This document shows, piece after piece, positions 1-64,000 of a stretch of 64,000 nucleotides of DNA. The position numbers and the translations under genes were made by a program. The notes beneath the pieces are model-generated. The model was not told where the DNA came from, did not search any database, and saw nothing but the letters and a program-made list of their open reading frames with translations. The stretch lies in the NCBI GenBank assembly GCA_045630985.1, contig JAZQTW010000015.1, forward strand, positions 10,706 to 74,705, read 5' to 3'. Source of the stretch: Alphaproteobacteria bacterium. Its GTDB lineage: Bacteria; Pseudomonadota; Alphaproteobacteria; RF32; CAG-239. The number at the start of each line of letters is the position of its first letter. Position 1 is the stretch's first letter.

Positions 1-295
1 CACGACGTGCTTTTTCACGTGATAATACGATGTTGCCGTCTTTATCTTCGTATCTATCTACTAATACTTCTACAACATCACCAATTTTTAATTCGTTGTT
101 TTTACCGAATTCGCGAAGTGGAATACGGCCTTCAGATTTTAAGCCAACATCAACTGTTGCAAAGTCATCAGTTACACGAATAACAGTTCCTTTCATAACT
201 GCGCCAACGATACCTTTTTCGCCGAATTGTTCGTTTAAAAGGTCTTCAAAACTTTCAGTCATTTCAGGAAATTTAATTTCTGCAGTATTTGCCAT
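1..295 (-). CDS. rpsA: 30S ribosomal protein S1, 5' (N-terminal) portion; start codon at 293-295, gene continues past the left window edge
   Basis: Reverse-strand translation from ATG (complement 293-295) gives MANTAEIKFPEMTESFEDLLNEQFGEKGIVGAVMKGTVIRVTDDFATVDVGLKSEGRIPLREFGKNNELKIGDVVEVLVDRYEDKDGNIVLSREKARR, typical S1 N-terminal domain 1; no stop before position 1; the listed + ORF 30..401 is its antisense shadow. Confidence 0.8.
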   Translation of the reverse strand, partial: MANTAEIKFPEMTESFEDLLNEQFGEKGIVGAVMKGTVIRVTDDFATVDVGLKSEGRIPLREFGKNNELKIGDVVEVLVDRYEDKDGNIVLSREKARR

Positions 296-462
296 TATAT
301 TTTATATTTCAAAATTGCCAGACCCTCTATTTGAGGCGGACTTGCACAAGTTAAATATAACCCTTTATGTTGTGCCACATAAAGAATTATTGGACTTTTA
401 GACTCATATATCTAAAAAGTCAAGAAAAAAGTATGCAAAAATAGTGTTTTAAGGGTGATTTT

Positions 463-1224
463 TTATACTTTGTGAGGAAGGCGTTTGTATATAAAATCAC
501 TTATGCAGTTTGGAAGTATGCTTAAAGCCCATACAGCTAAGCGCATTGGCCAAGGAAAAACAATTAATCCAACGTTCTTTTGTATGCGTTTTGCTATAAG
601 TTCTGCAGCTGGTTCTGCTTCCATAAAAAATGGCATTGGGCAAGTGTTTTTATCTGTTATTCTTGAACGTATAAATCCTGGGCAAATCGTGTTTACTTGG
701 ATGTTGTATTCAAGTAGGTGTAGTCTTAAAGCTTCGCCATATGCTTTTACGCACGCCTTAGATGCACTGTATGAAGGGCATGCAGGAAGACCGTGGTATC
801 CTGCAATTGAAGCTGTTATTGCAATGATTTTATCTTTGTCTTTGCGTTTTTTATAGATTTCAACGGTTGGTGATATTGTGTTTATTACACCCATAACATT
901 TATGTTGAAAGTATTAAAAATATTTTCAGGAATTTCTTGAGTTGTAGCAACACCAGCGTTGGCAAAAACAAGATTTAAATACGCTGTATTTTCTGCTTCA
1001 TTTATCCAATTTGCTACATTTTCTTTGTTTGATACATCAAGTATTTTAGCGTGAATTTTTGCTTTAGAGATTTTTTCGCAAGAATTTTTTACATTGTTTA
1101 AACGTTCTTCATTTCTACCGCAAATGAATATGTTTTCTGTTTCTGGTTGTTTGGCGTAATATAAAGCTAAAGCCTCGCCAATACCAGAAGATGCGCCTGT
1201 AATTAAAATATTTTTGATAATCAT
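463..1224 (-). CDS. short-chain dehydrogenase/reductase (SDR) family oxidoreductase
   Basis: N-terminal TGASSGIG Rossmann motif, NAG motif, YxxxK (YSASKACVKAY) catalytic signature. Confidence 0.8.
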   Translation of the reverse strand: MIIKNILITGASSGIGEALALYYAKQPETENIFICGRNEERLNNVKNSCEKISKAKIHAKILDVSNKENVANWINEAENTAYLNLVFANAGVATTQEIPENIFNTFNINVMGVINTISPTVEIYKKRKDKDKIIAITASIAGYHGLPACPSYSASKACVKAYGEALRLHLLEYNIQVNTICPGFIRSRITDKNTCPMPFFMEAEPAAELIAKRIQKNVGLIVFPWPMRLAVWALSILPNCISDFIYKRLPHKV

Positions 1225-1315
1225 GGTGTAATCCTTAAAATAAAACTTTATTTATATGTTTTTTGTTATATATTAAAATAAGATTTTGTAAAGCAGAATA
1301 GTGTAGAGGTGTAAA

Positions 1316-1957
1316 ATGGGAAGTATAAATATTCAAAAACAAGGTACAATGTTTATTTTTTCAGCTCCTAGCGGTGGTGGAAAAAGTTCTGTTATTAGAC
1401 GTATTTTAGAAGAAGTTGATGATATTGAATTATCTGTTTCTGTTACAACTCGTGGTATGAGAGAGGGTGAAGTTGATGGAAAAGATTATTACTTTATTAG
1501 CGAAGAAGAGTTTAAGAAATTAGTAAAAGATGGTGCTTTGTATGAATATGTAGATTCCGATTTTGGTCCTAAATATGGTACACCTAAAGAAAAGATTGAT
1601 AGATTGTTATGTGAAGGAAAAGATGTTATTCTTGATTTGGATTATCCTGGTGTACAACAATTGCGTAAACTAGCTGGTGATAGAGTTAAAGCTATTTCGT
1701 TTATTCCACCTTCTGTTAGAGTTTTAAGAGAGCGTTTGGTTAATAGGGGAACAGATTCAATGGAAGTAATTGAACGCAGAATGAGTATGGCAGAAAAAAG
1801 AATTAAAGAATGTGAATTTTATGATTATATTGTTGTGAATGATGATATAGATGAAGTTGTTCCTCAAGTTAAAGCAATTATTTTAGCGGCTCGTTCTGAG
1901 AAGAGAAATTTATGCGGTTTGAATGAAACAGTTGAGCAAATTTTGAAAGATAAATAG
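1316..1957 (+). CDS. gmk: guanylate kinase
   Basis: P-loop SAPSGGGKSS, VSVTTRGMREGEVDGKDYYFIS guanylate-kinase signature. Confidence 0.85.
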   Translation: MGSINIQKQGTMFIFSAPSGGGKSSVIRRILEEVDDIELSVSVTTRGMREGEVDGKDYYFISEEEFKKLVKDGALYEYVDSDFGPKYGTPKEKIDRLLCEGKDVILDLDYPGVQQLRKLAGDRVKAISFIPPSVRVLRERLVNRGTDSMEVIERRMSMAEKRIKECEFYDYIVVNDDIDEVVPQVKAIILAARSEKRNLCGLNETVEQILKDK

Positions 1958-2881
1958 ATGGAAAAAATCTATAATTCAATTTCTGAGCTTGTTGGGCATA
2001 CTCCTTTAGTTAGATTGGGGCGTTTGACTACAAAACTGCGTTTGAATGCCGAGATTTTGGTTAAATGTGAAATGTATAACCCCATGTTTTCTGTTAAAGA
2101 TAGAGTTGCTTTGTCTATGATTGAAAAAGCAGAAAAAAATGGAATATCTAGAGATACTATATTTGTTGAGGCAACTTCTGGTAATACGGGTATTGGGTTA
2201 GCAGGAGTTTGTGCAGCAAAAGGGTATAAACTTATTATTGTTATGCCTGAAAATATGTCTAAGGAAAGGATAGATTTAATTAAACATTTTGGAGCAGAAG
2301 TAATTTTAACGCCAGCCGAAGATGGTATGAATGGAGCTATTCATAAAGCAGAACTTCTGAAAGAACGAAATCCTAATGTTGTTATGTTGAAGCAATTTGA
2401 AAATGATGCAAATGTTAATGCTCATAAAATGGGGACAGCAATGGAGATTTTGGAAGATACAGGTGGTGATTTTGATGTTTTTGTTGCAGGGGTTGGTACA
2501 AGTGGAACAATAACAGGAGTTTCTTCTGTGTTAAAAACATATAATCAAGATTTGTATGTGGTTGCTGTTGAACCAGAGAGTAGTGCTGTTTTAAGTGGAA
2601 AAGAAAAAGGTTGTCATAAAATACAAGGAATTGGAGCGGGTTTTGTGCCTAATTTTTATGATAACAATTTAGTTGATGAGATTATAAGAATAAGTGATGA
2701 AGAGGCTATTGATACAGCAAAATTGGTTGCTAAAACAGAGGGCTTGGCGATTGGTATTTCTGGTGGTGCTGCAGTTTGTGGTGCTATTAAGATAGCTCAA
2801 AGAGAAGACTTTACAAATAAAAGATTAGTTGTTATTTTGCCAGATAGTGTTGAGAGATATTTATCAACGGGTGTTTTTTAG
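1958..2881 (+). CDS. cysK: cysteine synthase A (O-acetylserine sulfhydrylase), PLP-dependent
   Basis: ELVGHTPLVRL..., PLP-lysine motif SVKDRVA, TSGNTGIGLA, GxGTSGTITG glycine loop; starts at stop of gmk (ATG overlapping TAG). Confidence 0.85.
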   Translation: MEKIYNSISELVGHTPLVRLGRLTTKLRLNAEILVKCEMYNPMFSVKDRVALSMIEKAEKNGISRDTIFVEATSGNTGIGLAGVCAAKGYKLIIVMPENMSKERIDLIKHFGAEVILTPAEDGMNGAIHKAELLKERNPNVVMLKQFENDANVNAHKMGTAMEILEDTGGDFDVFVAGVGTSGTITGVSSVLKTYNQDLYVVAVEPESSAVLSGKEKGCHKIQGIGAGFVPNFYDNNLVDEIIRISDEEAIDTAKLVAKTEGLAIGISGGAAVCGAIKIAQREDFTNKRLVVILPDSVERYLSTGVF

Positions 2882-2893
2882 GATTTTAGAACT

Positions 2894-4000
2894 ATGATGA
2901 AACCAAATTCAATTTTAGGCTCTTATTTGATAAAGCAAACTGTTTTGAGTTTTTTGAGTGTGTTGATGGTGATTTGTGCAATTATCATGATGTTTGATAT
3001 GATAGAGATTTTGCGCAAAACCTCTGGTAGATATGATGTTAGTATTTGGTTTTTGATTCAGTATGTTATAGCAAAATTGCCTGAAACAGTTGATAAAATT
3101 GTTCCTTTTGTGGTTATGATTTCTACAATGATTACATTTTGGCGCTTAAGTAAAATGAATGAATTTGTTATTATCAGAGCTGCAGGTGTTTCTATATGGG
3201 GAGTTCTAACACCTGTGTTGTTAGCTGTTTTTTCAATAGGATTGTTTTGGATTATGGTGGTTAATCCTTTTTCTTCAAGAATGTATGAATTGCGTGAAAC
3301 ATTATCTTATAGACTTAAAACAAATAATCCTGATGCGTTTTTGTTTTCTAATAAGGGGTTGTGGATTAGAGAAAGTTTGAAACCCGATGTTGTTTCCGTA
3401 ATAAATACAGGTGCTATAAATCTTAAAGATGATGTTTTGTGGTTGCAGGATGTTAGCATTATAGAAGTAGATGAAAAGATGCAAGTTACAAGAAGAGTAG
3501 AGGCGTTTATTGGTACATTAGGTAATGATGAATTAGATTTAAGGGATGTTAGAGTTTATAAATCTGGTCAAAAAGCTGAAATTATTAATAATATGAAATA
3601 TCCAACAAAGATGAGCTTGCAACGTATTAAGGATAACTTTGTTGATCCTGAAGCTATATCCTTTTGGAATTTGCCTGATACAATAGAATTTTATAAAGCG
3701 TCAGGGTTTTCTGTTCAAAGATATTTGATGCGATATATTAGCTTGATTGCTTTACCTTTTATGCTTATGGCAATGGTTTTGGTTGCAGGCATTTTCTCTT
3801 TGAAACCAAGTCAAAGACAAGGTGGTGTGTTAACTATGATAGTTTTTGGTATAGCAACTGGTTTTACTGTATACTTTACCTCGCAAGTTATATCAGCTTT
3901 TGGTGTAAATGCGTATATCCCAATATGGTTTGCGGTTTGGGCTCCAACTATTGTGGTTGCATCTATTAGTGTTTCTTACTATCTAAATAAAGAAGAATAG
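2894..4000 (+). CDS. LptF/LptG (YjgP/YjgQ) family LPS-export permease
   Basis: ~360 aa, N-terminal TM cluster, central periplasmic region, C-terminal TM cluster; family-typical N-terminus (YLxKQ...). Confidence 0.7.
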   Translation: MMKPNSILGSYLIKQTVLSFLSVLMVICAIIMMFDMIEILRKTSGRYDVSIWFLIQYVIAKLPETVDKIVPFVVMISTMITFWRLSKMNEFVIIRAAGVSIWGVLTPVLLAVFSIGLFWIMVVNPFSSRMYELRETLSYRLKTNNPDAFLFSNKGLWIRESLKPDVVSVINTGAINLKDDVLWLQDVSIIEVDEKMQVTRRVEAFIGTLGNDELDLRDVRVYKSGQKAEIINNMKYPTKMSLQRIKDNFVDPEAISFWNLPDTIEFYKASGFSVQRYLMRYISLIALPFMLMAMVLVAGIFSLKPSQRQGGVLTMIVFGIATGFTVYFTSQVISAFGVNAYIPIWFAVWAPTIVVASISVSYYLNKEE

Positions 4001-4435
4001 TTAAAATATAGAGATTATTTCTGCAGGTATTTTGGTTGGACGCATAGTTTCTAAGCTTAGAAATACTAAGGTTACTTCTATTTCAGATAACACGGTATCG
4101 CCACGATATAGTTTTTGTTCCATTTTTAATGAAACACCTTTTAATTCTGTTACTTTGCATGTTATGTTTAGTGCATCATCTAATTTTGCTGGTGATTTAT
4201 AGCTAATATGGCATTCTCTAACAACAAATCCGGCGCCTATATTTTTTAGCATGTTTTCTTGGCTAAATCCTAGATGACGAAGAAATTCTGTTCTAGCTCT
4301 TTCAGCAAATTTTAGATAGTTTGCATAATATACAATTCCTCCGGCATCTGTATCTTCATAGTAAACACGAATCGGAAAAGAAAATGTTTTATCATCAAAT
4401 AATTTACCTGTTATTGTATTTGTTTCATATGTCAT
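4001..4435 (-). CDS. ybgC: YbgC/FadM-family acyl-CoA thioesterase (tol-pal associated)
   Basis: hotdog-fold thioesterase N-terminus (RVYYEDTDAGGIVYYANYLKFAERARTEFL); position directly downstream of ruvB as in many alphaproteobacteria. Confidence 0.75.
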   Translation of the reverse strand: MTYETNTITGKLFDDKTFSFPIRVYYEDTDAGGIVYYANYLKFAERARTEFLRHLGFSQENMLKNIGAGFVVRECHISYKSPAKLDDALNITCKVTELKGVSLKMEQKLYRGDTVLSEIEVTLVFLSLETMRPTKIPAEIISIF

Positions 4436-4438
4436 AGC

Positions 4439-5494
4439 TTAAAATCCTAAATCTTCCATAAAACTAAATTGGTTGTTATCATTTTTAAATTTACTAACTC
4501 CAAGATATTTACATCCTTGTTCTGATAAAACACGTCCACGCGGTGTTCTTTGTAAAAATCCTAGTTTTAGTAAATATGGTTCAATTACTTCTTCTATTGT
4601 ATCTCGTTCTTCTGAAAGAGCTGCTGCCAGTGTATCAGCTCCAACAGGACCACCACCATAGTTTTTAGCGATACAATTTAGGTAACGGCGGTCAAATTCA
4701 TCTAAACCATAAGGGTCTACATCTAATAGGCTTAGTGCTTTATCTGCTATTGTAGAATCTATTTGTACGTTACCTGCAACAGCACCGAAGTCCCTTACTC
4801 TTTTTAATAATCTTCCTGCAATACGAGGGGTTCCGCGTGAACGCTTAGCAATTTCCATTGCGCCATCTTGAGATATTGGCATGTTTAATAAATTTGCACC
4901 GCGTAGAACTATTTTTTGTAAGTCTTCATGATTATAAAAATCCATGCGTAGAGGAATACCAAAACGTTCTCTTAGAGGTGTTGAAACAAGACCTGAGCGA
5001 GTTGTTGCACCAACAAGAGTAAAAGGTTGTAAATCTATTTTTACTGAACGAGCAGAAGGTCCTTCACCGATAATTATATCTAATTGAAAGTCTTCCATGG
5101 CAGAATATAAAACTTCTTCTATGGCAGGGTTTAAGCGGTGTATTTCATCTATAAATAAAACATCTTTTGCTTCAAGATTTGTTAATATGGCGGCCAAATC
5201 TCCAGATTTGGTAATCATTGGGGCAGAGGTTGCTTTAAATCCTACACCTAACTCTTTTGAGATAATGTTTGATAGAGTTGTTTTACCTAATCCTGGAGGG
5301 CCATATAAAAGTACGTGGTCTAAAACTTCTCCTCTACTTTTAGCAGATTCTATAAATACTTTTAGATTTTGGCATACTTTATCTTGGCCAACAAATTCAT
5401 CAAGACTAGATGGTCTGAGATTTATAGCAATAGGAGAGTTATTTTCATCTGTTGATAGTATTTGTGAGCTAACTATTCTTTCTTTATTTTCCAT
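4439..5494 (-). CDS. ruvB: Holliday junction branch-migration helicase RuvB
   Basis: [12 protein letters not shown], Walker [10 protein letters not shown], Walker [10 protein letters not shown], sensor and winged-helix regions conserved. Confidence 0.95.
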
Positions 5495-5502
5495 TTTTCC
5501 TC

Positions 5503-6162
5503 CTATTGATTAAATTCTTTAAGAGATAATCTTATCAATGTACCTAAATCTGCTGTTGGATTTTTTAGGCAAATTTCTGAGGCAACTCGGTATGCGTCTG
5601 TTCTTTGATATCCGAGATTAGTTAAAGCAGAAGTTACATCTTCTGTTTTTTGATAAATTTCATCATCTGTATCTGAAACTGTATTTTGAGGAGTAGGTTG
5701 TTTGGTTGGTGTTTTATCTTCTATATCAGATAATTCTGCTCCAGACATATATTCTATAGGGATTGTTACAATTTTATCTTTTAATTCTGTAACAAGTCTT
5801 GCGGCTAGTTTTGGACCAACACCAGATGCTCTTAAAAATGAACTTTTATCTTGTGCTGATACTGCTTGAGATAGTTGTGCAGGAGATAAAACACTTAATA
5901 TACTTAAACAAACTTTTCCGCCAACACCTTGTATTTTTGTGAGAGTGTTGAACCATTCTTTTTCCCATGCATTTTGAAAACCAAAAAGGGTGATACTATC
6001 TTCTTTTATAACAGTTTCTATTAATAAGGAAGAATATTCTCCTTGTTTTAGTTTAGAAAGTGAGCGAGAAGACATGTAAACAAGATAGCCAACGCCATTA
6101 ACATCTATTATTGCACAGTCTTCGCCAATGTTATCTATAATTCCTTTTAGTTTTGCAATCAT
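5503..6162 (-). CDS. ruvA: Holliday junction DNA-binding protein RuvA
   Basis: [29 protein letters not shown]-terminus, helix-hairpin-helix [10 protein letters not shown]; immediately upstream of ruvB. Confidence 0.9.
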
Positions 6163-6304
6163 AATACAATCCTTTTGTTGTTATGGTAAGAGTTTATAGG
6201 TGTTTGCTTTAGTCTTCAAGCGTTTTTTTATTTAGCACCCCTTTTTTTAGCCAAATTAAGGGTTATATCCGAAAGGTGTTTAATATAGCTAAAGGATTAA
6301 AGCG

Positions 6305-7450
6305 ATGATAAATTTAAAAACAGCGTTATTTGTTGCGTGTAGTGTATTGAGTGTTTCTAATGCGTATGCAAAAGATTTGGGTTTTTCTTATCAAGATTTT
6401 AAAAACAGTTTGAATAAAAAATATGGTTTTGATTATAGCATTGATGCTTCTGTTTTAGGGCAAAGAACTAGCCCTAGTGGAAAAAACAATGCTGTTCAAA
6501 CGTATATCTATCCATCATTTACGTGGACACTATCTGATGGTTCTAGAGGAATAGGCGTGTTGAATTTTGCTTATACCGTTATAAGATATGGAAATCATAA
6601 TGCTAATGATTTGGCAAACAATTCTGGTTTTGTTACACCTATAAATGATTACCCAGATAATGAAAATGAATTTAATGAATTGTATTATACGTATCAATTT
6701 GGAGGAAATTGGAATTGGTTAACATTAGCGCTTGGTCAGTTTCCTCTTTATAATTTTGATGGTACAGATTATGATGCAAATCAGCAGGTGAATTTTATAA
6801 ATGAATCTTTTTCGCAAAATGCTTCTGAAACATATACACAAGCAGGTCTTGGTGCATATGTTCAAATTACACCTAATGAGGAGTGGAGCTTTGCTTTTGG
6901 TGGACAAGATGGTACAAATATAGATGCTCAAAGTATAAGGTTTAATCATCTAAATAAGGAGCATTATACAACGTTTGGATATGTTGCATATACTCCAATA
7001 ATAAAAGGTTTGGGAGAGGCAGAAATCTCTGTTTTGGTCTATAATCAACCTTGGGTAAAAGAGCAACAGGAAACGACTAATGGTTGGTCGTTAAATTTAT
7101 CTCAAAATATTGGTGAAAAATGGTCAGTTTTTGCAAGAATTAACGAAACAAGCGGAAGTGTTGCGGAGATAAGGCAATCATGGGTGTTTGGTGGTGTTTG
7201 GAATAATCCTTTAGGGCGCAATAATTTAGACCAAATTGGTTTGGCGTATGCATATAATAAATTAGATGAAAAAGCTGTAGGAGAAAAGCTTAATCATAAA
7301 GCAGAGCAAGTTATTGAAGCATATTGGGCTTGGGGTGTTGGTGATATGCTAACGATTACTCCTGATGTACAGTTATATATAAATCCTGCGCTTAATCAGA
7401 AATCTGATTATGGGTTTGCAACAGGGGTTAGAGCAACAGTGTTTTTCTAG
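6305..7450 (+). CDS. outer-membrane beta-barrel protein / putative porin with signal peptide
   Basis: Sec signal peptide (…SVSNAYA|KD), alternating amphipathic beta-strand pattern, C-terminal aromatic residue (…RATVFF) typical of OMPs. Confidence 0.55.
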   Translation: MINLKTALFVACSVLSVSNAYAKDLGFSYQDFKNSLNKKYGFDYSIDASVLGQRTSPSGKNNAVQTYIYPSFTWTLSDGSRGIGVLNFAYTVIRYGNHNANDLANNSGFVTPINDYPDNENEFNELYYTYQFGGNWNWLTLALGQFPLYNFDGTDYDANQQVNFINESFSQNASETYTQAGLGAYVQITPNEEWSFAFGGQDGTNIDAQSIRFNHLNKEHYTTFGYVAYTPIIKGLGEAEISVLVYNQPWVKEQQETTNGWSLNLSQNIGEKWSVFARINETSGSVAEIRQSWVFGGVWNNPLGRNNLDQIGLAYAYNKLDEKAVGEKLNHKAEQVIEAYWAWGVGDMLTITPDVQLYINPALNQKSDYGFATGVRATVFF

Positions 7451-7632
7451 GAAATATTTGTAATTGCCACTCATTTGATAAAAATTTTAAATACATTGTT
7501 TAAATACGGTGTATAAAAAACTAACATACAAAAAATGCATTTTTCTTTGTGTATTAGTTTATTTTATTGATGTTTATTACATAAAATAGCAGTAATATTC
7601 GTTGGAAATATTTTGTAGAGGTTATAATAAAA

Positions 7633-8163
7633 ATGCGAAAATTACTGCTATTAGTTTTGTTATTTGTAATTACAGCTTGTCAATCTAAGCAAGTTTTTGT
7701 GCCTGCTGTTGTGCACAACGTTAATACAACGCAAGAAGTGATTGTAGAAAAGGCTCACTTGCCAATTATTGGAGAAGTAGAACCTATTTATTTTTTACCA
7801 ATGAAGTCTCCTTTTTATGCAAGAATAGATACTGGTGCAACAACATCTTCGCTTGATTGTGCTGATGTTGTTTATTTTGAGCGAGATGGTGAAAAATGGG
7901 TATCTTTTAAGCTAAAAAATCGTAAGACTGGCGAAGAACATGTGTTTGAGAAAAAGATTGAAAGAACTTTTAGGGTGAGACGTATTGGTAATGACGAAAG
8001 TCGTAAAGCTGTTAAGATGGATGTAAAAATGGGAAATGAGGTATTTAGTGCTACATTTTCTATTGCAGACAGACAAGGGTTTGATTATCAAGGTTTAATT
8101 GGTAGAAATGTTTTAACAGGGCGCTTTATTGTAGATACATCTACATCTCATACTTTGGACTAA
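7633..8163 (+). CDS. lipoprotein, retropepsin-like aspartic peptidase domain (DUF785 / 'ATP-dependent zinc protease' family that accompanies RimK-like ligases)
   Basis: lipobox LFVITAC; D-T-G-A motif in RIDTGATTSSL; size (176 aa) and gene neighbourhood (7TM-transglutaminase + ATP-grasp) match the described triad; RBS GAGG upstream. Confidence 0.6.
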   Translation: MRKLLLLVLLFVITACQSKQVFVPAVVHNVNTTQEVIVEKAHLPIIGEVEPIYFLPMKSPFYARIDTGATTSSLDCADVVYFERDGEKWVSFKLKNRKTGEEHVFEKKIERTFRVRRIGNDESRKAVKMDVKMGNEVFSATFSIADRQGFDYQGLIGRNVLTGRFIVDTSTSHTLD

Positions 8164-8179
8164 TAAGGAACTTTAAATA

Positions 8180-9724
8180 ATGAAAAACTGGGTTGGAAAA
8201 ATTTTTACTGTAAGAAAGGTGTTAAGCTTTTTTCTTTTGTTATCTATTGGGTTTGCTTGTTATAGTATAGACTACAAGATGAAATATTGGGGTTTTACTC
8301 TTTCTCCTAAGGTGTTGACTGATATTTGGGTCGTAGAGGCTAAGATATCTTTTGAAACAAATAATGAAAATGTAAAAGTTTCTCTAACTGTGCCAGATGA
8401 TAGACATGGTGGTTTTGATGTTTTGAGTGAAGAGGTTTTGGGTAAAGGTTATAAAATAACTCAAGATAAAGAAAATAGAAAAGTTATATTTGAAGGAAAT
8501 AATAAATCTGGCAAGCAAACATTATATTATCGATTAAATATTTATGATAGTTCTGAGGATAATGAGCTTGGTCAAGATAAGCCTAATAAGATAGAGCGTC
8601 CAGTTATGAGTGAGGAAGAAGCCTCTCAGATGAGAAAAGTTTGGGAACTTTCTGATATTCAAGATGGGAATAAGGTACAAAGGGTTATTAGAACAGTTAA
8701 TCAAGAGATGGTGAACCCTTCTATGAGTCTGATTTTGCCATTTAACTATTCTTCTAAAGAGTTTGCAGAAAAAATTATTCAAATTTTGGCGTTTAAGAAG
8801 ATTCCAGCACGTATTGTTAGAGCTTTGAAACTAGAAGAAGGTAAAAAGACTGAAAAGCTAGATATTATGGTTGAGGCTTTTTATGATGATAAGTGGACTT
8901 TGTATGACTTGAATACTGCTAATATTGGATTGCCAGAGAATTTTGTTGTTTTCCAAAGAGGTGGTGTTTCTTTGTTAGATGTTAGAGGTGGGGAAGATTC
9001 TAAAGTTAGATTTTCTGTGCTGAAATCTGTTGCAACTCCATTGAAGATGGCTGAACATAGAACAAAAAATAGCGGAAAAATTGCTAGATATAAATACTCT
9101 ATATATACATTGCCTGTTTTGGAGCAAAATACATTAAAGTGGTTGATGATTTTCCCGTTAGCTATTTTGATGGTGGTTATTATGCGTAATATTATTGGTG
9201 TTTCTACAATGGGAACATTTACACCAATGTTATTGGCTATGTCTTTGGTTAAAACTGGTTTTGTTTCTGGTTTGGTGTGTTTTTCTGTTATGATTTTACT
9301 AGGGTTAATTATGAGAGCAATGGTTGCGAAGCTAAATCTTTTGTTGGTTCCTAGAATTTCTTTTGTTGTGATCTTTGTTATTTTGTTAATTCAGCTACTA
9401 ACTATTATTGGTTATCGTATGAATTATGAGATTGTTAGCTCTGCTATTTTCTTCCCTATTATTATTACAGCTTGGATTATTGAAAGAGCATCTATTACAT
9501 GGGAAGAAGATGGAGCTATGAATACAATAAAAGAAATATTTAATACTCTTTTGACAGCTATTGTTACTTATTTTGTTATTAGTAATGAATATGTTCGTCA
9601 TGTTATGTTTGCATTTAATGAATTAAATATTGTTATAATGTTTATTGTGATGTTGCTTGGTACGTATACAGGGTATCGTTTGACAGAGTTGAAACGTTTT
9701 GCTCCTCTTATTAAAGGAAAATAA
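8180..9724 (+). CDS. membrane protein: N-terminal signal anchor, ~300-aa extracytoplasmic inactive-transglutaminase-like domain, C-terminal ~7 TM helices (7TM_transglut-type)
   Basis: hydrophobic N-terminus, long soluble region, then dense TM block WLMIFPLAIL...; RBS AAGGAA 8 nt before ATG; sits between the peptidase and ATP-grasp genes with 16-nt and 1-nt spacing. Confidence 0.55.
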   Translation: MKNWVGKIFTVRKVLSFFLLLSIGFACYSIDYKMKYWGFTLSPKVLTDIWVVEAKISFETNNENVKVSLTVPDDRHGGFDVLSEEVLGKGYKITQDKENRKVIFEGNNKSGKQTLYYRLNIYDSSEDNELGQDKPNKIERPVMSEEEASQMRKVWELSDIQDGNKVQRVIRTVNQEMVNPSMSLILPFNYSSKEFAEKIIQILAFKKIPARIVRALKLEEGKKTEKLDIMVEAFYDDKWTLYDLNTANIGLPENFVVFQRGGVSLLDVRGGEDSKVRFSVLKSVATPLKMAEHRTKNSGKIARYKYSIYTLPVLEQNTLKWLMIFPLAILMVVIMRNIIGVSTMGTFTPMLLAMSLVKTGFVSGLVCFSVMILLGLIMRAMVAKLNLLLVPRISFVVIFVILLIQLLTIIGYRMNYEIVSSAIFFPIIITAWIIERASITWEEDGAMNTIKEIFNTLLTAIVTYFVISNEYVRHVMFAFNELNIVIMFIVMLLGTYTGYRLTELKRFAPLIKGK

Positions 9725-9725
9725 G

Positions 9726-10673
9726 ATGTTTGATTGGTTTAAAAGAGCAAAAGAACTAAGAGAAAGCGGTGTTTTGGGCATGAATGACCGTAATTATTCT
9801 GTTATTGCAAAATATAATAAACGCTCTTTATATACTTTGGTTGATGATAAAGTTAAGACTAAAAGATTAGCTAATAGTATAAATATTAATACTCCTCGTA
9901 TGATTGGTATTATTGAATATCAATATCAAGTAAAAGATTTGTTAGATATTGTTAAAGGATATGATACCTTTGTTATAAAACCAGCTCATGGTAGCGGCGG
10001 AAAGGGCGTGTTGGTTATAAAATCTTATGATGGTGAAAAGTTTTATGCGGCATCTGGTGATGTTTTAACCTTTAAAGATGTATATCAGCATATTTCTAAT
10101 ACACTTAGCGGACTTTTTAGTTTGGGCGGTAAATATGATGTAGCCTTAATTGAAGAGGCGGTTAACTTTAGTGACGTATTTAAAAACTTTAGTTATCGTG
10201 GTGTGCCAGATGTTAGGGTAATTGTTTATAAAGGTTATCCTGCAATGGTAATGATGCGTTTGGCTACAAAAGAATCTGGTGGTAGGGCTAACCTTCATCA
10301 AGGAGCTGTTGGTGTTGGGCTGGATGTTAAAACCGGTAAAACATTGAATGCTGTTATGCATAATAAACAAGTATTAATTCATCCTGATACAGGTGCAAAT
10401 TTAATGGATTTGAAAGTTCCCTTTTGGAGAGAGCATTTGTTAATTGGTGCTAAAGCATACGATATGACTGGGTTAGGATATTTGGGTGCGGATATTGTGT
10501 TGGATAAAAATAGGGGGCCTATGATGTTAGAGATTAATGCTCGCCCAGGTTTGGCTATTCAGATTGCTAATGGCAAAGGATTAAGAACTAAGCTTGAAGA
10601 AATTGATGAATATTATCCAACAGGATTAACTGCAGAAGAACGTATTGATTGGGTGTTGAATTATGAAAAATAA
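9726..10673 (+). CDS. alpha-L-glutamate ligase-related protein (RimK-like ATP-grasp amidoligase)
   Basis: ATP-grasp motifs (VIKPAHGSGGKGV, ...GANLHQGA..., ...LEINARPGL...); start moved to ATG 9726 (RBS AAGGAAA) rather than the overlapping in-frame 9699 start. Confidence 0.8.
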   Translation: MFDWFKRAKELRESGVLGMNDRNYSVIAKYNKRSLYTLVDDKVKTKRLANSININTPRMIGIIEYQYQVKDLLDIVKGYDTFVIKPAHGSGGKGVLVIKSYDGEKFYAASGDVLTFKDVYQHISNTLSGLFSLGGKYDVALIEEAVNFSDVFKNFSYRGVPDVRVIVYKGYPAMVMMRLATKESGGRANLHQGAVGVGLDVKTGKTLNAVMHNKQVLIHPDTGANLMDLKVPFWREHLLIGAKAYDMTGLGYLGADIVLDKNRGPMMLEINARPGLAIQIANGKGLRTKLEEIDEYYPTGLTAEERIDWVLNYEK

Positions 10674-11334
10674 ATTCCTAAATATAATTTTAGTTTTAAC
10701 TTTGGTTGTAATTTTTAAGGGGTTAATTATGGTAGATGTTTTAGCAAAGAGCGAAACAAAGGCTTTGGATAAAGCTGATACAAAGAGTATTGGTGTAGAA
10801 GAAACTAAAAAAATTGAAGTAAGTGAAACGAGAGGAAAGAAAATGAAACATTCTTATAATGTAGTAGATGTAGAAAATTCTTTGGTTATGAAGTTAAAAG
10901 ATGGCGAAGTTGTAATTGAAATGATGCCAGATGTTGCACCTAACCATGTTGCAAGAATAAAAGAACTCGTAAGAGAAGGTTTTTATAATGGATTAAAGTT
11001 CCATCGTGTTATTGATGGATTTATGGCGCAAACTGGTTGCCCATTAGGAAACGGTACAGGTGGTAGTGGTAAAAAATTAAAGGCTGAATTTAATAGAGTT
11101 CCTCACACACGTGGTGTTGTTTCTATGGCTAGAGCAATGGATCCTGATTCTGCGGATAGTCAATTCTTTATTTGTTTTGATAATGCACCTCATTTAGATG
11201 GTCAATATACTGTTTGGGGTAAGGTTGTTAGCGGTATGGAATTTGTTGATAATATCAAAAAAGGCGGTGGCTATAATGGTATGGTATATCAGCCTGATGA
11301 GATTGTTAGTTTAGAAGTGATTGCAGATATGTAA
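10663..11334 (+). CDS. peptidyl-prolyl cis-trans isomerase, cyclophilin type, with N-terminal signal sequence (periplasmic)
   Basis: HRVIDGFMAQTGCPLGNGTGGSG and FFICFDNAPHLDGQYTVWGKVV cyclophilin signatures; hydrophobic N-terminus. Confidence 0.85.
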   Translation: MKNKFLNIILVLTLVVIFKGLIMVDVLAKSETKALDKADTKSIGVEETKKIEVSETRGKKMKHSYNVVDVENSLVMKLKDGEVVIEMMPDVAPNHVARIKELVREGFYNGLKFHRVIDGFMAQTGCPLGNGTGGSGKKLKAEFNRVPHTRGVVSMARAMDPDSADSQFFICFDNAPHLDGQYTVWGKVVSGMEFVDNIKKGGGYNGMVYQPDEIVSLEVIADM

Positions 11335-11335
11335 A

Positions 11336-11365
11336 ATGAAGGAGGCGTTAAGCCTCCTTTATTTT
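11336..11365. terminator. bidirectional intrinsic terminator between cyclophilin gene (+) and ruvC (-)
   Basis: GGAGGC-gttaa-GCCTCC hairpin flanked by A-run and TTTATTTT. Confidence 0.7.
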
Positions 11366-11852
11366 ATGCAATTTTAGAATTAAATGAATTTCTTAAGTTT
11401 GCGTGAGTGATGGCGATTGCTAGAGCGTCTGAAGAATCATTGTTTTTTGGTTTTGCTCCGGGGAGTAGTATTTTTACCATAGTTTCTACTTGAGTTTTAT
11501 CTGCTCTGCCAACTCCTGTAAGAGCTTTTTTTACCTTTGTTGGTTCATATTCATATAGCGGAATGTTATAAAGGGATGGCATTAAAAATACAACACCTCT
11601 TGCCATGCTTAATTTTAGAGAAGTTTCTGGGTTTGAGTTAAGAAATGTAACTTCAATAGAAGCTTCATTTGGTTTGTATGTTTCTATTACTTTTTGTAAT
11701 TCATTATGTATGATGTGAAGACGTTCTGATAATGGAAGTTTGTTTGATGTTGGAATAAAACCGTCTGCTATATAAGACAGACGGTTTCCTTCAACATCTA
11801 TTATGCCCCAACCTGTTGATGAAATACTTGGGTCTAGGCCTAATATACGCAT
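11364..11852 (-). CDS. ruvC: crossover junction endodeoxyribonuclease RuvC
   Basis: MRILGLDPSISSTGWGIID... RNase H-like fold N-terminus, catalytic acidic residues. Confidence 0.9.
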   Translation of the reverse strand: MRILGLDPSISSTGWGIIDVEGNRLSYIADGFIPTSNKLPLSERLHIIHNELQKVIETYKPNEASIEVTFLNSNPETSLKLSMARGVVFLMPSLYNIPLYEYEPTKVKKALTGVGRADKTQVETMVKILLPGAKPKNNDSSDALAIAITHANLRNSFNSKIA

Positions 11853-12608
11853 TTATTCAGCCTCTAATTGAGACATTACTTCTTCAGATATTTCAGCATT
11901 GTGATATACATGTTGAACATCTTCATCTTCTTCAAGTGCGTCTATAAATTCTAAGAATTTTTTAGCTGTTTCTAAATCTGTAATTTCAGATTTTACAGTA
12001 GCTTTCCAGTCTAGACGAGAAGCAGATGGAGTTCCGAATTTCTTTTCTAATGCTTCTGTAACAGAAGATAAGTCATCAGGAAGAGTTTCTATTGCGTGTG
12101 TTTCATCTTCTGAAACAACTTCGTTCGCACCAGCTTCTAGAGCTTCTTCAAACATTGTATCTGCATCTGCAACAGTTAATGGATATTCAATGTAACCAAT
12201 GCGCTCAAAATTGAAAGTAACAGAGCCAGTTTCACCCATAGCTCCACCACGTTTACCAAAGATTGCTCTTACGTTACTTGCTGTACGATTTTTATTATCT
12301 GTTAAAGCTTCTACGATAACAGCAACTTTGCTTGCAGAAAAACCTTCATAACGCATTGTTGTGAAATCTGCACCACCAACAACTTGTGTTGCTTTTGCGA
12401 TAGCACGTTCAATATTATCTTTTGGCATACTTTCTGCACGGGCAGCTTGTATTGCTAATCTTAAACGTGGGTTTTTATCTGGTTCAGGTAAACCAGTTTT
12501 TGCTGCTACAGTGATTTCACGAGCTAGTTTTGCGAAAACTCTAGCTTTTTTTGCATCTTGTGCACCTTTACGGTACATAATATTTTTAAATTGGGAGTGT
12601 CCTGCCAT
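11853..12608 (-). CDS. yebC: YebC/PmpR family DNA-binding transcriptional regulator
   Basis: MAGHSQFKNIMYRKGAQDAKKARVFAKLAREI N-terminus diagnostic of YebC; start ATG immediately follows ruvC start region (ruvC start overlaps). Confidence 0.9.
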   Translation of the reverse strand: MAGHSQFKNIMYRKGAQDAKKARVFAKLAREITVAAKTGLPEPDKNPRLRLAIQAARAESMPKDNIERAIAKATQVVGGADFTTMRYEGFSASKVAVIVEALTDNKNRTASNVRAIFGKRGGAMGETGSVTFNFERIGYIEYPLTVADADTMFEEALEAGANEVVSEDETHAIETLPDDLSSVTEALEKKFGTPSASRLDWKATVKSEITDLETAKKFLEFIDALEEDEDVQHVYHNAEISEEVMSQLEAE

Positions 12609-12692
12609 TTAGCCTCTCCATAGTTAATTAAGTTAATGTTTGTTATTTCTATAAAACTTCATAAAAAATAGTGCAAGTATTTTTTAGGATTT

Positions 12693-13475
12693 TTAGTCTT
12701 CTTCATGAGCTAGTTTATTACTCTCAAGAAGAAAAGCTGGTGTTCTCTTGCCAAATACTTTATATCTTTTTGCTAAATCTAGAGCTTTTTTATCTATATT
12801 TTCAGCTTGATTGGAATGTTTTTCTTTTTTGTTATTCTTTGGCATTTGTGGTTTGTTTTCTTTAATTTCTTGTACTTCGCTTTCTTTAGCTTTATCAACC
12901 TTTATTTCGCTAGGGGCTTTAAGAATTTTGTTTAATGTATCTTGTGTTTCTTTAGAGCGACGATTAGTGAAGATAATATTTTGTTTGTTTGCTGGAAGCA
13001 TATCCAAAATTTCATTTAGTTTTTTTAGTTGATGGTTCTTTTTGATTAAATTTATATCATCTACAACCAAAATATTGATATTAGAAATATCTACTCTTTC
13101 TTCTTTTATATTTTCTAACAACAAGTCAGGAGAAGCTATGATTACATTTGCTTCGCTATCTGTTGCTTCTACAGTATCATCATTTATTTCATGATATTTA
13201 TTAAAGATAGAAAATTTATCAGAAATATTTACAGACTCTCTAGAGCCTGGAGTGATGATTAAAATATTGTGTCCTTCTTTGTGGGATATTATATCTATAA
13301 GTGGGAAGATATATGAACAAGTTTTACCACAGGCAGCAGGTGCTATTGTAAAAACATCTTTTCCGGATAAAATAGATGGAATAACATCCTTTTGTACTGT
13401 TGTTGGTTTTTCATAACCTAAATCGTTTATTGCTTGAATTGTTTTTTCAGTAAGTCCCAAATCTTTAAAACTCAT
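12693..13475 (-). CDS. degenerate DEAD-box helicase N-terminal (RecA-like domain 1) protein with lysine-rich tail; no helicase C-domain
   Basis: Q-motif region (F..LGL...I...GYEKPTTVQ), motif I variant APAACGKT, motif Ib-like SPDLL, motif II degraded to VVDDIN (no catalytic Glu), ends in K/E-rich low-complexity tail. Confidence 0.6.
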   Translation of the reverse strand: MSFKDLGLTEKTIQAINDLGYEKPTTVQKDVIPSILSGKDVFTIAPAACGKTCSYIFPLIDIISHKEGHNILIITPGSRESVNISDKFSIFNKYHEINDDTVEATDSEANVIIASPDLLLENIKEERVDISNINILVVDDINLIKKNHQLKKLNEILDMLPANKQNIIFTNRRSKETQDTLNKILKAPSEIKVDKAKESEVQEIKENKPQMPKNNKKEKHSNQAENIDKKALDLAKRYKVFGKRTPAFLLESNKLAHEED

Positions 13476-13608
13476 AGTTTTTTCCCATATTTTGTTGTAA
13501 TAAATTATCTGAATAGTATAACTTTATTGTATAGAGTCAAGAATTAAGTGATTTTTGATAAAGAATCTAGTTGTAGCTTTAGATTTTTTATGTTATCAGT
13601 GATTAAAT

Positions 13609-14955
13609 TTGATTTTTGAAGTTGATAAAATGGTAGAAACATTATTTTCAAATAGGGTTAAGAGACCTTTAGCTGATAGATTGCGTCCACAAAAGTTAGA
13701 AGATGTTGTTGGGCAAGAACAGGTGTTGGGCGAAGATTCTCCTTTGGGGAGAATGGTTCAGACAGGTCGTGTTTCTTCATTTATTTTATGGGGTCCTCCT
13801 GGGTGCGGAAAAACAACAATAGCAAGATTAATCGCAGAACATACAAATTTGTATTTTGAGCAGATTTCTGCAGTTTTTTCAGGTGTTGCTGATTTAAAAA
13901 GAGTTTTTCAATATGCAAAAGATAGAAGAATCACCCAAGGAAAAGGTACTCTATTGTTTGTTGATGAGATACATAGATTTAATAAATCTCAACAAGATGG
14001 CTTTTTGCCTTATGTTGAAGACGGTACAGTTATTTTGGTTGGCGCAACAACCGAAAACCCATCGTTTGAGCTTAATGCTGCGTTATTATCTAGATGTCAG
14101 GTTTTTGTATTAAATCGTTTAACCAGTGATAATTTTGAAGAATTATTGCAGAGAGCAGAAAGAGAAGAGGGGCAAAAGCTACCTATTGATGATGAAGCAA
14201 GAGATTTGCTGAAAGAGGTTGCTGATGGTGATGGTAGGTATATCTTAAATTTAGCAGAAAGCGTTTGGGCGTATGCTAAACCTGATGAAGTGTTTGGTAA
14301 AGATAAATTAATGAAGATTATTCGCTCACGAGCTCCTGTTTATGATAAAGGTAGAGATGGTCATTACAATTTAATATCTGCTGTTCATAAGTCATTAAGA
14401 GGATCTGATGTTGATGCTGCTCTTTATTGGGTTGGAAGAATGATTGTTTCTGGGGAAGACCCAAAGTACATTTTACGCAGGTTAGTGAGGTTTGCTGTTG
14501 AAGATGTTTCTTTGGCTGATCCTAATGCGGTGGTGCAAGCGATTGCTTGTTCTGAAATATATGAAAAACTAGGAAGTCCTGAAGGTGATTTGGCTATTAT
14601 GCAACTAACTGCATATTTAGCAACAGCACCAAAATCTGCAGCAGTATATAAAGCAATGCATAGCGTTTTTGATGCAGCTAGAAAAACAGGTTCTTTGATG
14701 CCTCCTAAGCATATATTAAATGCTCCGACTAAGCTGATGAAAGAGTTAGGGTATAAAGACGGTTATATTTATGACCAAGATTTAGAAGATGGTTTTTCTG
14801 GGCAAAATTATTTTCCTGAAGAAATGGGGCGAAGACGTTTTTATAATCCTGTTGATAGGGGATTTGAGCGTGAAATTAGAAAACGAATCGACTATTTTGA
14901 TAAATTGAGAAAAGAAAAACAAAAGCAACGTAAAGAGAACGAAGAGAATAGTTGA
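13609..14955 (+). CDS. rarA: replication-associated recombination protein A (AAA+ ATPase RarA/MgsA)
   Basis: Walker A GPPGCGKTT, Walker B LFVDEIHRFNKSQQD, MgsA C-terminal helical domains; exact start (13609 vs ATG 13630) uncertain. Confidence 0.9.
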   Translation: MIFEVDKMVETLFSNRVKRPLADRLRPQKLEDVVGQEQVLGEDSPLGRMVQTGRVSSFILWGPPGCGKTTIARLIAEHTNLYFEQISAVFSGVADLKRVFQYAKDRRITQGKGTLLFVDEIHRFNKSQQDGFLPYVEDGTVILVGATTENPSFELNAALLSRCQVFVLNRLTSDNFEELLQRAEREEGQKLPIDDEARDLLKEVADGDGRYILNLAESVWAYAKPDEVFGKDKLMKIIRSRAPVYDKGRDGHYNLISAVHKSLRGSDVDAALYWVGRMIVSGEDPKYILRRLVRFAVEDVSLADPNAVVQAIACSEIYEKLGSPEGDLAIMQLTAYLATAPKSAAVYKAMHSVFDAARKTGSLMPPKHILNAPTKLMKELGYKDGYIYDQDLEDGFSGQNYFPEEMGRRRFYNPVDRGFEREIRKRIDYFDKLRKEKQKQRKENEENS

Positions 14956-14961
14956 CAATAA

Positions 14962-15306
14962 TTGTTTAAATGTAATAGTTTACACGATGTTAGAAGTATA
15001 ATTTTAAAATTCTTATGTATGGATAAAAGAAAAAGAGCATTGTTACTTGCTTTATCGGCTATAATAGAAGATGAGGCTAATAATAGAGAAGAAAACCTTA
15101 CTGATGTGTTGAAGGAAAAATACGGTATAGATGTTCATGAAATCTCTATTGACGCTGTAAGTTTAGAAGATGTGGTTTTAGAATTTAGAAGAAACGAGTT
15201 TGTTGATGATCTAAAACTAGAAGATTGTTCTAAGAAACAGCAAAAAAAGAGATGGTATGTACCGAGAACTATAGGTAAACCATGCGGTAAGAAAGGTAAG
15301 AGATAA
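14962..15306 (+). CDS. hypothetical basic-tailed small protein
   Basis: ORF with own terminator downstream; no recognisable motif; start ambiguous (internal Met at ~15019). Confidence 0.3.
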   Translation: MFKCNSLHDVRSIILKFLCMDKRKRALLLALSAIIEDEANNREENLTDVLKEKYGIDVHEISIDAVSLEDVVLEFRRNEFVDDLKLEDCSKKQQKKRWYVPRTIGKPCGKKGKR

Positions 15307-15341
15307 AACCGGTTCTAGTAATATAGAATCGGTTTTATTTT
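15307..15341 (+). terminator. intrinsic terminator
   Basis: AACCGGTTCTA...TAGAATCGGTT imperfect hairpin followed by TTATTTTG. Confidence 0.6.
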
Positions 15342-15419
15342 GTTTGATTTATTTTAATCTTGTAAAATAGGTTTTAATTGATTAGTATTTGTGCAAGTTT
15401 AAATGAAAATGAGGATGTT

Positions 15420-16349
15420 ATGTCTGGGGTTCAGATTATAAAAGTAAAAGAAGTAGATGATGGTATTAGACTAAACCGTTGGTTTTTGAAATATTATCCA
15501 GGTTTGAGTTTAGGGCGTTTGCAGAAGCTTTTGCGAACAAAACAAATTAAGGTGGATGGTCAAAAAGCAGAATCTAGTACAAGAGTGTGTAAAGGACAAG
15601 AAATACGCATTCCGCCTTTGGATAATGAGAAAAAAGAGGTGGAGAATAAAACTATATCTCAAAAAGATGTTAAGTATGTTGAAGATATGGTTATTTATAA
15701 AGATGATAAAATAATAGTTTTAAATAAGCCATCAGGCTTAGCTGTGCAAGGTGGAACAAACACTCTAAGACATCTTGATTGTTTGTTGGATGCTTTAAAG
15801 TTTGGTAATGAGGAAAAACCTAAACTTGTTCATCGTATTGATAAAGATACTAGTGGTATTTTGGTTTTGGCTAGAAGTCGTAAAATGGCAGATATGTTGA
15901 CAAAGGCCTTTAGAGAGCATACATTGAAAAAAACGTATTTAGCTCTTGCTAGAGGTGTTATTTATCCCGAACAAGGAGAAATTAAAGCTCCTATAGATAA
16001 GCTAGATGGACGAGTACAAGTATTTGATGGTGGTAAACCTGCAATAACAGAATATAGTGTTGTTGATAATGTTGGTGAAAGATATTCTTTGATTAAAGCA
16101 AGCCCAATAACAGGAAGAACCCATCAAATTCGTGTTCATTTAGAATATATGAATGCTCCAATTTTAGGAGATAGTAAATATTTTGGTAAAGAGAGAGAAA
16201 GAAATAGCATGTTTAAAGATAGATTACATTTACATGCGTATGAAATAGACTTATCTTCTCTATATAGCAAGAAAAAGATTATAAAAGCACCTTTACCTAG
16301 CTATTTTAAAGATAGTTTAGAAGCGTTGGGTTTAGATTTTAAGGAGTAA
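15420..16349 (+). CDS. rluC: RluA-family 23S rRNA pseudouridine synthase (RluC/RluD-like, S4 domain + catalytic domain)
   Basis: catalytic HRIDKDTSGILVLARS motif; N-terminal S4-like RLNRWF...; start placed at ATG 15420 (GAGGA upstream) - the track start 15378 is a TTG. Confidence 0.8.
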   Translation: MSGVQIIKVKEVDDGIRLNRWFLKYYPGLSLGRLQKLLRTKQIKVDGQKAESSTRVCKGQEIRIPPLDNEKKEVENKTISQKDVKYVEDMVIYKDDKIIVLNKPSGLAVQGGTNTLRHLDCLLDALKFGNEEKPKLVHRIDKDTSGILVLARSRKMADMLTKAFREHTLKKTYLALARGVIYPEQGEIKAPIDKLDGRVQVFDGGKPAITEYSVVDNVGERYSLIKASPITGRTHQIRVHLEYMNAPILGDSKYFGKERERNSMFKDRLHLHAYEIDLSSLYSKKKIIKAPLPSYFKDSLEALGLDFKE

Positions 16350-16354
16350 TATTT

Positions 16355-18439
16355 ATGCTAAGAGTTTTAAAGATTGTATCTATAGCTGTTGTAAGTTTAA
16401 TAGTATTGATTCTAGTTGCGGGTTATTTTGTTTTAACTCAAGTAGATTTTAATTCTTATAAAGGGCAAATTGTAAATATTGTTAAAACATCAACAGGACG
16501 AGATTTGTCTTTAGGAAACATAAAAGTAGTACCTTCTTTAAATCCGACAATTGCTGTAGAAAAAGTTGTTTTTACTAATGCTAAATGGGCTAAAAACAAA
16601 GATATGGTTGTTGTTGATGAAGTGAAGATTAAACTAGCAATTGTTCCATTGTTAAAAAAGAGCATAGCTATAGATGCTTTTATCGTAAAAAATGCTGTAA
16701 TTAATTTGGAGGAAAAAGCTGATGGATCAAATAACTGGACATTTACAAAAGTAGAAGAGGCAGAAAAAAAAGCTTCGTTTGATTTTGCTTTAATAAAATC
16801 AGCTAATGCAGAAGAGTTAAATAATAATAGCTCTTTAGAGTTTTTGAAGTCTTTGGATATCGGAGAGGTTAAATTAGTTAATGTTGTAGTAAACTATATA
16901 GATAAAAACTCTAAAGTTACAAGTTATGATATCGCTAATTTTGATTTAGATAAGAATCGAAAAGATGGAATAGATTTTAATTTTAATGTAAATAAAGGAT
17001 TATATGCAGGTAAAGGTGTTATTGGTGAGTTAAAGTTATTATCTTCTTCTAATGGTTATCCTGTAAGTGCAGATTTAAATGTTTTAGGTATTAACGCTAA
17101 AATTGATGCAAAACTATATAATGCCTTATCAAATATTTCATTTGATGCAAATGCTAATGTTAAGAATTTTATGGGAAATGCTTATAATGAGGCTGTTGAT
17201 TTGGTCATTAAAGGTGATTTGAATAAAATAGATATTAGTGTTAAAGAACTTAGTGTTGCGGATAATATTATTAAAGGTAATATTGGTGTAAATTTGGTTG
17301 GCAGCATTCCTTCTATAACTGCAACATTAAACTCTGACAAGATTGATATAAATCCTTTTATGAAAAAAGAGCAGACTGCGTTTGATTTTTCTTTAGTTAA
17401 AGAGGCTAAAGCTACAACGTTATTGCCTTATGATGTTGTTCCTTATTCAGCTCTTAATATGGTTGATGCAAATGTAGATGTACTTATTGGCGATATTGTA
17501 AATAAAAAAGCTATTTTGGCTCAAAATTTAAAATCTGTTATATCTGTTAATAATGGTGTTGCTAGTTTTAAGATTTTAGATGGTACTATTTCTGGCGGTA
17601 AAATTAACTCTACAGTTTCTTTGAGTGCTCAAGATAAAAGTTTAATTATAAAAACCAATATTGATAAAATGAGCATGATTGATTTATTGAATGCTTTTGA
17701 TGTAAGTAGTTCTGTATTTAATTTCCAAAAGACAAGCGGTACAGATATATATATTGATTTGGTAGGTCATGGTGATACTTTTGGTAACTTGATTGATACT
17801 CTAGATGGTAAATTTGTTACGATAGTTGGGGAATCTGTTATTCATGTTGGTAATATTGGAAAGATGACAGGTAATATCGTTTCTCAGCTATTTAATACAT
17901 TAAATGTTACCAAAGGTAATGATGATTTATCAGTAAAATGTGCAGTTGTTCGTGCTGATTTCAAAAATGGAAAAGCAGAGTTTCCAAATGGAATTGCTGT
18001 GAATGCAGATAAGTTTACCATTGTTGCAAACGGTAGCATTAATTTGAATAATGATAAAATTAGTTTGAGTGTAAAACCTTTTGCGGGAAAGATTACTGAT
18101 ACAAATATAGCAAAAGCATTATCCTCTTTAGTAAAATTAACAGGAACTATTAATAATCCTAAGATTGGTATAGACAGTGCAAATGCAATAAAAACACTTG
18201 TTGGTGTTACAACTGCTGGTCCAGTTTATTTAGGTGCACAGATGTTATTGGAAAGTGATGGTGCTCCTTGTTATACAGCCTTAGAGGGCACTGGTTATGA
18301 AACAAGATTTCCAGAGCCTAAAAATGTTGTAACATCTACAACAGATGGTGTTGGTAAGGTTTTGGATAATAGTGCTGATTTAGTTAAAGCTACAACAGAA
18401 GGTATATTTAACTTGTTGTCTGGCAAAAAAGCTAAATAA
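16355..18439 (+). CDS. asmA: AsmA-family outer-membrane biogenesis protein
   Basis: single N-terminal TM anchor (IVSIAVVSLIVLILVAGYFVL) then long repetitive beta-rich periplasmic region typical of AsmA. Confidence 0.7.
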   Translation: MLRVLKIVSIAVVSLIVLILVAGYFVLTQVDFNSYKGQIVNIVKTSTGRDLSLGNIKVVPSLNPTIAVEKVVFTNAKWAKNKDMVVVDEVKIKLAIVPLLKKSIAIDAFIVKNAVINLEEKADGSNNWTFTKVEEAEKKASFDFALIKSANAEELNNNSSLEFLKSLDIGEVKLVNVVVNYIDKNSKVTSYDIANFDLDKNRKDGIDFNFNVNKGLYAGKGVIGELKLLSSSNGYPVSADLNVLGINAKIDAKLYNALSNISFDANANVKNFMGNAYNEAVDLVIKGDLNKIDISVKELSVADNIIKGNIGVNLVGSIPSITATLNSDKIDINPFMKKEQTAFDFSLVKEAKATTLLPYDVVPYSALNMVDANVDVLIGDIVNKKAILAQNLKSVISVNNGVASFKILDGTISGGKINSTVSLSAQDKSLIIKTNIDKMSMIDLLNAFDVSSSVFNFQKTSGTDIYIDLVGHGDTFGNLIDTLDGKFVTIVGESVIHVGNIGKMTGNIVSQLFNTLNVTKGNDDLSVKCAVVRADFKNGKAEFPNGIAVNADKFTIVANGSINLNNDKISLSVKPFAGKITDTNIAKALSSLVKLTGTINNPKIGIDSANAIKTLVGVTTAGPVYLGAQMLLESDGAPCYTALEGTGYETRFPEPKNVVTSTTDGVGKVLDNSADLVKATTEGIFNLLSGKKAK

Positions 18440-18442
18440 GGT

Positions 18443-18736
18443 TTGTTGATGAAAGAAGTTTATCTAAAAATTGAAGGACGTGTGCAAGGTATTGGCTATC
18501 GTCGTTGGGCAGTATCTAAAGCAAAAGAGATCGGTGGTATTTCAGGCTGGGTTAGAAATGAGGATGATGGCAGTGTTGAAATACTTATGAGTGGCGACGA
18601 TGATAAAGTAAATAGCATGATAAATGCTTGTTACGATGGGCCTTTGTTTGCGAGAGTTGATAAAATTTCTTTTATGCCGAAGATTAATAACTATTTTTTA
18701 CCTTTAATAAAAGATGGCGTTTTTATGAGGATATAG
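18443..18736 (+). CDS. acyP: acylphosphatase
   Basis: VxGxVQGVxxR motif (IEGRVQGIGYRRWA) and GWVRNEDDGSVE second motif. Confidence 0.8.
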   Translation: MLMKEVYLKIEGRVQGIGYRRWAVSKAKEIGGISGWVRNEDDGSVEILMSGDDDKVNSMINACYDGPLFARVDKISFMPKINNYFLPLIKDGVFMRI

Positions 18737-18828
18737 GTATATAAAACTTAATTACAATATCGGTTTAATTGTTTTTAGCTATTTTGCTCTTATTTTATTG
18801 GCGTATCAATAAAATATGGAGGGGATAG

Positions 18829-19104
18829 ATGAAGGTTGAGAAGACGTTAGAGAATGTAAGCCAATGTTTGTGTTTGCAATGTCCATCTTATACAAAGTCA
18901 TGCCATTTAAAAAATGAAAAAGCTTTATTTGAAAAAATAAATAGAGTTGATGTTGAACAACATTTTGAAATAATGTTTTGCGCTTTTGAGAAAAGCGATT
19001 GTATTCATGAGAATCGAGGGTGTTTGTGTTCTCGTTGTCCGGTTCATAAAAAATATGCTTTAAATAATGAAGATTATTGCTTGAGTACTGGTGGTGTTTT
19101 GTAA
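18829..19104 (+). CDS. cysteine-rich small protein with duplicated C-L-C-x2-C-P motif (DUF2769-like metal-binding candidate)
   Basis: 10 Cys in 91 aa incl. CLCLQCPSY and CLCSRCPVH internal repeat; GGAGG RBS 7 nt upstream; the overlapping minus ORF 18806..19222 is low-complexity antisense. Confidence 0.45.
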   Translation: MKVEKTLENVSQCLCLQCPSYTKSCHLKNEKALFEKINRVDVEQHFEIMFCAFEKSDCIHENRGCLCSRCPVHKKYALNNEDYCLSTGGVL

Positions 19105-19119
19105 TTTTGGAGTTTAAAA

Positions 19120-19785
19120 ATGCAAAATAAATTCGCTGATGTAAGAAGTAATTTTGAGTATAATTTTTTGCAATTATATAAAACAATTCAAGAAAGAGAA
19201 AAGTTTTTATCTGATGAGGCAAAAATTGTTCAGTATACGGGTGTTTTGAGGTATTTTATGAAGTTTTTGCAGCAAAATGAGGAGTATTCTCACGATGTGA
19301 AAAGTATTCTCTTTAGAGTGAATGTGAAAATAGGTGATGTTTATTATAAAGAGGCTGTAAAAACACAAGATAATAGTAGATATTTTTTAGCTTTAGAATA
19401 TTATAATCAAGCAATGTCTTATGCTAATCGGCAGGATGAAAAAAATAGAGTATTATTGGCTTTGAAAGATATTTATTATTATCTAAATGATGAAGACGCT
19501 TTGATAAAGGTTGAAGAATCTTGGGCAGAAAATCAACAAGCAGAGGATAAGTTTTTTGCGTATATGTTTTTGGCGCAGAATTCGGAGAATCCAAAAATTA
19601 AAGCAAGTTTTTTGGAAAAGGCGTTGGATGAAGTTATGAGGCAAGAAAGTAGTTTTTATGCAAAATATCAAGATACATTGAATATCTGTAGTCAATTACT
19701 TGCTATTTATGAATTATTAGGCGAAAAAGAAAAAGTGATACGTATAAAGAAATTAAGAGAGAATACTCTGAGACTATTAAACTAG
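19120..19785 (+). CDS. hypothetical protein (helical, TPR-like?)
   Basis: ORF with GGAG RBS; no recognised motif. Confidence 0.45.
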   Translation: MQNKFADVRSNFEYNFLQLYKTIQEREKFLSDEAKIVQYTGVLRYFMKFLQQNEEYSHDVKSILFRVNVKIGDVYYKEAVKTQDNSRYFLALEYYNQAMSYANRQDEKNRVLLALKDIYYYLNDEDALIKVEESWAENQQAEDKFFAYMFLAQNSENPKIKASFLEKALDEVMRQESSFYAKYQDTLNICSQLLAIYELLGEKEKVIRIKKLRENTLRLLN

Positions 19786-19794
19786 GAGAATAAA

Positions 19795-20733
19795 ATGGCG
19801 CAGCATGTTGTTGATTTATTAATTTTGGGTTCTGGTCCTGCAGGATATACAGCAGGTATATATGCGGCAAGAGCTGGTATTAATGTTATGGTTGTTTCTG
19901 GTAATCAGGAAGGCGGTCAATTAACCATGACAGCTAGTATTGAAAACTTTCCAGGTTTTGAAGATATTAGCGGTTATGAGTTAATGGATAAAATGAAACA
20001 ACAAGCAATTAAACTTGGCGTTAAATTTGTAAATGATTATATTGTTGAAGTTGATTTTTCTAACAGACCATTTGTTTGTAGCTCAGAAAATGGACATTCT
20101 TATCAAGCACGAGCAATTATTGTTGCAACAGGTTCTTCTGCAAGGTGGTTAAATTTAGAATCTGAAAAGAAATATTTGGGATATGGTGTGTCTGCTTGCG
20201 CAACTTGTGATGGATTCTTCTATAGAGGAAGAACAGTTGCTGTTATTGGCGGTGGAAACTCTGCTGTAGCAGAAGCGTTATATCTTGCAACATTAGCAGA
20301 TAAAGTTATTTTGGTTCATAGAAGAAACCAATTAAGAGCTGATAAGATTTTACAAGATAGAGTTCTTAGTAACGAAAAGATTGTAGTTGAGTGGAATAGC
20401 GTTGTTGAAGAGGTTTTAGGTGTTGATGAGCCTAAAAAAGTTACTGGTATTAAAATTAAAAATGTTGAAACAGATGCTGTAAAAGAAATACCTTTGGATG
20501 GTGTTTTTGTGGCAGTTGGTCATAAGCCTAATACAGATATTTTCAAAGGTAATTTGATTTTGGATGGTAATGGGTATATTGTTACTCATGAAAATAGCTC
20601 TATTACTGATGTTGAAGGTGTATTTGCTGCAGGCGATGTTAAAGATCCAAAATATAAACAAGCTGTAATTTCTGCGGGAAGTGGCGCAATGGCAGCTATG
20701 GACGCAGTAGAATTTTTAGAGCAAAATCGCTAG
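19795..20733 (+). CDS. trxB: thioredoxin-disulfide reductase
   Basis: FAD motif GSGPAGYTAGIYAARAG, redox-active CATCDG, NADPH motif GGGNSAVAEA. Confidence 0.95.
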   Translation: MAQHVVDLLILGSGPAGYTAGIYAARAGINVMVVSGNQEGGQLTMTASIENFPGFEDISGYELMDKMKQQAIKLGVKFVNDYIVEVDFSNRPFVCSSENGHSYQARAIIVATGSSARWLNLESEKKYLGYGVSACATCDGFFYRGRTVAVIGGGNSAVAEALYLATLADKVILVHRRNQLRADKILQDRVLSNEKIVVEWNSVVEEVLGVDEPKKVTGIKIKNVETDAVKEIPLDGVFVAVGHKPNTDIFKGNLILDGNGYIVTHENSSITDVEGVFAAGDVKDPKYKQAVISAGSGAMAAMDAVEFLEQNR

Positions 20734-20747
20734 TTGATTGGTGTAAA

Positions 20748-20783
20748 ATAAAAGGCGCTATGTATTAGCGCCTTTTTTGTTTA
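20748..20783. terminator. bidirectional intrinsic terminator (trxB + / ychF -)
   Basis: AAAGGCGCTA-tgtat-TAGCGCCTTT hairpin, T-run downstream, A-run upstream. Confidence 0.75.
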
Positions 20784-21893
20784 TACATTAAATAAGAAGT
20801 TTAGTAAATCTCCATCTTTTACAATATATTCTTTTCCTTCAGAACGCATTTTACCAGCTTCTTTACAGCCTTGTTCTCCACCAAATTTGATATAATCATC
20901 GTAAGATATTGTTTCTGCTCTAATGAAGCCTCTTTCAAAATCTGAGTGAATAATTCCTGCACATTGAGGAGCTTTTGATCCTTTGATAAAAGTCCAAGCT
21001 CTAACCTCTTTAGGTCCAGCTGTAAAGTATGTTTCTAGTCCGAGAAGGGAGTATCCGGCTTTAATAATTTTTGTAAGCCCTGTTTCTTCTAAGCCAAGTG
21101 CTGATAAAAACTCTTGTTTTTCTTCTTCGCTATCTAATTGGGCAACTTCAGATTCTATTGCTGCTGAGATGATAACGGCTTTAGCATTTTCTTTTTGAGC
21201 TTTTTCGAATACTTTTTGAGAAAATTCATTACCAGTTGATGCGCTATCCTCATCTACATTGCAAACATATAATACTGGTTTAGATGTTAGTAGTTGCATC
21301 ATTTGGTATTGTTTATATGCATCTTTATCAGCAACATCTGGAGCAGCTGTTCTTGCTGGTTTCCCTTCTTTTAGTGCGTTGATAATTGGTTCCATAACTC
21401 TAGCTCTAACACCTGCTTCTTTGTCTCCACCTGTTTGAGCTTTTTTCTTTGTTTGTTCAAAACGTTTTTCTAATGATTCTAAGTCTGCTATCATTAATTC
21501 TGTTTCTACAATTTCAGCATCTCTAATTGGGTCTACAGAGCCTTCTACGTGAGTAATGTTGCCATCTTCAAAACAACGTAATACATGTATTATAGCGTCT
21601 GTTTCTCTAATGTTTGCTAAAAACTGGTTGCCAAGACCTTCGCCTTTGGATGCACCTTTTACAAGACCTGCGATGTCCACAAACTCTAGTTGTGTTGGAA
21701 CAATATTTTTAGGATTAACAATTTTTGCTAATTCTTGTAAGCGGTTATCTGGTACAGCAACACGTCCTGTATTTGGTTCTATTGTGCAAAAAGGAAAGTT
21801 TGCAGCTTGTGCAGCAATTGTTTGTGTTAATGCATTAAAAAGTGTGGATTTGCCAACGTTTGGTAAGCCTACAATACCACAATTAAATCCCAT
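20781..21893 (-). CDS. ychF: redox-regulated ribosome-binding ATPase YchF
   Basis: MGFNCGIVGLPNVGKSTLFNALT G1 motif, TGS C-terminal domain. Confidence 0.95.
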   Translation of the reverse strand: MGFNCGIVGLPNVGKSTLFNALTQTIAAQAANFPFCTIEPNTGRVAVPDNRLQELAKIVNPKNIVPTQLEFVDIAGLVKGASKGEGLGNQFLANIRETDAIIHVLRCFEDGNITHVEGSVDPIRDAEIVETELMIADLESLEKRFEQTKKKAQTGGDKEAGVRARVMEPIINALKEGKPARTAAPDVADKDAYKQYQMMQLLTSKPVLYVCNVDEDSASTGNEFSQKVFEKAQKENAKAVIISAAIESEVAQLDSEEEKQEFLSALGLEETGLTKIIKAGYSLLGLETYFTAGPKEVRAWTFIKGSKAPQCAGIIHSDFERGFIRAETISYDDYIKFGGEQGCKEAGKMRSEGKEYIVKDGDLLNFLFNV

Positions 21894-22066
21894 TTGTTTA
21901 CTCCTAAAATTTTGTTTATTACAATATCAGCGGTTATAATTGAAAAGAGATTGTTTTGCAACATAAAAATATTGAAAAAGCCATTTTGAAAATTTCTCTT
22001 GATTTTGTTTTTTTACATGTTACTTTATAGGCAGTTGTTTATACATATGTAAAATTCTAAATTATT

Positions 22067-22291
22067 ATGCATGAGATAAAAATCGAAAAAGTAATTGACC
22101 GTGGAAGTTTTTTTCAGGTTGAAGGTTTTGACCCAGCATGCAAGTGTGGTATGGGGTTGAGCTTTACTAAAGAAAGAATTAAAGGCGTAGTTCCGCGCGT
22201 GGGTCAAACTCTTAAGCTGTATCTGCAGGATAGCTGTTGTTCTCAGATAGTCGGTGCAGATCTAGATGGTGTTGAACTGTTTAGAGATTAA
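22067..22291 (+). CDS. hypothetical small protein (74 aa)
   Basis: ORF with terminator hairpin directly downstream; no SD; locally GC-richer; weak. Confidence 0.3.
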   Translation: MHEIKIEKVIDRGSFFQVEGFDPACKCGMGLSFTKERIKGVVPRVGQTLKLYLQDSCCSQIVGADLDGVELFRD

Positions 22292-22304
22292 TCTCTTTAA
22301 ATTA

Positions 22305-22343
22305 AAGCAAGGATTCTATACGAATTTCCTTGCTTTTTATTTT
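22305..22343. terminator. bidirectional intrinsic terminator (shared with pth)
   Basis: AAGCAAGGA-loop-TCCTTGCTT hairpin, TTTTATTTT. Confidence 0.65.
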
Positions 22344-22909
22344 GCGTTGTTCATTCCTACAATATTGGAATAATGAGCAATTCCTTTTTTTATTAATTCG
22401 CCAATTGATGAGGCGATAAAGTCTAAATCTTTTTCTAATAAATCTAATTCTTGTTTTGAAAATCGTGATAATACAAAGTTTATTGTATCTGTATTATACT
22501 CTTTAGGAGAACCAACTCCAATACGTATTCTGTTATATTCTTGACCAATTTGAGAATCTATATTTTTTAATCCATTATGTCCACCGGCTGAGCCACCTAG
22601 TTTGGCTTTTAGCTTTCCTAAAGCTAGGTCTTTATCGTCATGTATTACTACAATGTTTTGTGGTGGAATTTTGTAGAATTTTGCAGTTTTACCTACAGAA
22701 TTACCTGATAAGTTCATATATGTTTGTGGTTTTAATAACAAAACTTTTTCACCGTTGATAGAGCCTTCGGCAAGTAAACCCTCAAATTTTGATTTGAATG
22801 GGGCAAAATTATAGCGACTGAATATTTCATCAGCCGCCATAAATCCAATGTTGTGGCGGGTTTTAGCATATTCCTCTCCAGGATTTCCGAGACCAACCAC
22901 TAAAAACAT
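22337..22909 (-). CDS. pth: peptidyl-tRNA hydrolase
   Basis: MFLVVGLGNPGEEYAKTRHNIGF, conserved His and Asp catalytic residues. Confidence 0.9.
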   Translation of the reverse strand: MFLVVGLGNPGEEYAKTRHNIGFMAADEIFSRYNFAPFKSKFEGLLAEGSINGEKVLLLKPQTYMNLSGNSVGKTAKFYKIPPQNIVVIHDDKDLALGKLKAKLGGSAGGHNGLKNIDSQIGQEYNRIRIGVGSPKEYNTDTINFVLSRFSKQELDLLEKDLDFIASSIGELIKKGIAHYSNIVGMNNAK

Positions 22910-22925
22910 CTTTTGTTCCTTTTAA

Positions 22926-23216
22926 TTATTTACGTAAAAAGTCTACGTGAACAGGTTTATCAGAAACTGGGTGGAATTGTACGTCTTTGCATACAACTGT
23001 TTCTGTTTTACCATCTAAAGAAACTGTAATTGTTGATTTATAGAAATCAGCAATATCAAGAGCTTTTTCTAATTCTACAGGATGAAGGCTGATGTTTACA
23101 GCATCTTTTTTTCCACCATAAATAACTGCAGGAATACGGCCTTCTCTACGACATGCACGAGCTGCCCCCTTACCTGCTTTTTCACGCAATTTTGCATTAA
23201 ATGTAATATCTGTCAT
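22926..23216 (-). CDS. rplY: 50S ribosomal protein L25 (short form)
   Basis: 96 aa; MTDITFNAKLREKAGKGAARACRREGRIPAVIYGG typical L25 N-terminus; downstream of pth as usual. Confidence 0.85.
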   Translation of the reverse strand: MTDITFNAKLREKAGKGAARACRREGRIPAVIYGGKKDAVNISLHPVELEKALDIADFYKSTITVSLDGKTETVVCKDVQFHPVSDKPVHVDFLRK

Positions 23217-23313
23217 TTTTTTATCCTTTAAAATTTAAGTTAAACAAACAACCTCCAGGGGTGTTGTTTGCATGTATTCTTTTATATAAATTTATTTAAA
23301 AATCAAGAGTTTT

Positions 23314-23341
23314 TTATAAAAAAAGGAGGCCTTAGCCTCCT
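23314..23341 (-). terminator. intrinsic terminator of pssA
   Basis: minus-strand GGAGGC-taag-GCCTCC followed by TTTTTTTAT. Confidence 0.7.
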
Positions 23342-23345
23342 AATC

Positions 23346-24152
23346 TTATTCTTTTATGTTTTTTAATTGTTCTAAGTATGCTTTTTTATCTTTGTTGAAT
23401 TTTACAATTCCATAAGGGATAAATATAGCATAAATAGCAGTTAAAACACCTAAAGCTAACCATGTTTGGGTAAATAAGAAGTTAGCAGTTAGGGCAACAA
23501 TGATTAATAAAGGTATCATCATTGTAGTTTTTATCTTTGTTTTTTTCAAAGATAATGTAGGGATACGACTCGTTTCTAAATATGATACAACACACATCCA
23601 AATGCTACAAAAAGCATGTGAGCGTAAAATTGTTTCTGCCTCAACAAAGTCAAAAGTTATTAAAACAGGCATAAGAGCTAATGCTGCAGCAGCAGGAGCC
23701 GGTACACCTGTAAAGTAATTTGCCCAATAAGGAGGTACTGTTTCATCTTCTAACATAGCATTAAATCTAGCTAAACGCATAGCCATACCCATTGCGTATA
23801 ATAAGCAGAAGAACCAACCTATTTTAGGTAAATCGAATAGGCACCATTGGAACATTAAAATGGCAGGAGCAATACCGAAGCTAACAAAATCACAAAGAGA
23901 ATCGAGTTCAGCTCCAAATTTTGATGAGGCCTTAAGTAATCTAGCTATTCTACCATCTAGTCCATCAAGTAGGCCTGCTAAAAAGATGAATAATACAGCT
24001 CTTCTCCAGTCTTCTTGAACAGAATAGCGAATCGATGTAAGTCCTGAGCAAAGAGCTAACATAGTTACAATATTTGGAACAAGTTTGCGAAAAGGAATTT
24101 CACTAAGTTTGTTTTTAGGAAGTTTTATTTTCCCGTTTAACGAAGGTTTCAT
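23346..24152 (-). CDS. pssA: CDP-diacylglycerol--serine O-phosphatidyltransferase (CDP-alcohol phosphatidyltransferase family)
   Basis: DGxxAR...G...D...D motif (DGLDGRIARLL...GAELDSLCD), multiple TM helices. Confidence 0.85.
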   Translation of the reverse strand: MKPSLNGKIKLPKNKLSEIPFRKLVPNIVTMLALCSGLTSIRYSVQEDWRRAVLFIFLAGLLDGLDGRIARLLKASSKFGAELDSLCDFVSFGIAPAILMFQWCLFDLPKIGWFFCLLYAMGMAMRLARFNAMLEDETVPPYWANYFTGVPAPAAAALALMPVLITFDFVEAETILRSHAFCSIWMCVVSYLETSRIPTLSLKKTKIKTTMMIPLLIIVALTANFLFTQTWLALGVLTAIYAIFIPYGIVKFNKDKKAYLEQLKNIKE

Positions 24153-24331
24153 TTATATCTTCTTTCATAAAAAGTATGCCGAAACGCTGTTTCTGACGCA
24201 TACATAGGTTAATTTTTGACATACGTTGTATGTCGTTTCAAAAAAAATTTTAAAGAAAAATAAAAAAAATACAAGTTTTATGTTGCAATTATAATTTTTT
24301 GTTTGTATAAGAGTTTTCGTTGATGATTTTT

Positions 24332-24418
24332 GCGCTTGTGGCGGAACAGGTAGACGCTGCAGACTTAAAATCTGTTGGGAGCAATCCCGTGCCGGTTCGA
24401 TTCCGGCCTAGCGCACCA
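24332..24418 (+). tRNA. tRNA-Leu (anticodon TAA)
   Basis: GCGCTTG acceptor stem, GGTAGA D-loop, anticodon loop CTTAAAA, long variable arm, GGTTCGATTCC T-arm, 3' CCA encoded; 87 nt. Confidence 0.85.
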
Positions 24419-24426
24419 TCTTTGTT

Positions 24427-24454
24427 AAAAGCACCTTTTTAGGTGCTTTTTTTG
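24427..24454 (+). terminator. intrinsic terminator after tRNA-Leu
   Basis: AAAGCACC-ttttta-GGTGCTTT + T-run. Confidence 0.7.
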
Positions 24455-24505
24455 TTGTATATTATGCTTTTTTTTGATAAAATCATATTAAATTGATAAT
24501 ATTTT

Positions 24506-25807
24506 ATGGATGGAGATATTATGTCTAGCTTAAAAGAAAGAATAGAACGTTTACGTGAAACAATCTCAGGTGGTAGAGAGAGTAATGAGACCTATATGTC
24601 TAAGATGCGTAATTGGTGTTGCGTGCATACAACAAGATATGAACCAAAGAAAAATAATGATGGAGAGCTATATATAGAGACAACAGCTATGGCAACAGGT
24701 AATGAATTACCAAGAGCCTCTATACATGTAACACTGAATCAGGTTGTTGCTAGTCATCTGGGAGGCAATTGGGATGATGCTCCTATTGTGGTGATAGCTC
24801 CATATAATGATGTTGTTGAAAAGAATGGTAATCCTCAAGAAGTATCAACAGCAGATACTTATTTTATTCCGAATCCAGATACAGGATTGGTTTTGCCTAA
24901 TAGTGTGTATATTGTTAAGCCAAGTAAAGACGGAGATGCTTTGTTTGAAGTTGGTGAAAATGTGGCAACCTATAAAACAGATAATTATACTGCTGAAGAA
25001 ATAGAAGAGATTTTATCTCTTAGCGAGTTTGATAGATATCGATATGATGAATATATGAAGGGAAATGTTTCTGAGTATAGTGTAAAAGGTGTTTTAGGCT
25101 ACGATGAAAATTTGATTAAAGTGTATGAAGGAACAGAAGATAAACAAGCTTTTATGCGTGGAATTTTTGAAGAAGATAGATTTGTTATATTGAATAAATT
25201 GCTACGTGATGCAGTTGTTAAAATGGCAATGGAAAAAATGGATTTTAGATACGTTTTATCGCATGAAGATGAAGTGACAGGAGTTGTTGCAGAGGTTGCA
25301 AGAGATGAAGGTATAAGAGGAGATAGTGGTAACAAAGGACATTCTTGTTCATTGGAATGTGAATTAGAGCAAGAAGGCTGTGCGTTGGTTGCTGTGTCTC
25401 GTAAATTAAGAGAAGGTAATGTTGATGAAGCTGTGGATGCTTTGGGCGGATGTTCTAGTGTAGTTAGTGATAAATTTATTTCTTGTGTGTTAAATGATAC
25501 TCCTTTTGTGGATTTTCATGATATGTATAAAAAATCATTTGATGACTATATGAGACGAAAGGTAGCTTTTGTTGGTAAGGGTGATGATGAGCCAAAAACA
25601 ATTGAAGAATATAATCCTAATTTAGATGTGGTTTTGAAGCGTCATTCTATTCAAATGGCTAGAGAACTTAATCAATCAATGAATGAACTGAAGAAAGATC
25701 CAGAAAAATACGAGGATTTAAAGATACACTTGAGAGAAAAGCAAGAAATGCAAAGACAAGCAAATAGTATAAAAATGGGAAGAGATAGCGATTTTGGTAA
25801 CTGGTAG
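24506..25807 (+). CDS. hypothetical protein, 433 aa, no recognised domain (tRNA-adjacent orphan)
   Basis: long ORF with coding-like composition; start 24506 or 24521. Confidence 0.5.
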   Translation: MDGDIMSSLKERIERLRETISGGRESNETYMSKMRNWCCVHTTRYEPKKNNDGELYIETTAMATGNELPRASIHVTLNQVVASHLGGNWDDAPIVVIAPYNDVVEKNGNPQEVSTADTYFIPNPDTGLVLPNSVYIVKPSKDGDALFEVGENVATYKTDNYTAEEIEEILSLSEFDRYRYDEYMKGNVSEYSVKGVLGYDENLIKVYEGTEDKQAFMRGIFEEDRFVILNKLLRDAVVKMAMEKMDFRYVLSHEDEVTGVVAEVARDEGIRGDSGNKGHSCSLECELEQEGCALVAVSRKLREGNVDEAVDALGGCSSVVSDKFISCVLNDTPFVDFHDMYKKSFDDYMRRKVAFVGKGDDEPKTIEEYNPNLDVVLKRHSIQMARELNQSMNELKKDPEKYEDLKIHLREKQEMQRQANSIKMGRDSDFGNW

Positions 25808-25882
25808 CACTTTAGTGTTGATTTTGTAGTATGTTTGGCGTAAAATTTGTTGTATAAAGTTTTACTATAGTGAGGTTTTGTT

Positions 25883-26512
25883 ATGGTTAAGGTGTATTTT
25901 GTTCGTCACGGAGAGACGTTTCTTAATGTTGAGTGTAGACTTGCAGGACAGATTGAAACAGAATTAACCGAAAATGGCAAAAAACAAGCTGATGAAACAG
26001 GTAAGAAATTATTTGAAATGAACGTTTGTCCTGATGTGATTTTATGCTCACCATATAAAAGAGCGGTAAATACGGCAGGTTTTATTAATCAGTACTTAAA
26101 AGCACCAATTGAGTATAAGGAAGATTTAAAAGAAATTAATTTTGGTGATTGTGAAGGCGTTCATATTGATGATGTGAAAAAGTTGGTTTTTAATCCACCT
26201 TATGTGTGTGGCGAGTTTGTTATGCATAATGGGGTTGAGTTAAGAAGATTGCATGATTCGTTTGATCAAAAATATAATTGTATAGCGCATCCTAATGGGG
26301 AGAGCAAAGAGCAGGCGAGAAATCGCTTTAGTAAAGTTATTTCTTTATATCTAGATGAACATAAAGATGTTAAAACACTTTTGATTGTAGCACATGGGTC
26401 TGTTATGAGGAATCTATTTTTACAAGTTGCACCTCATATGATAAAAGAGAAAATTAAAAATGGTCAGGTGTTGATGTTGAATTATGAAACAGGCAAAGGC
26501 TTTTTTGCTTAA
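25883..26512 (+). CDS. histidine phosphatase family protein (phosphoglycerate-mutase-like)
   Basis: VYFVRHGET...RLAGQ catalytic RHG motif at N-terminus, second His region AHGSVMR. Confidence 0.75.
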   Translation: MVKVYFVRHGETFLNVECRLAGQIETELTENGKKQADETGKKLFEMNVCPDVILCSPYKRAVNTAGFINQYLKAPIEYKEDLKEINFGDCEGVHIDDVKKLVFNPPYVCGEFVMHNGVELRRLHDSFDQKYNCIAHPNGESKEQARNRFSKVISLYLDEHKDVKTLLIVAHGSVMRNLFLQVAPHMIKEKIKNGQVLMLNYETGKGFFA

Positions 26513-26517
26513 TAAAT

Positions 26518-27129
26518 TTATTTGAAGCAATTTATAAATTCGCTTAGCATTGGAATGGTTATATTTTCTACAATTTCAGGATTTTCATAAAAATCACGAA
26601 GTTTTTTGGATAATTCAATTTGTATTACATTTGGTTTGTTGAACTTCTTTAAATATCTGCCTGTTAAACCAAGTGTTCCACTATAGTTTGGGTGGTTTAC
26701 GATGGTTTTAAGGTTATATTTGTGTGCAATACTTAGCATTTTTTGTAAATGAGGGGAATCTATTGGTGCAGAATCTCCTATTCCAAAACATATGTCATAT
26801 CTGATAGGTTTGGCAAAACCATGGATATCTAAGAAATAATGTTTCTCAAGGTTGTTGTTTGCAATATAATCTGATATCATATCTTTGTATGGAGTAAATT
26901 TTACTCTAACGATGGTAGATGTGTTTTCTTTTTGACCAAGATATTTTACAATTGCACCGGTATGTAAATCGGCTAATTTTTCTTTTTTCCTAACAAAGCT
27001 TTTTGTAGCATGAGGTGCTGAAAGTATTAAAGATGTGTTGCGATTTGTGTATTCAAAAGTTTCATTACGGTCAGTGTTGCCGTATGAATAAAATTCTTTA
27101 TCTAATATTTTAAGCTCTTCTATCATCAT
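26518..27129 (-). CDS. hypothetical hydrolase, possibly N-formylglutamate-amidohydrolase-like
   Basis: LILSAPHATKS and FLDIHGF segments resemble the FGase family metal-binding motifs; weak memory-based call. Confidence 0.3.
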   Translation of the reverse strand: MMIEELKILDKEFYSYGNTDRNETFEYTNRNTSLILSAPHATKSFVRKKEKLADLHTGAIVKYLGQKENTSTIVRVKFTPYKDMISDYIANNNLEKHYFLDIHGFAKPIRYDICFGIGDSAPIDSPHLQKMLSIAHKYNLKTIVNHPNYSGTLGLTGRYLKKFNKPNVIQIELSKKLRDFYENPEIVENITIPMLSEFINCFK

Positions 27130-27264
27130 GAGATAAGTTTATTTGGTAAAAGTTAACATTAGTATAAGATGAGCGTATATGATTTTGCTTGATTTTTTTT
27201 AATATTGATATTATAGATGTGTTCTTCATTTCTATTATTATAAACCTCTTAAATATATATTTTT

Positions 27265-27798
27265 ATGAATTCTATAACAGAAATTAAGAAACAGCTTAAA
27301 ACCAATGGCTTTCAGGCTGTTGTAACTACTCAGCCGTACCTTCCTCTTAAGTTGAAGGCTATTGCGGTGGGAGAGTGGAAGAAAGAATGTAAGCATTATC
27401 CTAAAGAGGAAGTTGTTGAGACAAAAAGAGTTTTAGGAGAATCTCTTACAAGATTTAAGTTCTTTGAAGATGGTCAGATATATGACATTCAGTGCATGTA
27501 TGGAATGGATGACCGTGGAGAGTTTTATCTTTTCTGCAAAGAGGATAAAGATAAGGATGCTTTTAAGATTCTGAATGGAAGCTTTGTCTTTGAGTTTTCG
27601 TCAGAGCAGTTCTATTATCTGTTGACTAATGTTTGTGTTACAAGCTGGGCTCTTTTTGCTAGCAGTTGTGTTTGCAACAACCGTAGCGAGGTAGAGAAGT
27701 TTGAAAAGCTTGTTAAGGACAACATTGCAGATGACGGGAGAAAAACAAGAGCTTACTCTTTGATTAACAGGTTATACTATAATCTGGATAATAAGTAG
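27265..27798 (+). CDS. hypothetical protein (177 aa)
   Basis: ORF followed by strong terminator. Confidence 0.45.
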   Translation: MNSITEIKKQLKTNGFQAVVTTQPYLPLKLKAIAVGEWKKECKHYPKEEVVETKRVLGESLTRFKFFEDGQIYDIQCMYGMDDRGEFYLFCKEDKDKDAFKILNGSFVFEFSSEQFYYLLTNVCVTSWALFASSCVCNNRSEVEKFEKLVKDNIADDGRKTRAYSLINRLYYNLDNK

Positions 27799-27804
27799 TG
27801 TAGT

Positions 27805-27831
27805 TGCCCCTTTTATAGGGGCTTTTTTTAT
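27805..27831 (+). terminator. intrinsic terminator
   Basis: GCCCC-ttttata-GGGGC + TTTTTTTT. Confidence 0.75.
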
Positions 27832-27910
27832 GCAAAAAAATAGGTTGTATTTGACAGTATTTACATATGGTCTTAAAGTTTGTTTAGTTATTAATTTTAG
27901 GAGTTTAGTT

Positions 27911-28219
27911 ATGAAAAAAGTTCTATTAGCTATTTTGGTTTTGTTGGTATCTGCATGTAGTGCTGATTTATCAAAGTATGCAACAGCAGATGCAAATGCA
28001 TCAACAAAAACAAGAATGCGCGCATGTATGGTTGCAGAAGCAAATAGTAGATTACAAGCGGGAACTTTGTTCTCACAAGGAATTTCTGCAACTGCAGATG
28101 AAATTGTTGAAGTATGTTTGAAAAAATTAGCATTAGAATCTGCAGGTATTAGTTCTGAATCTCAATCTACAGCTCAAAGCATTATTCAAAGTTTGAAAAA
28201 TTTGGGTGGTTCTAATTAG
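27911..28219 (+). CDS. small lipoprotein
   Basis: MKKVLLAILVLLVSAC lipobox; AGGAG RBS 8 nt upstream of ATG 27911 (track ORF 27830 start is upstream and lacks RBS). Confidence 0.55.
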   Translation: MKKVLLAILVLLVSACSADLSKYATADANASTKTRMRACMVAEANSRLQAGTLFSQGISATADEIVEVCLKKLALESAGISSESQSTAQSIIQSLKNLGGSN

Positions 28220-28225
28220 TAAATA

Positions 28226-28984
28226 ATGTTTCGTTTTTTTGTATTATTTCTTTTTCTTCTTTTGGCAGGATGTCAAAGTATAGTTATTCCTGATAACTTT
28301 GAGTATAAAGAAATTGTTACAGATACATTTACAATAGCTAGTTGGCAAAAAATTAGCGATAATAAAGGAACAGTTAAAGTTTATATAGAAGGTGATGGGG
28401 CTTCTTTTGATGCTTATGGAAGAGCAACAAAAGACCCCACTCCTAGAGGTCGAATGATTAGAGATTTGGCTTTTGGTGATAATAGTAATAATGTTGTTTA
28501 TTTGGCAAGACCTTGTCAATTTGTTATGAGCGATATATGTTCTGTTAGGCATTGGACTACAGCTCGATTTTCGTTTGAAGTTGTTGATTCAATGTATGAG
28601 GCAATTAAGAAAATTGCTAAAAATAGAGAGGTTATTTTAATAGGTTTTTCTGGTGGAGCTCAAGTATCAGGTCTTATTTCTGTTTTAAAAAGAGATTTAA
28701 GGGTTAAAAAAATTATTACTGTTGCTGGTAATTTAGACCATTTAGCGTGGACGCAATATCATAATATACCAAGTTTGAGCGAATCGTTAAATTTAAATGA
28801 TTATAAAAATGAGTATTTTAAGATACCGCAAAAACATTATGTTGGTGATTTAGATAATGTCATACCTTCTGGTTTGGTGTTTGATTTTGTTAAAGATAAA
28901 AATATAGATGTTGAAATTGTTAAAAAAGCATCCCATTCAGAAGGATGGGACGCTGTTTATGATGAAATTTGGAAAGAAAAATAA
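28226..28984 (+). CDS. lipoprotein with alpha/beta-hydrolase-like core (GFSGG nucleophile elbow)
   Basis: lipobox LLLAGC; GxSxG motif ILIGFSGGAQ; possible Asp/His downstream. Confidence 0.5.
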   Translation: MFRFFVLFLFLLLAGCQSIVIPDNFEYKEIVTDTFTIASWQKISDNKGTVKVYIEGDGASFDAYGRATKDPTPRGRMIRDLAFGDNSNNVVYLARPCQFVMSDICSVRHWTTARFSFEVVDSMYEAIKKIAKNREVILIGFSGGAQVSGLISVLKRDLRVKKIITVAGNLDHLAWTQYHNIPSLSESLNLNDYKNEYFKIPQKHYVGDLDNVIPSGLVFDFVKDKNIDVEIVKKASHSEGWDAVYDEIWKEK

Positions 28985-28985
28985 T

Positions 28986-30890
28986 CTATTCTTCCTGTTT
29001 TTGTTGCTCTTTTCTACCTTTTAAATTTTTAAGAAATTGTTCTTCTATTCTTAGATATTGGTCTAATAACCAACGAGAACGAGATAAGAAGAATATAGTC
29101 ATTAACAGTAGAGCGAAGGTTAATTTTGGGTTTTCGCTTAAAAATTTGTGTACTACTGTTACGATAAAGAAGGATGAAACTAATATACGAAAACTAGTTA
29201 GGATTATTAGTGGTAAACGGTTGCTACGTTTTGCCATCCATAATTTGTAATATATTCTAGATATTTGTGTTTGTCCTGAGAAAAAGTTTCTTAAACGGAT
29301 AGATTTATCATCAGGGTTTAAGCACTCTTCTTTTGCTTCTACTATAGGTTCTTTAGCACATTTTTGGGCAAGTTCTATTTCTTCAGCTTCTTTTTTAGTA
29401 AAGAGCCAAGATAATTTATTCTTGAAGAAATGTGTGGTTATAATGTTCCAGCCTAATAGTGCTTTTAGGAATGGCGCCATAACTAAGAATGTTAAAGATG
29501 TCATTACAATATTAGCAGGAATTCTGTATGGTATAAGCTCTCTAACAAATGGTCTTAAAATTGTAGCTAATGCAATTATGCTATATAATATTATTGAGAA
29601 TATGGATAAGCGAATTGCATAGTTTTTAAATAATGCACTCCAAAGTCTTTCTTCGCTGTGAGTTGGTTGTGAAGAGCTTGAGTTTTTATTTATATAATCA
29701 GTCCATTTTTCAGGTAATAATTTGGTTATTTTTTTATAAGCTATATCTGATGATTTTATCATCATAGGGGTTAAGAATGTTGTAATTACAGACACAGCAA
29801 CAATTATAGGATAAACCTTATCACTTAAAACGCCTAATCCTTTGCCAAGTGAAGCGATAATGAATGCAAATTCACCTACTTGGGCCAATGAAAAACTTCC
29901 TTGGATAGCTATTTTTAATGTTTGTCCTGAAGCAATAAACCCAAAGCAAGAGCTTATTACCATTCCGATAATGACTATTGTTGTTATAACAATTATAGGG
30001 TAGGCGTAAGTTATAAGCATTTCTGGATTAACCATCATACCAACTGATACAAAGAATACAGCTCCAAATAGGTCTTTTAGAGGTTGTAAATTTTTTTCTA
30101 TACGCTCAATTACTTCTGTTTCTGCTAATATTGAACCCATTATAAAAGCTCCTAAAGCAGAAGAAAAACCAGAAAATATAGCAAGTAACACCATGCCAAA
30201 ACATAAACTAATTGTTATAATTAATAGCATTTCATCACTAATTATATTGTGTATTTTATTTAGAATGGTTGGAACAAGATAAATTCCAGTAACAAAGCAT
30301 AGTATTAAAAAGAATATAAGTTTTGAAGTGCTTAGTGCTAATTCAAGTCCATTGATAGTACTTCCAACAGCAATAGTTGGTAAAATAACAAGTAGTAATA
30401 CTCCTACCAAATCTTCAACAACAAGTACGCCAAAAACAAGGTCAGTAAATTTTTGTTTTTTTATATTTAAATCATTAAAAGCTTTGATGATAATTGTAGT
30501 TGAAGACATTGATATCATTGAGCCTAAGAAAAAGCTATCTATTGTGGACCAGCCAAGTAGTAAACCTGTGTTGTAGCCGATAAATAACATAGTTACTATA
30601 ATTAAACTAGATGTTATTAAAGCTGATTTTCCTACATTTACCATTTTTTTGAAACTAAATTCTAATCCCAAGCCGAATAAAAGAAATATTACGCCAATAT
30701 CTGCCCATAAATTTAAATTTTCTTTATCTTCAACAGTTGGTAAAAAGTTGAAATATGGTCCTGCTAATATGCCGGCTAAAACGTAGCCTAAAACAATAGG
30801 TTGTTTAAACTTTTTGCACAGAAATGTGGTTATTCCGGCATAAATCATAATTAAAGTAAGGTCGATAATTAGTGGATGAATAGCGTGCAT
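28986..30890 (-). CDS. monovalent cation:proton antiporter-2 (CPA2) family transporter
   Basis: Na+/H+ exchanger-type 12-13 TM N-terminal domain (…ILAGPYFNFL… GLEFSF…), extra C-terminal TM/soluble extension. Confidence 0.75.
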   Translation of the reverse strand: MHAIHPLIIDLTLIMIYAGITTFLCKKFKQPIVLGYVLAGILAGPYFNFLPTVEDKENLNLWADIGVIFLLFGLGLEFSFKKMVNVGKSALITSSLIIVTMLFIGYNTGLLLGWSTIDSFFLGSMISMSSTTIIIKAFNDLNIKKQKFTDLVFGVLVVEDLVGVLLLVILPTIAVGSTINGLELALSTSKLIFFLILCFVTGIYLVPTILNKIHNIISDEMLLIITISLCFGMVLLAIFSGFSSALGAFIMGSILAETEVIERIEKNLQPLKDLFGAVFFVSVGMMVNPEMLITYAYPIIVITTIVIIGMVISSCFGFIASGQTLKIAIQGSFSLAQVGEFAFIIASLGKGLGVLSDKVYPIIVAVSVITTFLTPMMIKSSDIAYKKITKLLPEKWTDYINKNSSSSQPTHSEERLWSALFKNYAIRLSIFSIILYSIIALATILRPFVRELIPYRIPANIVMTSLTFLVMAPFLKALLGWNIITTHFFKNKLSWLFTKKEAEEIELAQKCAKEPIVEAKEECLNPDDKSIRLRNFFSGQTQISRIYYKLWMAKRSNRLPLIILTSFRILVSSFFIVTVVHKFLSENPKLTFALLLMTIFFLSRSRWLLDQYLRIEEQFLKNLKGRKEQQKQEE

Positions 30891-30976
30891 GTTATCCCAT
30901 ATAAAAAATTAAGGTTAAAGATAACTGTTGCTTATCATATAAGTATTTAATTTTTGTTAATTTGGGTGAGGTATTT

Positions 30977-32128
30977 TTATTTAATTTTGAATGTATTTGG
31001 AGCAGATAGATATAAGTTTGATTTTTTATTGTTGTTCCAATTAACTTTTAATTCTGTTGGAGATATTATATCATATTTTCCGCAATGATAATCTGGATTG
31101 TTGAAACCACATAATTTTTGATTGTCATAAGCTAAGAAGCTATCTTCCCATTTAGCTGTTGTTATTTTTATAAAAGGCTTTCCTGCCGGTGGGGTAAAGA
31201 AATTAGATGCAAGCGCATGAGGAAATTCTTTTATTCTTAATCCATTATATTTTTGATGATAGCGGAAATATATTGTAAATAGTCGTTCTGATAAATATGC
31301 AAATGCTAGCTTTTGTTCGGCATCTCTTGTTTGTAGCTCTTCTTTCATCTGATTGTATAGTGGAAGCATTATGCTAAATAGCCACTCTGCGTAGTTATTA
31401 AAAATTTCTCTTCTGGTTATTATTAGGTTAGCAGGATAAAAACCTTCTTGGCTGTTTAGGGTTTCTAACGCAAAGTTATGCATATGAGGGTATTTTTGTT
31501 TTATTATTTCTAGTGCTTTGTTTAGGTCTTCTATATCGTGTTCGGTTTTATATTGTTCGTATGCATTTAATCTTATTGGTTCAGATAAAAGAACATCGTG
31601 TGTTGCAAACCAAGGAAGTATAAATTTTTTTTCTAGTTCTAAAGATCTTAAAAACTCTTTAGAGAATCCATATAAATGATTTATTCCTAGGTGAATAAAA
31701 CGCATGGAAGGGAATTCTACAAAAGGGTAGTGGTGATTTGCGTTTATAGATAATAAACGTCTGTATTGAAACATTCCTACATATGGGGTGTTTGTATTTT
31801 TCCATATCCAATAGAGAGCAGTGTTTTCTGCAAAATAGCGATTTAATTCAGAGATATTATCGCCTGTATCATCACCAATTAGGTTGCCGTTTAACCACTC
31901 TATTTGTTCTGTAGTAAAATTTCCGTCTCTTGATGGGGTGTTTGCTATGGCGCGTCCACCTTGAATTGGCTCAAATATTTCTGATTTTATTAAAGGAGCT
32001 GGTTTGTAGTAAACAACAAATATTTTGAGATAATCTGTTTTGTAGATAAAAAGAGTGTATATTGCAGATAGCAAAACAAAAACAGCAAATATAATTGTGA
32101 AACCAAAAATATATTTGCTGTTTTTCAT
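30977..32128 (-). CDS. membrane-anchored glycosyltransferase-like protein (DUF4422-like)
   Basis: single N-terminal TM helix then IFVVYYKPAPLIKSEIFEPIQGGRA... resembling DUF4422 exopolysaccharide-biosynthesis proteins; memory-based. Confidence 0.45.
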   Translation of the reverse strand: MKNSKYIFGFTIIFAVFVLLSAIYTLFIYKTDYLKIFVVYYKPAPLIKSEIFEPIQGGRAIANTPSRDGNFTTEQIEWLNGNLIGDDTGDNISELNRYFAENTALYWIWKNTNTPYVGMFQYRRLLSINANHHYPFVEFPSMRFIHLGINHLYGFSKEFLRSLELEKKFILPWFATHDVLLSEPIRLNAYEQYKTEHDIEDLNKALEIIKQKYPHMHNFALETLNSQEGFYPANLIITRREIFNNYAEWLFSIMLPLYNQMKEELQTRDAEQKLAFAYLSERLFTIYFRYHQKYNGLRIKEFPHALASNFFTPPAGKPFIKITTAKWEDSFLAYDNQKLCGFNNPDYHCGKYDIISPTELKVNWNNNKKSNLYLSAPNTFKIK

Positions 32129-32598
32129 GTTTTTACCTAAATGTTATTGTTTATAACTACGTATGTAATTAAGCTATAATGTTTGGGTTAATCAAAGTTT
32201 CAAGTTTTTGGATTTTGTTGTTTAGACTTGTTTTTTGACTATTCAATTGTTGAGCTTTATAAAAGTCAACCATTTGTTTGTTTTTTACTAGTTTTGTTAT
32301 GTCTGACTTTACCCTTCTTTCTTCAAGCTTTAATTCACATAACTGTATCTGTAGTTTGTTGAAAGAGTTTATATTAACCATAGTTCCATCGCTCCAATTT
32401 TAAGTGTTATGTCGCATTTTATTGTGCGATTCTTATTGTTTGAGCGCATTATACTACATTTTTGATAAAAAATCAAGTTTTTTTGAGGGCAAAATAAAAA
32501 AAATAGTGAAAAAAAATGATTTTATGCTAGTTAATATAAAAAATATCAGTTATCAAAGCTGAAATCTATAAATTTATTTAAGAATAGGAATATAAGTT

Positions 32599-33678
32599 AT
32601 GACTCAAATTAAGAAAATCGGTATTTTAACAAGTGGTGGCGATTGTGCTGGATTGAATGCAGTTGTTTTATCTGTAGTTAATTCTGCGGCAAAATTAGGT
32701 TGGGAAGTTTATGGTATTCATAATGGTACAGATGGCGTTACAGAGCGTCCACTTTCTTATGAACTTTTAACACCAACTAATTTTTCTGATACTCCATGGC
32801 CTAGACTTGCTGGTTCATATCTTGGTTCTTTAAATAAAGGTGTTAAAATGGAATCTCAAGCAGAGATTTCTAAGAGATTTGGCGCAGGTGTTAATGAGTT
32901 AGGTCTAGATGCTGTTGTTGTTGTGGGTGGTGATGGCAGTATGAATATTGTTAGCAATTATTGTAAAAATGCAGGCGTGAAAATGGTTGGTATTCCAAAA
33001 ACTATCGATAATGATACTCCATTAACACAATATTCAGTTGGTTTTAATTCTGCTTGCCAAGTATGTGTTGAAGCTGTTGATGCTTTGTGGAAGACTGCTC
33101 GTTCTCACCAAAGAGCTTTGATTTTGGAAGTTATGGGTCGTGATGCTGGTCACTTGGCTATGCATTCTGCTGTTGCAGGTTTTGCTGATGTTTGTTTGGT
33201 CCCAGAAATTCCTTATTCTGTTGACGGTATTATTGCTAAATTAAAAGAAGTTAAAGCTAGTGGTAGAAAGCATGCTGTTATTGTTGTTTCAGAAGGTGTT
33301 CACACAGAAAGTGGTGAAATGGTTTCTGGTGCTAAGAATTTAATTGGTGAAAAAATTAATGGTGGTATTGGTGACTACTTGAGTTCTGCAATTAATGCAA
33401 AATATTCAGAGTTTCAAACACGTGTTACTAAATTGGGTCACGTTCAACGAGCTGGCGATCCTACTGCATTTGATAGAGCTTTAGCTTGTGCATTTGGTGC
33501 AAAGGCTGTTGAGTTATTGAATGAAGGTCATACAGATGTTATGGTTGGATTGAATGGTGATAAATTGGAAACATATCCATTAGAAACAGTTGTTGCAGAA
33601 GGCACTACATTGTTAAATAAAGATAGTGTTTATGTAAAAGCTGCTATTAATATGGGTATGTATGTAGGTGAAATCTAA
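32599..33678 (+). CDS. pfk: 6-phosphofructokinase (PfkA family; ATP- or PPi-dependent)
   Basis: GILTSGGDCAGLNAVV, GGDGS, PKTIDND, MGR motifs; Gly at E. coli position 104 but Lys at position 124. Confidence 0.9.
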   Translation: MTQIKKIGILTSGGDCAGLNAVVLSVVNSAAKLGWEVYGIHNGTDGVTERPLSYELLTPTNFSDTPWPRLAGSYLGSLNKGVKMESQAEISKRFGAGVNELGLDAVVVVGGDGSMNIVSNYCKNAGVKMVGIPKTIDNDTPLTQYSVGFNSACQVCVEAVDALWKTARSHQRALILEVMGRDAGHLAMHSAVAGFADVCLVPEIPYSVDGIIAKLKEVKASGRKHAVIVVSEGVHTESGEMVSGAKNLIGEKINGGIGDYLSSAINAKYSEFQTRVTKLGHVQRAGDPTAFDRALACAFGAKAVELLNEGHTDVMVGLNGDKLETYPLETVVAEGTTLLNKDSVYVKAAINMGMYVGEI

Positions 33679-33699
33679 TAAAGCTTTTGTTTGAGGGAG

Positions 33700-33733
33700 A
33701 AAGCGGTGGCTGTAAAATGCTACCGCTTTTTTG
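33700..33733 (+). terminator. intrinsic terminator of pfk
   Basis: AGCGGTGGC-tgtaaaat-GCTACCGCT + TTTTTT. Confidence 0.7.
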
Positions 33734-33734
33734 T

Positions 33735-33766
33735 AAGAAAAAATAGCCTTTTATTCTAGGCTATTT
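33735..33766 (-). terminator. intrinsic terminator of the ABC permease gene
   Basis: minus-strand AATAGCC-loop-GGCTATT followed by TTTTTTC. Confidence 0.55.
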
Positions 33767-33785
33767 TAATGGGTGTTAAAATATT

Positions 33786-34850
33786 TTATATTTTATCAAA
33801 GTTGATTCTTGGGTCTACTATAGAATAGGTTATATCGCTGATTAATTTTAGTATTAATCCTAGCAAAGCAAATATGTATAATGTGCCAAATATTATTGGG
33901 TAGTCTCTTGTCATAATTGCTTCGTATCCTAGTAATCCTAAACCGTTTAAGCTAAAGATTATTTCTATTAAAAGGGAGCCGGTAAATAAGACTTTTACTA
34001 AAAGAGCAGGTATGCCGGCTATTATAATTAGCATAGCGTTTCTGAATACGTGATGATATAAAATTTGCTTTTCGGATACACCTTTGGCTTTGGCTGTTAA
34101 CACATATTGCTTACTTAGTTCATCCATAAAAGAGTTTTTTGTGAGCATGGTTAATGAGGCAATTCCACCAAATACAATACAGATTGTTGGTAGAGTTATG
34201 TGCCAGAAGTAATCTGCTATTTTTTGTAAAAGAGATAAATTTTCCCAATTATCTGAGGTTAGGCCTTTGAGAGGGAATAGTTGAAAATATGTACCTCCTG
34301 CAAATAGAACAATGAGTAATACTGCGAATAAAAATACGGGGATGGCAGAACCAATAAATATTATTGCTGAAGTTGATATATCGAATTTTTCTCCATCTAA
34401 CTGAGCTTTTTTTATGCCTAATGGGATGGCAATTAAGTAGATTATTAGAGTTGACCACAGACCTAATGAAATGGATACGGGCAATCGTTCTTTAATTAAA
34501 TCAAGAACCGTTTTATCTTTATAATAGCTTTTTCCAAAATCAAAGAATATGTAATCTTTGACCATTTTTATAAAGCGTTCGTGGACTGGCTTATCGAATC
34601 CAAATTGCTTTTCAAGCTCTTTAACTAAATCATCTGGAACTCCTTTTGACCCTTGGTATTTTTGTTCGTTTACATTTGGTAGTCCGGAATTGATGTTTCC
34701 AGTTACTGAGGTGTTTATACCTTTATATTGTGCTAACATATATTCGACAGGTCCTCCAGGGGCAAGTTGAATTATGGCAAAATTTAACAAAAGAATACCA
34801 AATAAGGTTAGTGGAATTAATAAGAGTCTTTTTATTATGTAGTTTTTCAT
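33786..34850 (-). CDS. ABC transporter permease, OppB/DppB/YejB-type (binding-protein-dependent transport inner membrane component)
   Basis: N-terminus MKNYIIKRLLLIPLTLFGILLLNFAIIQLAPGGP and EAA-loop region typical of peptide/opine family permeases. Confidence 0.85.
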   Translation of the reverse strand: MKNYIIKRLLLIPLTLFGILLLNFAIIQLAPGGPVEYMLAQYKGINTSVTGNINSGLPNVNEQKYQGSKGVPDDLVKELEKQFGFDKPVHERFIKMVKDYIFFDFGKSYYKDKTVLDLIKERLPVSISLGLWSTLIIYLIAIPLGIKKAQLDGEKFDISTSAIIFIGSAIPVFLFAVLLIVLFAGGTYFQLFPLKGLTSDNWENLSLLQKIADYFWHITLPTICIVFGGIASLTMLTKNSFMDELSKQYVLTAKAKGVSEKQILYHHVFRNAMLIIIAGIPALLVKVLFTGSLLIEIIFSLNGLGLLGYEAIMTRDYPIIFGTLYIFALLGLILKLISDITYSIVDPRINFDKI

Positions 34851-34853
34851 ATT

Positions 34854-36674
34854 CTAATCCTTTAGCCACCAAGTATAAATATTTACACCTGTATCTAGGT
34901 TGTTTTTAGGGAAGTCAAATTTATCCCAGTAAGCAATTCTATCTGCGTCTGAATACCAATTAAATATTACATAATGATTAAATAGTAGAACCCTATCTAG
35001 CGCTTTAACATAGGCAGAATATAGTAGGTTATCTTCTGTTGAGATTATTTTTTGAATTAGTTCATCTACTAGAGGATTTTGTATACCTATAATATTGTTA
35101 CTGCTTTCTATGTTTGCGGATTGGCTACCCCATAAGTCTTTTTGTTCGTTTCCCGGTAAGTGTAGTCCTCTGTATCCACCAACTATGATGTCAAAGTCAA
35201 ATTTATCTAGTTTGTTTTTGTATGTATTAGTTTCTAATATACGAGTTTTAGCTGTTATGCCAATTTTTCTTAAGTTTTCTATGAATGGGAGCAAAACTCT
35301 AGTGAAAGCATTTCCGTTGGCTGAATTAATTACAATTTCAAACTCAAGAGGTTCTCCGGTTTCTAGGTTGCACATTTTTTCATTGATGAAGTCATACCCT
35401 GCCTCTTTAAGCAATGATGTTGCTATTTTTAGGTTTTCTCTATCTGAAAGATTGTCGTTTCTAAATAAATCTTCAACTGGTTTAGTAAAAATGTCTTCAG
35501 GCAAAGTATTTTCTACATTTTGAAGCACTTCCTTTTCTATGCCGTAAGGAATATGAGTGGCTGCAAAACGTGTATTTGCAAAGTAGCTATATAGTCTTTT
35601 GTATTCTCCATAAAAGAGATTTTTGTTTGCCCAAGGAAAATTGAATGCATGGCCAATAGCCTGACGAACCTTTGGGTTTTGGAATTTGTCTTTTCTTGTA
35701 TTAAAGGCAAAAAATTGAATTGTCGCAGGCTTATTATGTTTTATAGCCTGTTTTTGGATTTTTCCTTGTTTTATAAGTTCGTTATCGTAGCCTGTTTTCC
35801 AAGATTTTGCAATGTACTCATAACGCATGTCTATATTGCCAGAAAATAGGGCTTGAAGAGTTACGGTTGTATCTTGATAGTAGTCGTATTTTATTTCATC
35901 GAAATTGTAAAAACCTTTGCGAGATGGAATATCTTTCGCCCAGTAGTTCGGGTTAAGTTTGAATGTGATATATTGTCCTGCTTCAAAGTTTTTGATTGTA
36001 TATGGGCCGTTTCCTAAAGGTGGAACAAGGGATGGTTTATCAAATTCTCTGTTTTGATAATCTTTGGCTGAAAATATTTTGAGTGATGTTATTATTAAAG
36101 GAAGTTCTCTGTTTTTTGTATTTGGTTTGAAGTAGAACCTAACATGTCTTGAAGACAGTTTTTCTACCCTATCAACATCAGAAAAATAAAATTTATAGAT
36201 TGGAGCACCTTTGGTTATTAGTGCATTAAAGCTAAATATAATATCTTCTGCTGTTATGGGAGTATTATCATGGAATTTTGCTTTGGGATTAATGAAAAAT
36301 CCAATAAAACTTTTGTCTGCAGGTTGTTCAAATTTTTCTGCGATTAGAGGATATGCTGTTTCTACATCATCAGCAGGTGTGAAACCAAGACTATCTAAAG
36401 TTAAATCAACAGCCTCTGTTGATGCGGTACCTTTGAAGATATAAGGGTTAAAGTTATCAAAAGTTCCATATGCAGGTAAAGTTATTGAGCCTTTTTTAGG
36501 GGCGTTTGGGTTAACATATTCAAAGTTTTTGAAGCTTTTATCGTATTTTGGTGCATTACTAATAGAAACATAGTCGCTAATAGTTATTTTATTAGCAAAA
36601 GCGATGTTTGGCAATATTAAGAGGAATAATGCGATGAAATTAAAGAATTTATTCCTCATTTTTCCAAGCTCCAA
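34854..36674 (-). CDS. ABC transporter substrate-binding protein, family 5 (YejA/OppA-like), with signal peptide
   Basis: 606 aa, signal peptide, family-5 SBP features; start overlaps upstream gene. Confidence 0.8.
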   Translation of the reverse strand: MELGKMRNKFFNFIALFLLILPNIAFANKITISDYVSISNAPKYDKSFKNFEYVNPNAPKKGSITLPAYGTFDNFNPYIFKGTASTEAVDLTLDSLGFTPADDVETAYPLIAEKFEQPADKSFIGFFINPKAKFHDNTPITAEDIIFSFNALITKGAPIYKFYFSDVDRVEKLSSRHVRFYFKPNTKNRELPLIITSLKIFSAKDYQNREFDKPSLVPPLGNGPYTIKNFEAGQYITFKLNPNYWAKDIPSRKGFYNFDEIKYDYYQDTTVTLQALFSGNIDMRYEYIAKSWKTGYDNELIKQGKIQKQAIKHNKPATIQFFAFNTRKDKFQNPKVRQAIGHAFNFPWANKNLFYGEYKRLYSYFANTRFAATHIPYGIEKEVLQNVENTLPEDIFTKPVEDLFRNDNLSDRENLKIATSLLKEAGYDFINEKMCNLETGEPLEFEIVINSANGNAFTRVLLPFIENLRKIGITAKTRILETNTYKNKLDKFDFDIIVGGYRGLHLPGNEQKDLWGSQSANIESSNNIIGIQNPLVDELIQKIISTEDNLLYSAYVKALDRVLLFNHYVIFNWYSDADRIAYWDKFDFPKNNLDTGVNIYTWWLKD

Positions 36675-37764
36675 AAGGATAGGCTAGTTCATTATAATTA
36701 TTATCTGGAGAAGCATTGATTTCTTTTTCTAGCTCTTCAAGAGATATAATGTTTTGCTTTGGTTGTGTTTTTGGAGTTTCTATTGCTTTTTTAGTGTTTT
36801 GTTGTTTTATGTTTCTTAAAGCAGCTTGAGTGTGGCTAAAGCTTATTATTGATGGAGCTGGAGTAAATTCCTTTTCTTCTTTGTTTGGAATAAGCTCATC
36901 TCTAATAGCTTGTAAACCTTCTGCAATTGTTTGTTCTTTTTCATCTATTTTAGATGTTTCTTCAACTTCAGCAACAATTTCTTCTGATGGTTTAGATAAA
37001 AATGAAGGGAATGTTGTTTGTTCTTCTAAAATAGTTTTTTGTATTGGAGCTGGTTCTTTTATTGGTGTTTCTTTTACAACGGTATTTTTGTTGTATAAGG
37101 AGTCTATAACTGGAGTTAGAATGTTGTAAACTTTGCCCAATGGACCGTATTCTACCATGTTATAGAATAATTTTTGCTTATCAAATATATTGATAATGCT
37201 ATGCAAATCTTTGTAGCGTTGACCAAACTCTAAGATGCTTCCCTTTAACAAGGTGTTTTTTTGCGCTTTTTGTGTGAGGTTTTTAGCAAAATCTGACTGG
37301 AAGTTGTTTATTTCTATAAAAGTTTTAGCTAATAACCAGCGCTCACCTTCTGATGTTCTATTCCAGAGGTGTTCAAGTTGTGCTGTTGAAACAGAATTGC
37401 TACGTTTGATAATATCAGATAATATTTCATTGGTATCTGAAAGGAGTATAGAAAACTCTTGTAAAGCAACTTCGTTAGAAATTTCTTTTGATGAACTAGT
37501 GTTGGCGCCATTTTCTGAGCCGTTTTTTAGGTGCTTTAATAGAATATAGAATTGTTCAGTTAGTTGTTTTTGATTGTAAAACAATTTTATTAAAGCAAAA
37601 ATCCCCCATATTGTGAGCAGAGGAAGAGTGTATATGGCAATGCTTTGATATAATGCCTCAACACTATTTGCTTGTGAAAAAGCTTGAGAAGATACTTTGC
37701 TTGAGCAGAAGAATACCCAAACAATACTAGAGAAGATGGTTATAAAAAAAGAAATATTTAACAA
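36649..37764 (-). CDS. hypothetical membrane-anchored protein with proline/lysine-rich C-terminal half
   Basis: N-terminal TM helices then low-complexity region; overlaps SBP gene start by 26 nt. Confidence 0.45.
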   Translation of the reverse strand: MLNISFFITIFSSIVWVFFCSSKVSSQAFSQANSVEALYQSIAIYTLPLLTIWGIFALIKLFYNQKQLTEQFYILLKHLKNGSENGANTSSSKEISNEVALQEFSILLSDTNEILSDIIKRSNSVSTAQLEHLWNRTSEGERWLLAKTFIEINNFQSDFAKNLTQKAQKNTLLKGSILEFGQRYKDLHSIINIFDKQKLFYNMVEYGPLGKVYNILTPVIDSLYNKNTVVKETPIKEPAPIQKTILEEQTTFPSFLSKPSEEIVAEVEETSKIDEKEQTIAEGLQAIRDELIPNKEEKEFTPAPSIISFSHTQAALRNIKQQNTKKAIETPKTQPKQNIISLEELEKEINASPDNNYNELAYPFGAWKNEE

Positions 37765-37965
37765 GATTTTGCTCCTTTATCTATTTTTTTGTATTTTAAG
37801 GCAACCCCTTTATATTGCAAACAAAAAAAGTTTTCTTTTCCTATGTTTTTGTGTAAAAAACATCAGTTTTTTGTGGTTTAAATGCATATATCTAAAAAAT
37901 ATGGTGAAATTTTTTTTATTTTATGTTATAGGAAGGGTAAGTATTAATTTTATAAAGGATAAAAA

Positions 37966-38940
37966 ATGAACGACTCTACGGCTGTTGTGCTTGATTTTGA
38001 AAAAGATATTTTAGAAATTGAAGAAAAGATTGAGCACTTAAAACTTCTTGCCAAAGATGAGGATATGGATATTACTCGTGAGACAAGACGTTTGGAGCGT
38101 AAACTTACCCAACATATTAATCGTACATATATGAATTTATCTGCATGGCAAAAGGCACAGATTGCTCGTCATGCTCTTCGTCCACATTGCTTGGATTATA
38201 TTAAAGCATTGATTGAAGACTTTACACCTTTGGCTGGTGATAGATGTTTTGCTGATGATGAAGCTATGGTTTGTGGTTTGGGTAAATTGGGCGGTCATTC
38301 GGTTATTGTTATTGGTCAAGAAAAGGGTAATGACCTAGAAACAAGAATTAAGTATAACTTTGGTATGGCTAGACCAGAAGGTTATCGTAAGGCTCAAAGA
38401 ATGATGGATTTGGCAAATAAGTTCCGTCTTCCTATTATTAGTTTTGTTGATACAGCAGGTGCGCACCCTGGTATTGATGCTGAGGCAAGAGGTCAAGCAG
38501 AGGCTATTGCGTCTTCTATTGAAAAATGTTTACAAGTTAAAACACCTATTATTTCTTTAATTATAGGAGAAGGTGGTTCTGGTGGTGCTATTGCTATTGC
38601 TACAGCTAATAGAGTATTAATGTTAGAGCACTCTATCTATTCTGTTATTTCTCCAGAAGGTTGTTCATCTATTTTGTGGCGTTCTGGTGATAAAACTAAA
38701 GAAGCAACAGAGGCTTTGCATTTAACAGCACAAGATTTGAAAGCTTTAGGTATTATTGATGAGATAATCAAAGAACCTCTTGGTGGCGCTCATCGAGATA
38801 GAGAGCAAATATTTAATAGCGTTAGAGAAGTTTTGGTTAGACAAATAGAAGAGCTTAAAGCTTTTTCGTTTGATGAATTAAAATCTCAACGAACAGAGAA
38901 ATTCTTAAAAATGGGTAGAAATATTACCGTAGAATTTTAG
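37966..38940 (+). CDS. accA: acetyl-CoA carboxylase carboxyltransferase subunit alpha
   Basis: LDFEKDILEIEEKIEHLK..., GGAHPGIDAEARGQAEAIA, GEGGSGGA motifs. Confidence 0.95.
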   Translation: MNDSTAVVLDFEKDILEIEEKIEHLKLLAKDEDMDITRETRRLERKLTQHINRTYMNLSAWQKAQIARHALRPHCLDYIKALIEDFTPLAGDRCFADDEAMVCGLGKLGGHSVIVIGQEKGNDLETRIKYNFGMARPEGYRKAQRMMDLANKFRLPIISFVDTAGAHPGIDAEARGQAEAIASSIEKCLQVKTPIISLIIGEGGSGGAIAIATANRVLMLEHSIYSVISPEGCSSILWRSGDKTKEATEALHLTAQDLKALGIIDEIIKEPLGGAHRDREQIFNSVREVLVRQIEELKAFSFDELKSQRTEKFLKMGRNITVEF

Positions 38941-39077
38941 ATATAAAGGGCAGTAATAACTGCCCTTTAGTTTAGGTTAAAATCATAAAATTTTGGATTA
39001 TTTGTTAGAGTGTAAAATTTATATGCAAATTTTATCACTGATTAAATGTATGATTTTAATGCAATTTGGAGGTAAAT

Positions 39078-39233
39078 ATGAAAAATTCTCAATCTAAGTT
39101 TTCAAATGAAAAATCTAAGTCTCACTCTATGGCAAATCCTAATACTTCGAAAGCTAGTTCTGGTTGTTGTTGTGGTTCAAAACTTTCTGATGAAATTGAT
39201 GAAGTTGATATAATTGATATTGAAGAAAATTAA
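39078..39233 (+). CDS. small acidic Cys-containing peptide (51 aa), not in ORF track
   Basis: GGAGGT RBS 5 nt before ATG; MKNSQSKFSNEKSKSHSMANPNTSKASSGCCCGSKLSDEIDEVDIIDIEEN; immediately upstream of hsp20. Confidence 0.35.
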   Translation: MKNSQSKFSNEKSKSHSMANPNTSKASSGCCCGSKLSDEIDEVDIIDIEEN

Positions 39234-39250
39234 TTGTTGGGAGAAAAAAG

Positions 39251-39718
39251 ATGAGAAATGCTGTTGCAAATACAAGTCAAAATAATCACGATTTGTCGGT
39301 TTCTCACAGTCCAACAGATTTCAGAAGCCTGATGAATTATTTTTGGAATTTTATGGATAATTCAAATTCAGAATTTTCGGATTTATCACCTAAAATTCAG
39401 GTTACTGAAAATAAAGATGCTGTTAAAATTACTGCGGAAATACCTGGTATCAATGAAAAAGATATTGATTTGAAGGTATCTTCTGATGGTTTTTTAAGCA
39501 TTAGTGGTGAGAAAAAGAATGAATTAAGTGAGAAGACCAAAGATAATTATTTTTCTGAAATCTCGTATGGTATGTTTAAGCGTACCATACAGCTTCCATG
39601 GGATTTGGATTATAATGCAACAAATGCCGTGTATAATAATGGTTTATTGATTGTATCTATTCCAAAATCTCAAACAGAGAAGCAAAAGTTTAAGAAAATT
39701 GATGTTGCTAAATCTTAG
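39251..39718 (+). CDS. Hsp20/alpha-crystallin family small heat-shock protein
   Basis: alpha-crystallin domain (…VKITAEIPGINEKDIDLKVSSDGFLSISGEKK…FKRTIQLPW…); GGGAG RBS. Confidence 0.85.
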   Translation: MRNAVANTSQNNHDLSVSHSPTDFRSLMNYFWNFMDNSNSEFSDLSPKIQVTENKDAVKITAEIPGINEKDIDLKVSSDGFLSISGEKKNELSEKTKDNYFSEISYGMFKRTIQLPWDLDYNATNAVYNNGLLIVSIPKSQTEKQKFKKIDVAKS

Positions 39719-39750
39719 TATTTAGTAATGTATAGTTTCTAAACTTTTAC

Positions 39751-39780
39751 GGCCACTACAGATTATAGTGGCCGGTTTTT
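39751..39780. terminator. bidirectional intrinsic terminator (hsp20 + / methyltransferase -)
   Basis: GGCCACTA-cagatta-TAGTGGCC + GGTTTTT. Confidence 0.75.
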
Positions 39781-40452
39781 CTATTTTAGCTTAGTTGCTA
39801 CAACTTTTTGATATATTCCACCAAAATAAGTTTGTTTTGACCAATTACATATTTCTGCATTTGGTGTTAAGTCTTTTATATTATTTTTCCATAATGCTTC
39901 GGCAAAAGGTTGGTATAATCTATTATAGGCACGTATAATGTATTTTAGCGGATTGTAATGATTAGGTAAATTATAGTCTATAAAAATTACCTTTCCGCCT
40001 GTTTTTAGTGAGTTTATTATGTTTTCTAACACTTTTGTACGTGTTAAAGGTGGGAGTTCATGTAATAACATATAGCAAATTATGGTATCATATTCTTCTT
40101 TGATAGTGTTTTTTGCATTGGCTTCAATAAAGTTTATTCTTTGGTCTAAGTGTTTTTCTTTGCAGTTTTCTATTACATTGGGCAAAATATCTATTATTGT
40201 ATATGAGCCGAGCATGCCTAGTGCTGAATATGTCTTATCTATTTGAGAGCCAAAAGTTGCACCAATTTGTAATATTTTTGAATGAGGCGATATTTCCTTT
40301 TTTAATTCATCAGTTAAAGTGTTATGATACCCTAAAGTTAGTATGTTTTGAATAATTCCATTATCTAAAAAATTATATAGATAAGAATTTAGATATAGAT
40401 TTTTATATATTTTAGTTAGATATGCAGGTATTTTTTTTGCTGATTTAGTCAT
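39781..40452 (-). CDS. class I SAM-dependent methyltransferase
   Basis: Rossmann-fold MTase motif I region (ILQIGATFGSQ), motif post-I acidic residue; co-oriented directly after response regulator. Confidence 0.65.
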   Translation of the reverse strand: MTKSAKKIPAYLTKIYKNLYLNSYLYNFLDNGIIQNILTLGYHNTLTDELKKEISPHSKILQIGATFGSQIDKTYSALGMLGSYTIIDILPNVIENCKEKHLDQRINFIEANAKNTIKEEYDTIICYMLLHELPPLTRTKVLENIINSLKTGGKVIFIDYNLPNHYNPLKYIIRAYNRLYQPFAEALWKNNIKDLTPNAEICNWSKQTYFGGIYQKVVATKLK

Positions 40453-41160
40453 TTATTCCTCTGTGTTGTTTTCAGATATATAACCACGTTTTGCAGCTTC
40501 TATGATTGCTGATGTACGGTTTTTTACATTTAAGATTTTTAATATAACCGTGATGTGAACTTTTACAGTTCCTTCTTTAAGGTTTAGTTTGTAAGCAATT
40601 TGCTTATTTGAAAGACCTTCTGCTATGCATTTTACTATTTCTACTTGTCTTTCTGTTAATCCCTTTTGAGGAGAATCTGGAGTTTTTTCAGATAATTTTT
40701 TAAGTGTTTTTAGTGGGGAATAATATTCTTGTTGCTTTTCTTCTGCAGGTGATATGGGTTTTGCAGAATATAGCAATTCGTGAGGGATATATACTCCGCC
40801 TGCAATAACTAAGTTTATGGCACTTATGATTAAGTTGTTTGGAGAGGTTTTAGGAATATATCCAGCAACACCAATATCTAGTGTTTGTTGTAAAATTTCT
40901 TTATCAAATACGGCAGAAATGATTATAATTGGGGTTTCTGGTAGTGTGGTATGTATTTGTTTAATAGCATTTAACCAGTTAGCTCCAGGCATGGCAAGGT
41001 CAGTAATTACCAAGTCAAAAGAGTTATCTTCTTTTATGATTGAGAAGATTTCGTTATAATCTCTGGCTGTTACAAGTTCTAGGTTTTGAACATTATCAGT
41101 GAGAATAAATTCTAAACCTTTTAAAAATAATTCATGATCATCTGCGATTAATATTTTCAT
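40453..41160 (-). CDS. response regulator, NarL/FixJ (LuxR-HTH) family, no adjacent sensor kinase
   Basis: REC domain MKILIADDHELFLKGL... with phospho-acceptor Asp (ITDLAMPG), C-terminal LuxR HTH (LTERQVEIVKCIAEGLSNKQIAYKL…TVKVH). Confidence 0.85.
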   Translation of the reverse strand: MKILIADDHELFLKGLEFILTDNVQNLELVTARDYNEIFSIIKEDNSFDLVITDLAMPGANWLNAIKQIHTTLPETPIIIISAVFDKEILQQTLDIGVAGYIPKTSPNNLIISAINLVIAGGVYIPHELLYSAKPISPAEEKQQEYYSPLKTLKKLSEKTPDSPQKGLTERQVEIVKCIAEGLSNKQIAYKLNLKEGTVKVHITVILKILNVKNRTSAIIEAAKRGYISENNTEE

Positions 41161-41892
41161 TTATTTACTCCAATCTCCAGAAATTAATTGCCAACAAGAA
41201 AGTGCTGATGTTGCAGCTGTTTCTGCTCGTAATATTCTTGGTCCTAATGTTGCGCCTTTGCAGAAAGGTAGTTTTCTTAATAATGATAATTCTTCTTTAT
41301 CAAAACCGCCCTCTGGTCCAATTAATATTGCAGATTTTATTGTTGGGTTTTCTTTTAATGTTTGTAAAAAGTTTTTACTTTCTAAAGTTTCATCCATAAA
41401 GAACAATGTTCTTTCTTTATCCCAGTTTTCTAGAAGTGTTTTTAGAGGTGTTGCTTCAGAAATTTCTGGTAAATCTGTTCTACGGCATTGTTCTGCTGCT
41501 TCTATACTTTGTGCCATATAACGTTGAGTTTTTACATTTGAAGTTATTGTATATTTTGTAATAGTTGGAATGATTTTGCGACAACCCAATTCTGTTGCTT
41601 TTTCTATTACAAAATCTGTTTTATCTTTTTTTAGCGGTGCAAATAACAACCAAACATCTGGGCAAATATATAAATCTTTAGTTTTTTCTGTAACAATAAG
41701 TGTTGTTTTCTTTTTGCCTAAATCAGTGATTTCACATAAATATTCCCCAGTTTGATTGTCAAAGCAGGCAAGAGTGTCGCCTGTAGAGTATTTAACAACA
41801 TTTTTGAGGTAGTGTGTTTGTTCCTCTTCAAGAATGATTGTTTTGTTTAGTTCTAGCTTTTCGTTTACATATAATCTGAAATTTTTTGCCAT
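41161..41892 (-). CDS. rsmE: 16S rRNA (uracil1498-N3)-methyltransferase RsmE
   Basis: PUA-like N-terminus (RLYV…) and SPOUT C-terminal domain (ILIGPEGGF) typical of RsmE. Confidence 0.8.
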   Translation of the reverse strand: MAKNFRLYVNEKLELNKTIILEEEQTHYLKNVVKYSTGDTLACFDNQTGEYLCEITDLGKKKTTLIVTEKTKDLYICPDVWLLFAPLKKDKTDFVIEKATELGCRKIIPTITKYTITSNVKTQRYMAQSIEAAEQCRRTDLPEISEATPLKTLLENWDKERTLFFMDETLESKNFLQTLKENPTIKSAILIGPEGGFDKEELSLLRKLPFCKGATLGPRILRAETAATSALSCWQLISGDWSK

Positions 41893-41988
41893 TGTTTATT
41901 CTTTGCATAAAGTTGTTTTAATGCTACCATATTAGCGAATATGTGTTAAAGAATAGATAATATTTTGTTTTTATATGTTGAGGGACAA

Positions 41989-42645
41989 ATGATTATTACA
42001 ATAGATGGTCCAGCGGCGGCTGGTAAAGGTACGCTTTCTCAAAAATTGGCAGAAAAATATTGTTTGGCGTATTTTGATACAGGAATGGTTTATCGTGCTG
42101 TTGGGTTACAAATGTTGTTAAAAAACATAGACTTGTCTAATGTTGAAGCAGCAGAAAAAGAGGCTGAAGAACTTACTTTTTCTAGTATGATGGCGTTATC
42201 TAAAAATAAGGATTTTCGTTCAGCACAAGGAGGAATGGCTGCTTCTGTTGTTTCTAGTTATGGTGGAGTTCGCTCAAGATTGTTGGATATGCAACGTAAT
42301 TTTGCAAAGAATCCTACTTATGCAGATGGAACACCAGCAAAAGGTGTTGTTTATGATGGAAGAGATACTGGTACAGTTATTTGTCCGCAAGCTGATATTA
42401 AGTTTTTTGTAACAGCAACTCCAGAAATTAGAGCTCAAAGAAGATATGATGAGTTTATTGCTAAAGGTATGGATGCAAAATATGAAGATGTTTTGAAAGA
42501 TGTTAAAATTAGAGATGAGCGTGATGCGAATCGAAAAGATGCTCCTATGAAACCTGCTGAAGATGCTATAATTTTAGATACTTCTGATTTAGGCATTGAA
42601 GAGGTTTTTCAAAAAACAGTATCTTTGATTGAAGAAAGAATATAG
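41989..42645 (+). CDS. cmk: (d)CMP kinase
   Basis: MIITIDGPAAAGKGTLSQKLA P-loop N-terminus; start at ATG 41989 rather than track 41965. Confidence 0.9.
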   Translation: MIITIDGPAAAGKGTLSQKLAEKYCLAYFDTGMVYRAVGLQMLLKNIDLSNVEAAEKEAEELTFSSMMALSKNKDFRSAQGGMAASVVSSYGGVRSRLLDMQRNFAKNPTYADGTPAKGVVYDGRDTGTVICPQADIKFFVTATPEIRAQRRYDEFIAKGMDAKYEDVLKDVKIRDERDANRKDAPMKPAEDAIILDTSDLGIEEVFQKTVSLIEERI

Positions 42646-42660
42646 TTGTAATTTAATTTG

Positions 42661-42676
42661 TTGACAAATTTGTCAA
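42661..42676. promoter_or_regulatory. perfect 16-bp palindrome TTGACAAATTTGTCAA overlapping a -35-like TTGACA; candidate operator/promoter for the 422-aa orphan gene
   Basis: exact self-complementarity; TTGACA-17nt-TAGGGT arrangement; followed by GGGTTCTC...GAGAACCC hairpin (42686-42716). Confidence 0.4.
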
Positions 42677-42693
42677 ATTAATGTAGGGTTCTC

Positions 42694-43962
42694 TTGATTT
42701 TGATTAGGAGAACCCTTTTGAATATAGAAGAATATTATGATAAGTTAAAAAAAGAGCGTAAAGGAAAGAGTTTTGCTTTTTTAGCTGAACGTGTTGAGAA
42801 ATCTGCTGATGCCCCTTATGGTATAGCTGTTGCTAGACCTATTGAACCAGATGATGTTGTTGTTTTATTTTTAGCTGGTAATGGTGGTAAAGGTAAGCAT
42901 TTAAAAGAATATAATGGGTATCTTAAAAAGGTTGATGATTTTATAAAACAACAAAAAGAATTTGCAGGTAAGAGTGTTAGGGTTTGTATTGCTGTGTGTG
43001 ATATTGGAGAGTATCATAGACCTAAGCTGGCTAGAGATTTGTTGTATTATGAGGCATGGAAAGCTACAGAATATACTGAAGCTGATTTAAGAGGTGCTTC
43101 GGATGTTGTGAAAGAAGAAAATATAAATCCAAGCTATATTAAAGATATTTATGATTTGGCTATAAAGCCAAAAGTTGAAGCAGGTGGTTCTGATTTAAGA
43201 GCTATGCGTTATTATATGCGCACAATTACTGCAGTTACTCATTGTCATGGTGGATATGTAAATTTGCGCATGGAACAATTGCTTAATAATGATTTGAAAA
43301 AAAATGGCTTTAACAAAATAGAACGGGATTTAATATTTAGACGTGTTTTTTCTGTAAACTATTCGCCTGATGCTCCTGTTTGGTTGGCCAAATCAAATTA
43401 TGTTTGTATAGAATCGGCTCAAGATGATCATGCTCAATATCAATCTAAATTAAAAGAATATTTTCAAATGACACATCCTGATTTTGGTTTAATAATGCTT
43501 CCCTCTATAAATAACACTAGGATATTTATGTGTGCACAGGTTGATAAAGCAGGGGTTGAAGGTAATCCTAAGAGAAAAAAAGAATTGCTTAGAGAAGAGT
43601 TTGGGGTTAAATATTATGGATATAAAGATGTTGACCCCGAAGATATTGGAGAGCACGACTTTTTAGGATTTAAAAAAGTAAAAAATATGAGTAAAAGTGC
43701 TATAAAAATGCAGACATTTGCAAATAATATTTTGCGAGGTTCTATTAGAAATTCTTTAAAACAAACAAAAGATAAATTATCGTTAACACCAAATGTTATG
43801 AGATTGGCATCTGAAACACCAAAACAATTTGCAGAGTTTGTAAAAGCATTTATAAAATCTCAAAGAGAAGTTATTAGATGTCAATTTACTAATAAAAAAG
43901 AGTTAGCTGCTTTTATGGAATGGCATCAAAACTGTAGAGTATCTAAGGAAGATGAGTTATAA
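42694..43962 (+). CDS. hypothetical protein, 422 aa, no recognised domain (abuts 3' end of tRNA-Arg)
   Basis: long ORF; track start is a TTG inside a hairpin so true start uncertain; stop 4 nt from tRNA-Arg 3' end. Confidence 0.5.
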   Translation: MILIRRTLLNIEEYYDKLKKERKGKSFAFLAERVEKSADAPYGIAVARPIEPDDVVVLFLAGNGGKGKHLKEYNGYLKKVDDFIKQQKEFAGKSVRVCIAVCDIGEYHRPKLARDLLYYEAWKATEYTEADLRGASDVVKEENINPSYIKDIYDLAIKPKVEAGGSDLRAMRYYMRTITAVTHCHGGYVNLRMEQLLNNDLKKNGFNKIERDLIFRRVFSVNYSPDAPVWLAKSNYVCIESAQDDHAQYQSKLKEYFQMTHPDFGLIMLPSINNTRIFMCAQVDKAGVEGNPKRKKELLREEFGVKYYGYKDVDPEDIGEHDFLGFKKVKNMSKSAIKMQTFANNILRGSIRNSLKQTKDKLSLTPNVMRLASETPKQFAEFVKAFIKSQREVIRCQFTNKKELAAFMEWHQNCRVSKEDEL

Positions 43963-43966
43963 AGGG

Positions 43967-44043
43967 TGGTGTACCCGGCGAGGTTCGAACTCGCAACCTT
44001 TGGCGTCGGAGGCCAAAACTCTATCCAGTTGAGCTACGGGTAC
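43967..44043 (-). tRNA. tRNA-Arg (anticodon CCG)
   Basis: reverse complement GTACCCG-TA-GCTCAACTGGATAGAGT-T-TTGGC-CTCCGAC-GCCAA-AGGTT-GCGAG-TTCGAAC-CTCGC-CGGGTAC-A-CCA; perfect 7-bp acceptor stem. Confidence 0.85.
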
Positions 44044-44186
44044 TTTTTATTCTAAGAATTATGTTTTATATTACGAAAATCGTAAAAAATCTAGTTTTTT
44101 TTAATGTTTTTTAGAAGATTTTGCTTGACTTATTAGTATTATGTTTGTATGTATGAGCAAAAGTTTTTTGAGTAAAGGATAAGAAA

Positions 44187-44471
44187 ATGGCTAAGAAATG
44201 TGAAATTTCAGGCACTGGCGTTATGAGCGGTAACAACGTTAGCCACGCTAACAACAGAACTCGTCGTCGCTTTTTGCCTAACTTACAAGTAGTTTCTCTT
44301 TTGAGTGAAGCTTTGGGTAAAGTATATAAATTGAGAATCTGCACAAAGACTCTTCGTTCTATTGAACACAAAGGTGGTCTTGATGCTTATTTGATGAATA
44401 CTCCAGATAGCAAACTTTCTGAAGAAGCTAAAAAAATTAAAAAAGTTGTTGCTGGTAAAGTTTCAGCATAA
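44187..44471 (+). CDS. rpmB: 50S ribosomal protein L28
   Basis: MAKKCEISGTGVMSGNNVSHANNRTRRRFLPNLQ matches L28 N-terminal signature. Confidence 0.85.
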   Translation: MAKKCEISGTGVMSGNNVSHANNRTRRRFLPNLQVVSLLSEALGKVYKLRICTKTLRSIEHKGGLDAYLMNTPDSKLSEEAKKIKKVVAGKVSA

Positions 44472-44494
44472 TTGCATTTTAGATGTAAGTTTAT

Positions 44495-44522
44495 AGGTCG
44501 CTTTAAGGCGACCTTTTTTTGT
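44495..44522 (+). terminator. intrinsic terminator of rpmB
   Basis: AGGTCGC-tttaag-GCGACCT + TTTTTTTG. Confidence 0.75.
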
Positions 44523-44587
44523 GATGAAAAACAATATAAAATATACTTGCTTTTTGGCTTACTAAGATATATAAGCTTGGTAGATAT

Positions 44588-44664
44588 CGGAATGTAGTTC
44601 AGCCTGGTAGAGCGCTTGCATGGGGTGCAAGAAGTCGGAGGTTCGAATCCTCTCATTCCGACCA
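44588..44664 (+). tRNA. tRNA-Pro (anticodon GGG)
   Basis: CGGAATG acceptor, AGCCTGGTAGAGC D-arm, anticodon loop ATGGGGT (G37), GGAGGTTCGAATCCTCT T-arm, CATTCCG-A-CCA. Confidence 0.85.
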
Positions 44665-44668
44665 TAAA

Positions 44669-44700
44669 AAAGTCCTACCCTTGTGGTAGGATTTTTTTAT
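44669..44700 (+). terminator. intrinsic terminator after tRNA-Pro
   Basis: TCCTACC-cttgt-GGTAGGA + TTTTTTTAT. Confidence 0.75.
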
Positions 44701-44725
44701 GGTATGAGGTTAGAAGCTCCGAGGA

Positions 44726-44835
44726 AGGAGGTTCGACTACAAGTGAAAGGTGGACGGAAGAACACCGGTCAGCTGAAAGCTGATGAGCGCCAGTGCGATT
44801 GAGTGAAACGAAAATCAATCCTCTCATTCCGACCA
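44726..44835 (+). pseudogene. 3'-half pseudo-tRNA-Pro: variable loop and T-stem 5' strand (GAAGGAGGTTCGA), an ~80-nt insertion in the T loop, then an exact T-stem 3' strand + acceptor 3' strand + CCA
   Basis: GAAGGAGGTTCGA (44726-44738) matches tRNA GAAGTCGGAGGTTCGA with a 2-nt deletion; AATCCTCTCATTCCGACCA (44817-44835) is identical to tRNA-Pro 44646-44664. Confidence 0.5.
44817..44835 (+). repeat. direct repeat copy B of tRNA-Pro 3' end (19/19 nt)
   Basis: AATCCTCTCATTCCGACCA identical to 44646-44664. Confidence 0.85.
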
Positions 44836-44845
44836 ACTATATAAC

Positions 44846-44880
44846 ATAGTATGTGCATGCATACTATGGTATTTTTTTGA
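44846..44880 (+). terminator. intrinsic terminator (24-nt perfect palindrome + T-run)
   Basis: CATAGTATGTGCATGCATACTATG followed by GTATTTTTTTG. Confidence 0.65.
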
Positions 44881-44941
44881 GAAAATACTTGCATTATATT
44901 GCTGTTTAATTTAAATTTGAAGTGATTGGAGAAAAAATAGT

Positions 44942-45586
44942 ATGAAGGATATCATCCACACCGAACGGTTGTATTTAACCCCATTAAATAAAAAGGATGT
45001 CGCGCGCTATGTCCAAATCGCAAAAAATATGCGCATTGCCAAGGAGAAAAATCCCAGCTATTTTTTATACACGCGATTTGATTACAATTCAGCAAAAAGT
45101 GATGCTGATTTGACAGAGGCTGCCATGGGGCTTTTAACAAGTGCAGAAAAATCAATATTTCCAGAAACTACAAAACGTTTGAATATTTGTTTGAAAAATG
45201 GGTATATTATAGGTTATATTGGTTTTTTTCATAATCCTGATCAGAAAATTAGCAGTGATTTGGGCATTTTTTTAGACCCAAATTATGAGCATAAAGGATA
45301 TGCATTTGAAGCCCAGAAAAACTTATTGGCTTATTATTTTCTAAATTATGATGATAAAATTTACCTAACAATTTATCCTAAAAATTTGCCCTCATATCAA
45401 TTAAACACAAAATGTGGTGCTGTAAAAATTGACTATAGTGAAACATCGAAATACGGCTCGGAAAGAGATATCTTGGTCATTACTCGGAAAAAATTTATTG
45501 AAACAGTTTTTCAGAAAAAATTTACAACGCCAGAAAAAGAAAAACAATTTTTACTAGATTACTTAAAAATCTATAACAGAATTTAA
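44942..45586 (+). CDS. GNAT-family N-acetyltransferase (RimJ/RimL-like, Acetyltransf_3-type)
   Basis: TERLYLTPLNKKD N-terminal motif of RimL-like GNATs, acetyl-CoA region …GYIGF…DLGIFLDPNYEHKGYAFEA; GGAG RBS. Confidence 0.7.
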   Translation: MKDIIHTERLYLTPLNKKDVARYVQIAKNMRIAKEKNPSYFLYTRFDYNSAKSDADLTEAAMGLLTSAEKSIFPETTKRLNICLKNGYIIGYIGFFHNPDQKISSDLGIFLDPNYEHKGYAFEAQKNLLAYYFLNYDDKIYLTIYPKNLPSYQLNTKCGAVKIDYSETSKYGSERDILVITRKKFIETVFQKKFTTPEKEKQFLLDYLKIYNRI

Positions 45587-45649
45587 AGCGTTTAGTGTTA
45601 TAAGAAAAACAGGAATTTTTTGATGGTATCTTTTTCTCGATTTTGGTGG

Positions 45650-45669
45650 CTCATTCCGACCATAAAAAA
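45650..45669 (+). repeat. direct repeat copy C of tRNA-Pro 3' end plus 3' flank (20/20 nt)
   Basis: CTCATTCCGACCATAAAAAA identical to 44652-44671. Confidence 0.85.
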
Positions 45670-45670
45670 A

Positions 45671-45697
45671 GCCACTCTTTATGAGTGGTTTTTTTGT
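45671..45697 (+). terminator. intrinsic terminator following repeat copy C
   Basis: GCCACTC-tttat-GAGTGGT + TTTTTTTG. Confidence 0.65.
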
Positions 45698-45734
45698 TAT
45701 ATTTAACAAGTAACTTTAGCTAATAAAACCAAAA

Positions 45735-45770
45735 GGCTTGGATTTCTCCAAGCCTTTTGGTTTACATAAA
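45735..45770 (-). terminator. intrinsic terminator of the 416-aa gene
   Basis: AAACCAAAAGGCTTGGA-tttct-CCAAGCCTTTTGGTTT long perfect hairpin. Confidence 0.7.
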
Positions 45771-47021
45771 TTATCCTTCTTCGGTTTTACTTTCCAATAT
45801 CTTAAAACCATTTGATATTTCCAGTAATGTAGTCAGCGAAAAATCAGATGTTTTTAATTTTCTTATATCGGAGTAAAGCTTCTCATAATCTCTCTGTACC
45901 GTAGAAATCTTTTTTGAAGTTAGTGAACATTTTTCTACAATCTCGCCCAATTGTGCTTCATAAACCTCTCTATCCTGTGCTATTGCTTTTATCCCAACCT
46001 CATGAGATCTTACCACCATATCATCCCACAGTGGCAAAAATTCCGTACGAAGTATAGAATCCCACTTTTTACAATACCTGTCCTGATAAACATCTTTTAA
46101 TCTATCGCACATCAACCTCTGTATTGAAGTTGACATTAAAGACAAGGTGTGTTGGATACTATTCAAAGCATTAGACATATTAACGGCCAATTTTTCTACA
46201 GCTTCAGCAATAGGAACGGTTAGCTCCAAAACATTATCTGTATAAAATACTGGGAATATAGGATTATGAATATACAACTCATGATGACCTGTTTTGGGTT
46301 TTATCCGACCCGTATCAAAAATTTCTGAATCATCTACTCTTTTAATATTAAAAAAATAGAAATCTTCACAATCATAATCCTCACTCAAAATTTTAGCAAT
46401 TTTTGAATTTGCTTCCTCGTGTGTATCAAAAATAAAACAAGCAAAATAACTACCATAAGGACCATGCATACAATGATTGTTTTTATCAATCATATTATGT
46501 AACAGACTATAAGGATCATAAAGATTTTGTGCAGTAATTCCCATGCTCTTCATGTAGTCTTTTAAGCGGTAGCTACAACACTCTCGTCCTCTGCAATAGT
46601 GATATTTTAAAACCTTGGGTTGTCCGTATATACCATAATAGATTTGCTCATTAAGTTTGAAAAATGAAGGAAATTCTTCAAAAGATTCAACCATACATTT
46701 ATCATGCTCAACAAAACACTCATTAAGAATATCAAAATAAATGTCTTTCCAGATAATTTTCTCTCTCAAATCTTTCATGGTGACACGAACATATTCACTC
46801 TTGCTCTTCTCACCATAATTAACTTGTTTAGGCAACTTATATACTCTGAATTTATATACCATGTTATAGCCATGATTATTTTGCATAAGTATTGGCTGCT
46901 TGAGATTTTTATACCACAGTTTACCAAAAACAAAATGGTACATATTCCACCCATCTTTTTTGCATAAAGAATTTATGAATCTGTACATAAATTCCGGATT
47001 AAGATATTCTTCTCTAACCAT
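45771..47021 (-). CDS. hypothetical protein, 416 aa, Cys/His/Tyr-rich N-half, no recognised domain
   Basis: long ORF; no Shine-Dalgarno; conserved ~100-nt upstream leader shared with the 338-aa gene at 53434..54450. Confidence 0.5.
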   Translation of the reverse strand: MVREEYLNPEFMYRFINSLCKKDGWNMYHFVFGKLWYKNLKQPILMQNNHGYNMVYKFRVYKLPKQVNYGEKSKSEYVRVTMKDLREKIIWKDIYFDILNECFVEHDKCMVESFEEFPSFFKLNEQIYYGIYGQPKVLKYHYCRGRECCSYRLKDYMKSMGITAQNLYDPYSLLHNMIDKNNHCMHGPYGSYFACFIFDTHEEANSKIAKILSEDYDCEDFYFFNIKRVDDSEIFDTGRIKPKTGHHELYIHNPIFPVFYTDNVLELTVPIAEAVEKLAVNMSNALNSIQHTLSLMSTSIQRLMCDRLKDVYQDRYCKKWDSILRTEFLPLWDDMVVRSHEVGIKAIAQDREVYEAQLGEIVEKCSLTSKKISTVQRDYEKLYSDIRKLKTSDFSLTTLLEISNGFKILESKTEEG

Positions 47022-47050
47022 AATAGATAATATTTAAATAGTTTAACATC

Positions 47051-47120
47051 ATAATTTTTAATAGTGGGCAGATGATAATCTATTTTATTATAAAAATCAA
47101 ATGTTTTTATGTCTAATTTT
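47051..47120 (-). promoter_or_regulatory. conserved promoter/5' leader copy 1 (gene-sense: AAAATTAGACATAAAAACATTTGATTTTT … CCACTATTAAAAATTA)
   Basis: box ATAATTTTTAATAGTGG (47051-67) and AAAAATCAAATGTTTTTATGTCTAATTTT (47093-47120) both repeated at 54484-54557; gene-sense -35 TTGATT, 17 nt, -10 TATCAT. Confidence 0.55.
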
Positions 47121-47181
47121 CGGAAAATTGTTGTTTTCTGATTTGTCACTATTTTTTTAAGATATAAAAGTCAAGTTATAG

Positions 47182-47246
47182 CCTAGTGGTCGGTGTATTG
47201 TATTGAAAAACAATAAAAAAATTATTACCACACCTAGTGGGCGGTG
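47182..47246. repeat. two copies of CCTAGTGG(T/G)CGGTG 51 nt apart in a 400-bp non-coding region
   Basis: 47182-47195 and 47233-47246; locally GC-rich in an AT-rich spacer. Confidence 0.5.
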
Positions 47247-47379
47247 AACAAAAGCCAACCTCACCATTGTGGATGAGAAGGTTTGCCAACGTTAAAATAA
47301 CACTTTGTAAAATAATAAAAAAATTGCCTTATCAAAAACAAGGTATTTTTTTCTAATTTAGAGTGGGGGAACGCGACCA

Positions 47380-47426
47380 TTGTAAAAAAAAAAGAGGAAG
47401 AATTTTCTTCCTCTTTTTTTATTGTT
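47380..47426. terminator. bidirectional intrinsic terminator
   Basis: A10-GAGGAAGA-att-TTCTTCCTC-T9. Confidence 0.75.
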
Positions 47427-47428
47427 TT

Positions 47429-48064
47429 TTAGAAACCTATTACTTTTTTAGCTGCTTTTAAGTAGTTGGTATTTGGCATTTTATCTATACCTAAAGCTTC
47501 AACAGCGGTTTTCATCTTTGTGTAGTCTTCACTTTCACAACAAGCTGTTTCTACTAAAGCGCCATTCATCCAAACATAAGCATATTCGCAAATTACATCA
47601 TTTACAGAAAATCCATAGCGTTTCTTTTCTACTGTAACTAGAGCTAATTGATGATGGTTGCGTGCAAGCTCACAGAACTCTTCAAAAGAATATTCGTCTT
47701 TATCTAAGTCTAACTCTACTTTGAGGTGAGAAAGAATTGTTGCTAACTCTTCTTTTTTTACAGGGAAATTGAATTTTCCTCTAGGTTGGAAAATTTCATA
47801 TCCTTCTGGTGTTTCGCCAACTTTTGTTTTGATATCTAATAAATCATCGCGCACTTTTACGTTTGCTTCATCAGTCTTTTTAGATAAAATATATGTTTCT
47901 GCAGGCATTACACGTGCTTTATATAATACTGCTTTGCAGTTCCACATATTTTCTTTAACACCTTCTATAATATCTTTACCAAAAACTCTAAATTCGGCGC
48001 GAGGTGTTAATTTGGCAGCTTCGTCTGCTGATTGAGCTACATTTTTTGCAAAAACGTCTGTCAT
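47429..48064 (-). CDS. hypothetical protein, 211 aa (possibly a divergent CYTH-like domain), last gene of patatin-CYTH operon
   Basis: 24-nt gap to upstream CYTH gene; weak CYTH-like strand pattern (EFRVFGKD… VKVRDD… DIKTKVGE…) but lacks ExExK. Confidence 0.5.
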   Translation of the reverse strand: MTDVFAKNVAQSADEAAKLTPRAEFRVFGKDIIEGVKENMWNCKAVLYKARVMPAETYILSKKTDEANVKVRDDLLDIKTKVGETPEGYEIFQPRGKFNFPVKKEELATILSHLKVELDLDKDEYSFEEFCELARNHHQLALVTVEKKRYGFSVNDVICEYAYVWMNGALVETACCESEDYTKMKTAVEALGIDKMPNTNYLKAAKKVIGF

Positions 48065-48088
48065 TTTGTTTCTCCAATTATTTGATGA

Positions 48089-48559
48089 CTAGTTATTCCA
48101 TGTTGTATATGGATTTTTTACTAAGTTAGAGTTGAAGTAACGAGGGTCTCCAGATACTTCTTCGCCAATCCATTCTGGTTTTTCAAATTTTTGGTCTTCG
48201 CTTTGAAGCTCAACTTCTGCAACAATCAAACCTTTGTTAACTCCTAAAAACTCATCAATTTCCCAAACCAATCCGTCTAGAGCAATTTTGTAACGTATTT
48301 TTTCTACAATTGGTTGTTCTGCAAGGTTTGTAAGCATTTCAACACATTCATTGTGTGGAATTTCATATTCAAATTCCATACGAGTTATACCAACTGTTGG
48401 GCCTTTAATTGTCATGAAAGCTTTATCATTTATGGTGCGAATACGAACAGTACGTTCTTTTGCACTATTAAGGTATCCTTGACGATAATGTGTTCCTTGT
48501 GCTAAAGAACGCCAGCTGTCATCAATTACTAAAAATTTACGTTCAATTTCTTTTGACAT
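48089..48559 (-). CDS. CYTH-domain protein (triphosphate tunnel metalloenzyme; class IV adenylyl cyclase / inorganic triphosphatase family)
   Basis: N-terminal EIERKFLV (ExExK signature), acidic strand motifs EFEYEI, EIDEF, VAEVEL. Confidence 0.75.
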   Translation of the reverse strand: MSKEIERKFLVIDDSWRSLAQGTHYRQGYLNSAKERTVRIRTINDKAFMTIKGPTVGITRMEFEYEIPHNECVEMLTNLAEQPIVEKIRYKIALDGLVWEIDEFLGVNKGLIVAEVELQSEDQKFEKPEWIGEEVSGDPRYFNSNLVKNPYTTWNN

Positions 48560-48625
48560 TGTCTTCTCCTTGTAAATAAAACACGCTATTGTTTATATCA
48601 CACTGGGAGGAATAAGCAATATTTT

Positions 48626-49486
48626 TTATTGATTTGTGATTTGTGCTAAAAATTGTTTAACTTTATCTAGCATGTTTGTAGCATCTTGTCGACCTAGTTC
48701 GTACATTTCTTTAACTATATCAAGGTTTGGTTCCATTTTTGAAATATTTATAAATTTACTTGGGCGAATTAAGAGGATTTCTTCTTTTTGAGCTAATTTT
48801 TCTATTTCTTCTATCTCGTTATTGTACATTGTGTGGCGATTAAGTATTGTTTTGATGAAGTTTGGGTATTTTCTATAGATTAAATTTGCTAGCCACTTTG
48901 CCTTAAATGGCTTTTTGCGATATCCTTCAGGACGAGTTGCTATTACTATATTTTTTGTAAAACCTAAGGTTTTTGCGCCTTGTAGAGGTATACTATCGCA
49001 AATGCCTCCGTCTAAATATTTGTTGTTATTTAAATTTACTATTTGAGAGACAAATGGCATAGATGCTGATGCTCGCAAATAATCAATTTCTTTAAACAAG
49101 TCTTTACAGTGGATATATTCGGGCTTACCAGTTTCTATGTTAGATACAACTACGTAAAACTTGGTATTAGAATCCATAAATGTTTTGTTATCAAATGGGT
49201 CTAATTTTTCTGGTAAATCATGGTAGCAAAATTTTGTATCTACAATATTTCCGGTTAAGAGTAGAGAGCGAAAGCTCATAAAACGATAGTCATTTCCGTA
49301 TTTCATGTTATAACGGATGCTACGTTCTTTTTGTTTTGCCACATATGAACAACCATGTATTGCGCCTGCAGAAACGCCAATTACTCCGTCAAAGGTTATT
49401 CCGTTTTCTAAAAAAACATCTAGTACACCTGCGGTGTAGATACCTCTTTTTGCTCCACCTTCTAAAACTAATCCTGTTTTTTGCAT
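48626..49486 (-). CDS. patatin-like phospholipase
   Basis: oxyanion-hole LVLEGGAKRG, nucleophile elbow GVSAG, catalytic DGG (YLDGGICDS). Confidence 0.85.
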   Translation of the reverse strand: MQKTGLVLEGGAKRGIYTAGVLDVFLENGITFDGVIGVSAGAIHGCSYVAKQKERSIRYNMKYGNDYRFMSFRSLLLTGNIVDTKFCYHDLPEKLDPFDNKTFMDSNTKFYVVVSNIETGKPEYIHCKDLFKEIDYLRASASMPFVSQIVNLNNNKYLDGGICDSIPLQGAKTLGFTKNIVIATRPEGYRKKPFKAKWLANLIYRKYPNFIKTILNRHTMYNNEIEEIEKLAQKEEILLIRPSKFINISKMEPNLDIVKEMYELGRQDATNMLDKVKQFLAQITNQ

Positions 49487-49584
49487 ATTATCTATCCTTG
49501 TTTCTGTAAATTATTTGGAAAATTAGAACAAAACCCCAATATGGTCAATATAATAATCTATTTTTTAGTATGTATGTTATAAAT

Positions 49585-49613
49585 TTGACAAAGGGTGTTT
49601 TTTGTGATATACT
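49585..49613 (+). promoter_or_regulatory. sigma70-type promoter, copy 1 of conserved 27-nt core TTTGACAAAGGGTGTTTTTTGTGATAT
   Basis: -35 TTGACA (49585-90), 17-nt spacer, extended -10 TGaTATACT (49608-13). Confidence 0.65.
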
Positions 49614-49639
49614 GTATAAATATTGAAGGAGATAAGGGG

Positions 49640-49726
49640 ATGGAAAATGTATTAAATAATATGTGTAAAAGATTTGAGAATACCTTGAAAGTGGCGGTTT
49701 TCTACACACACACACACACACACACT
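49640..49726 (+). CDS. 28-codon leader ORF (MENVLNNMCKRFENTLKVAVFYTHTHTH*) containing (AC)10
   Basis: AGGAG RBS 8 nt upstream of ATG 49640; TAA immediately after the dinucleotide repeat; located between promoter and terminator. Confidence 0.35.
49704..49723 (+). repeat. (AC)10 dinucleotide microsatellite inside the leader ORF
   Basis: acacacacacacacacacac, only such tract in the window. Confidence 0.95.
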
Positions 49727-49756
49727 AACAAACCCTGCCGAGAAAATTTTTAACTA

Positions 49757-49797
49757 AGACCTCAAAGGTAACGAATTCCTTTGAGGTTTTGTTATTT
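49757..49797 (+). terminator. intrinsic terminator / attenuator 22 nt upstream of the 623-aa gene RBS
   Basis: ACCTCAAAGG-taacgaatt-CCTTTGAGGT (10-bp stem) + TTTTGTTATTT. Confidence 0.75.
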
Positions 49798-49818
49798 AAA
49801 ATATAAGGGAGACAAGAA

Positions 49819-51690
49819 ATGGATGGAGCTTTGTTAAAAGATATTTTTGAGAGGAGTTATGCTAATGAGTTAGTAGAATGTATTCGCTCAAATGGTAATG
49901 TAGATGATTTTATAAAAAATTTAGAAGAAAAACAAAGTGATGAACAACAATCTAAAATATATCAGTTTGTGGAGTATTATAAAAAGGTTTTAGAATATCC
50001 AAGTGATATTTCTAAAGAAGAAATATTGAAATCTGGTCTAAGTGAACAATATATTGAACGACAAATTATGGAAAGTAAATTTCCGGGTGAAGCTTTTAGG
50101 TCTATTAGAAGAATGTATGAGCAATTAGATAGACCGGCAGCTCCAATGGTTGCATTTAGGAGAGAGTATGCGGGGGGAGATATTGTTGAAAAATTAAAAC
50201 AAAAAGGTTTTGATGTTGCTACAGAAGATGATGAGAGGGCTGTTAATACAGATGTTTTTGTTGTAGATAAGCAATCTAGGACAATAAATGCTCCATTTTT
50301 AGCTCCGGATGAAGCATTGAAGGCTAATATAGCTATGATAGATGCTATTTATGAATGTGGATCTGAAGCATATTTATCTAGTCCAAGAACTAGAGAAACA
50401 TTTGCTATTGCAACTCATGAGCCTTTGTCTCAAGAAGAAGGAGTTGGATTAGATTTAGAAATAATAGCTTCTCATTATTCAAAAGATAATTATGAGAGGG
50501 TTATGAATAATTTTTATCAAGAATGTATAGAGGGAGAAGAACCGTACAAGATATTATGCAATTTTATAGATCACATAAAACCAAGGGATTTAGACCTACA
50601 TGATAAAATTATCAAAGAAGGAAAAGAAAGGTTTCCACGTTATTTATCCAGTGATTTATTAAAAGAAATAGAAGAAGAAGCTAGAAAAATTTTAGTAGAG
50701 CATAAAGAGGAGTTTATGCCTTATGTAAAATATGTGTATCAATATATGATGAAAGAAGAAGCATTTGAAAAAGGGATTGATTCGCATATTCCAGATAAGG
50801 AAAATATAGAAATGCTAGAACAAAATAAACCGATAACATCAGTTTTTCATGGAGGGAAAAAAGGTGGATTACCATATTCAATATTTGCTCGTAGGAAGGA
50901 AAAAAATATGATTCATACTTATGCGGCATCTATGATGGATTATGAAGTATATTCGGGAGGGAGTACTTCAAATAATCCTGTTGGGTATGCGGTTGCAGCT
51001 TCCTGTCATAATGCAAGGTCATTTGCGATATCTTTTGGTTTTGTTTATGAATATAAGTCTAGAGGAGAAAATCAGGAGATGTTGCTCTTGGATAGTGGTA
51101 GTAAACCATTTGATGGGGGAAAGTTTGTTGCCCCATACTCTGATGAAACAGCTGTGTATCCGCATCAAAATAAATTAAAAAAAATATATATTGCAACAAA
51201 GAGAGATGGGGTTTTTAGAGTTCTTCCATTAGAGGTAGATGAAGAAGGTAAAGTTAAAGATGCAAGATGGCGAGAATTTGTTGAATTGCATAACCCGGTG
51301 GATGATACATTATCTGGATTTATGGTTGATAGACAGAATAATATGATTGCGGAATATGATAAGTTAGGCAAAGAAAAGATGATGGATAGACGCTTAAGCA
51401 TTGATATTGGTGCAAAAAATATTTCTTTACCAATAAATTCGGAAAATGAAAGTGTAGAAAAAGTTGAAAGTTTATCTGCTGTATCTTCTGTATCAGTAGC
51501 AGAGATGTCTGAGAAGGAGAAGTATGTTTTCTTTAAAGCGCTTAGTAGAGGGGAGAATATGTTTCTTAATAAACATGAAGAAGCACAACAATTGGTTAAA
51601 AATGAGGAACAAACTAAAGTTACTTCTTTACAAAAAACGAAAGATTGTCAAAGAGTGATAGTTAATAGTAGAGATAAGGATAGAGATTAA
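49819..51690 (+). CDS. hypothetical protein, 623 aa, acidic, no recognised domain (candidate secreted effector)
   Basis: AAGGGAG RBS 7 nt upstream; long ORF with coding-like composition. Confidence 0.55.
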   Translation: MDGALLKDIFERSYANELVECIRSNGNVDDFIKNLEEKQSDEQQSKIYQFVEYYKKVLEYPSDISKEEILKSGLSEQYIERQIMESKFPGEAFRSIRRMYEQLDRPAAPMVAFRREYAGGDIVEKLKQKGFDVATEDDERAVNTDVFVVDKQSRTINAPFLAPDEALKANIAMIDAIYECGSEAYLSSPRTRETFAIATHEPLSQEEGVGLDLEIIASHYSKDNYERVMNNFYQECIEGEEPYKILCNFIDHIKPRDLDLHDKIIKEGKERFPRYLSSDLLKEIEEEARKILVEHKEEFMPYVKYVYQYMMKEEAFEKGIDSHIPDKENIEMLEQNKPITSVFHGGKKGGLPYSIFARRKEKNMIHTYAASMMDYEVYSGGSTSNNPVGYAVAASCHNARSFAISFGFVYEYKSRGENQEMLLLDSGSKPFDGGKFVAPYSDETAVYPHQNKLKKIYIATKRDGVFRVLPLEVDEEGKVKDARWREFVELHNPVDDTLSGFMVDRQNNMIAEYDKLGKEKMMDRRLSIDIGAKNISLPINSENESVEKVESLSAVSSVSVAEMSEKEKYVFFKALSRGENMFLNKHEEAQQLVKNEEQTKVTSLQKTKDCQRVIVNSRDKDRD

Positions 51691-51736
51691 TTTTATTTAT
51701 ACAATGTAGATGTTTTATATAAATATATGTATGTGT

Positions 51737-51765
51737 TTGACAAAGGGTGTTTTTTGTGATATGTT
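51737..51765 (+). promoter_or_regulatory. sigma70-type promoter, copy 2 of the conserved 27-nt core
   Basis: -35 TTGACA (51737-42), identical 17-nt spacer AAGGGTGTTTTTTGTGA, -10 TATGTT. Confidence 0.6.
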
Positions 51766-51797
51766 ATACGTATATTGTAAATTAAGGGAGGATTGAT

Positions 51798-52349
51798 ATG
51801 GTAAATGTAGCGCCTATAATTGCGGCGACAGCGGCAATGAATGCAGCATCAGCGGCTTTGAATGCAAAAAGAGTTTTAAATAAAGGTAAAAGAGTTCCAA
51901 CTGAAGAAGAAATAAAGAAAAACCAAGAGTATAAGGATAATGAAAAGGCTTTGAGTGAGGATTATGCAAAAGCTTATAAGAGAGCAAGGGCTAGTGTTGA
52001 TGAGAGTAAGACTGTTGTTGAATCACAAGATAGAATGGAAAAAGTTACTGCATATTATGATGATAAAGGAAATCTTTTAATACGTGAAACAGCATTGACT
52101 TTTATGATTGATGGAGAAACAACAACAGAAATTTATTCTCCTTACTCAGGTAAAAAGTTGTTTAGTAATAGAGTTTATCATAGTCCTGAAGAGGATATTG
52201 AGCATATTACTCATTATGATAGTGAAGGTAATGATGATACTCAGATGTATGCTAAAAAGAAGAAGCTTGAAGCTAAAAGAGATAAAGAAAAAGCAAAGAA
52301 GAGACTTAGAAGGATGAAACTTAATAGAGTCTTTCATAAAGGGAGATAA
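51798..52349 (+). CDS. hypothetical lysine-rich protein, 183 aa
   Basis: AAGGGAGG RBS 6 nt upstream; Ala-rich N-terminus (MVNVAPIIAATAAMNAASAAL), basic C-terminus. Confidence 0.5.
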   Translation: MVNVAPIIAATAAMNAASAALNAKRVLNKGKRVPTEEEIKKNQEYKDNEKALSEDYAKAYKRARASVDESKTVVESQDRMEKVTAYYDDKGNLLIRETALTFMIDGETTTEIYSPYSGKKLFSNRVYHSPEEDIEHITHYDSEGNDDTQMYAKKKKLEAKRDKEKAKKRLRRMKLNRVFHKGR

Positions 52350-52417
52350 AATAAATTGCATATAATGAAAAAACGGCATTTGTTATGCCGTTTTTTCATT
52401 GTGTTGAATTGGAAGAT

Positions 52418-52867
52418 TTATCGCTTTCCATAAACAATGATGTATTGATTATCACCTTTGTCAGCTAAAAGATATCCTACTTTATATCCTAGCTTGAAAG
52501 CGTTTTCACCATGATACCCATAGTTAGTAATCTTCCAACTTGTTGGGGTGTTTATGTATGTATGTACATTAAAACCTATGGAATTAAATTCGTAATATGT
52601 GTTTTTTGAATTTATTCCATAACTTCCGTTTGGAGTTATGTACATATCATGATAATCACCATCCTCTAGATAATTGCTATCGGAATTTTGCATAAATGCA
52701 TATACAAAATCCGCATCTTTTACAGCCTCTACTGAGGGTTGAGCATCACAGTATTCCTTTGTAGAATAGCATTCGCCATCTAAAAGGATGTTACCATCGC
52801 ATACTATTTGTGCGAAGGTAGTTGTACTAGTGAGAACTAGTAGCAAAGAAATAAAAATCTGTTTCAT
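52418..52867 (-). CDS. small secreted protein with signal peptide, Tyr/Asn/Gly-rich
   Basis: MKQIFISLLLVLTSTTTFA|QI signal peptide; 4 Cys near N-terminus. Confidence 0.5.
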   Translation of the reverse strand: MKQIFISLLLVLTSTTTFAQIVCDGNILLDGECYSTKEYCDAQPSVEAVKDADFVYAFMQNSDSNYLEDGDYHDMYITPNGSYGINSKNTYYEFNSIGFNVHTYINTPTSWKITNYGYHGENAFKLGYKVGYLLADKGDNQYIIVYGKR

Positions 52868-52970
52868 AAAAAATAATATTTGGTTATTAGATTTGTTTAT
52901 ATCACATTTTTAAGATTGTTGCAATAGTTTTTTGTACAAAAAAACCACCCAGTAAGGGTGGTGGTGTTAG

Positions 52971-53288
52971 CTATTCTTCTTTAAATGCTTTTATTAGGCT
53001 TGATAAAGCGATAATTAGACCTATAAAGAAGAAAATGCAGAAAATTATTAGAGATGTTGGTGTTGATACCCATGCTAGGTATATTGCAAAAGCTATTATG
53101 TAGTAGATAATAAAGTACATACAGCGCAAAATTATTTGTTTGTACTGGATTACCTCATTGGGAGTTGCTTTTGTAGTACATAGGCGAATGCGCCTTTTTT
53201 CCCATCTTCTAAGGAAATAGATGAAGCATAAGCAAAAAAGTATCAAGCTTATAGCCCATACATACAGAACAATTCTTGTTACTTCCAT
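52971..53288 (-). CDS. small membrane protein (3 TM)
   Basis: hydrophobic segments; weak. Confidence 0.3.
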   Translation of the reverse strand: MEVTRIVLYVWAISLILFCLCFIYFLRRWEKRRIRLCTTKATPNEVIQYKQIILRCMYFIIYYIIAFAIYLAWVSTPTSLIIFCIFFFIGLIIALSSLIKAFKEE

Positions 53289-53433
53289 AATGAATAATAA
53301 TTTATAGTGATTAATAATATCTGATTAATGTATAAGATTGGCTGAATTATATAAATGATGCGAATATTGTCAATACGATTGTTGATATAGAAAAAGCCAC
53401 TATGATAGTGGCTTTTAAGTTAGAAAAAATTTG

Positions 53434-54450
53434 CTAAAGTTCTTCCCATTTGATTTTTTTAGGGAACTGCTTGAACCAGTGTTCTTCGGTTATTTCAGGC
53501 ATTTTCAGTTCCAATGTTTGATAAACCATCTTTACCTTGTCAACCCTGTTTACCGGAACGATTCCAGAAGCATTTTTAATGCCGGATTTTTTTAGCAATG
53601 CAACTCGTTCTGATGTATCTGCACGGTGAGTATACCTGAATTCATGTCGCATAGTGATATCCAGACCTTCCAATCGCATATACTCCATGACATCGTATAT
53701 ATACATAGGCAGATAATCTTTTACTTGGCCGGATTTTGGAATTTGTGTGTAACGTCCTATTTGTCCTTTATCAATTTCATATAAAGGATAACGCCAGTAT
53801 TCATTATCATTACCATGATCGATCATAGGTTCTTTAGGTAGATCGTCCACACAAACCGTATATTCTCCCTTTGGAAGTCGGTCAATTTCAGCTCCAAACA
53901 GCAACTCATGGCTTGTGCGTTTCTCAAGTGAATAGTTCTTACAATTCCATAGTTTTGGCAGAGCAAGCATGTGATGAGGGTATGGGTATACCTGAAAATC
54001 TATAAAATAAAGAATGCGGTAATCTGTGATGAACATCATCTTCGGTCTTTCTGCGAATTTGTCGTCATTAGGATAAACTAGCAACACGTTGTTTACACAG
54101 GTTGCTATGATAAATTCTTTTACGTAATCTATCATCACCCTAATACTTTCGTTGTATTTGTCCTTAGAAAAATACGGCGTCCATGGGTTGTCAGGAAGAA
54201 GTGATTTCACATTTTCATAAGAAAAGTCAATCACCCAAACAGGACCGCCGGTTCTATGGCTTCCCCAAGTGCTGCTGTTGACAACAGTAAGGATAATTTC
54301 TTCCCATTCCTTGTTTCTCAATACTGCAAAATGGTGCTTGACCGGTTCGTTAAGCCAAGAGATGAACTCTTGTTCGGTGTCAAAGCAAGCTCGGGCTTCT
54401 TCAACACTGTCGATAATAATTTTCCTGATTTCTTCTTCTGTTTTTTTCAT
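53434..54450 (-). CDS. hypothetical protein, 338 aa, no recognised domain
   Basis: long ORF, no SD, upstream leader conserved with the 416-aa gene. Confidence 0.5.
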   Translation of the reverse strand: MKKTEEEIRKIIIDSVEEARACFDTEQEFISWLNEPVKHHFAVLRNKEWEEIILTVVNSSTWGSHRTGGPVWVIDFSYENVKSLLPDNPWTPYFSKDKYNESIRVMIDYVKEFIIATCVNNVLLVYPNDDKFAERPKMMFITDYRILYFIDFQVYPYPHHMLALPKLWNCKNYSLEKRTSHELLFGAEIDRLPKGEYTVCVDDLPKEPMIDHGNDNEYWRYPLYEIDKGQIGRYTQIPKSGQVKDYLPMYIYDVMEYMRLEGLDITMRHEFRYTHRADTSERVALLKKSGIKNASGIVPVNRVDKVKMVYQTLELKMPEITEEHWFKQFPKKIKWEEL

Positions 54451-54483
54451 AATAAGAATATTTAGAATAATTAATTAAACATT

Positions 54484-54557
54484 GTAATTTTTAATAGTGG
54501 AGTGAGTTTAATTCTTTTTAATTTAAAAATCAAATATTTTTTATGTCTAATTTTTTG
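54484..54557 (-). promoter_or_regulatory. conserved promoter/5' leader copy 2
   Basis: GTAATTTTTAATAGTGG (54484-54500) and AAAAATCAAATATTTTTTATGTCTAATTTTTT (54526-54557); gene-sense -35 TTGATT, 17 nt, -10 TAAACT. Confidence 0.55.
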
Positions 54558-54606
54558 CACTATAATCACTAGTTATAAAAAAAACATTCCAATAAAATAA
54601 AAAACC

Positions 54607-54640
54607 TCACCCAAAGGTGAGGTTTTTTATGATAAGAAAG
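54607..54640. terminator. intrinsic terminator
   Basis: AACCTCACC-caaa-GGTGAGGTT + TTTTTAT. Confidence 0.7.
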
Positions 54641-54650
54641 GAGTTTTGTT

Positions 54651-55067
54651 CTACTCGGTGTATACGAATATTTTTCCATCTATCATCTTCTGATTCTTTT
54701 TTAGTTTTACGATTATAGAAGGAAGAACCAAGAGGATAATGAAGAGTACTGCAAGCATAGGAATAAGTGTTTTCATAGTAGATATTCCATATGCAACATT
54801 TAACCAAATAGAAATGAAAAGGTAGGCACAAGCCATTAAACCGCCGAATATTGATGCTTTTGCCAAAGACCATAAGGTTTTTTGATTTGTGATAAAAGCT
54901 TCAGCATGTTCTTTGCTTGGGGCAAAAATGACGCCTTTTACTTTGTTACCCAGTGTGTCATAAGAAAATGGTAAAGCTTCTTTGAAGCCAACATCTTCCG
55001 GCTTTTTACCTTCGTTGTAATGAGAGAAAAAAATGGTAGCTCTCTCTGTCATTGTTAGCATGTCCAT
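54651..55067 (-). CDS. hypothetical membrane protein (138 aa, 2 C-terminal TM helices)
   Basis: ORF with terminator downstream. Confidence 0.45.
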   Translation of the reverse strand: MDMLTMTERATIFFSHYNEGKKPEDVGFKEALPFSYDTLGNKVKGVIFAPSKEHAEAFITNQKTLWSLAKASIFGGLMACAYLFISIWLNVAYGISTMKTLIPMLAVLFIILLVLPSIIVKLKKNQKMIDGKIFVYTE

Positions 55068-55144
55068 AATATAATATTTTTTAGAATAATAAACTTATTT
55101 CGTGGCAGTATATCTTTTTTGTCAAAAAAAGCAAGCGAAATTTT

Positions 55145-56341
55145 TTATGATAGTTTTTTGCTTTTTGTAATTTGATTGGAGAGGATTATGCTTAAGTGTC
55201 CAACATATGCCAAAACCATGCTTAGGCCTAAGATTAGATATTTTAATAGGTAATCTCCACCTATTAAGGAAATTAAGATTATTACTCCAAACCCAATAAT
55301 GCGACCAAAATTTAGCACAAATTCTCGTAAAGCTATATATTCTGCGCGGTAATGTACGATGATAGATTTATCTTGAGATATTTTGTACATGTTGATTTCT
55401 GTGATGGTGCGTAGAGCTTCTCCTGCGCTTGCAAATATGAGATTATAGAGAATGAACGATAGTTTTGTTGTATCAAAAACAAAGTATGATGTTGCTATTA
55501 CAACCATGAGGCTGCTGAAGAAAAGTATCTTTTTAAACGATGTAAAATTACAATATTTTCCTAATATGTAATCTATTGTAACGGCCGAAATTGCAAAAAT
55601 TGAAGTGAAAATACCCAAGTTTAGGTTTGTTTTGAACATATATATAATATAGAGAACTATTAATATATCTGTTATATCTAGAACTGTTCCTTTTAGTAGT
55701 TCGATTTTTAGCGAGTTTTTAATTTTTTCTCTGCGAGTTGCTAAAATCCACAAAGATTTAATATTAAACTTCTTTGCTTTTGATAGTGTTTCTTTTAAGA
55801 AAAATGATAGAAATAGCTGGATTATGGTTAGAACTAAGACGATTATTGCTGTATTGATGAAAGAGTTTAGAGTAATTAGATAGCCTAATATTATTGGCAT
55901 TATTATTTTTGTTATGCCTGAAAATACATAGGAATATCCGGTATATTTGATAATTTGGTTGCCATTTGCAAATTGTGAAATTAGGAGATTTTGTGGGAAC
56001 CAGTAAAACATTTTTTCTAGTCCCAATATTAGTCCTAGTATCCAAATATGTTCTATTATGTTTTCTTTTAGGTAGATTATAGCTAATAGAAGTAAAGCGT
56101 TTGTAAAAAAGCTTAGGCGATATAGAAAAAGTTTTTTACCATTTTTTACTAGTGGTCCAATGAGGGTGAAGCCGACCATTAGTAATAAATAAGTGAAAAT
56201 ATAAAATAAGGATGCTGGGATGATGTTGTTATTAGTTATGTTTAGAAAGTATGCTACTAAAAATGTAGAGTAAAATAGGTTTATTATAGTGTGTATGGTA
56301 TTGATGATAATTAATAACCATGAGTTTTTGTTGAGTTTCAT
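55145..56341 (-). CDS. polytopic membrane transporter, MFS-like (≈12 TM)
   Basis: 398 aa, two 6-TM halves separated by a basic loop. Confidence 0.55.
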   Translation of the reverse strand: MKLNKNSWLLIIINTIHTIINLFYSTFLVAYFLNITNNNIIPASLFYIFTYLLLMVGFTLIGPLVKNGKKLFLYRLSFFTNALLLLAIIYLKENIIEHIWILGLILGLEKMFYWFPQNLLISQFANGNQIIKYTGYSYVFSGITKIIMPIILGYLITLNSFINTAIIVLVLTIIQLFLSFFLKETLSKAKKFNIKSLWILATRREKIKNSLKIELLKGTVLDITDILIVLYIIYMFKTNLNLGIFTSIFAISAVTIDYILGKYCNFTSFKKILFFSSLMVVIATSYFVFDTTKLSFILYNLIFASAGEALRTITEINMYKISQDKSIIVHYRAEYIALREFVLNFGRIIGFGVIILISLIGGDYLLKYLILGLSMVLAYVGHLSIILSNQITKSKKLS

Positions 56342-56412
56342 TTTAGTATCCCTTTTCGTATAATTTGAGAGGGATTTTAGTGGTTAATAATTAAAATGGA
56401 TTTAAGAGTGGT

Positions 56413-57318
56413 TTAATTTATAACTAAATATGTTCCTAGCCCAATCAATAAAAACAAAATGAGCTTTTTGTTTAGTTCTTGTTTGGATAGATTTTCTAGA
56501 TAAGTTATTTTTTTGTTTTTGTTAAAGTAGATGCTAATGATTAAAACGAAAATAGGAGTGGTTGATGATATTGATACTTTGGTAATGGCTGATATATGTG
56601 GCAGAATAAAGCTTATGGTTAGTAGACCAATAAATGTAAATAGCTCCATGCTTAAAAATAGGTGTATGTCATTTTTGAAGTGGGTGTAGTGGTATTTTAT
56701 TTCTCTTTTTAGATGAGGCGATAAAAAGAGTAGAAAAGGGATGAATGTACTAAAAATAGATGGGTAAATCATAAGATTTATCCAAGAGGTGTCACTGTTT
56801 ATTGTATGCTTTTCTAGAACTAAAAAAGATGAGTGTATAAATGAGGATAACACCATTAAGTAGAAAGCTTTATTGATTTTTAGAGATTTTATTTTTTGAG
56901 AACTTAACGCTATAGTAGAGGATATTATTAGTGTAAAACCTAGGTATTGTATAGGCTTTAGTTTTTCATCTAAAAATATGTAAGTTAGTAAAGGCATAAC
57001 TATTCGGCCTAAGGAAAATAGAGCAGTGACAATAGATGCATCTATGTTTTTTAAGGCTTTGTAGTATGGAATTAGGTAGGATAAGTCTAATATTGCTAGT
57101 ATAAAATATAGGCTTAAGATGTGGTATGATGGTGGTGAGGGTTGGTTGACTAGCAATATTAGCGGAACAAATAATGCGTTTGTTATAGATTTATAAAAAG
57201 TTAGAACATAGGGATTGGAGAAGTTTTTATTTACAAGCATACTGTTGATTATATTGTTTATGGCAAACAATATAGGATATAAGAAGCTTATAACAATCCA
57301 AAAGTTAAGTTGAGGCAT
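56413..57318 (-). CDS. EamA/DMT-superfamily transporter
   Basis: ~10 TM, two EamA-like repeats (…YYKALKNIDASIVTALFSLGRIVMPLLTYIFLDEKL…). Confidence 0.6.
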   Translation of the reverse strand: MPQLNFWIVISFLYPILFAINNIINSMLVNKNFSNPYVLTFYKSITNALFVPLILLVNQPSPPSYHILSLYFILAILDLSYLIPYYKALKNIDASIVTALFSLGRIVMPLLTYIFLDEKLKPIQYLGFTLIISSTIALSSQKIKSLKINKAFYLMVLSSFIHSSFLVLEKHTINSDTSWINLMIYPSIFSTFIPFLLFLSPHLKREIKYHYTHFKNDIHLFLSMELFTFIGLLTISFILPHISAITKVSISSTTPIFVLIISIYFNKNKKITYLENLSKQELNKKLILFLLIGLGTYLVIN

Positions 57319-57320
57319 TC

Positions 57321-58277
57321 TTAAAATTTAATCAAACCTTGAGTAATAAGTACTTGTGAAGTTATGTATAATGTATAAACAACTACAAATAAAAAACCTT
57401 CCAATCTTGTTAAACGAGCTTTAGTCATCATTGCTGGATATAATATAACTGTAGCAAATAACATTACCCAAATATCATAATTAATAAATTGTGTAGGAAC
57501 AGGTACGTTGGTTATTGTAGATGTTGATCCCATTATAAAAACAATATTCCAAATGTTTGAACCAACAATATTACCAAGGGCAACACCTGTTTGCTTGCGA
57601 ATTGTTGCTAAAACGGTTGTTGCTAATTCTGGAAGAGATGTTCCTACGGCAATAATTGTTAAACCAATAGTTTCTTCTGATACGCCGAGTAATCTAGCCA
57701 TTTGAACAGCGCCTTTAACTAGGGTTTCTGCTCCGTATAAAATACCAATTAATCCTCCAGCAGTTAAAGATAATACGTATAACCAGTTTTTGTGAGCTAT
57801 AGGACTAGTGCCGTCTTCTGCAATATCTTCTTGTTTTGTGTTTTTGTAGTTGTGATATACAAACCATACGAGCATTATTAATAAGATAATGCCATGCCAT
57901 AAAACAAAAGTTCCTGAAAAAGCAAAAATATTAAAAAGTATACTTACGGCTAGTAAAAATTTGTAGTCTCTTAAAAAAATTCTACGACGACATTTGATAG
58001 GAGATATTAAGGCTGTGATTCCTAAAATTAGTAGGATGTTTGCTGTGTTAGAGCCGATAACATTTCCGAGAGAGATGCCTGCAGAGTTATTCATTGCGGC
58101 TTTAATGCTAACTACAAATTCTGGGGTTGATGTGCCAAAGGCAACAATTGTTAAGCCTACGATAATTGTTGGGATTTTTAGTTTGTTAGCAATAGCAACA
58201 GCGCCTTTTACAAGATATTCTGCGCCACCCATTAATAATACAAAACCTATTAGAATTAAAAATATTGAATAAAGCAT
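57321..58277 (-). CDS. calcium/sodium:cation antiporter (CaCA, YrbG-type)
   Basis: duplicated alpha-repeat GTSTPE… / GTSLPELATT… signatures. Confidence 0.85.
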   Translation of the reverse strand: MLYSIFLILIGFVLLMGGAEYLVKGAVAIANKLKIPTIIVGLTIVAFGTSTPEFVVSIKAAMNNSAGISLGNVIGSNTANILLILGITALISPIKCRRRIFLRDYKFLLAVSILFNIFAFSGTFVLWHGIILLIMLVWFVYHNYKNTKQEDIAEDGTSPIAHKNWLYVLSLTAGGLIGILYGAETLVKGAVQMARLLGVSEETIGLTIIAVGTSLPELATTVLATIRKQTGVALGNIVGSNIWNIVFIMGSTSTITNVPVPTQFINYDIWVMLFATVILYPAMMTKARLTRLEGFLFVVVYTLYITSQVLITQGLIKF

Positions 58278-58343
58278 TTGTTCCCTTTCTTAATGTTGTG
58301 TAGAGCTTATAGCATGTTTTATAGAAAAAGCAAGTATAGTATT

Positions 58344-58808
58344 TTAATTTACATCGCCAAGAATTATTGTTTCTTTTATTTCGTTTAATTTAGAAAGATA
58401 CGGAATGATTGCTTCGGGATAAAAATCTTCTTGGTCAAGTTTGCTTAATTCTAGCCATTTGATTTGCTGATCTTCTCCATCAGGTTCACTACCACAGGCA
58501 AGGGTGGAAAAATCTTTTACCTCACATTCAAACATTAATTCAGCTTGATGAAAAATATCATCATCTATCATTTGTGTATGGTTTTTTGCAATATAATCTC
58601 TGGCGAGTACAAGGCGGATAGGTTTTACATCTAGGCAAAGTTCTTCTTTACACTCTCTTATTAGAGCTTCTTGCATTGTTTCACCCCATTGATGCCCACC
58701 ACCAGGAAGTTTACAAAATCGTCCACGTCCGTAGTCACAACTCTCAACAAGTAGTTTGTTGTCTTTTATGATGATGGCTTTTATTGAATATCTGAATATT
58801 TTGTTCAT
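58344..58808 (-). CDS. NUDIX hydrolase
   Basis: Nudix box GGGHQWGETMQEALIRECKEELCLDV (Gx5Ex7REUxEExGU). Confidence 0.8.
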   Translation of the reverse strand: MNKIFRYSIKAIIIKDNKLLVESCDYGRGRFCKLPGGGHQWGETMQEALIRECKEELCLDVKPIRLVLARDYIAKNHTQMIDDDIFHQAELMFECEVKDFSTLACGSEPDGEDQQIKWLELSKLDQEDFYPEAIIPYLSKLNEIKETIILGDVN

Positions 58809-58904
58809 AAATCCTCTCCTTTTTTAACCATATGGAGATTAGATGTATCTTGTTTAAATGTAAAGGCAAAAAAATAACCGATAGCAAGAGCTATCGGTTG
58901 AAAA

Positions 58905-59147
58905 TTACTTTTCTTGGCGCTTTTCCTTTTCTTCAGCAAAAAATTCATATTCAAATGATTTTTTTATAGAGAAACCTTTTTCTAGCTCGTCAAATAAGAG
59001 TTTGATTTGAGCATCAAGCTCTTCTGCAGACATTGTTTCTACTTTTGATGTTAGTTCTTTTTCCCATTTGCGCTCGACAAGAGCAAGACAAAAGTTTGCA
59101 ACACAAACAAGAACAACAATGCTGATGATGATTGTAAAAGCAAGCAT
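58905..59147 (-). CDS. small membrane-anchored protein with acidic tail
   Basis: single N-terminal TM helix; weak. Confidence 0.35.
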   Translation of the reverse strand: MLAFTIIISIVVLVCVANFCLALVERKWEKELTSKVETMSAEELDAQIKLLFDELEKGFSIKKSFEYEFFAEEKEKRQEK

Positions 59148-59312
59148 AATGATTATTATTTAATTGTGAGACATAATTATTTATTATTTGCAGGGCATAT
59201 TATAGTAATGTATTTATTTTTCAAGCTTTTTATGAAAATAAAGCTTGATTTTAAAATATTTGACATATATAATTTTTTTGTCAAATAAGCATATGTTTTA
59301 ATTTATATAGAT

Positions 59313-59843
59313 ATGGATGTTTTAAACAAAGAAACAGGGCACATCTTGTTAAATGTAGATTTTGAACCAGGATGTGGAATGAAAGTCGCTTCGCTTGCAC
59401 ATGCTTGCATGTTTCCTTCTCAACTTTTAGAGTGCTATGTATTGGTTATGGCCCAGGTACGTAAAGAACCTATTTGTGCTTCAATTGATGATATAGAATT
59501 CTTTGAGGTTTATGAACATGATTCTGAAAACCTTATTGGCGGGATGTATGCAATTGTAAAAGAGGGGCAGTATTTCTGTTCATTTATTGGTGATAATGAT
59601 GTTTTTGTTTTTACGGATGCTTCGTTTAAGTTTGTGAACTCAGAATATCTTTATCTTCCGCTAAAGTCAGAAAAAGATGCTGATTATTTTTTGGTTTGTA
59701 GATACGCTAAGGATAGTCAGCAACTTGAACCTTGCAACTTAAGAAAAAGAGTTGGTGGAAAAGAGGCTATTCTTTTAACCTTTACAAGATCTGCAAATAT
59801 ACCAGATGTTGTTAAGAGGTGCTACGAACTTATAGGAGAGTAG
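59313..59843 (+). CDS. hypothetical protein (176 aa)
   Basis: ORF followed by terminator GGCGC-tgtttg-GCGCC + T7. Confidence 0.45.
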   Translation: MDVLNKETGHILLNVDFEPGCGMKVASLAHACMFPSQLLECYVLVMAQVRKEPICASIDDIEFFEVYEHDSENLIGGMYAIVKEGQYFCSFIGDNDVFVFTDASFKFVNSEYLYLPLKSEKDADYFLVCRYAKDSQQLEPCNLRKRVGGKEAILLTFTRSANIPDVVKRCYELIGE

Positions 59844-59924
59844 TTGAATGAATTTAGGCGCTGTTTGGCGCCTGTTTTTTTATGAAAAAAACAGGTTGCC
59901 TTGTGGGGCAGCCTGTCGTTTCTT

Positions 59925-60164
59925 TTATTTCAGAAAGTCCATAAGTCTTTTTGCCATGTACTTTCCGTCTTCGTTGATGTCACACCTCTGTCCGTAGCAT
60001 GTTTCAGAGATATTTACCATTCTCTGTTCTACGGAGAGGATATCATCTGCGTAGAATACTTCTGCTGGTGTAGGACCTGCTGTTGGTAGTGTACCGAATT
60101 CTGATTTTGCGAATTGGTTGAGCTTCTCATCCGAAATTCGCTGATTGCTTTGCATCATAGTCAT
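59925..60164 (-). CDS. hypothetical small protein (79 aa)
   Basis: terminator hairpin CAGGCTGCCCC-acaa-GGCAACCTG + T7 downstream; no SD. Confidence 0.3.
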   Translation of the reverse strand: MTMMQSNQRISDEKLNQFAKSEFGTLPTAGPTPAEVFYADDILSVEQRMVNISETCYGQRCDINEDGKYMAKRLMDFLK

Positions 60165-60339
60165 AAAAATTTAATGTTTGTAGAGGTTATATCATATTTT
60201 TTTTAATGATGCAAGATTTTTTTGGCTAAAATGTTTAAGTTTTGACAAAATAAAATAAGAAAGAAAATACTTGAATATTTTTTTTGAGTATTATAGTGTG
60301 AAGCCATGTATTATACAATTATAGAATTTTAGAATTATT

Positions 60340-60756
60340 ATGGAGCAATCTAAACAGTATTACTCGGCAAGAATAGCTGAGTTTATTGAGAGACCTTATT
60401 TGGTTCAGCGTTGGTTCACAGAAAGAGGAGCGTATCGTTCTGTTAAAGAAATTGTAGATTTTTATCAGGTGATAAAGAACATGTGGTTCACACACCGAGA
60501 ACTCTTTTCTTGTAAAGGGCAGTACAAACAAGTTCGCAGAATGTTTGTGAAGTATGCAGCGAGTTCTTTTGCTTGTAGGACAATTCGGTGTGTAGAGCTT
60601 CCTGGAGACATGTGCAAAGAGATTTTGGACAAGGTAAATCAAGGCTGGATTTCATCTCTAATTGAAGTAGATGAAAAAATGTGGAGAATTCTTGTTAAGA
60701 AAGCGGTGGGTTATACTGGTAATAAACTTCATCCGTGGGAGAGGAATCCACTTTAA
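60340..60756 (+). CDS. hypothetical protein (138 aa)
   Basis: ORF with strong terminator (GACACTTGCT-a-AGCAAGTGTC + T6) at 60781-60812. Confidence 0.4.
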   Translation: MEQSKQYYSARIAEFIERPYLVQRWFTERGAYRSVKEIVDFYQVIKNMWFTHRELFSCKGQYKQVRRMFVKYAASSFACRTIRCVELPGDMCKEILDKVNQGWISSLIEVDEKMWRILVKKAVGYTGNKLHPWERNPL

Positions 60757-60808
60757 AAAAGGTTTTATGAGAGGGAAAAAGACACTTGCTAAGCAAGTGT
60801 CTTTTTTG

Positions 60809-61102
60809 TTAGAGAATGCTTTTTATTGCGGATAATATTGGATTCTTATTTGGAGATGATAAACTATAGTTAAATTGGTGGTTTTCTAATATTTGATTGA
60901 AATATACGATTATAAACATTCTTATACCGCATGTTAAACTAATATTTTCGTCTTTGTTTTTGTTTATTAAGTCAATTATGTTATTTCTTTTAACATTTTC
61001 ATTTTTACTAATTTCATCTAATGCTTTCCATTCTGCTTCAGCAAGGCGGACAGAGGTTTTTCTTTTAGATATAGTAATTACTTTGCTTATAAGTTCTACC
61101 AT
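60809..61102 (-). CDS. ribbon-helix-helix (RHH_4-type) domain protein, paralog 1
   Basis: KRKTSVRLAEAEWKALDEISKNENVKRNNIIDLI matches the TSxRLxxxxWxALxxIAxxEGxSxxxLIxxID pattern of RHH_4. Confidence 0.5.
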   Translation of the reverse strand: MVELISKVITISKRKTSVRLAEAEWKALDEISKNENVKRNNIIDLINKNKDENISLTCGIRMFIIVYFNQILENHQFNYSLSSPNKNPILSAIKSIL

Positions 61103-61158
61103 AATATATTCCTTGATGATCGGTTTATAAAAAAAATAAGTGCAGTCTCCTTAGATAA

Positions 61159-61455
61159 TTAAACAATGCCCTTGATTGCTTCAAATACTGGGCTATAAAA
61201 AACATCTGGAGATGTTTTTTTGTTTTCTTTTTTATCGTTTATGCAGATACTTTGATAAAGAATGCAAAATAACCTTATTGCGGAAGTTAAGCTAAAGGTT
61301 TCATCTCTGTTTATATCTATAAGTTCTAGTAATAATTTTCGTTTAATATTTTCTTTTTGACATATTTTTTCAAAAACTTCCCATTCAATGGCTGATAATC
61401 TAATGCTAGTGCGTTTTTGGTGAATTGATATTACTCGGCAAGTTTTTATAGACAT
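61159..61455 (-). CDS. ribbon-helix-helix (RHH_4-type) domain protein, paralog 2 (start placed at internal Met; track ORF extends to 61512)
   Basis: QKRTSIRLSAIEWEVFEKICQKENIKRKLLLELI; ~45% identity to paralog 1 over full length. Confidence 0.5.
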   Translation of the reverse strand: MSIKTCRVISIHQKRTSIRLSAIEWEVFEKICQKENIKRKLLLELIDINRDETFSLTSAIRLFCILYQSICINDKKENKKTSPDVFYSPVFEAIKGIV

Positions 61456-61592
61456 AGCACCTCCTATTGTTTTGTTTTTTGTTATAATAAAGGATATTTT
61501 TTTAATATGCAATTATTATTTTTCAATTAATGTAAAATATTTCTATTTTTTCTTGATTTAATTTTGTGATATAGGCTAAATATTGTTAATGA

Positions 61593-62225
61593 TTGAAGGA
61601 AAGAAAATATAATATGCAATTAGAAAGTAAAAAAATTATTTATTTGCAAAAAATGTATAATAAAATTCGTAAATACTGTTTGATGAATTTTATATATAAG
61701 AGTGAAGATGAAAGTGCTAAGGTTTTTGATAGTTTGCTAAATCGTGTTGAAAGATTGATAAATAATGTAAAATGCTGTGATGATACGCTTAGAAAGAAAC
61801 GAGTTTCTGATATAAAAAAAGTTGAAGATTTATCAAAGCGAGGTTTTTCTTATAAGTATATAAAAGACATTAGTAAGAAAGAGCAAACAGAAAATGATAA
61901 AATAAGAGAAAAAAAAGAATATATGAGTAAAATTATTTATGATGCTTATTTTAAAAAAAGAGAAAATGACAGAGATTTTGGAGGAGAATTAGACATATGG
62001 GGAAATTCTACTAAAGAATTTAAATTTATTATAAAGCAAGGTTTTGATAATCCGTATATTGAATTACAAAATATGAATCAAAAAAATGAAACTATTCTTA
62101 GTGTTGATAATACAATTAAGTTGATAGAGGATGTCGTAAATGTTTTTGAGAAACAAAAGTATAGAGATAAATTAAAAGATGATTTAATAAAAGTCTTTTT
62201 ATCATATGATATAGATTTACTATAA
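61593..62225 (+). CDS. hypothetical lysine-rich protein (210 aa)
   Basis: ORF only. Confidence 0.4.
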   Translation: MKERKYNMQLESKKIIYLQKMYNKIRKYCLMNFIYKSEDESAKVFDSLLNRVERLINNVKCCDDTLRKKRVSDIKKVEDLSKRGFSYKYIKDISKKEQTENDKIREKKEYMSKIIYDAYFKKRENDRDFGGELDIWGNSTKEFKFIIKQGFDNPYIELQNMNQKNETILSVDNTIKLIEDVVNVFEKQKYRDKLKDDLIKVFLSYDIDLL

Positions 62226-63188
62226 TAAAGAAATTTTATCGGCTATTTCTTTTGCAACATCTAATTTATGCTCTTGCTTGATTATATCTTCTGTTGAAAA
62301 AATATCATGGGCTATTTTTTGCTGATATAATGACTGAACAAATTTTAGATGTTTTTCTGTTAACCAATTGTTGCCCGTAAATATTCTAAGAGGTTTTTGT
62401 GTTGCTGTTGCTTCGCAACACATAGAGACAGAATCTCCTGTAACTATGAGATTATCAGCACATGAAAGGAAGCCTAAATAAGGATTTTTTCCTTTAGCCC
62501 CCCATAGATAGGCGTAGTTTGGAATATCTTTGAGAGTATCCATGATAAGGTTTTGAGCATCAATACCTGTTCTTCTAGATGTTGTAATTAGTAGAGAACC
62601 ACCCTCTTTTTCTTTTAGTCGTTTTGTTGCTTGGGCTAATTGTAGGGCATTATCTAAAGAAAAAGGATGTTTTTTTATTGATCCACCAATTATTAAAGCC
62701 GTTATTGGTTTGGGTAAATGTGAAAATTCATCTGACCATTCTTTTTTTGCATTAGATAATTTTTCATCTGTAACGAAATGGGGAGATCCAATAGTGTACA
62801 GGATATTATCTGCTTTAAATTTGTGTTGATCATGTTCTGGAACAAAAATTAAAGTGAAGTCTTTTATACCAGTTTTACCTATATGTAATAATTGTATTAG
62901 TTTTGTTTGTGGTGATTGTTTTTTTATCCATCGTGCGATTGGTGCAGTTCTTCTTGATGATGAGATTACAATATCAGGAAAAGAGTTGTTTAAAGATTGT
63001 TTTGTTTTTTTTGTTGTTCCAATTAGAGTTCGACCTCGTATGAAGTTTGGTAGTGCGGACAATTTATTGTATTCAATTTCTTTTTCTATAGTATTGAAGT
63101 TTTTTGTACTTAAATGATAAGCTATTCCTTCAGCTTGATGACGACTTCCAATACGATTATCTAATAAAATCCATACATTTTTTTTCAT
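62220..63188 (-). CDS. ELM1/DUF1022-family protein (GT-B-like)
   Basis: N-terminus VWILLDNRIGSRHQAEGIAYHL (W-L-D-x-G-x-NQ pattern) and C-terminal VTGDSVSMCCEA motif typical of the family. Confidence 0.6.
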   Translation of the reverse strand: MKKNVWILLDNRIGSRHQAEGIAYHLSTKNFNTIEKEIEYNKLSALPNFIRGRTLIGTTKKTKQSLNNSFPDIVISSSRRTAPIARWIKKQSPQTKLIQLLHIGKTGIKDFTLIFVPEHDQHKFKADNILYTIGSPHFVTDEKLSNAKKEWSDEFSHLPKPITALIIGGSIKKHPFSLDNALQLAQATKRLKEKEGGSLLITTSRRTGIDAQNLIMDTLKDIPNYAYLWGAKGKNPYLGFLSCADNLIVTGDSVSMCCEATATQKPLRIFTGNNWLTEKHLKFVQSLYQQKIAHDIFSTEDIIKQEHKLDVAKEIADKISLL

Positions 63189-63287
63189 AACGCAATCTTT
63201 TTATCTCATTTAAACAATTTATTAATTTATATATATTATAAGCATTAATATGCAAGCATAATTTTTTATTGTGAAGAGTATTTAATT

Positions 63288-63593
63288 ATGAAGAAAATTT
63301 TGATTTTAGGGATGTTTGGGTGTTTGTTTTTTGTTGAATCAGCAAATGCGCAAATGGCAGCGTTGAATGAGGCAAAATATATTACAACTCTAAAAGTAGT
63401 TGTTGATCATAAAATGAAAGATGTCGATATTGCTGATGATGTTGCGCAATTAAGAGAGCATCAGAAATTTAAACAGGATTTAGCTAAAATGTTAAAAAAA
63501 CTTGATAATTCACGTCCAAATGAAGCTAAAAATAGAAGAATAATGAAGATTTTGGAAAGAACAGGTAAAGAAATATATAATGAGTTAAGATAG
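63288..63593 (+). CDS. small secreted protein with signal peptide
   Basis: MKKILILGMFGCLFFVESANA|Q. Confidence 0.45.
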   Translation: MKKILILGMFGCLFFVESANAQMAALNEAKYITTLKVVVDHKMKDVDIADDVAQLREHQKFKQDLAKMLKKLDNSRPNEAKNRRIMKILERTGKEIYNELR

Positions 63594-63600
63594 GAGATTT

Positions 63601-63954
63601 ATGATGAAGAAGTTTTTATTATTTGTTGCAGTTGTAATGTTGAATGCTTGTTCAACAAGTTATGTATTAATGGATGATAAAGAGCCTGTTTTGAACGAGG
63701 TAGATAGACCATATAGCGAAAATATGGTTAGTGAAGAGCGTTTGATTTCTGGTAACGATGTTTTTGTTGTTGGTGAGGGTGATGATTTTGTAACTTATCA
63801 ATATAGAAATGTTCGAGTTGATGAAATCTCTCCTTTAGCGTCATTGTATTGTGCTGATGTATCCTATGGCGGTTCTCCTTATTTGAGAGAGGTTAGTATT
63901 TATCATAATGGATTTATGAGAGCGACATTTGATTGTGTAAGTCTTGCAATATAA
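63601..63954 (+). CDS. small lipoprotein
   Basis: lipobox VMLNAC; followed by terminator hairpin 63956-64000. Confidence 0.5.
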   Translation: MMKKFLLFVAVVMLNACSTSYVLMDDKEPVLNEVDRPYSENMVSEERLISGNDVFVVGEGDDFVTYQYRNVRVDEISPLASLYCADVSYGGSPYLREVSIYHNGFMRATFDCVSLAI

Positions 63955-64000
63955 AAAAATCTCCCCTATATTAAGATATGTTAATAAGGGGATTTTTTAT

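Follow-up and report, generated by a model that had tools for sequence, protein, structure and literature searches.

Described Tunnel Enzymes and Patatin-Like Lipases

The closest described relatives of the genes analyzed here are proteins of the CYTH/triphosphate tunnel metalloenzyme (TTM) group and patatin-like lipases. NeuTTM (NE1496, PDB entries 2FBL/3TYP) and CthTTM are small stand-alone inorganic triphosphatases, which form SSN cluster 2 in PMC8233210, and NeuTTM is reported to act specifically on inorganic triphosphate (PMC3440374). According to PMC8233210, neither the physiological role of bacterial CYTH triphosphatases nor that of inorganic triphosphate itself is clear so far. In class IV adenylate cyclases (CyaB/AC-IV), ExExK is preceded at a distance of four residues by an HF motif (HFxxxxExExK), the central arginine of xRxR gives way to a small residue and the second glutamate of ExE to an alanine (PMC8233210). 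Arabidopsis TTM1 and TTM2 (SSN cluster 7) lack the canonical ExExK motif, yet hydrolyze pyrophosphate (PMC8233210). Among the patatin-like lipases, YjjU of E. coli has a length of 357 aa and consists of a Patatin and a DUF6363 domain; lipases of this type are common bacterial lipid hydrolases whose physiological role is uncertain. A patatin-fold lipase is also present in CBASS with CapV. In the phosphate systems of yeast and plants, TTM parts are combined with SLC13/DASS parts, represented by the tunnel-domain polyphosphate polymerase VTC4 and the transporters Pho87/90/91.

Organization of the Three-Gene Block

The DNA studied here is a stretch of 64,000 nucleotides, in the following called the window, from a lineage of low-GC Alphaproteobacteria whose nearest database relatives are mostly MAGs from gut or feces. 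It contains a block of three minus-strand open reading frames of 286, 156, and 211 aa, separated by a gap of 66 nt and then one of 24 nt. The features of the block and its site are:

44588–44664, plus strand: tRNA-Pro(GGG) beside rpmB and tRNA-Arg(CCG), a site of variable content among related genomes
47387–47420, no strand assigned: terminator-like hairpin (15-bp stem, flanked on either side by T/A runs), directly after the p211 stop codon
47429–48064, minus strand: p211, a predicted divergent triphosphate-tunnel-fold protein of 211 aa (AF2 model and Foldseek)
48089–48559, minus strand: NeuTTM-type CYTH/triphosphate tunnel metalloenzyme of 156 aa, predicted inorganic triphosphatase (Pfam CYTH)
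48592–48619, minus strand: promoter-like element in the 66-nt gap (consensus match only)
48626–49486, minus strand: YjjU-type patatin-like phospholipase of 286 aa (Pfam Patatin and DUF6363)

The layout given in the initial annotation, including a terminator only after the last gene, was confirmed by the open reading frames and the hairpin, which is the sole terminator-like structure near the block. Since none was found between the patatin and the CYTH gene, read-through co-transcription of the three genes is possible. The 66-nt gap contains a promoter-like element composed of a -35 region (TTGCTT, 48619–48614), a 16-nt spacer and an extended -10 region (TGaTATAAA, hexamer 48597–48592), and an AAGGAG ribosome-binding site follows downstream at 48571–48566. 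The gap motif AAAAATATTGCT[T/A]ATT is common to loci that have no patatin gene upstream (L004, L010), and the DNA homology between the window and L004 is confined to positions 48628–47415, beginning exactly at the patatin stop codon. The CYTH-p211 pair forms a 1.2-kb cassette of promoter-like element, CYTH gene, p211 gene and terminator-like hairpin, the last closing the transcription unit of the pair. The order patatin-CYTH-p211 is kept in at least three genomes (the window and the relatives L007 and L092) with about 84% DNA identity, and dN/dS values of 0.03–0.10 against relatives indicate purifying selection on all three genes.

The site at tRNA-Pro had been regarded as an accessory region. 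This description holds for the flanking DNA, which differs between related genomes on both sides of the block, but not for the block itself, which occupies the same tRNA-Pro/rpmB site in the related species L092. That genome shares the order tRNA-Arg, rpmB, tRNA-Pro and differs in the genes between tRNA-Pro and p211. Neither integrase nor phage nor defense genes were detected in the flanks. A phage origin was rejected, as p211 and the flanking open reading frames tested had no PHROG matches and relatives were absent from IMG/VR. A defense island was rejected as well, the PADLOC matches consisting solely of a weak generic similarity of the patatin to phospholipase effector models (E 8e-8). An exact-sequence look-up with p211 and the patatin of the window matched no contig.

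The CYTH Protein Resembles NeuTTM

The 156-aa protein matched Pfam CYTH (PF01928) with 72.6 bits and an E-value of 4.6e-20, the gathering cut-off being 23.2 bits. Its N-terminus, MSKEIERKF, carries the ExExK motif that had been noticed before, preceded by only three residues. The two NeuTTM entries (2fbl/3typ) were its only sequence matches in the PDB at E ≤ 0.01, with an E-value of 5e-18 over residues 3–146. Besides size and domain, the two proteins share ExExK, RxR, the lysine of TIKG, VEKxRY, and AEVEL, and the tunnel residues ExExK, RxR, Lys, and ExE are invariant across 12 orthologues of the CYTH protein.

The initial annotation had considered a cyclase activity. However, the protein shows none of the three features of class IV cyclases listed in PMC8233210: the HF motif ahead of ExExK is absent, and the sequences VRIRT and AEVEL retain both arginines and both glutamates. 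By the same criteria, a CYTH protein with ExExK, RxR, and ExE and without HF is indicated to be a phosphohydrolase rather than a cyclase (PMC8233210). The tryptophan motif WxRxR of ThTPases is also absent, with TVRIR in its place. We therefore predict the protein, from its sequence, to be an inorganic triphosphatase of the NeuTTM type. It differs from NeuTTM in its surroundings: genes of the type found in the window are nearly always accompanied by the gene of another, divergent tunnel protein and, in the majority of lineages, belong to a transporter/regulator cluster, whereas no such partner of NeuTTM is described in the literature that we found.

p211 Is Predicted to Have a Divergent Tunnel Fold

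For p211, no family was found in Pfam (E ≤ 0.01) or NCBIfam and no match by sequence in the PDB. Its relationship to CYTH proteins remained below significance at the sequence level, both by hhalign against the CYTH profile (E 0.23) and by BLASTP, which gave an alignment in the expected register (E 0.12). The assignment was settled by fold comparison alone: the AF2 model (pLDDT 91.7, pTM 0.85) had CYTH/TTM proteins as all of its best 30 Foldseek matches in the PDB, with E-values of 9e-6 to 3e-4 and TM-scores of 0.37–0.58. The YjbK-type proteins 2GFG (BH2851) and 3SY3 (GBAA_1210), whose eight-stranded tunnel fold recurs in the model, were among the best. According to the model, p211 is thus a protein with a divergent triphosphate-tunnel fold, in agreement with the CYTH-like strand periodicity suspected earlier.

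The companion claim that p211 lacks the catalytic motif was correct for ExExK itself, which is replaced by R22-A-E24-F-R26 (RxExR) with an arginine instead of the first glutamate, and incomplete in that a variant set of tunnel residues is kept: R22-x-E24-x-R26, K70-x-R72, D77-x-K79, K147-x-R149, E160, and E177-x-E179. Invariant among the p211 proteins are R22/E24/R26, E56/Y58, K70/R72, D77/K79, E90, K147/R149, E160, and E177, and the charged ones alternate with i, i+2 spacing on the predicted strands. The tunnel is rich in basic residues and is predicted to be lined with arginine and lysine and to contain fewer acidic residues. While the missing canonical ExExK is shared with Arabidopsis TTM1/TTM2, p211 differs from ExExK-less CYTH/TTM members by the lack of a Pfam CYTH match, by the RxExR sequence and by an N-terminal extension of about 20 residues. 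Its identity of 67–70% across phyla, from Alphaproteobacteria to Acidobacteriota, is far above the conservation of typical CYTH proteins; at loci where the two genes are separated, the CYTH proteins are 48–58% identical.

The Patatin Is of the YjjU Type

The translation of the 286-aa protein contains the oxyanion loop GGAKRG together with GVSAG and DGG, so that the patatin is intact, as had been stated. The domains Patatin (E 3.6e-25) and DUF6363 (E 3.7e-17) span its length, and it aligns over the full length with E. coli YjjU (29% identity, E 1e-30), with which it shares the two-domain architecture, the oxyanion loop, GxSxG, and DGG; YjjU is the longer protein. The score against the RssA model was 52 bits with a cut-off of 272 bits, and no named NCBIfam patatin equivalog was assigned.

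Two roles proposed for the patatin were not supported. As an effector of the CBASS type, it would be expected to resemble CapV; it reached 27.8 bits with the CBASS lipase model NF041079 (CapV, NCBIfam; cut-off 200 bits) and has the YjjU architecture. A CD-NTase-type cyclase, which belongs to CBASS, was found neither among the neighbors between 44.9 and 51.7 kb (Pfam, NCBIfam, PADLOC) nor between 52 and 58 kb (Pfam). The likeness to CBASS with CapV is limited to the patatin fold; the CYTH protein is no cyclase by its motifs, and the co-occurrence is restricted to a single lineage. Secreted patatin toxins of the ExoU/VipD type are large and multi-domain, with regions for secretion and for a host cofactor, whereas the protein of the window is filled over its 286 aa by its two domains, and its sole sequence match in the PDB at E ≤ 0.01 was PlpD (5fqu).

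Next to the CYTH-p211 pair, the patatin gene is absent from 84 of 86 related loci, the exceptions being the close relatives L007 and L092. Its orthologues (67–75% identity) have other locations, next to an ABC exporter and PgpA, with no CYTH gene nearby. On these grounds, the patatin is probably a separate functional unit that adjoins the pair in one genus-level lineage only, and the idea of a three-gene unit co-occurring across unrelated genomes was not upheld.

Distribution and Neighborhood of the CYTH-p211 Pair

Our survey covered 86 related loci (L001–L086), of which 78 could be evaluated for linkage of the pair. In 73 of these, the CYTH and p211 genes were linked and had the same orientation (54 adjacent, 19 with the CYTH gene up to 6 kb upstream), many loci being from MAGs, some of them probably mis-binned and some non-independent. 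The pair occurs in Alphaproteobacteria, Sutterellaceae, Desulfovibrio, Holophagaceae, Gemmatimonadota, Chloroflexi, and on one Citrobacter plasmid, and viral copies were not found. The most frequent neighbors are a DASS transporter (49 loci) and a LysR regulator (38 loci); Na/Pi cotransporters, Porin_O_P, SulP-STAS-cNMP, and DUF4010 proteins recur. The polyanion transporter of these clusters is of the SLC13/DASS, SulP, or TctABC family. One neighbor, a pyrophosphatase of family II (376 bits; cut-off 283 bits), bears a signal peptide, and clusters in other phyla contain signal-peptide-bearing pyrophosphatases of families I and II and phosphate-selective porins. Loci of the spirochete type have TctCBA, DHH-DHHA2, and NaPi-PhoU as neighbors. 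In three loci (L070, L081, L082) the CYTH gene is absent and p211 is still linked to a transporter and LysR. Within 64 kb in the lineage of the window, we found no homologues of the transporter, LysR, or pyrophosphatase.

Of two further secreted neighbors, one of 319 aa ("FFDTP...LVRV") was rejected as a periplasmic CYTH protein, since hhalign gave an E-value of 0.16 and neither Pfam nor the PDB lent support; the other, of 280 aa, had no informative match. Neither a CYTH-patatin pairing nor a TTM-transporter operon turned up in the literature searched, and no paper describing p211 or the pair cluster was found.

Possible Functions of the Block

The reading that we slightly favor is that two units adjoin only in one genus-level lineage, namely a YjjU-type lipase and a CYTH-p211 cassette whose products, two tunnel proteins, would hydrolyze tri- or pyrophosphate in the cytoplasm. 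In other phyla, the clusters of the pair look like a module for the uptake and hydrolysis of condensed inorganic phosphate (pyro-, tri-, and short polyphosphate). The CYTH enzyme would convert tripolyphosphate to pyrophosphate and phosphate, and p211 would bind or hydrolyze a related species, e.g., pyrophosphate or a longer chain; it could relieve product inhibition by pyrophosphate as reported for archaeal SaTTM, and the two proteins may interact physically. In the lineage of the window only the two cytoplasmic enzymes are retained and would thus have tri- or polyphosphate of internal origin as their substrate, and the context seen in other phyla may not transfer, since transporter, LysR, and pyrophosphatase are missing there. 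Tunnel-fold proteins and SLC13/DASS transporters likewise both serve in (poly)phosphate handling by the VTC4 and Pho87/90/91 systems, but the bacterial counterparts are individual small proteins lacking SPX domains and the likeness is one at the superfamily level. The interest of the locus now lies in an unusually conserved, uncharacterized protein with a tunnel fold and in its association with an inorganic triphosphatase of a known type. From its conserved context, the uptake and breakdown of pyro- and tripolyphosphate could be tested in the cultivable Desulfovibrio desulfuricans, Parasutterella excrementihominis, and Turicimonas muris YL45; a bearing on the handling of polyphosphate food additives by gut bacteria is speculative.

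It is unlikely, though a serious alternative to this reading, that p211 is no enzyme at all and acts as a tunnel-fold binder that senses or sequesters polyphosphate or another polyanion, regulating the CYTH protein, the transporter, or LysR via inducer levels. Without the first glutamate of ExExK, p211 may not be catalytic, and the basic tunnel, the linkage to transporter and LysR in the three loci without CYTH, and a cross-phylum identity above that of the CYTH protein, which fits several interaction surfaces, agree with a binder. However, E24, E56, D77, E90, E160, and E177(-x-E179) are invariant and should suffice for metal binding, and the activity of Arabidopsis TTM1/2 shows that pyrophosphate can be hydrolyzed without ExExK (PMC8233210).

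A bolder proposal, decidedly unlikely as a whole, regards p211 as an undescribed tunnel-protein subfamily with the signature RxExR and as the constant core of a module that imports and processes condensed phosphate (p211, phosphoanhydride hydrolase, polyanion transporter, and LysR), is horizontally mobile and spans phyla; p211 itself may carry an activity new to bacterial tunnel enzymes. Such an activity may be that of a dedicated pyro- or tetraphosphatase, VTC4-like polyphosphate transfer, or gating of the transporter.

We consider it improbable that the substrate of the pair is an organic compound, such as a nucleoside or thiamine triphosphate, an alarmone-like compound, or an imported organic polyanion, rather than inorganic condensed phosphate. 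TTM enzymes do include RNA, thiamine, and nucleoside triphosphatases, one transporter variant near the pair bears a cNMP-binding domain, and DASS, TctABC, and SulP transporters are best known for di-/tricarboxylates or sulfate, so that an organic polyanion could be the substrate. Against this stand the reported specificity of NeuTTM, the closest characterized relative, for inorganic triphosphate (PMC3440374), the repeated clustering with pyrophosphatases, Na/Pi-PhoU cotransporters and phosphate porins, and the TVRIR sequence in place of the ThTPase motif.

Similarly little probability is attached to a new lineage-specific operon that recruited the patatin to co-express phospholipid breakdown with (poly)phosphate hydrolysis, e.g., for lipid remodeling at low phosphate. 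Lipid remodeling upon phosphate starvation is well known in Alphaproteobacteria, and the conserved order under purifying selection and the terminator-free 66-nt gap fit such an operon, but no role of YjjU-type lipases in phosphate scavenging is known, the genes adjoin in one narrow lineage only, the promoter-like element of the gap is common to loci without patatin, and the window contains neither a Pho-type regulator nor another phosphate gene.

The single signaling, defense, or toxin system suggested by the initial annotation, with a nucleotide messenger made by the CYTH protein, p211 as its sensor or regulator and the patatin as the activated effector lipase, would have been notable and draws on the adjacency of the genes (same strand, narrow gaps, a single terminator), its retention in L007 and L092 and the faint PADLOC similarity, but is hardly credible given the usual absence of the patatin, the CYTH motifs (no HF, central arginine and full ExE present), the low CapV score without a neighboring CD-NTase or defense protein, the pair's own promoter-like element and the lack of viral copies. 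The three outcomes named beforehand as speaking against it, i.e., co-occurrence confined to the lineage, a CYTH protein grouping with triphosphatases and a patatin grouping with YjjU, were all observed; the annotation was right in its domain calls, and its system-level idea was not supported.

With respect to mobility of the CYTH-p211 cassette, none of 5,426 E. coli genomes contained it in the form seen on a plasmid. In PLSDB one plasmid only, a mobilizable plasmid of Citrobacter freundii, carries it, in the order LysR-CYTH-p211-SLC13.

Organization of the patatin-CYTH-p211 block

The block in the window (G+C content about 32%) comprises three minus-strand ORFs separated by 66 nt (patatin/CYTH) and 24 nt (CYTH/p211). 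An ORF and hairpin scan confirmed these gaps and the single end terminator described in the initial annotation, which had raised the idea of one signalling, defence or toxin operon.

48626-49486, minus strand: patatin ORF, 286 aa
48089-48559, minus strand: CYTH ORF, 156 aa
47429-48064, minus strand: ORF of the 211-aa protein, termed p211
47387-47420, directly past the p211 stop codon: terminator-like hairpin with a 15-bp stem and A and T runs on its flanks
66-nt gap upstream of CYTH: promoter-like element (TTGCTT, 16 nt, TGaTATAAA, then AAGGAG)

The hairpin is the sole terminator-like hairpin near the block. Each compared with its relatives, patatin, CYTH and p211 gave dN/dS values of 0.03-0.10, and all three are therefore real genes under constraint. 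Since the 66-nt gap contains no terminator, transcription may read through from the patatin gene into the CYTH-p211 pair. A block around the -35 region of the promoter-like element, AAAAATATTGCT[T/A]ATT, is common to loci without an upstream patatin gene, and DNA homology between the window and the compared locus L004 is limited to 48628-47415, starting at the patatin stop codon and ending with the terminator (66-nt spacer, CYTH, p211 and hairpin). For these two reasons the pair appears to be a 1.2-kb cassette complete in itself. In one genus-level lineage, rearrangement has placed the patatin gene next to it.

The block lies near a tRNA-Pro gene and is flanked by several ORFans.

43967-44664: tRNA-Arg(CCG), rpmB and tRNA-Pro(GGG)
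45771-47021, minus strand: 416-aa ORFan
49819-51690, plus strand: 623-aa ORFan
51798-52349, plus strand: 183-aa ORFan
52418-52867, minus strand: 149-aa ORFan
53434-54450, minus strand: 338-aa ORFan

Scaffold L092 of a relative has the same tRNA-Arg/rpmB/tRNA-Pro arrangement and about 80-85% DNA identity to the window in the shared parts. The two differ at 44.84-47.38 kb (tRNA-Pro to p211), where the window has a GNAT acetyltransferase gene and the 416-aa ORFan, and at 49.59-54.59 kb (patatin to an MFS transporter), with ORFans of 623, 183, 149, 105 and 338 aa. The proposed accessory region at tRNA-Pro was thus borne out for the flanks but not for the three-gene block, which is conserved in L092. 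The DNA of the flanking ORFans is missing at these positions in L092 and shared only in part, in another order, with L007, an alphaproteobacterial metagenome-assembled genome (MAG). The GNAT acetyltransferase is the only flanking protein with a Pfam family: the 416-, 623-, 183-, 149- and 338-aa ORFans had no match in Pfam or PHROG, and the 105-aa ORF none in a Pfam scan. The GNAT acetyltransferase had no match in PHROG or PADLOC, the 416- and 623-aa ORFans had none in PADLOC, and no integrase is present at the site. The tRNA-Pro site is variable and bears no mark of a defence island or mobile element carrying the three genes.

The patatin

The patatin matched Pfam Patatin (E 3.6e-25) and DUF6363 (E 3.7e-17), and the motifs GGAKRG, GVSAG and DGG are readable in its translation, the latter two as initially described. 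YjjU of E. coli K-12 has the same Patatin-DUF6363 architecture and aligned with residues 3-282 at 29% identity (E 1e-30). The model for CBASS cGAMP-activated lipases gave 27.8 bits (cut-off 200) and that for RssA 52 bits (cut-off 272); in the PDB only PlpD matched by sequence. Judged by its sequence, the patatin is a YjjU-type member. Orthologues with 75% and 67% identity occur at other sites (L088 and L089-L091), where the neighbours are an MsbA-like ABC exporter, PgpA and two genes of unknown function; no CYTH gene was found near them.

The CYTH protein is a predicted phosphohydrolase

The presence of a CYTH domain with an ExExK motif was verified (Pfam CYTH, E 4.6e-20; N-terminus MSKEIERKF). 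In a PDB sequence search, the only solved relatives were entries 2FBL/3TYP (E 5e-18, residues 3-146) of NeuTTM, the triphosphate tunnel metalloenzyme (TTM) NE1496 of Nitrosomonas europaea, which is described in PMC3440374 as a specific inorganic triphosphatase. Vogt et al. (PMC8233210) placed NeuTTM and CthTTM in one cluster apart from the class IV adenylate cyclases, which are distinguished by an HF motif four residues ahead of ExExK, an RxR strand without its central arginine, and ExA instead of ExE in strand beta-8. In the window protein only three residues precede ExExK, and VRIRT and AEVEL are both kept, so that none of the three cyclase features is present. For this reason the protein is predicted to be a phosphohydrolase rather than a class IV cyclase producing a second messenger, as had been considered, and can be assigned to the NeuTTM/CthTTM kind as a further member.

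p211 is a divergent tunnel-fold protein according to its structural model

p211 had no sequence match in Pfam, NCBIfam, PADLOC, PHROG or PDB, and its likeness to CYTH proteins was not detectable by sequence (BLASTP E 0.12, hhalign E 0.23, Pfam none). An AlphaFold2 model built from 26 homologues (pLDDT 91.7, pTM 0.85) has nine strands and several helices. The best 30 Foldseek matches of this model in the PDB were all CYTH/TTM proteins (E 9e-6 to 3e-4), including YjbK-type 2GFG and 3SY3, human and mouse thiamine triphosphatase, E. coli YgiF, AtTTM3, a class IV cyclase and SaTTM. The model thus supports the suspected CYTH-like nature of p211 and places it in a divergent tunnel-fold family outside Pfam CYTH. 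Some automatic annotations label the family generically, as 'CYTH domain-containing protein' in UniRef.

In an alignment of 109 family members, down to about 30% identity, R22, E24, R26, E56, Y58, N68, K70, R72, D77, K79, E90, K97, F100, P101, K147, R149, E160, E177, N198 and Y201 are kept in 85-99% of members; an aromatic residue occupies position 92, W in 85% of members and F in the window protein. Most of these residues have i, i+2 spacing on the predicted strands, a pattern expected of charged tunnel-lining residues. The reported lack of the catalytic motif holds insofar as RxExR replaces the hallmark ExExK, but KxR is kept, as is E177-x-E179 in the close clade. As a rival reading, p211 could be a non-catalytic sensor subunit.

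Linkage of p211 and CYTH

The p211 family has 1,787 members in a set of 5.8 billion proteins (E ≤ 0.001) and 671 representatives in a 50%-clustered library; when one genome from each GTDB species was scanned, 240 species had a close relative. We examined 86 loci (6 from exact-protein look-ups, 80 from the GTDB-species scan), many of them MAG contigs and some non-independent (L002/L003, L004-L006). Immediately upstream of p211, 54 loci have a NeuTTM-type CYTH gene, and in 19 further loci one lies on the same strand within 6 kb upstream; eight were too short for judging linkage, and only five had no CYTH gene although 4.5 kb or more of upstream sequence was available. By comparison, the patatin adjoins the pair in a single locus of the 86, L007 (p211 91% identical), and in L092, found outside this set via a patatin search; the three-gene unit is therefore not conserved across these loci. 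More distant alphaproteobacterial MAGs carry the pair at a site of its own, between a cold-shock/small gene and a glycosyltransferase gene.

The most constant and most conserved component of the clusters is p211: copies from Acidobacteriota, Gemmatimonadota, Chloroflexi and Spirochaetes have 67-70% identity to that of the window. For CYTH, identity to the window protein is 48-58% where other genes lie between it and p211 (Holophagaceae, Gemmatimonadota, Rhodocyclales and similar), while at loci with adjacent genes, e.g., in Chloroflexi, both proteins are about 70% identical. The cluster transporter has 35-42% identity to a Sutterella reference. In L093 (11429-12077), from a close-relative assembly, p211 is broken into ORFs of 147 and 88 aa, owing to a frameshift or to faulty assembly; in sister scaffold L092 the gene is intact at 211 aa.

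Gene neighbourhoods outside the Alphaproteobacteria

Beyond the alphaproteobacterial MAGs, the pair is part of recurring clusters. In high-GC loci, neighbour families were located by tblastn, since simple ORF calling gave shadow ORFs. Sutterellaceae, Mesosutterella, Turicimonas and Parasutterella have the order LysR, CYTH, p211, DASS/SLC13 anion symporter (TIGR00785 match at cut-off), often with a Na/Pi cotransporter and a 480-aa unknown protein. Desulfovibrio clusters encode two pyrophosphatases.

L024, 3205-4236 and 10294-11043: pyrophosphatases
L001, 4697-5731 and 12209-12964: pyrophosphatases

One is a family II Mn-dependent enzyme (376 bits, cut-off 283) and the other family I-like, both with an apparent N-terminal signal peptide. 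Exported pyrophosphatases are unusual. Two secreted proteins of about 319 and 280 aa in these clusters had no match in the family search.

Holophagaceae, Gemmatimonadota and Rhodocyclales have a DASS transporter between CYTH and p211, sometimes with a DUF4010 membrane protein, and flanking genes for a Porin_O_P phosphate-selective porin, a SulP-STAS-cNMP-binding transporter or a chemoreceptor. In L064 (1153-1734), L067, L068, L071-L073 and L076, CYTH is directly preceded by another p211 paralogue, a distant one with 23-32% identity; Holophagaceae-type loci with it also have the conserved p211 about 4 kb downstream. In L039 (6667-8883), a SulP-STAS transporter with a C-terminal cyclic-nucleotide-binding domain directly follows p211, and such transporters also occur in L047, L048, L055, L057, L065, L077 and L084; these loci belong to Gemmatimonadota, Rhodocyclales and Burkholderiales. 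This domain is the sole hint of cyclic nucleotides in p211-family neighbourhoods.

Spirochaete- or Treponemataceae-type loci (L082, L070, L081) have no CYTH within reach of p211. Here p211 is followed by a TctC-TctB-TctA transporter (L082, 2039-8828), with a cytoplasmic DHH-DHHA2 phosphoesterase, a Na/Pi-PhoU cotransporter and LysR on the flanks. This exchange suggests that hydrolase and transporter are interchangeable around p211.

Proposed function

The recurrence of phosphoanhydride hydrolases, Na/Pi-PhoU proteins, phosphate porins, interchangeable polyanion transporters and LysR is best explained if the clusters form a module through which condensed inorganic phosphate is acquired and hydrolysed. 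Organic triphosphates or carboxylates could also be the substrates of the pair; the pyrophosphatases, Na/Pi-PhoU proteins and phosphate porins argue for condensed phosphate. In such a module, the CYTH enzyme would convert tripolyphosphate to pyrophosphate and Pi, like NeuTTM. SaTTM is product-inhibited by pyrophosphate, and AtTTM1/2, TTMs without ExExK, use pyrophosphate (PMC8233210). In view of this and of its basic-rich tunnel, p211 might plausibly hydrolyse or remove pyrophosphate, or act on another chain length. Only the two cytoplasmic proteins of the module are present in the window lineage, and no transporter, LysR, pyrophosphatase, DHH or Na/Pi homologues were found within the 64-kb window; here the pair may act on tri- or polyphosphate arising within the cell. 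A less probable reading connects the patatin, in this lineage only, with phosphate metabolism. The restricted co-occurrence of patatin and CYTH, the missing cyclase features and the low CBASS lipase score leave the idea of a CYTH-patatin signalling or defence system unsupported. What remains of interest is the conserved pair and the unusually high conservation of p211. Our literature search found no paper on the p211 family or the CYTH-p211 cluster, and the pairing of two tunnel proteins in a phosphate-type neighbourhood appears undescribed.

Mobility of the pair

A complete cassette is located on a mobilizable 326-kb plasmid of Citrobacter freundii, with IS26 and tra genes close by.

L094, 7241-12760 (NZ_CP026058.1, 224150-229669): LysR, CYTH, p211, SLC13 permease, 486-aa hypothetical protein

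The plasmid p211, a 'hypothetical protein' in RefSeq, is 67.8% identical to that of the window. NZ_CP026058.1 is the only PLSDB plasmid with the cassette, which was absent from the 5,426 E. coli genomes searched. The alphaproteobacterial copies are 82-84% identical to ruminant-gut MAG copies labelled Burkholderiaceae, closer than phylum distance predicts. Both this closeness and the plasmid copy suggest that the pair has spread horizontally. Five bins named Hallella faecis, Bacteroidaceae, Parabacteroides distasonis, Oscillospiraceae and Acutalibacteraceae (L023, L027, L029, L030, L034) have p211 and CYTH identities in the Sutterellaceae range, four of them with the Sutterellaceae-type order LysR-DASS(-NaPi)-CYTH-p211; these are probably mis-binned contigs and not genuine cases in Bacteroidota or Firmicutes.

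Immediately upstream of the pair, L004 (2361-6944), one metagenome variant, encodes an RVT_1 reverse transcriptase, RNase H, a cell-wall hydrolase and a tyrosine integrase. Because this block is missing in L005 and L006, whose contexts are identical in other respects, it suggests an integration hotspot beside the pair.

Follow-up and report, generated by a model that had tools for sequence, protein, structure and literature searches.

We report that, in a window of 64,000 nucleotides (the whole stretch of DNA that was analysed), a sigma-70-type promoter, a leader ORF with an (AC)11 dinucleotide repeat and an intrinsic terminator precede, in this order, the gene for a 623-aa protein. The parts of this unit, from the promoter to its final terminator, are all located on the + strand. 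Leader, terminator and 623-aa gene make up a strain-specific segment of 2125 bp (49611-51735, as judged by alignment to relatives); downstream of it lies a 183-aa gene (51798-52349), and the divergent neighbour upstream encodes a patatin-like phospholipase (Pfam). Among the other products of the window is an AsmA-like outer-membrane assembly protein, which makes a diderm gut bacterium the probable host.

The promoter occupies positions 49585-49613, with the -35 box TTGACA at 49585-49590, a 17-nt spacer ending in TG and the -10 box TATACT at 49608-49613. It agrees with the consensus at 11 of 12 positions and was the top + strand site in 48000-53000 in the promoter scan, which predicted no promoter-like + strand site in 49614-49818. 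Here the initial annotation, which had described a consensus promoter with TG upstream of the -10 box and no separate promoter after the terminator, is confirmed, and the same applies to the AGGAG Shine-Dalgarno sequence of the leader (49627-49631), located 8 nt before the ATG at 49640. This ATG is the first start codon on the transcript. By frame scripting it opens a leader ORF of 37 codons plus TAA (49640-49753), the predicted product being MENVLNNMCKRFENTLKVAVFYTHTHTHTNKPCRENF, and the stop codon TAA at 49751-49753 ends 1 nt short of the foot of the terminator hairpin. The repeat had been read as (AC)10 and the leader as a 28-codon uORF ending at 49724; the tract is in fact (AC)11 (49704-49725, codons 22-29 of the leader ORF) and, because it is one unit longer, the ORF has 37 codons, 28 being the number that belongs to an allele with ten units.

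The leader ORF is not present in a collection of 15 billion proteins, in which three neighbouring proteins of the same NCBI contig were found, and none of ten leader peptides predicted for 7 to 14 repeat units, with ATG and GTG starts, was found there by exact look-up. A permissive Rfam search (E up to 10) of 48500-52500 gave no match within 49582-49818. At gathering thresholds the whole window and six homologue loci gave tRNAs only and no cis-regulatory family.

The (AC)11 tract is the sole dinucleotide repeat of more than five units in the 64-kb window, and no such repeat was found in approximately 230 kb of related loci. Its length is far above the chance expectation, and it is an oddity in bacterial DNA of 32% GC; no other repeat-type contingency locus was detected within the window. 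Scans of metagenomes using the flanks of the tract with a variable gap, and of metagenomes and viruses using the 26-nt promoter, gave 0 matches each, and in the collections searched the leader together with the 623-aa gene was found in one contig only. Levinson and Gutman are said to have found in 1987 that poly-CA/TG tracts give high-frequency frameshifts in E. coli, and Bayliss et al. reportedly noted in 2004 that mutations in MMR genes lead to higher mutation rates of dinucleotide tracts in H. influenzae, in which dinucleotide tracts drive phase variation.

Folding predicted an intrinsic terminator at 49755-49797, in which a stem of 14 bp closes a loop of 9 nt (49755-49791) and a U-rich tail extends to 49797. 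The hairpin has a predicted ΔG of -18.6 kcal/mol (z = -6.0), and 0 of 200 shuffled sequences were as stable; our consensus terminator scan missed it solely because loops were limited to 8 nt in that scan. Of the terminator annotated initially (a 10-bp stem with a T-run, 49757-49797), the hairpin and the U-rich tail thus stand, and the stem is longer and starts further upstream than had been given. The U-rich tail is separated by 21 nt from the ATG of the 623-aa gene at 49819, and this gap includes the Shine-Dalgarno sequence AAGGGAG (49805-49811, 7 nt before the ATG), which had been correctly annotated together with the 623-codon ORF.

Reading frames past the tract were simulated for n = 6 to 15, and three stop codons are used in turn. 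With n = 7, 10 or 13 the leader is short and ends at TAA 49726-49728, 26 nt before the hairpin foot (predicted OFF). With n = 8, 11 or 14 it ends at TAA 49751-49753, 1 nt upstream of the hairpin (predicted ON at n = 11), and with n = 6, 9 or 12 at TAA 49755-49757, which overlaps the first base of the stem (predicted ON). No frame in the simulated range runs through the hairpin into the 623-aa gene. Several details of the initial annotation therefore change: the (AC)9 stop is at 49755-49757 and not at 49750-49752, the translational coupling by which an (AC)11 leader was said to read through the hairpin into the 623-aa gene does not exist, and the observed allele, taken to leave the terminator free (OFF), is predicted to be ON since its stop abuts the hairpin. 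By our own estimate this layout of frames is statistically weak, AT-rich spacers mostly giving one near and one far stop.

To model the ribosome at each stop, a footprint of -12 to +15 around the P site was blocked in the folds. The hairpin remained intact with the stop at 49726 and was abolished with the stops at 49751 and 49755. Moreover, constrained folding gave the 5' arm of the hairpin no upstream partner before the 3' arm emerges, the 5' arm at this point pairing only with itself (4 bp), and an upstream partner was still lacking when the 3' arm was blocked in the fold. The leader thus has no antiterminator of the trp/his type.

The 623-aa gene extends from 49819 to 51690, its start being backed by N-terminal homology to its closest homologue, P0002, and folding predicted no terminator 3' of it. 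It had been considered an orphan; however, the protein has about 30 unannotated homologues with identities of at most 51% (the nearest 51%), and it is the only member of its own 90% cluster. Most homologues are approximately 1000 aa long with additional N-terminal and C-terminal parts, and their genomes are gut and rumen MAGs, for the most part labelled Alphaproteobacteria. All 47 invariant columns of a 22-sequence alignment, which includes this protein itself, are retained, and the protein therefore looks intact. It matches no family in Pfam, PHROGs, NCBIfam or PADLOC, and a sequence profile search against the PDB gave nothing meaningful. The structural model of its core is confident (pLDDT 77.6), and Foldseek returned no significant structural neighbours for it. 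As a side observation, the weak top Foldseek matches of the core were to pertussis toxin S1, and the invariant residues of the protein include His, Tyr and Glu (H344, Y353/Y368/Y390 and E411); together these give a hint, from a predicted model, of a possible ADP-ribosyltransferase-like domain.

The leader is not a feature of this protein family, as no repeat of at least 12 nt and no leader ORF with a terminator between promoter and gene were found at the homologue loci (16 from genomes and the two closest from metagenomes). The homologous genes have ordinary promoters, and the closest homologue locus has the ordinary order terminator, promoter, ATG. At that locus (L023) a GC-rich stretch of approximately 120 nt (113-235) separates the promoter from the terminator upstream; no Rfam family matches this stretch, and the stability of its fold is unexceptional (z = -0.33). 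Separately, three homologues from different MAGs share a conserved block upstream of the gene, TTGTTAATTTTGT(C/T)TATT..TTATATAAT (L001 ~200-300, L002 ~5090-5170 and L012 ~5160-5240), which points to a promoter or operator conserved within this branch of the family.

The locus was compared with six contigs from other metagenomes (L017-L021 and L024), which were reached via the 90% identity cluster of the patatin-like phospholipase and have about 95% DNA identity to the window. In all six, window positions 47374-49610 join directly onto 51736 and the segment is absent. In the window the segment is bordered by two exact copies of a 27-bp sequence, TTTGACAAAGGGTGTTTTTTGTGATAT, the left one (49584-49610) covering the -35 box with the spacer and half of the -10 box (its first three bases) and the right one (51736-51762) corresponding to the promoter of the 183-aa gene, TTGACA-17-TATGTT. 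The 26-nt core promoter accordingly occurs twice in the window, at 49585 and 51737. The relatives have one copy of the repeat, where the two alignments overlap (e.g. L020 2761-2787), and lack the segment; hence 49611-51735 is a strain-specific indel flanked by 27-bp direct repeats, and the consensus promoter is natively that of the 183-aa gene. The junction cuts the -10 box, which is therefore TATACT on the left and TATGTT on the right, the last three bases (ACT) of the left box being supplied by the segment. What the initial annotation could not see is that this promoter has an exact second copy on the other side of the strain-specific 2.1-kb segment.

The segment has a GC content of 0.321, equal to that of the host. 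Ungapped similarity between the repeat copies extends to 42 nt at 86% identity. Beyond it, the leader start (ATGGAAAATGTA) and the start of the 183-aa gene (ATGGTAAATGTA) align with p ~0.11 locally and p = 0.034 in an end-free global alignment, a score equalled by 0.5% of random genomic 47-mers, and homology of the two starts is thus marginal. Terminal inverted repeats were not found next to the direct repeats. In the single inverted pair related to the ends (I8, 13 of 15 positions) the right arm is set back by 27 nt into the segment, and such pairs are common in this AT-rich DNA. No transposase or integrase was detected, neither as a match in Pfam, PHROG or NCBIfam nor as a DDE or integrase fold among the structural matches. 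An insertion sequence or transposon with target-site duplication was therefore rejected, there being neither abutting inverted repeats nor a transposase or integrase. Elements of the IS1202 group make duplications of ~27 bp, which is a lead only and does not fit this segment. The absence from all six relatives favours gain of the segment in this lineage, the alternative being deletion in the relatives.

At the other end of the aligned region, synteny with the relatives is lost directly left of the poly-A arm (47384-47393) of a bidirectional terminator (A-run, hairpin GAGGAAGAATTTTCTTCCTC, T-run). The length of this arm varies between strains, with 10 bases in the window, 14 in L020 (4977-4990), 9 in L017 (2807-2815) and ~7 in L024 (~4940-4950). 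The relatives lack an equivalent of the 416-aa gene located at 45771-47021 in the window.

In the relatives the 183-aa gene (identified as an ORF) lies directly behind the promoter in the 27-bp repeat. Its protein is hydrophobic and rich in Ala at the N-terminus and highly basic at the C-terminus; it matches no Pfam or NCBIfam family and is 90-98% identical in five of the six relative contigs, the copy in L021 being truncated (82% over residues 1-93). It is not linked to 623-aa homologues in other genomes. An intrinsic terminator predicted by folding at 52364-52400 (ΔG -20.4 kcal/mol, z = -6.3) ends the unit, and as no terminator separates the 623-aa and 183-aa genes the two would be co-transcribed on read-through.

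Taken together, these data are compatible with a candidate slipped-strand, translation-dependent attenuator of the pil1 type (see below) placed before a strain-specific gene, a reading to which we give somewhat less than an even chance. The parts and their order, the frames, the strength of the hairpin and the lack of an internal promoter and of an antiterminator are established features of the locus; translation of the ORF, termination of transcription at the hairpin, a ribosome that keeps up with the polymerase and a useful rate of length change in the tract are inferred. Transcription would start at about 49620 from the left promoter copy, and a ribosome loading at AGGAG and the ATG at 49640 would trail RNA polymerase across (AC)n, so that repeat number sets the reading frame and the frame sets the stop codon. 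With n = 10 or 13 the ribosome would leave at TAA 49726, 26 nt before the hairpin, the hairpin would form and transcription would end at ~49797, leaving the 623-aa gene OFF or low. With n = 11 (the sequenced allele; TAA 49751) and with n = 9 or 12 (TAA 49755) the terminating ribosome would cover the 5' arm to ~49763-49767, no hairpin would form, and the polymerase would continue into the 623-aa and then the 183-aa gene (ON). The notion of a repeat-length attenuator, put forward in the initial annotation, thus survives in its architecture, for which there is a proven analogue in pil1/pil3 (PMC3894217) that the annotation had not named, and not in its frame details or in the state assigned to the sequenced allele. 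The gene under control is a strain-specific accessory gene. Contingency switches usually target accessory genes of this kind. The comparative data lend the repeat switch no support, leader, repeat and terminator being absent from the relatives and from the homologue loci.

The main rival, which we regard as doubtful, is that the leader is a recombination scar without switch function, a remnant of whatever event brought the 623-aa gene to its place between two promoter copies; an inherited terminator would then damp or insulate, the ORF would be fortuitous and the AC tract a neutral expansion by slippage. This would agree with the whole segment being a private indel with sharp 27-bp direct repeats and with a leader conserved nowhere among the relatives, the homologue loci and the collections searched. 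Moreover, ~30 non-repeat open codons are not rare in DNA of 30% GC (roughly 0.1 by our own estimate), and a stop at 49751-49753 abutting a hairpin at 49755 resembles the 3' end of an ordinary gene. A scar does not, however, readily account for a perfect 22-bp dinucleotide repeat, which is very unusual in bacterial DNA, tends to vanish unless maintained, and is unique in the 64 kb and in ~230 kb of related loci, nor for a good Shine-Dalgarno site with correct spacing to an ATG that is the first on the transcript. The 623-aa protein, furthermore, has kept the family-invariant residues and its gene is presumably expressed, yet the sole promoter lies upstream of the terminator. In an unlikely explanation, ~49620-49797 is a stand-alone small RNA with an unstructured CA-rich stretch, or encodes a 37-aa small protein, and the 623-aa gene receives leak-through only. 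A strong promoter, roughly 180 nt and a strong intrinsic terminator are what a typical small-RNA gene consists of, and in the predicted fold the AC tract is unpaired; on the other hand, there is no Rfam family match and no conservation, the leader fold apart from the terminator is not unusually stable (z = -1.45), and the 623-aa gene would be left without a promoter of its own.

There is only a slender chance that the repeat acts without translation of the leader, the length of the 5' UTR influencing RNA structure, stability or processing as for intergenic repeats of Haemophilus influenzae. Repeats in 5' UTRs can indeed work via RNA structure and RNase processing (PMC12721329). In the predicted folds, however, the tract is mostly unpaired and does not interact with the terminator, and a length change of 2 nt, if not read as a frame, would have no obvious consequence in a spacer that lacks structure and lies 30 nt away from the hairpin. 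An assembly chimera, in which the 2.1-kb segment was joined via the shared 27-mer and occurs at this position in no real genome, is very improbable. The exact repeat, the sharp edges and the presence of the segment in one contig only would fit, and 27 is within the range of small k-mers used by assemblers; against this, both junctions would have to be spurious together, assemblers usually finish with k-mers longer than 27, segment and host have equal GC content, and the similarity of the two sides continues in register beyond 27 bp (the 42 nt at 86% identity, and the marginal 5' UTR similarity with p = 0.034). Finally, the initial annotation offered a His/Thr-sensing attenuator as an alternative, the leader peptide having seven alternating Thr and His codons before a terminator. 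This classical mechanism, with a ribosome stalling on ThrHis codons, is effectively refuted: in the absence of antiterminator pairing by the 5' arm, a ribosome stalled on 49706-49726 would leave the terminator unhindered, neither of the two proteins encoded downstream (623 and 183 aa) matches a biosynthetic family in Pfam or NCBIfam, the codon run is simply (AC)n read in frame, and the leader is absent from the close relatives and from all homologue loci.

A bolder extension of the switch, which we consider quite unlikely, is that the segment is a self-contained cassette that entered the genome and duplicated the resident core promoter while bringing its own repeat/terminator switch; it would then be the first pil1-type attenuator outside streptococci and a case of promoter-capturing acquisition. 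An insertion that duplicates the core promoter would account for the 27-bp repeats without a recombinase and, if this is true, an acquired gene comes already under stochastic ON/OFF control. Irrespective of the cassette, if the switch works the leader-peptide/repeat attenuator known from S. gallolyticus would represent a broader design, reinvented with a different repeat in a distant host, probably a Gram-negative uncultured gut bacterium, with a recently gained accessory gene as its target. It would also provide an example of a new gene placed under bet-hedging control, and would make a case for systematic searches for short repeats in small upstream ORFs before terminators; ordinary contingency-locus scans miss such switches because they are targeted at promoters and long coding regions. 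If the switch fails, the locus remains a clear-cut case of a strain-specific gene inserted between duplicated stretches of promoter sequence.

With respect to known systems, the 2.1-kb segment with its 27-bp repeats, of which the relatives have one copy, resembles other indels at short direct repeats, such as att or target-site duplications and repeat-mediated deletions. It differs from these in that there is no integrase or transposase and there are no abutting inverted repeats, and in that the repeated sequence is a core promoter. The leader shares with the trp/his/thr attenuators a leader peptide before an intrinsic terminator and the principle that the position of the ribosome decides termination, whereas here there is no 2:3 antiterminator and no biosynthetic operon, and the signal would be a heritable frame and not tRNA charging. 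Dinucleotide phase variation is also known from the hif locus of H. influenzae, where a (TA)n repeat lies in the promoter spacer. Switches with dinucleotide repeats in promoters or 5' UTRs have in common with the present locus a repeat upstream of the gene and, as proposed here, a heritable and reversible switch at the mRNA level; in contrast to hif-type promoter repeats, the tract here is downstream of the -10 box in a translatable ORF, and the read-out would be the frame (period 3) and not spacing.

The closest counterpart is found in S. gallolyticus, where a 38-aa leader ORF with 22 GCAGA repeats precedes the pil1 operon and is followed by a terminator of -18.7 kcal/mol (Danne et al. 2014, PMC3894217). 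In-frame pil1 alleles have their stop codon 39 bp before the hairpin, and pilus transcription is low, while out-of-frame alleles have longer leaders with a stop within or near the hairpin, such that the ribosome blocks hairpin formation and transcription goes up; this model was proven by mutants of the start codon, the stop codon and the terminator, and pil3 uses the same mechanism, the distance between the short-frame stop and the hairpin being 39 and 33 bp in pil1 and pil3, respectively (PMC3894217). The present locus differs from pil1/pil3 in having an (AC)11 dinucleotide instead of a (GCAGA)13-22 pentanucleotide repeat, in long frames that end at the hairpin foot and not within or beyond the hairpin, in an uncharacterised 623-aa target instead of a pilus operon, in a host that is probably a diderm gut bacterium and not a streptococcus, and in a sequenced allele whose frame is the one predicted to be ON. 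The likeness, which at this locus is known from sequence, covers a promoter, a leader ORF with a Shine-Dalgarno site and a repeat, a terminator and a promoterless gene in the same order, leaders of 38 and 37 aa and hairpins of -18.7 and -18.6 kcal/mol (pil1 and this locus, respectively), a repeat unit inside the leader ORF that is not a multiple of three, and one frame that stops far upstream (26 nt here) with the other two stopping at or in the hairpin. All structural elements of the pil1/pil3 design are thus present at the locus.
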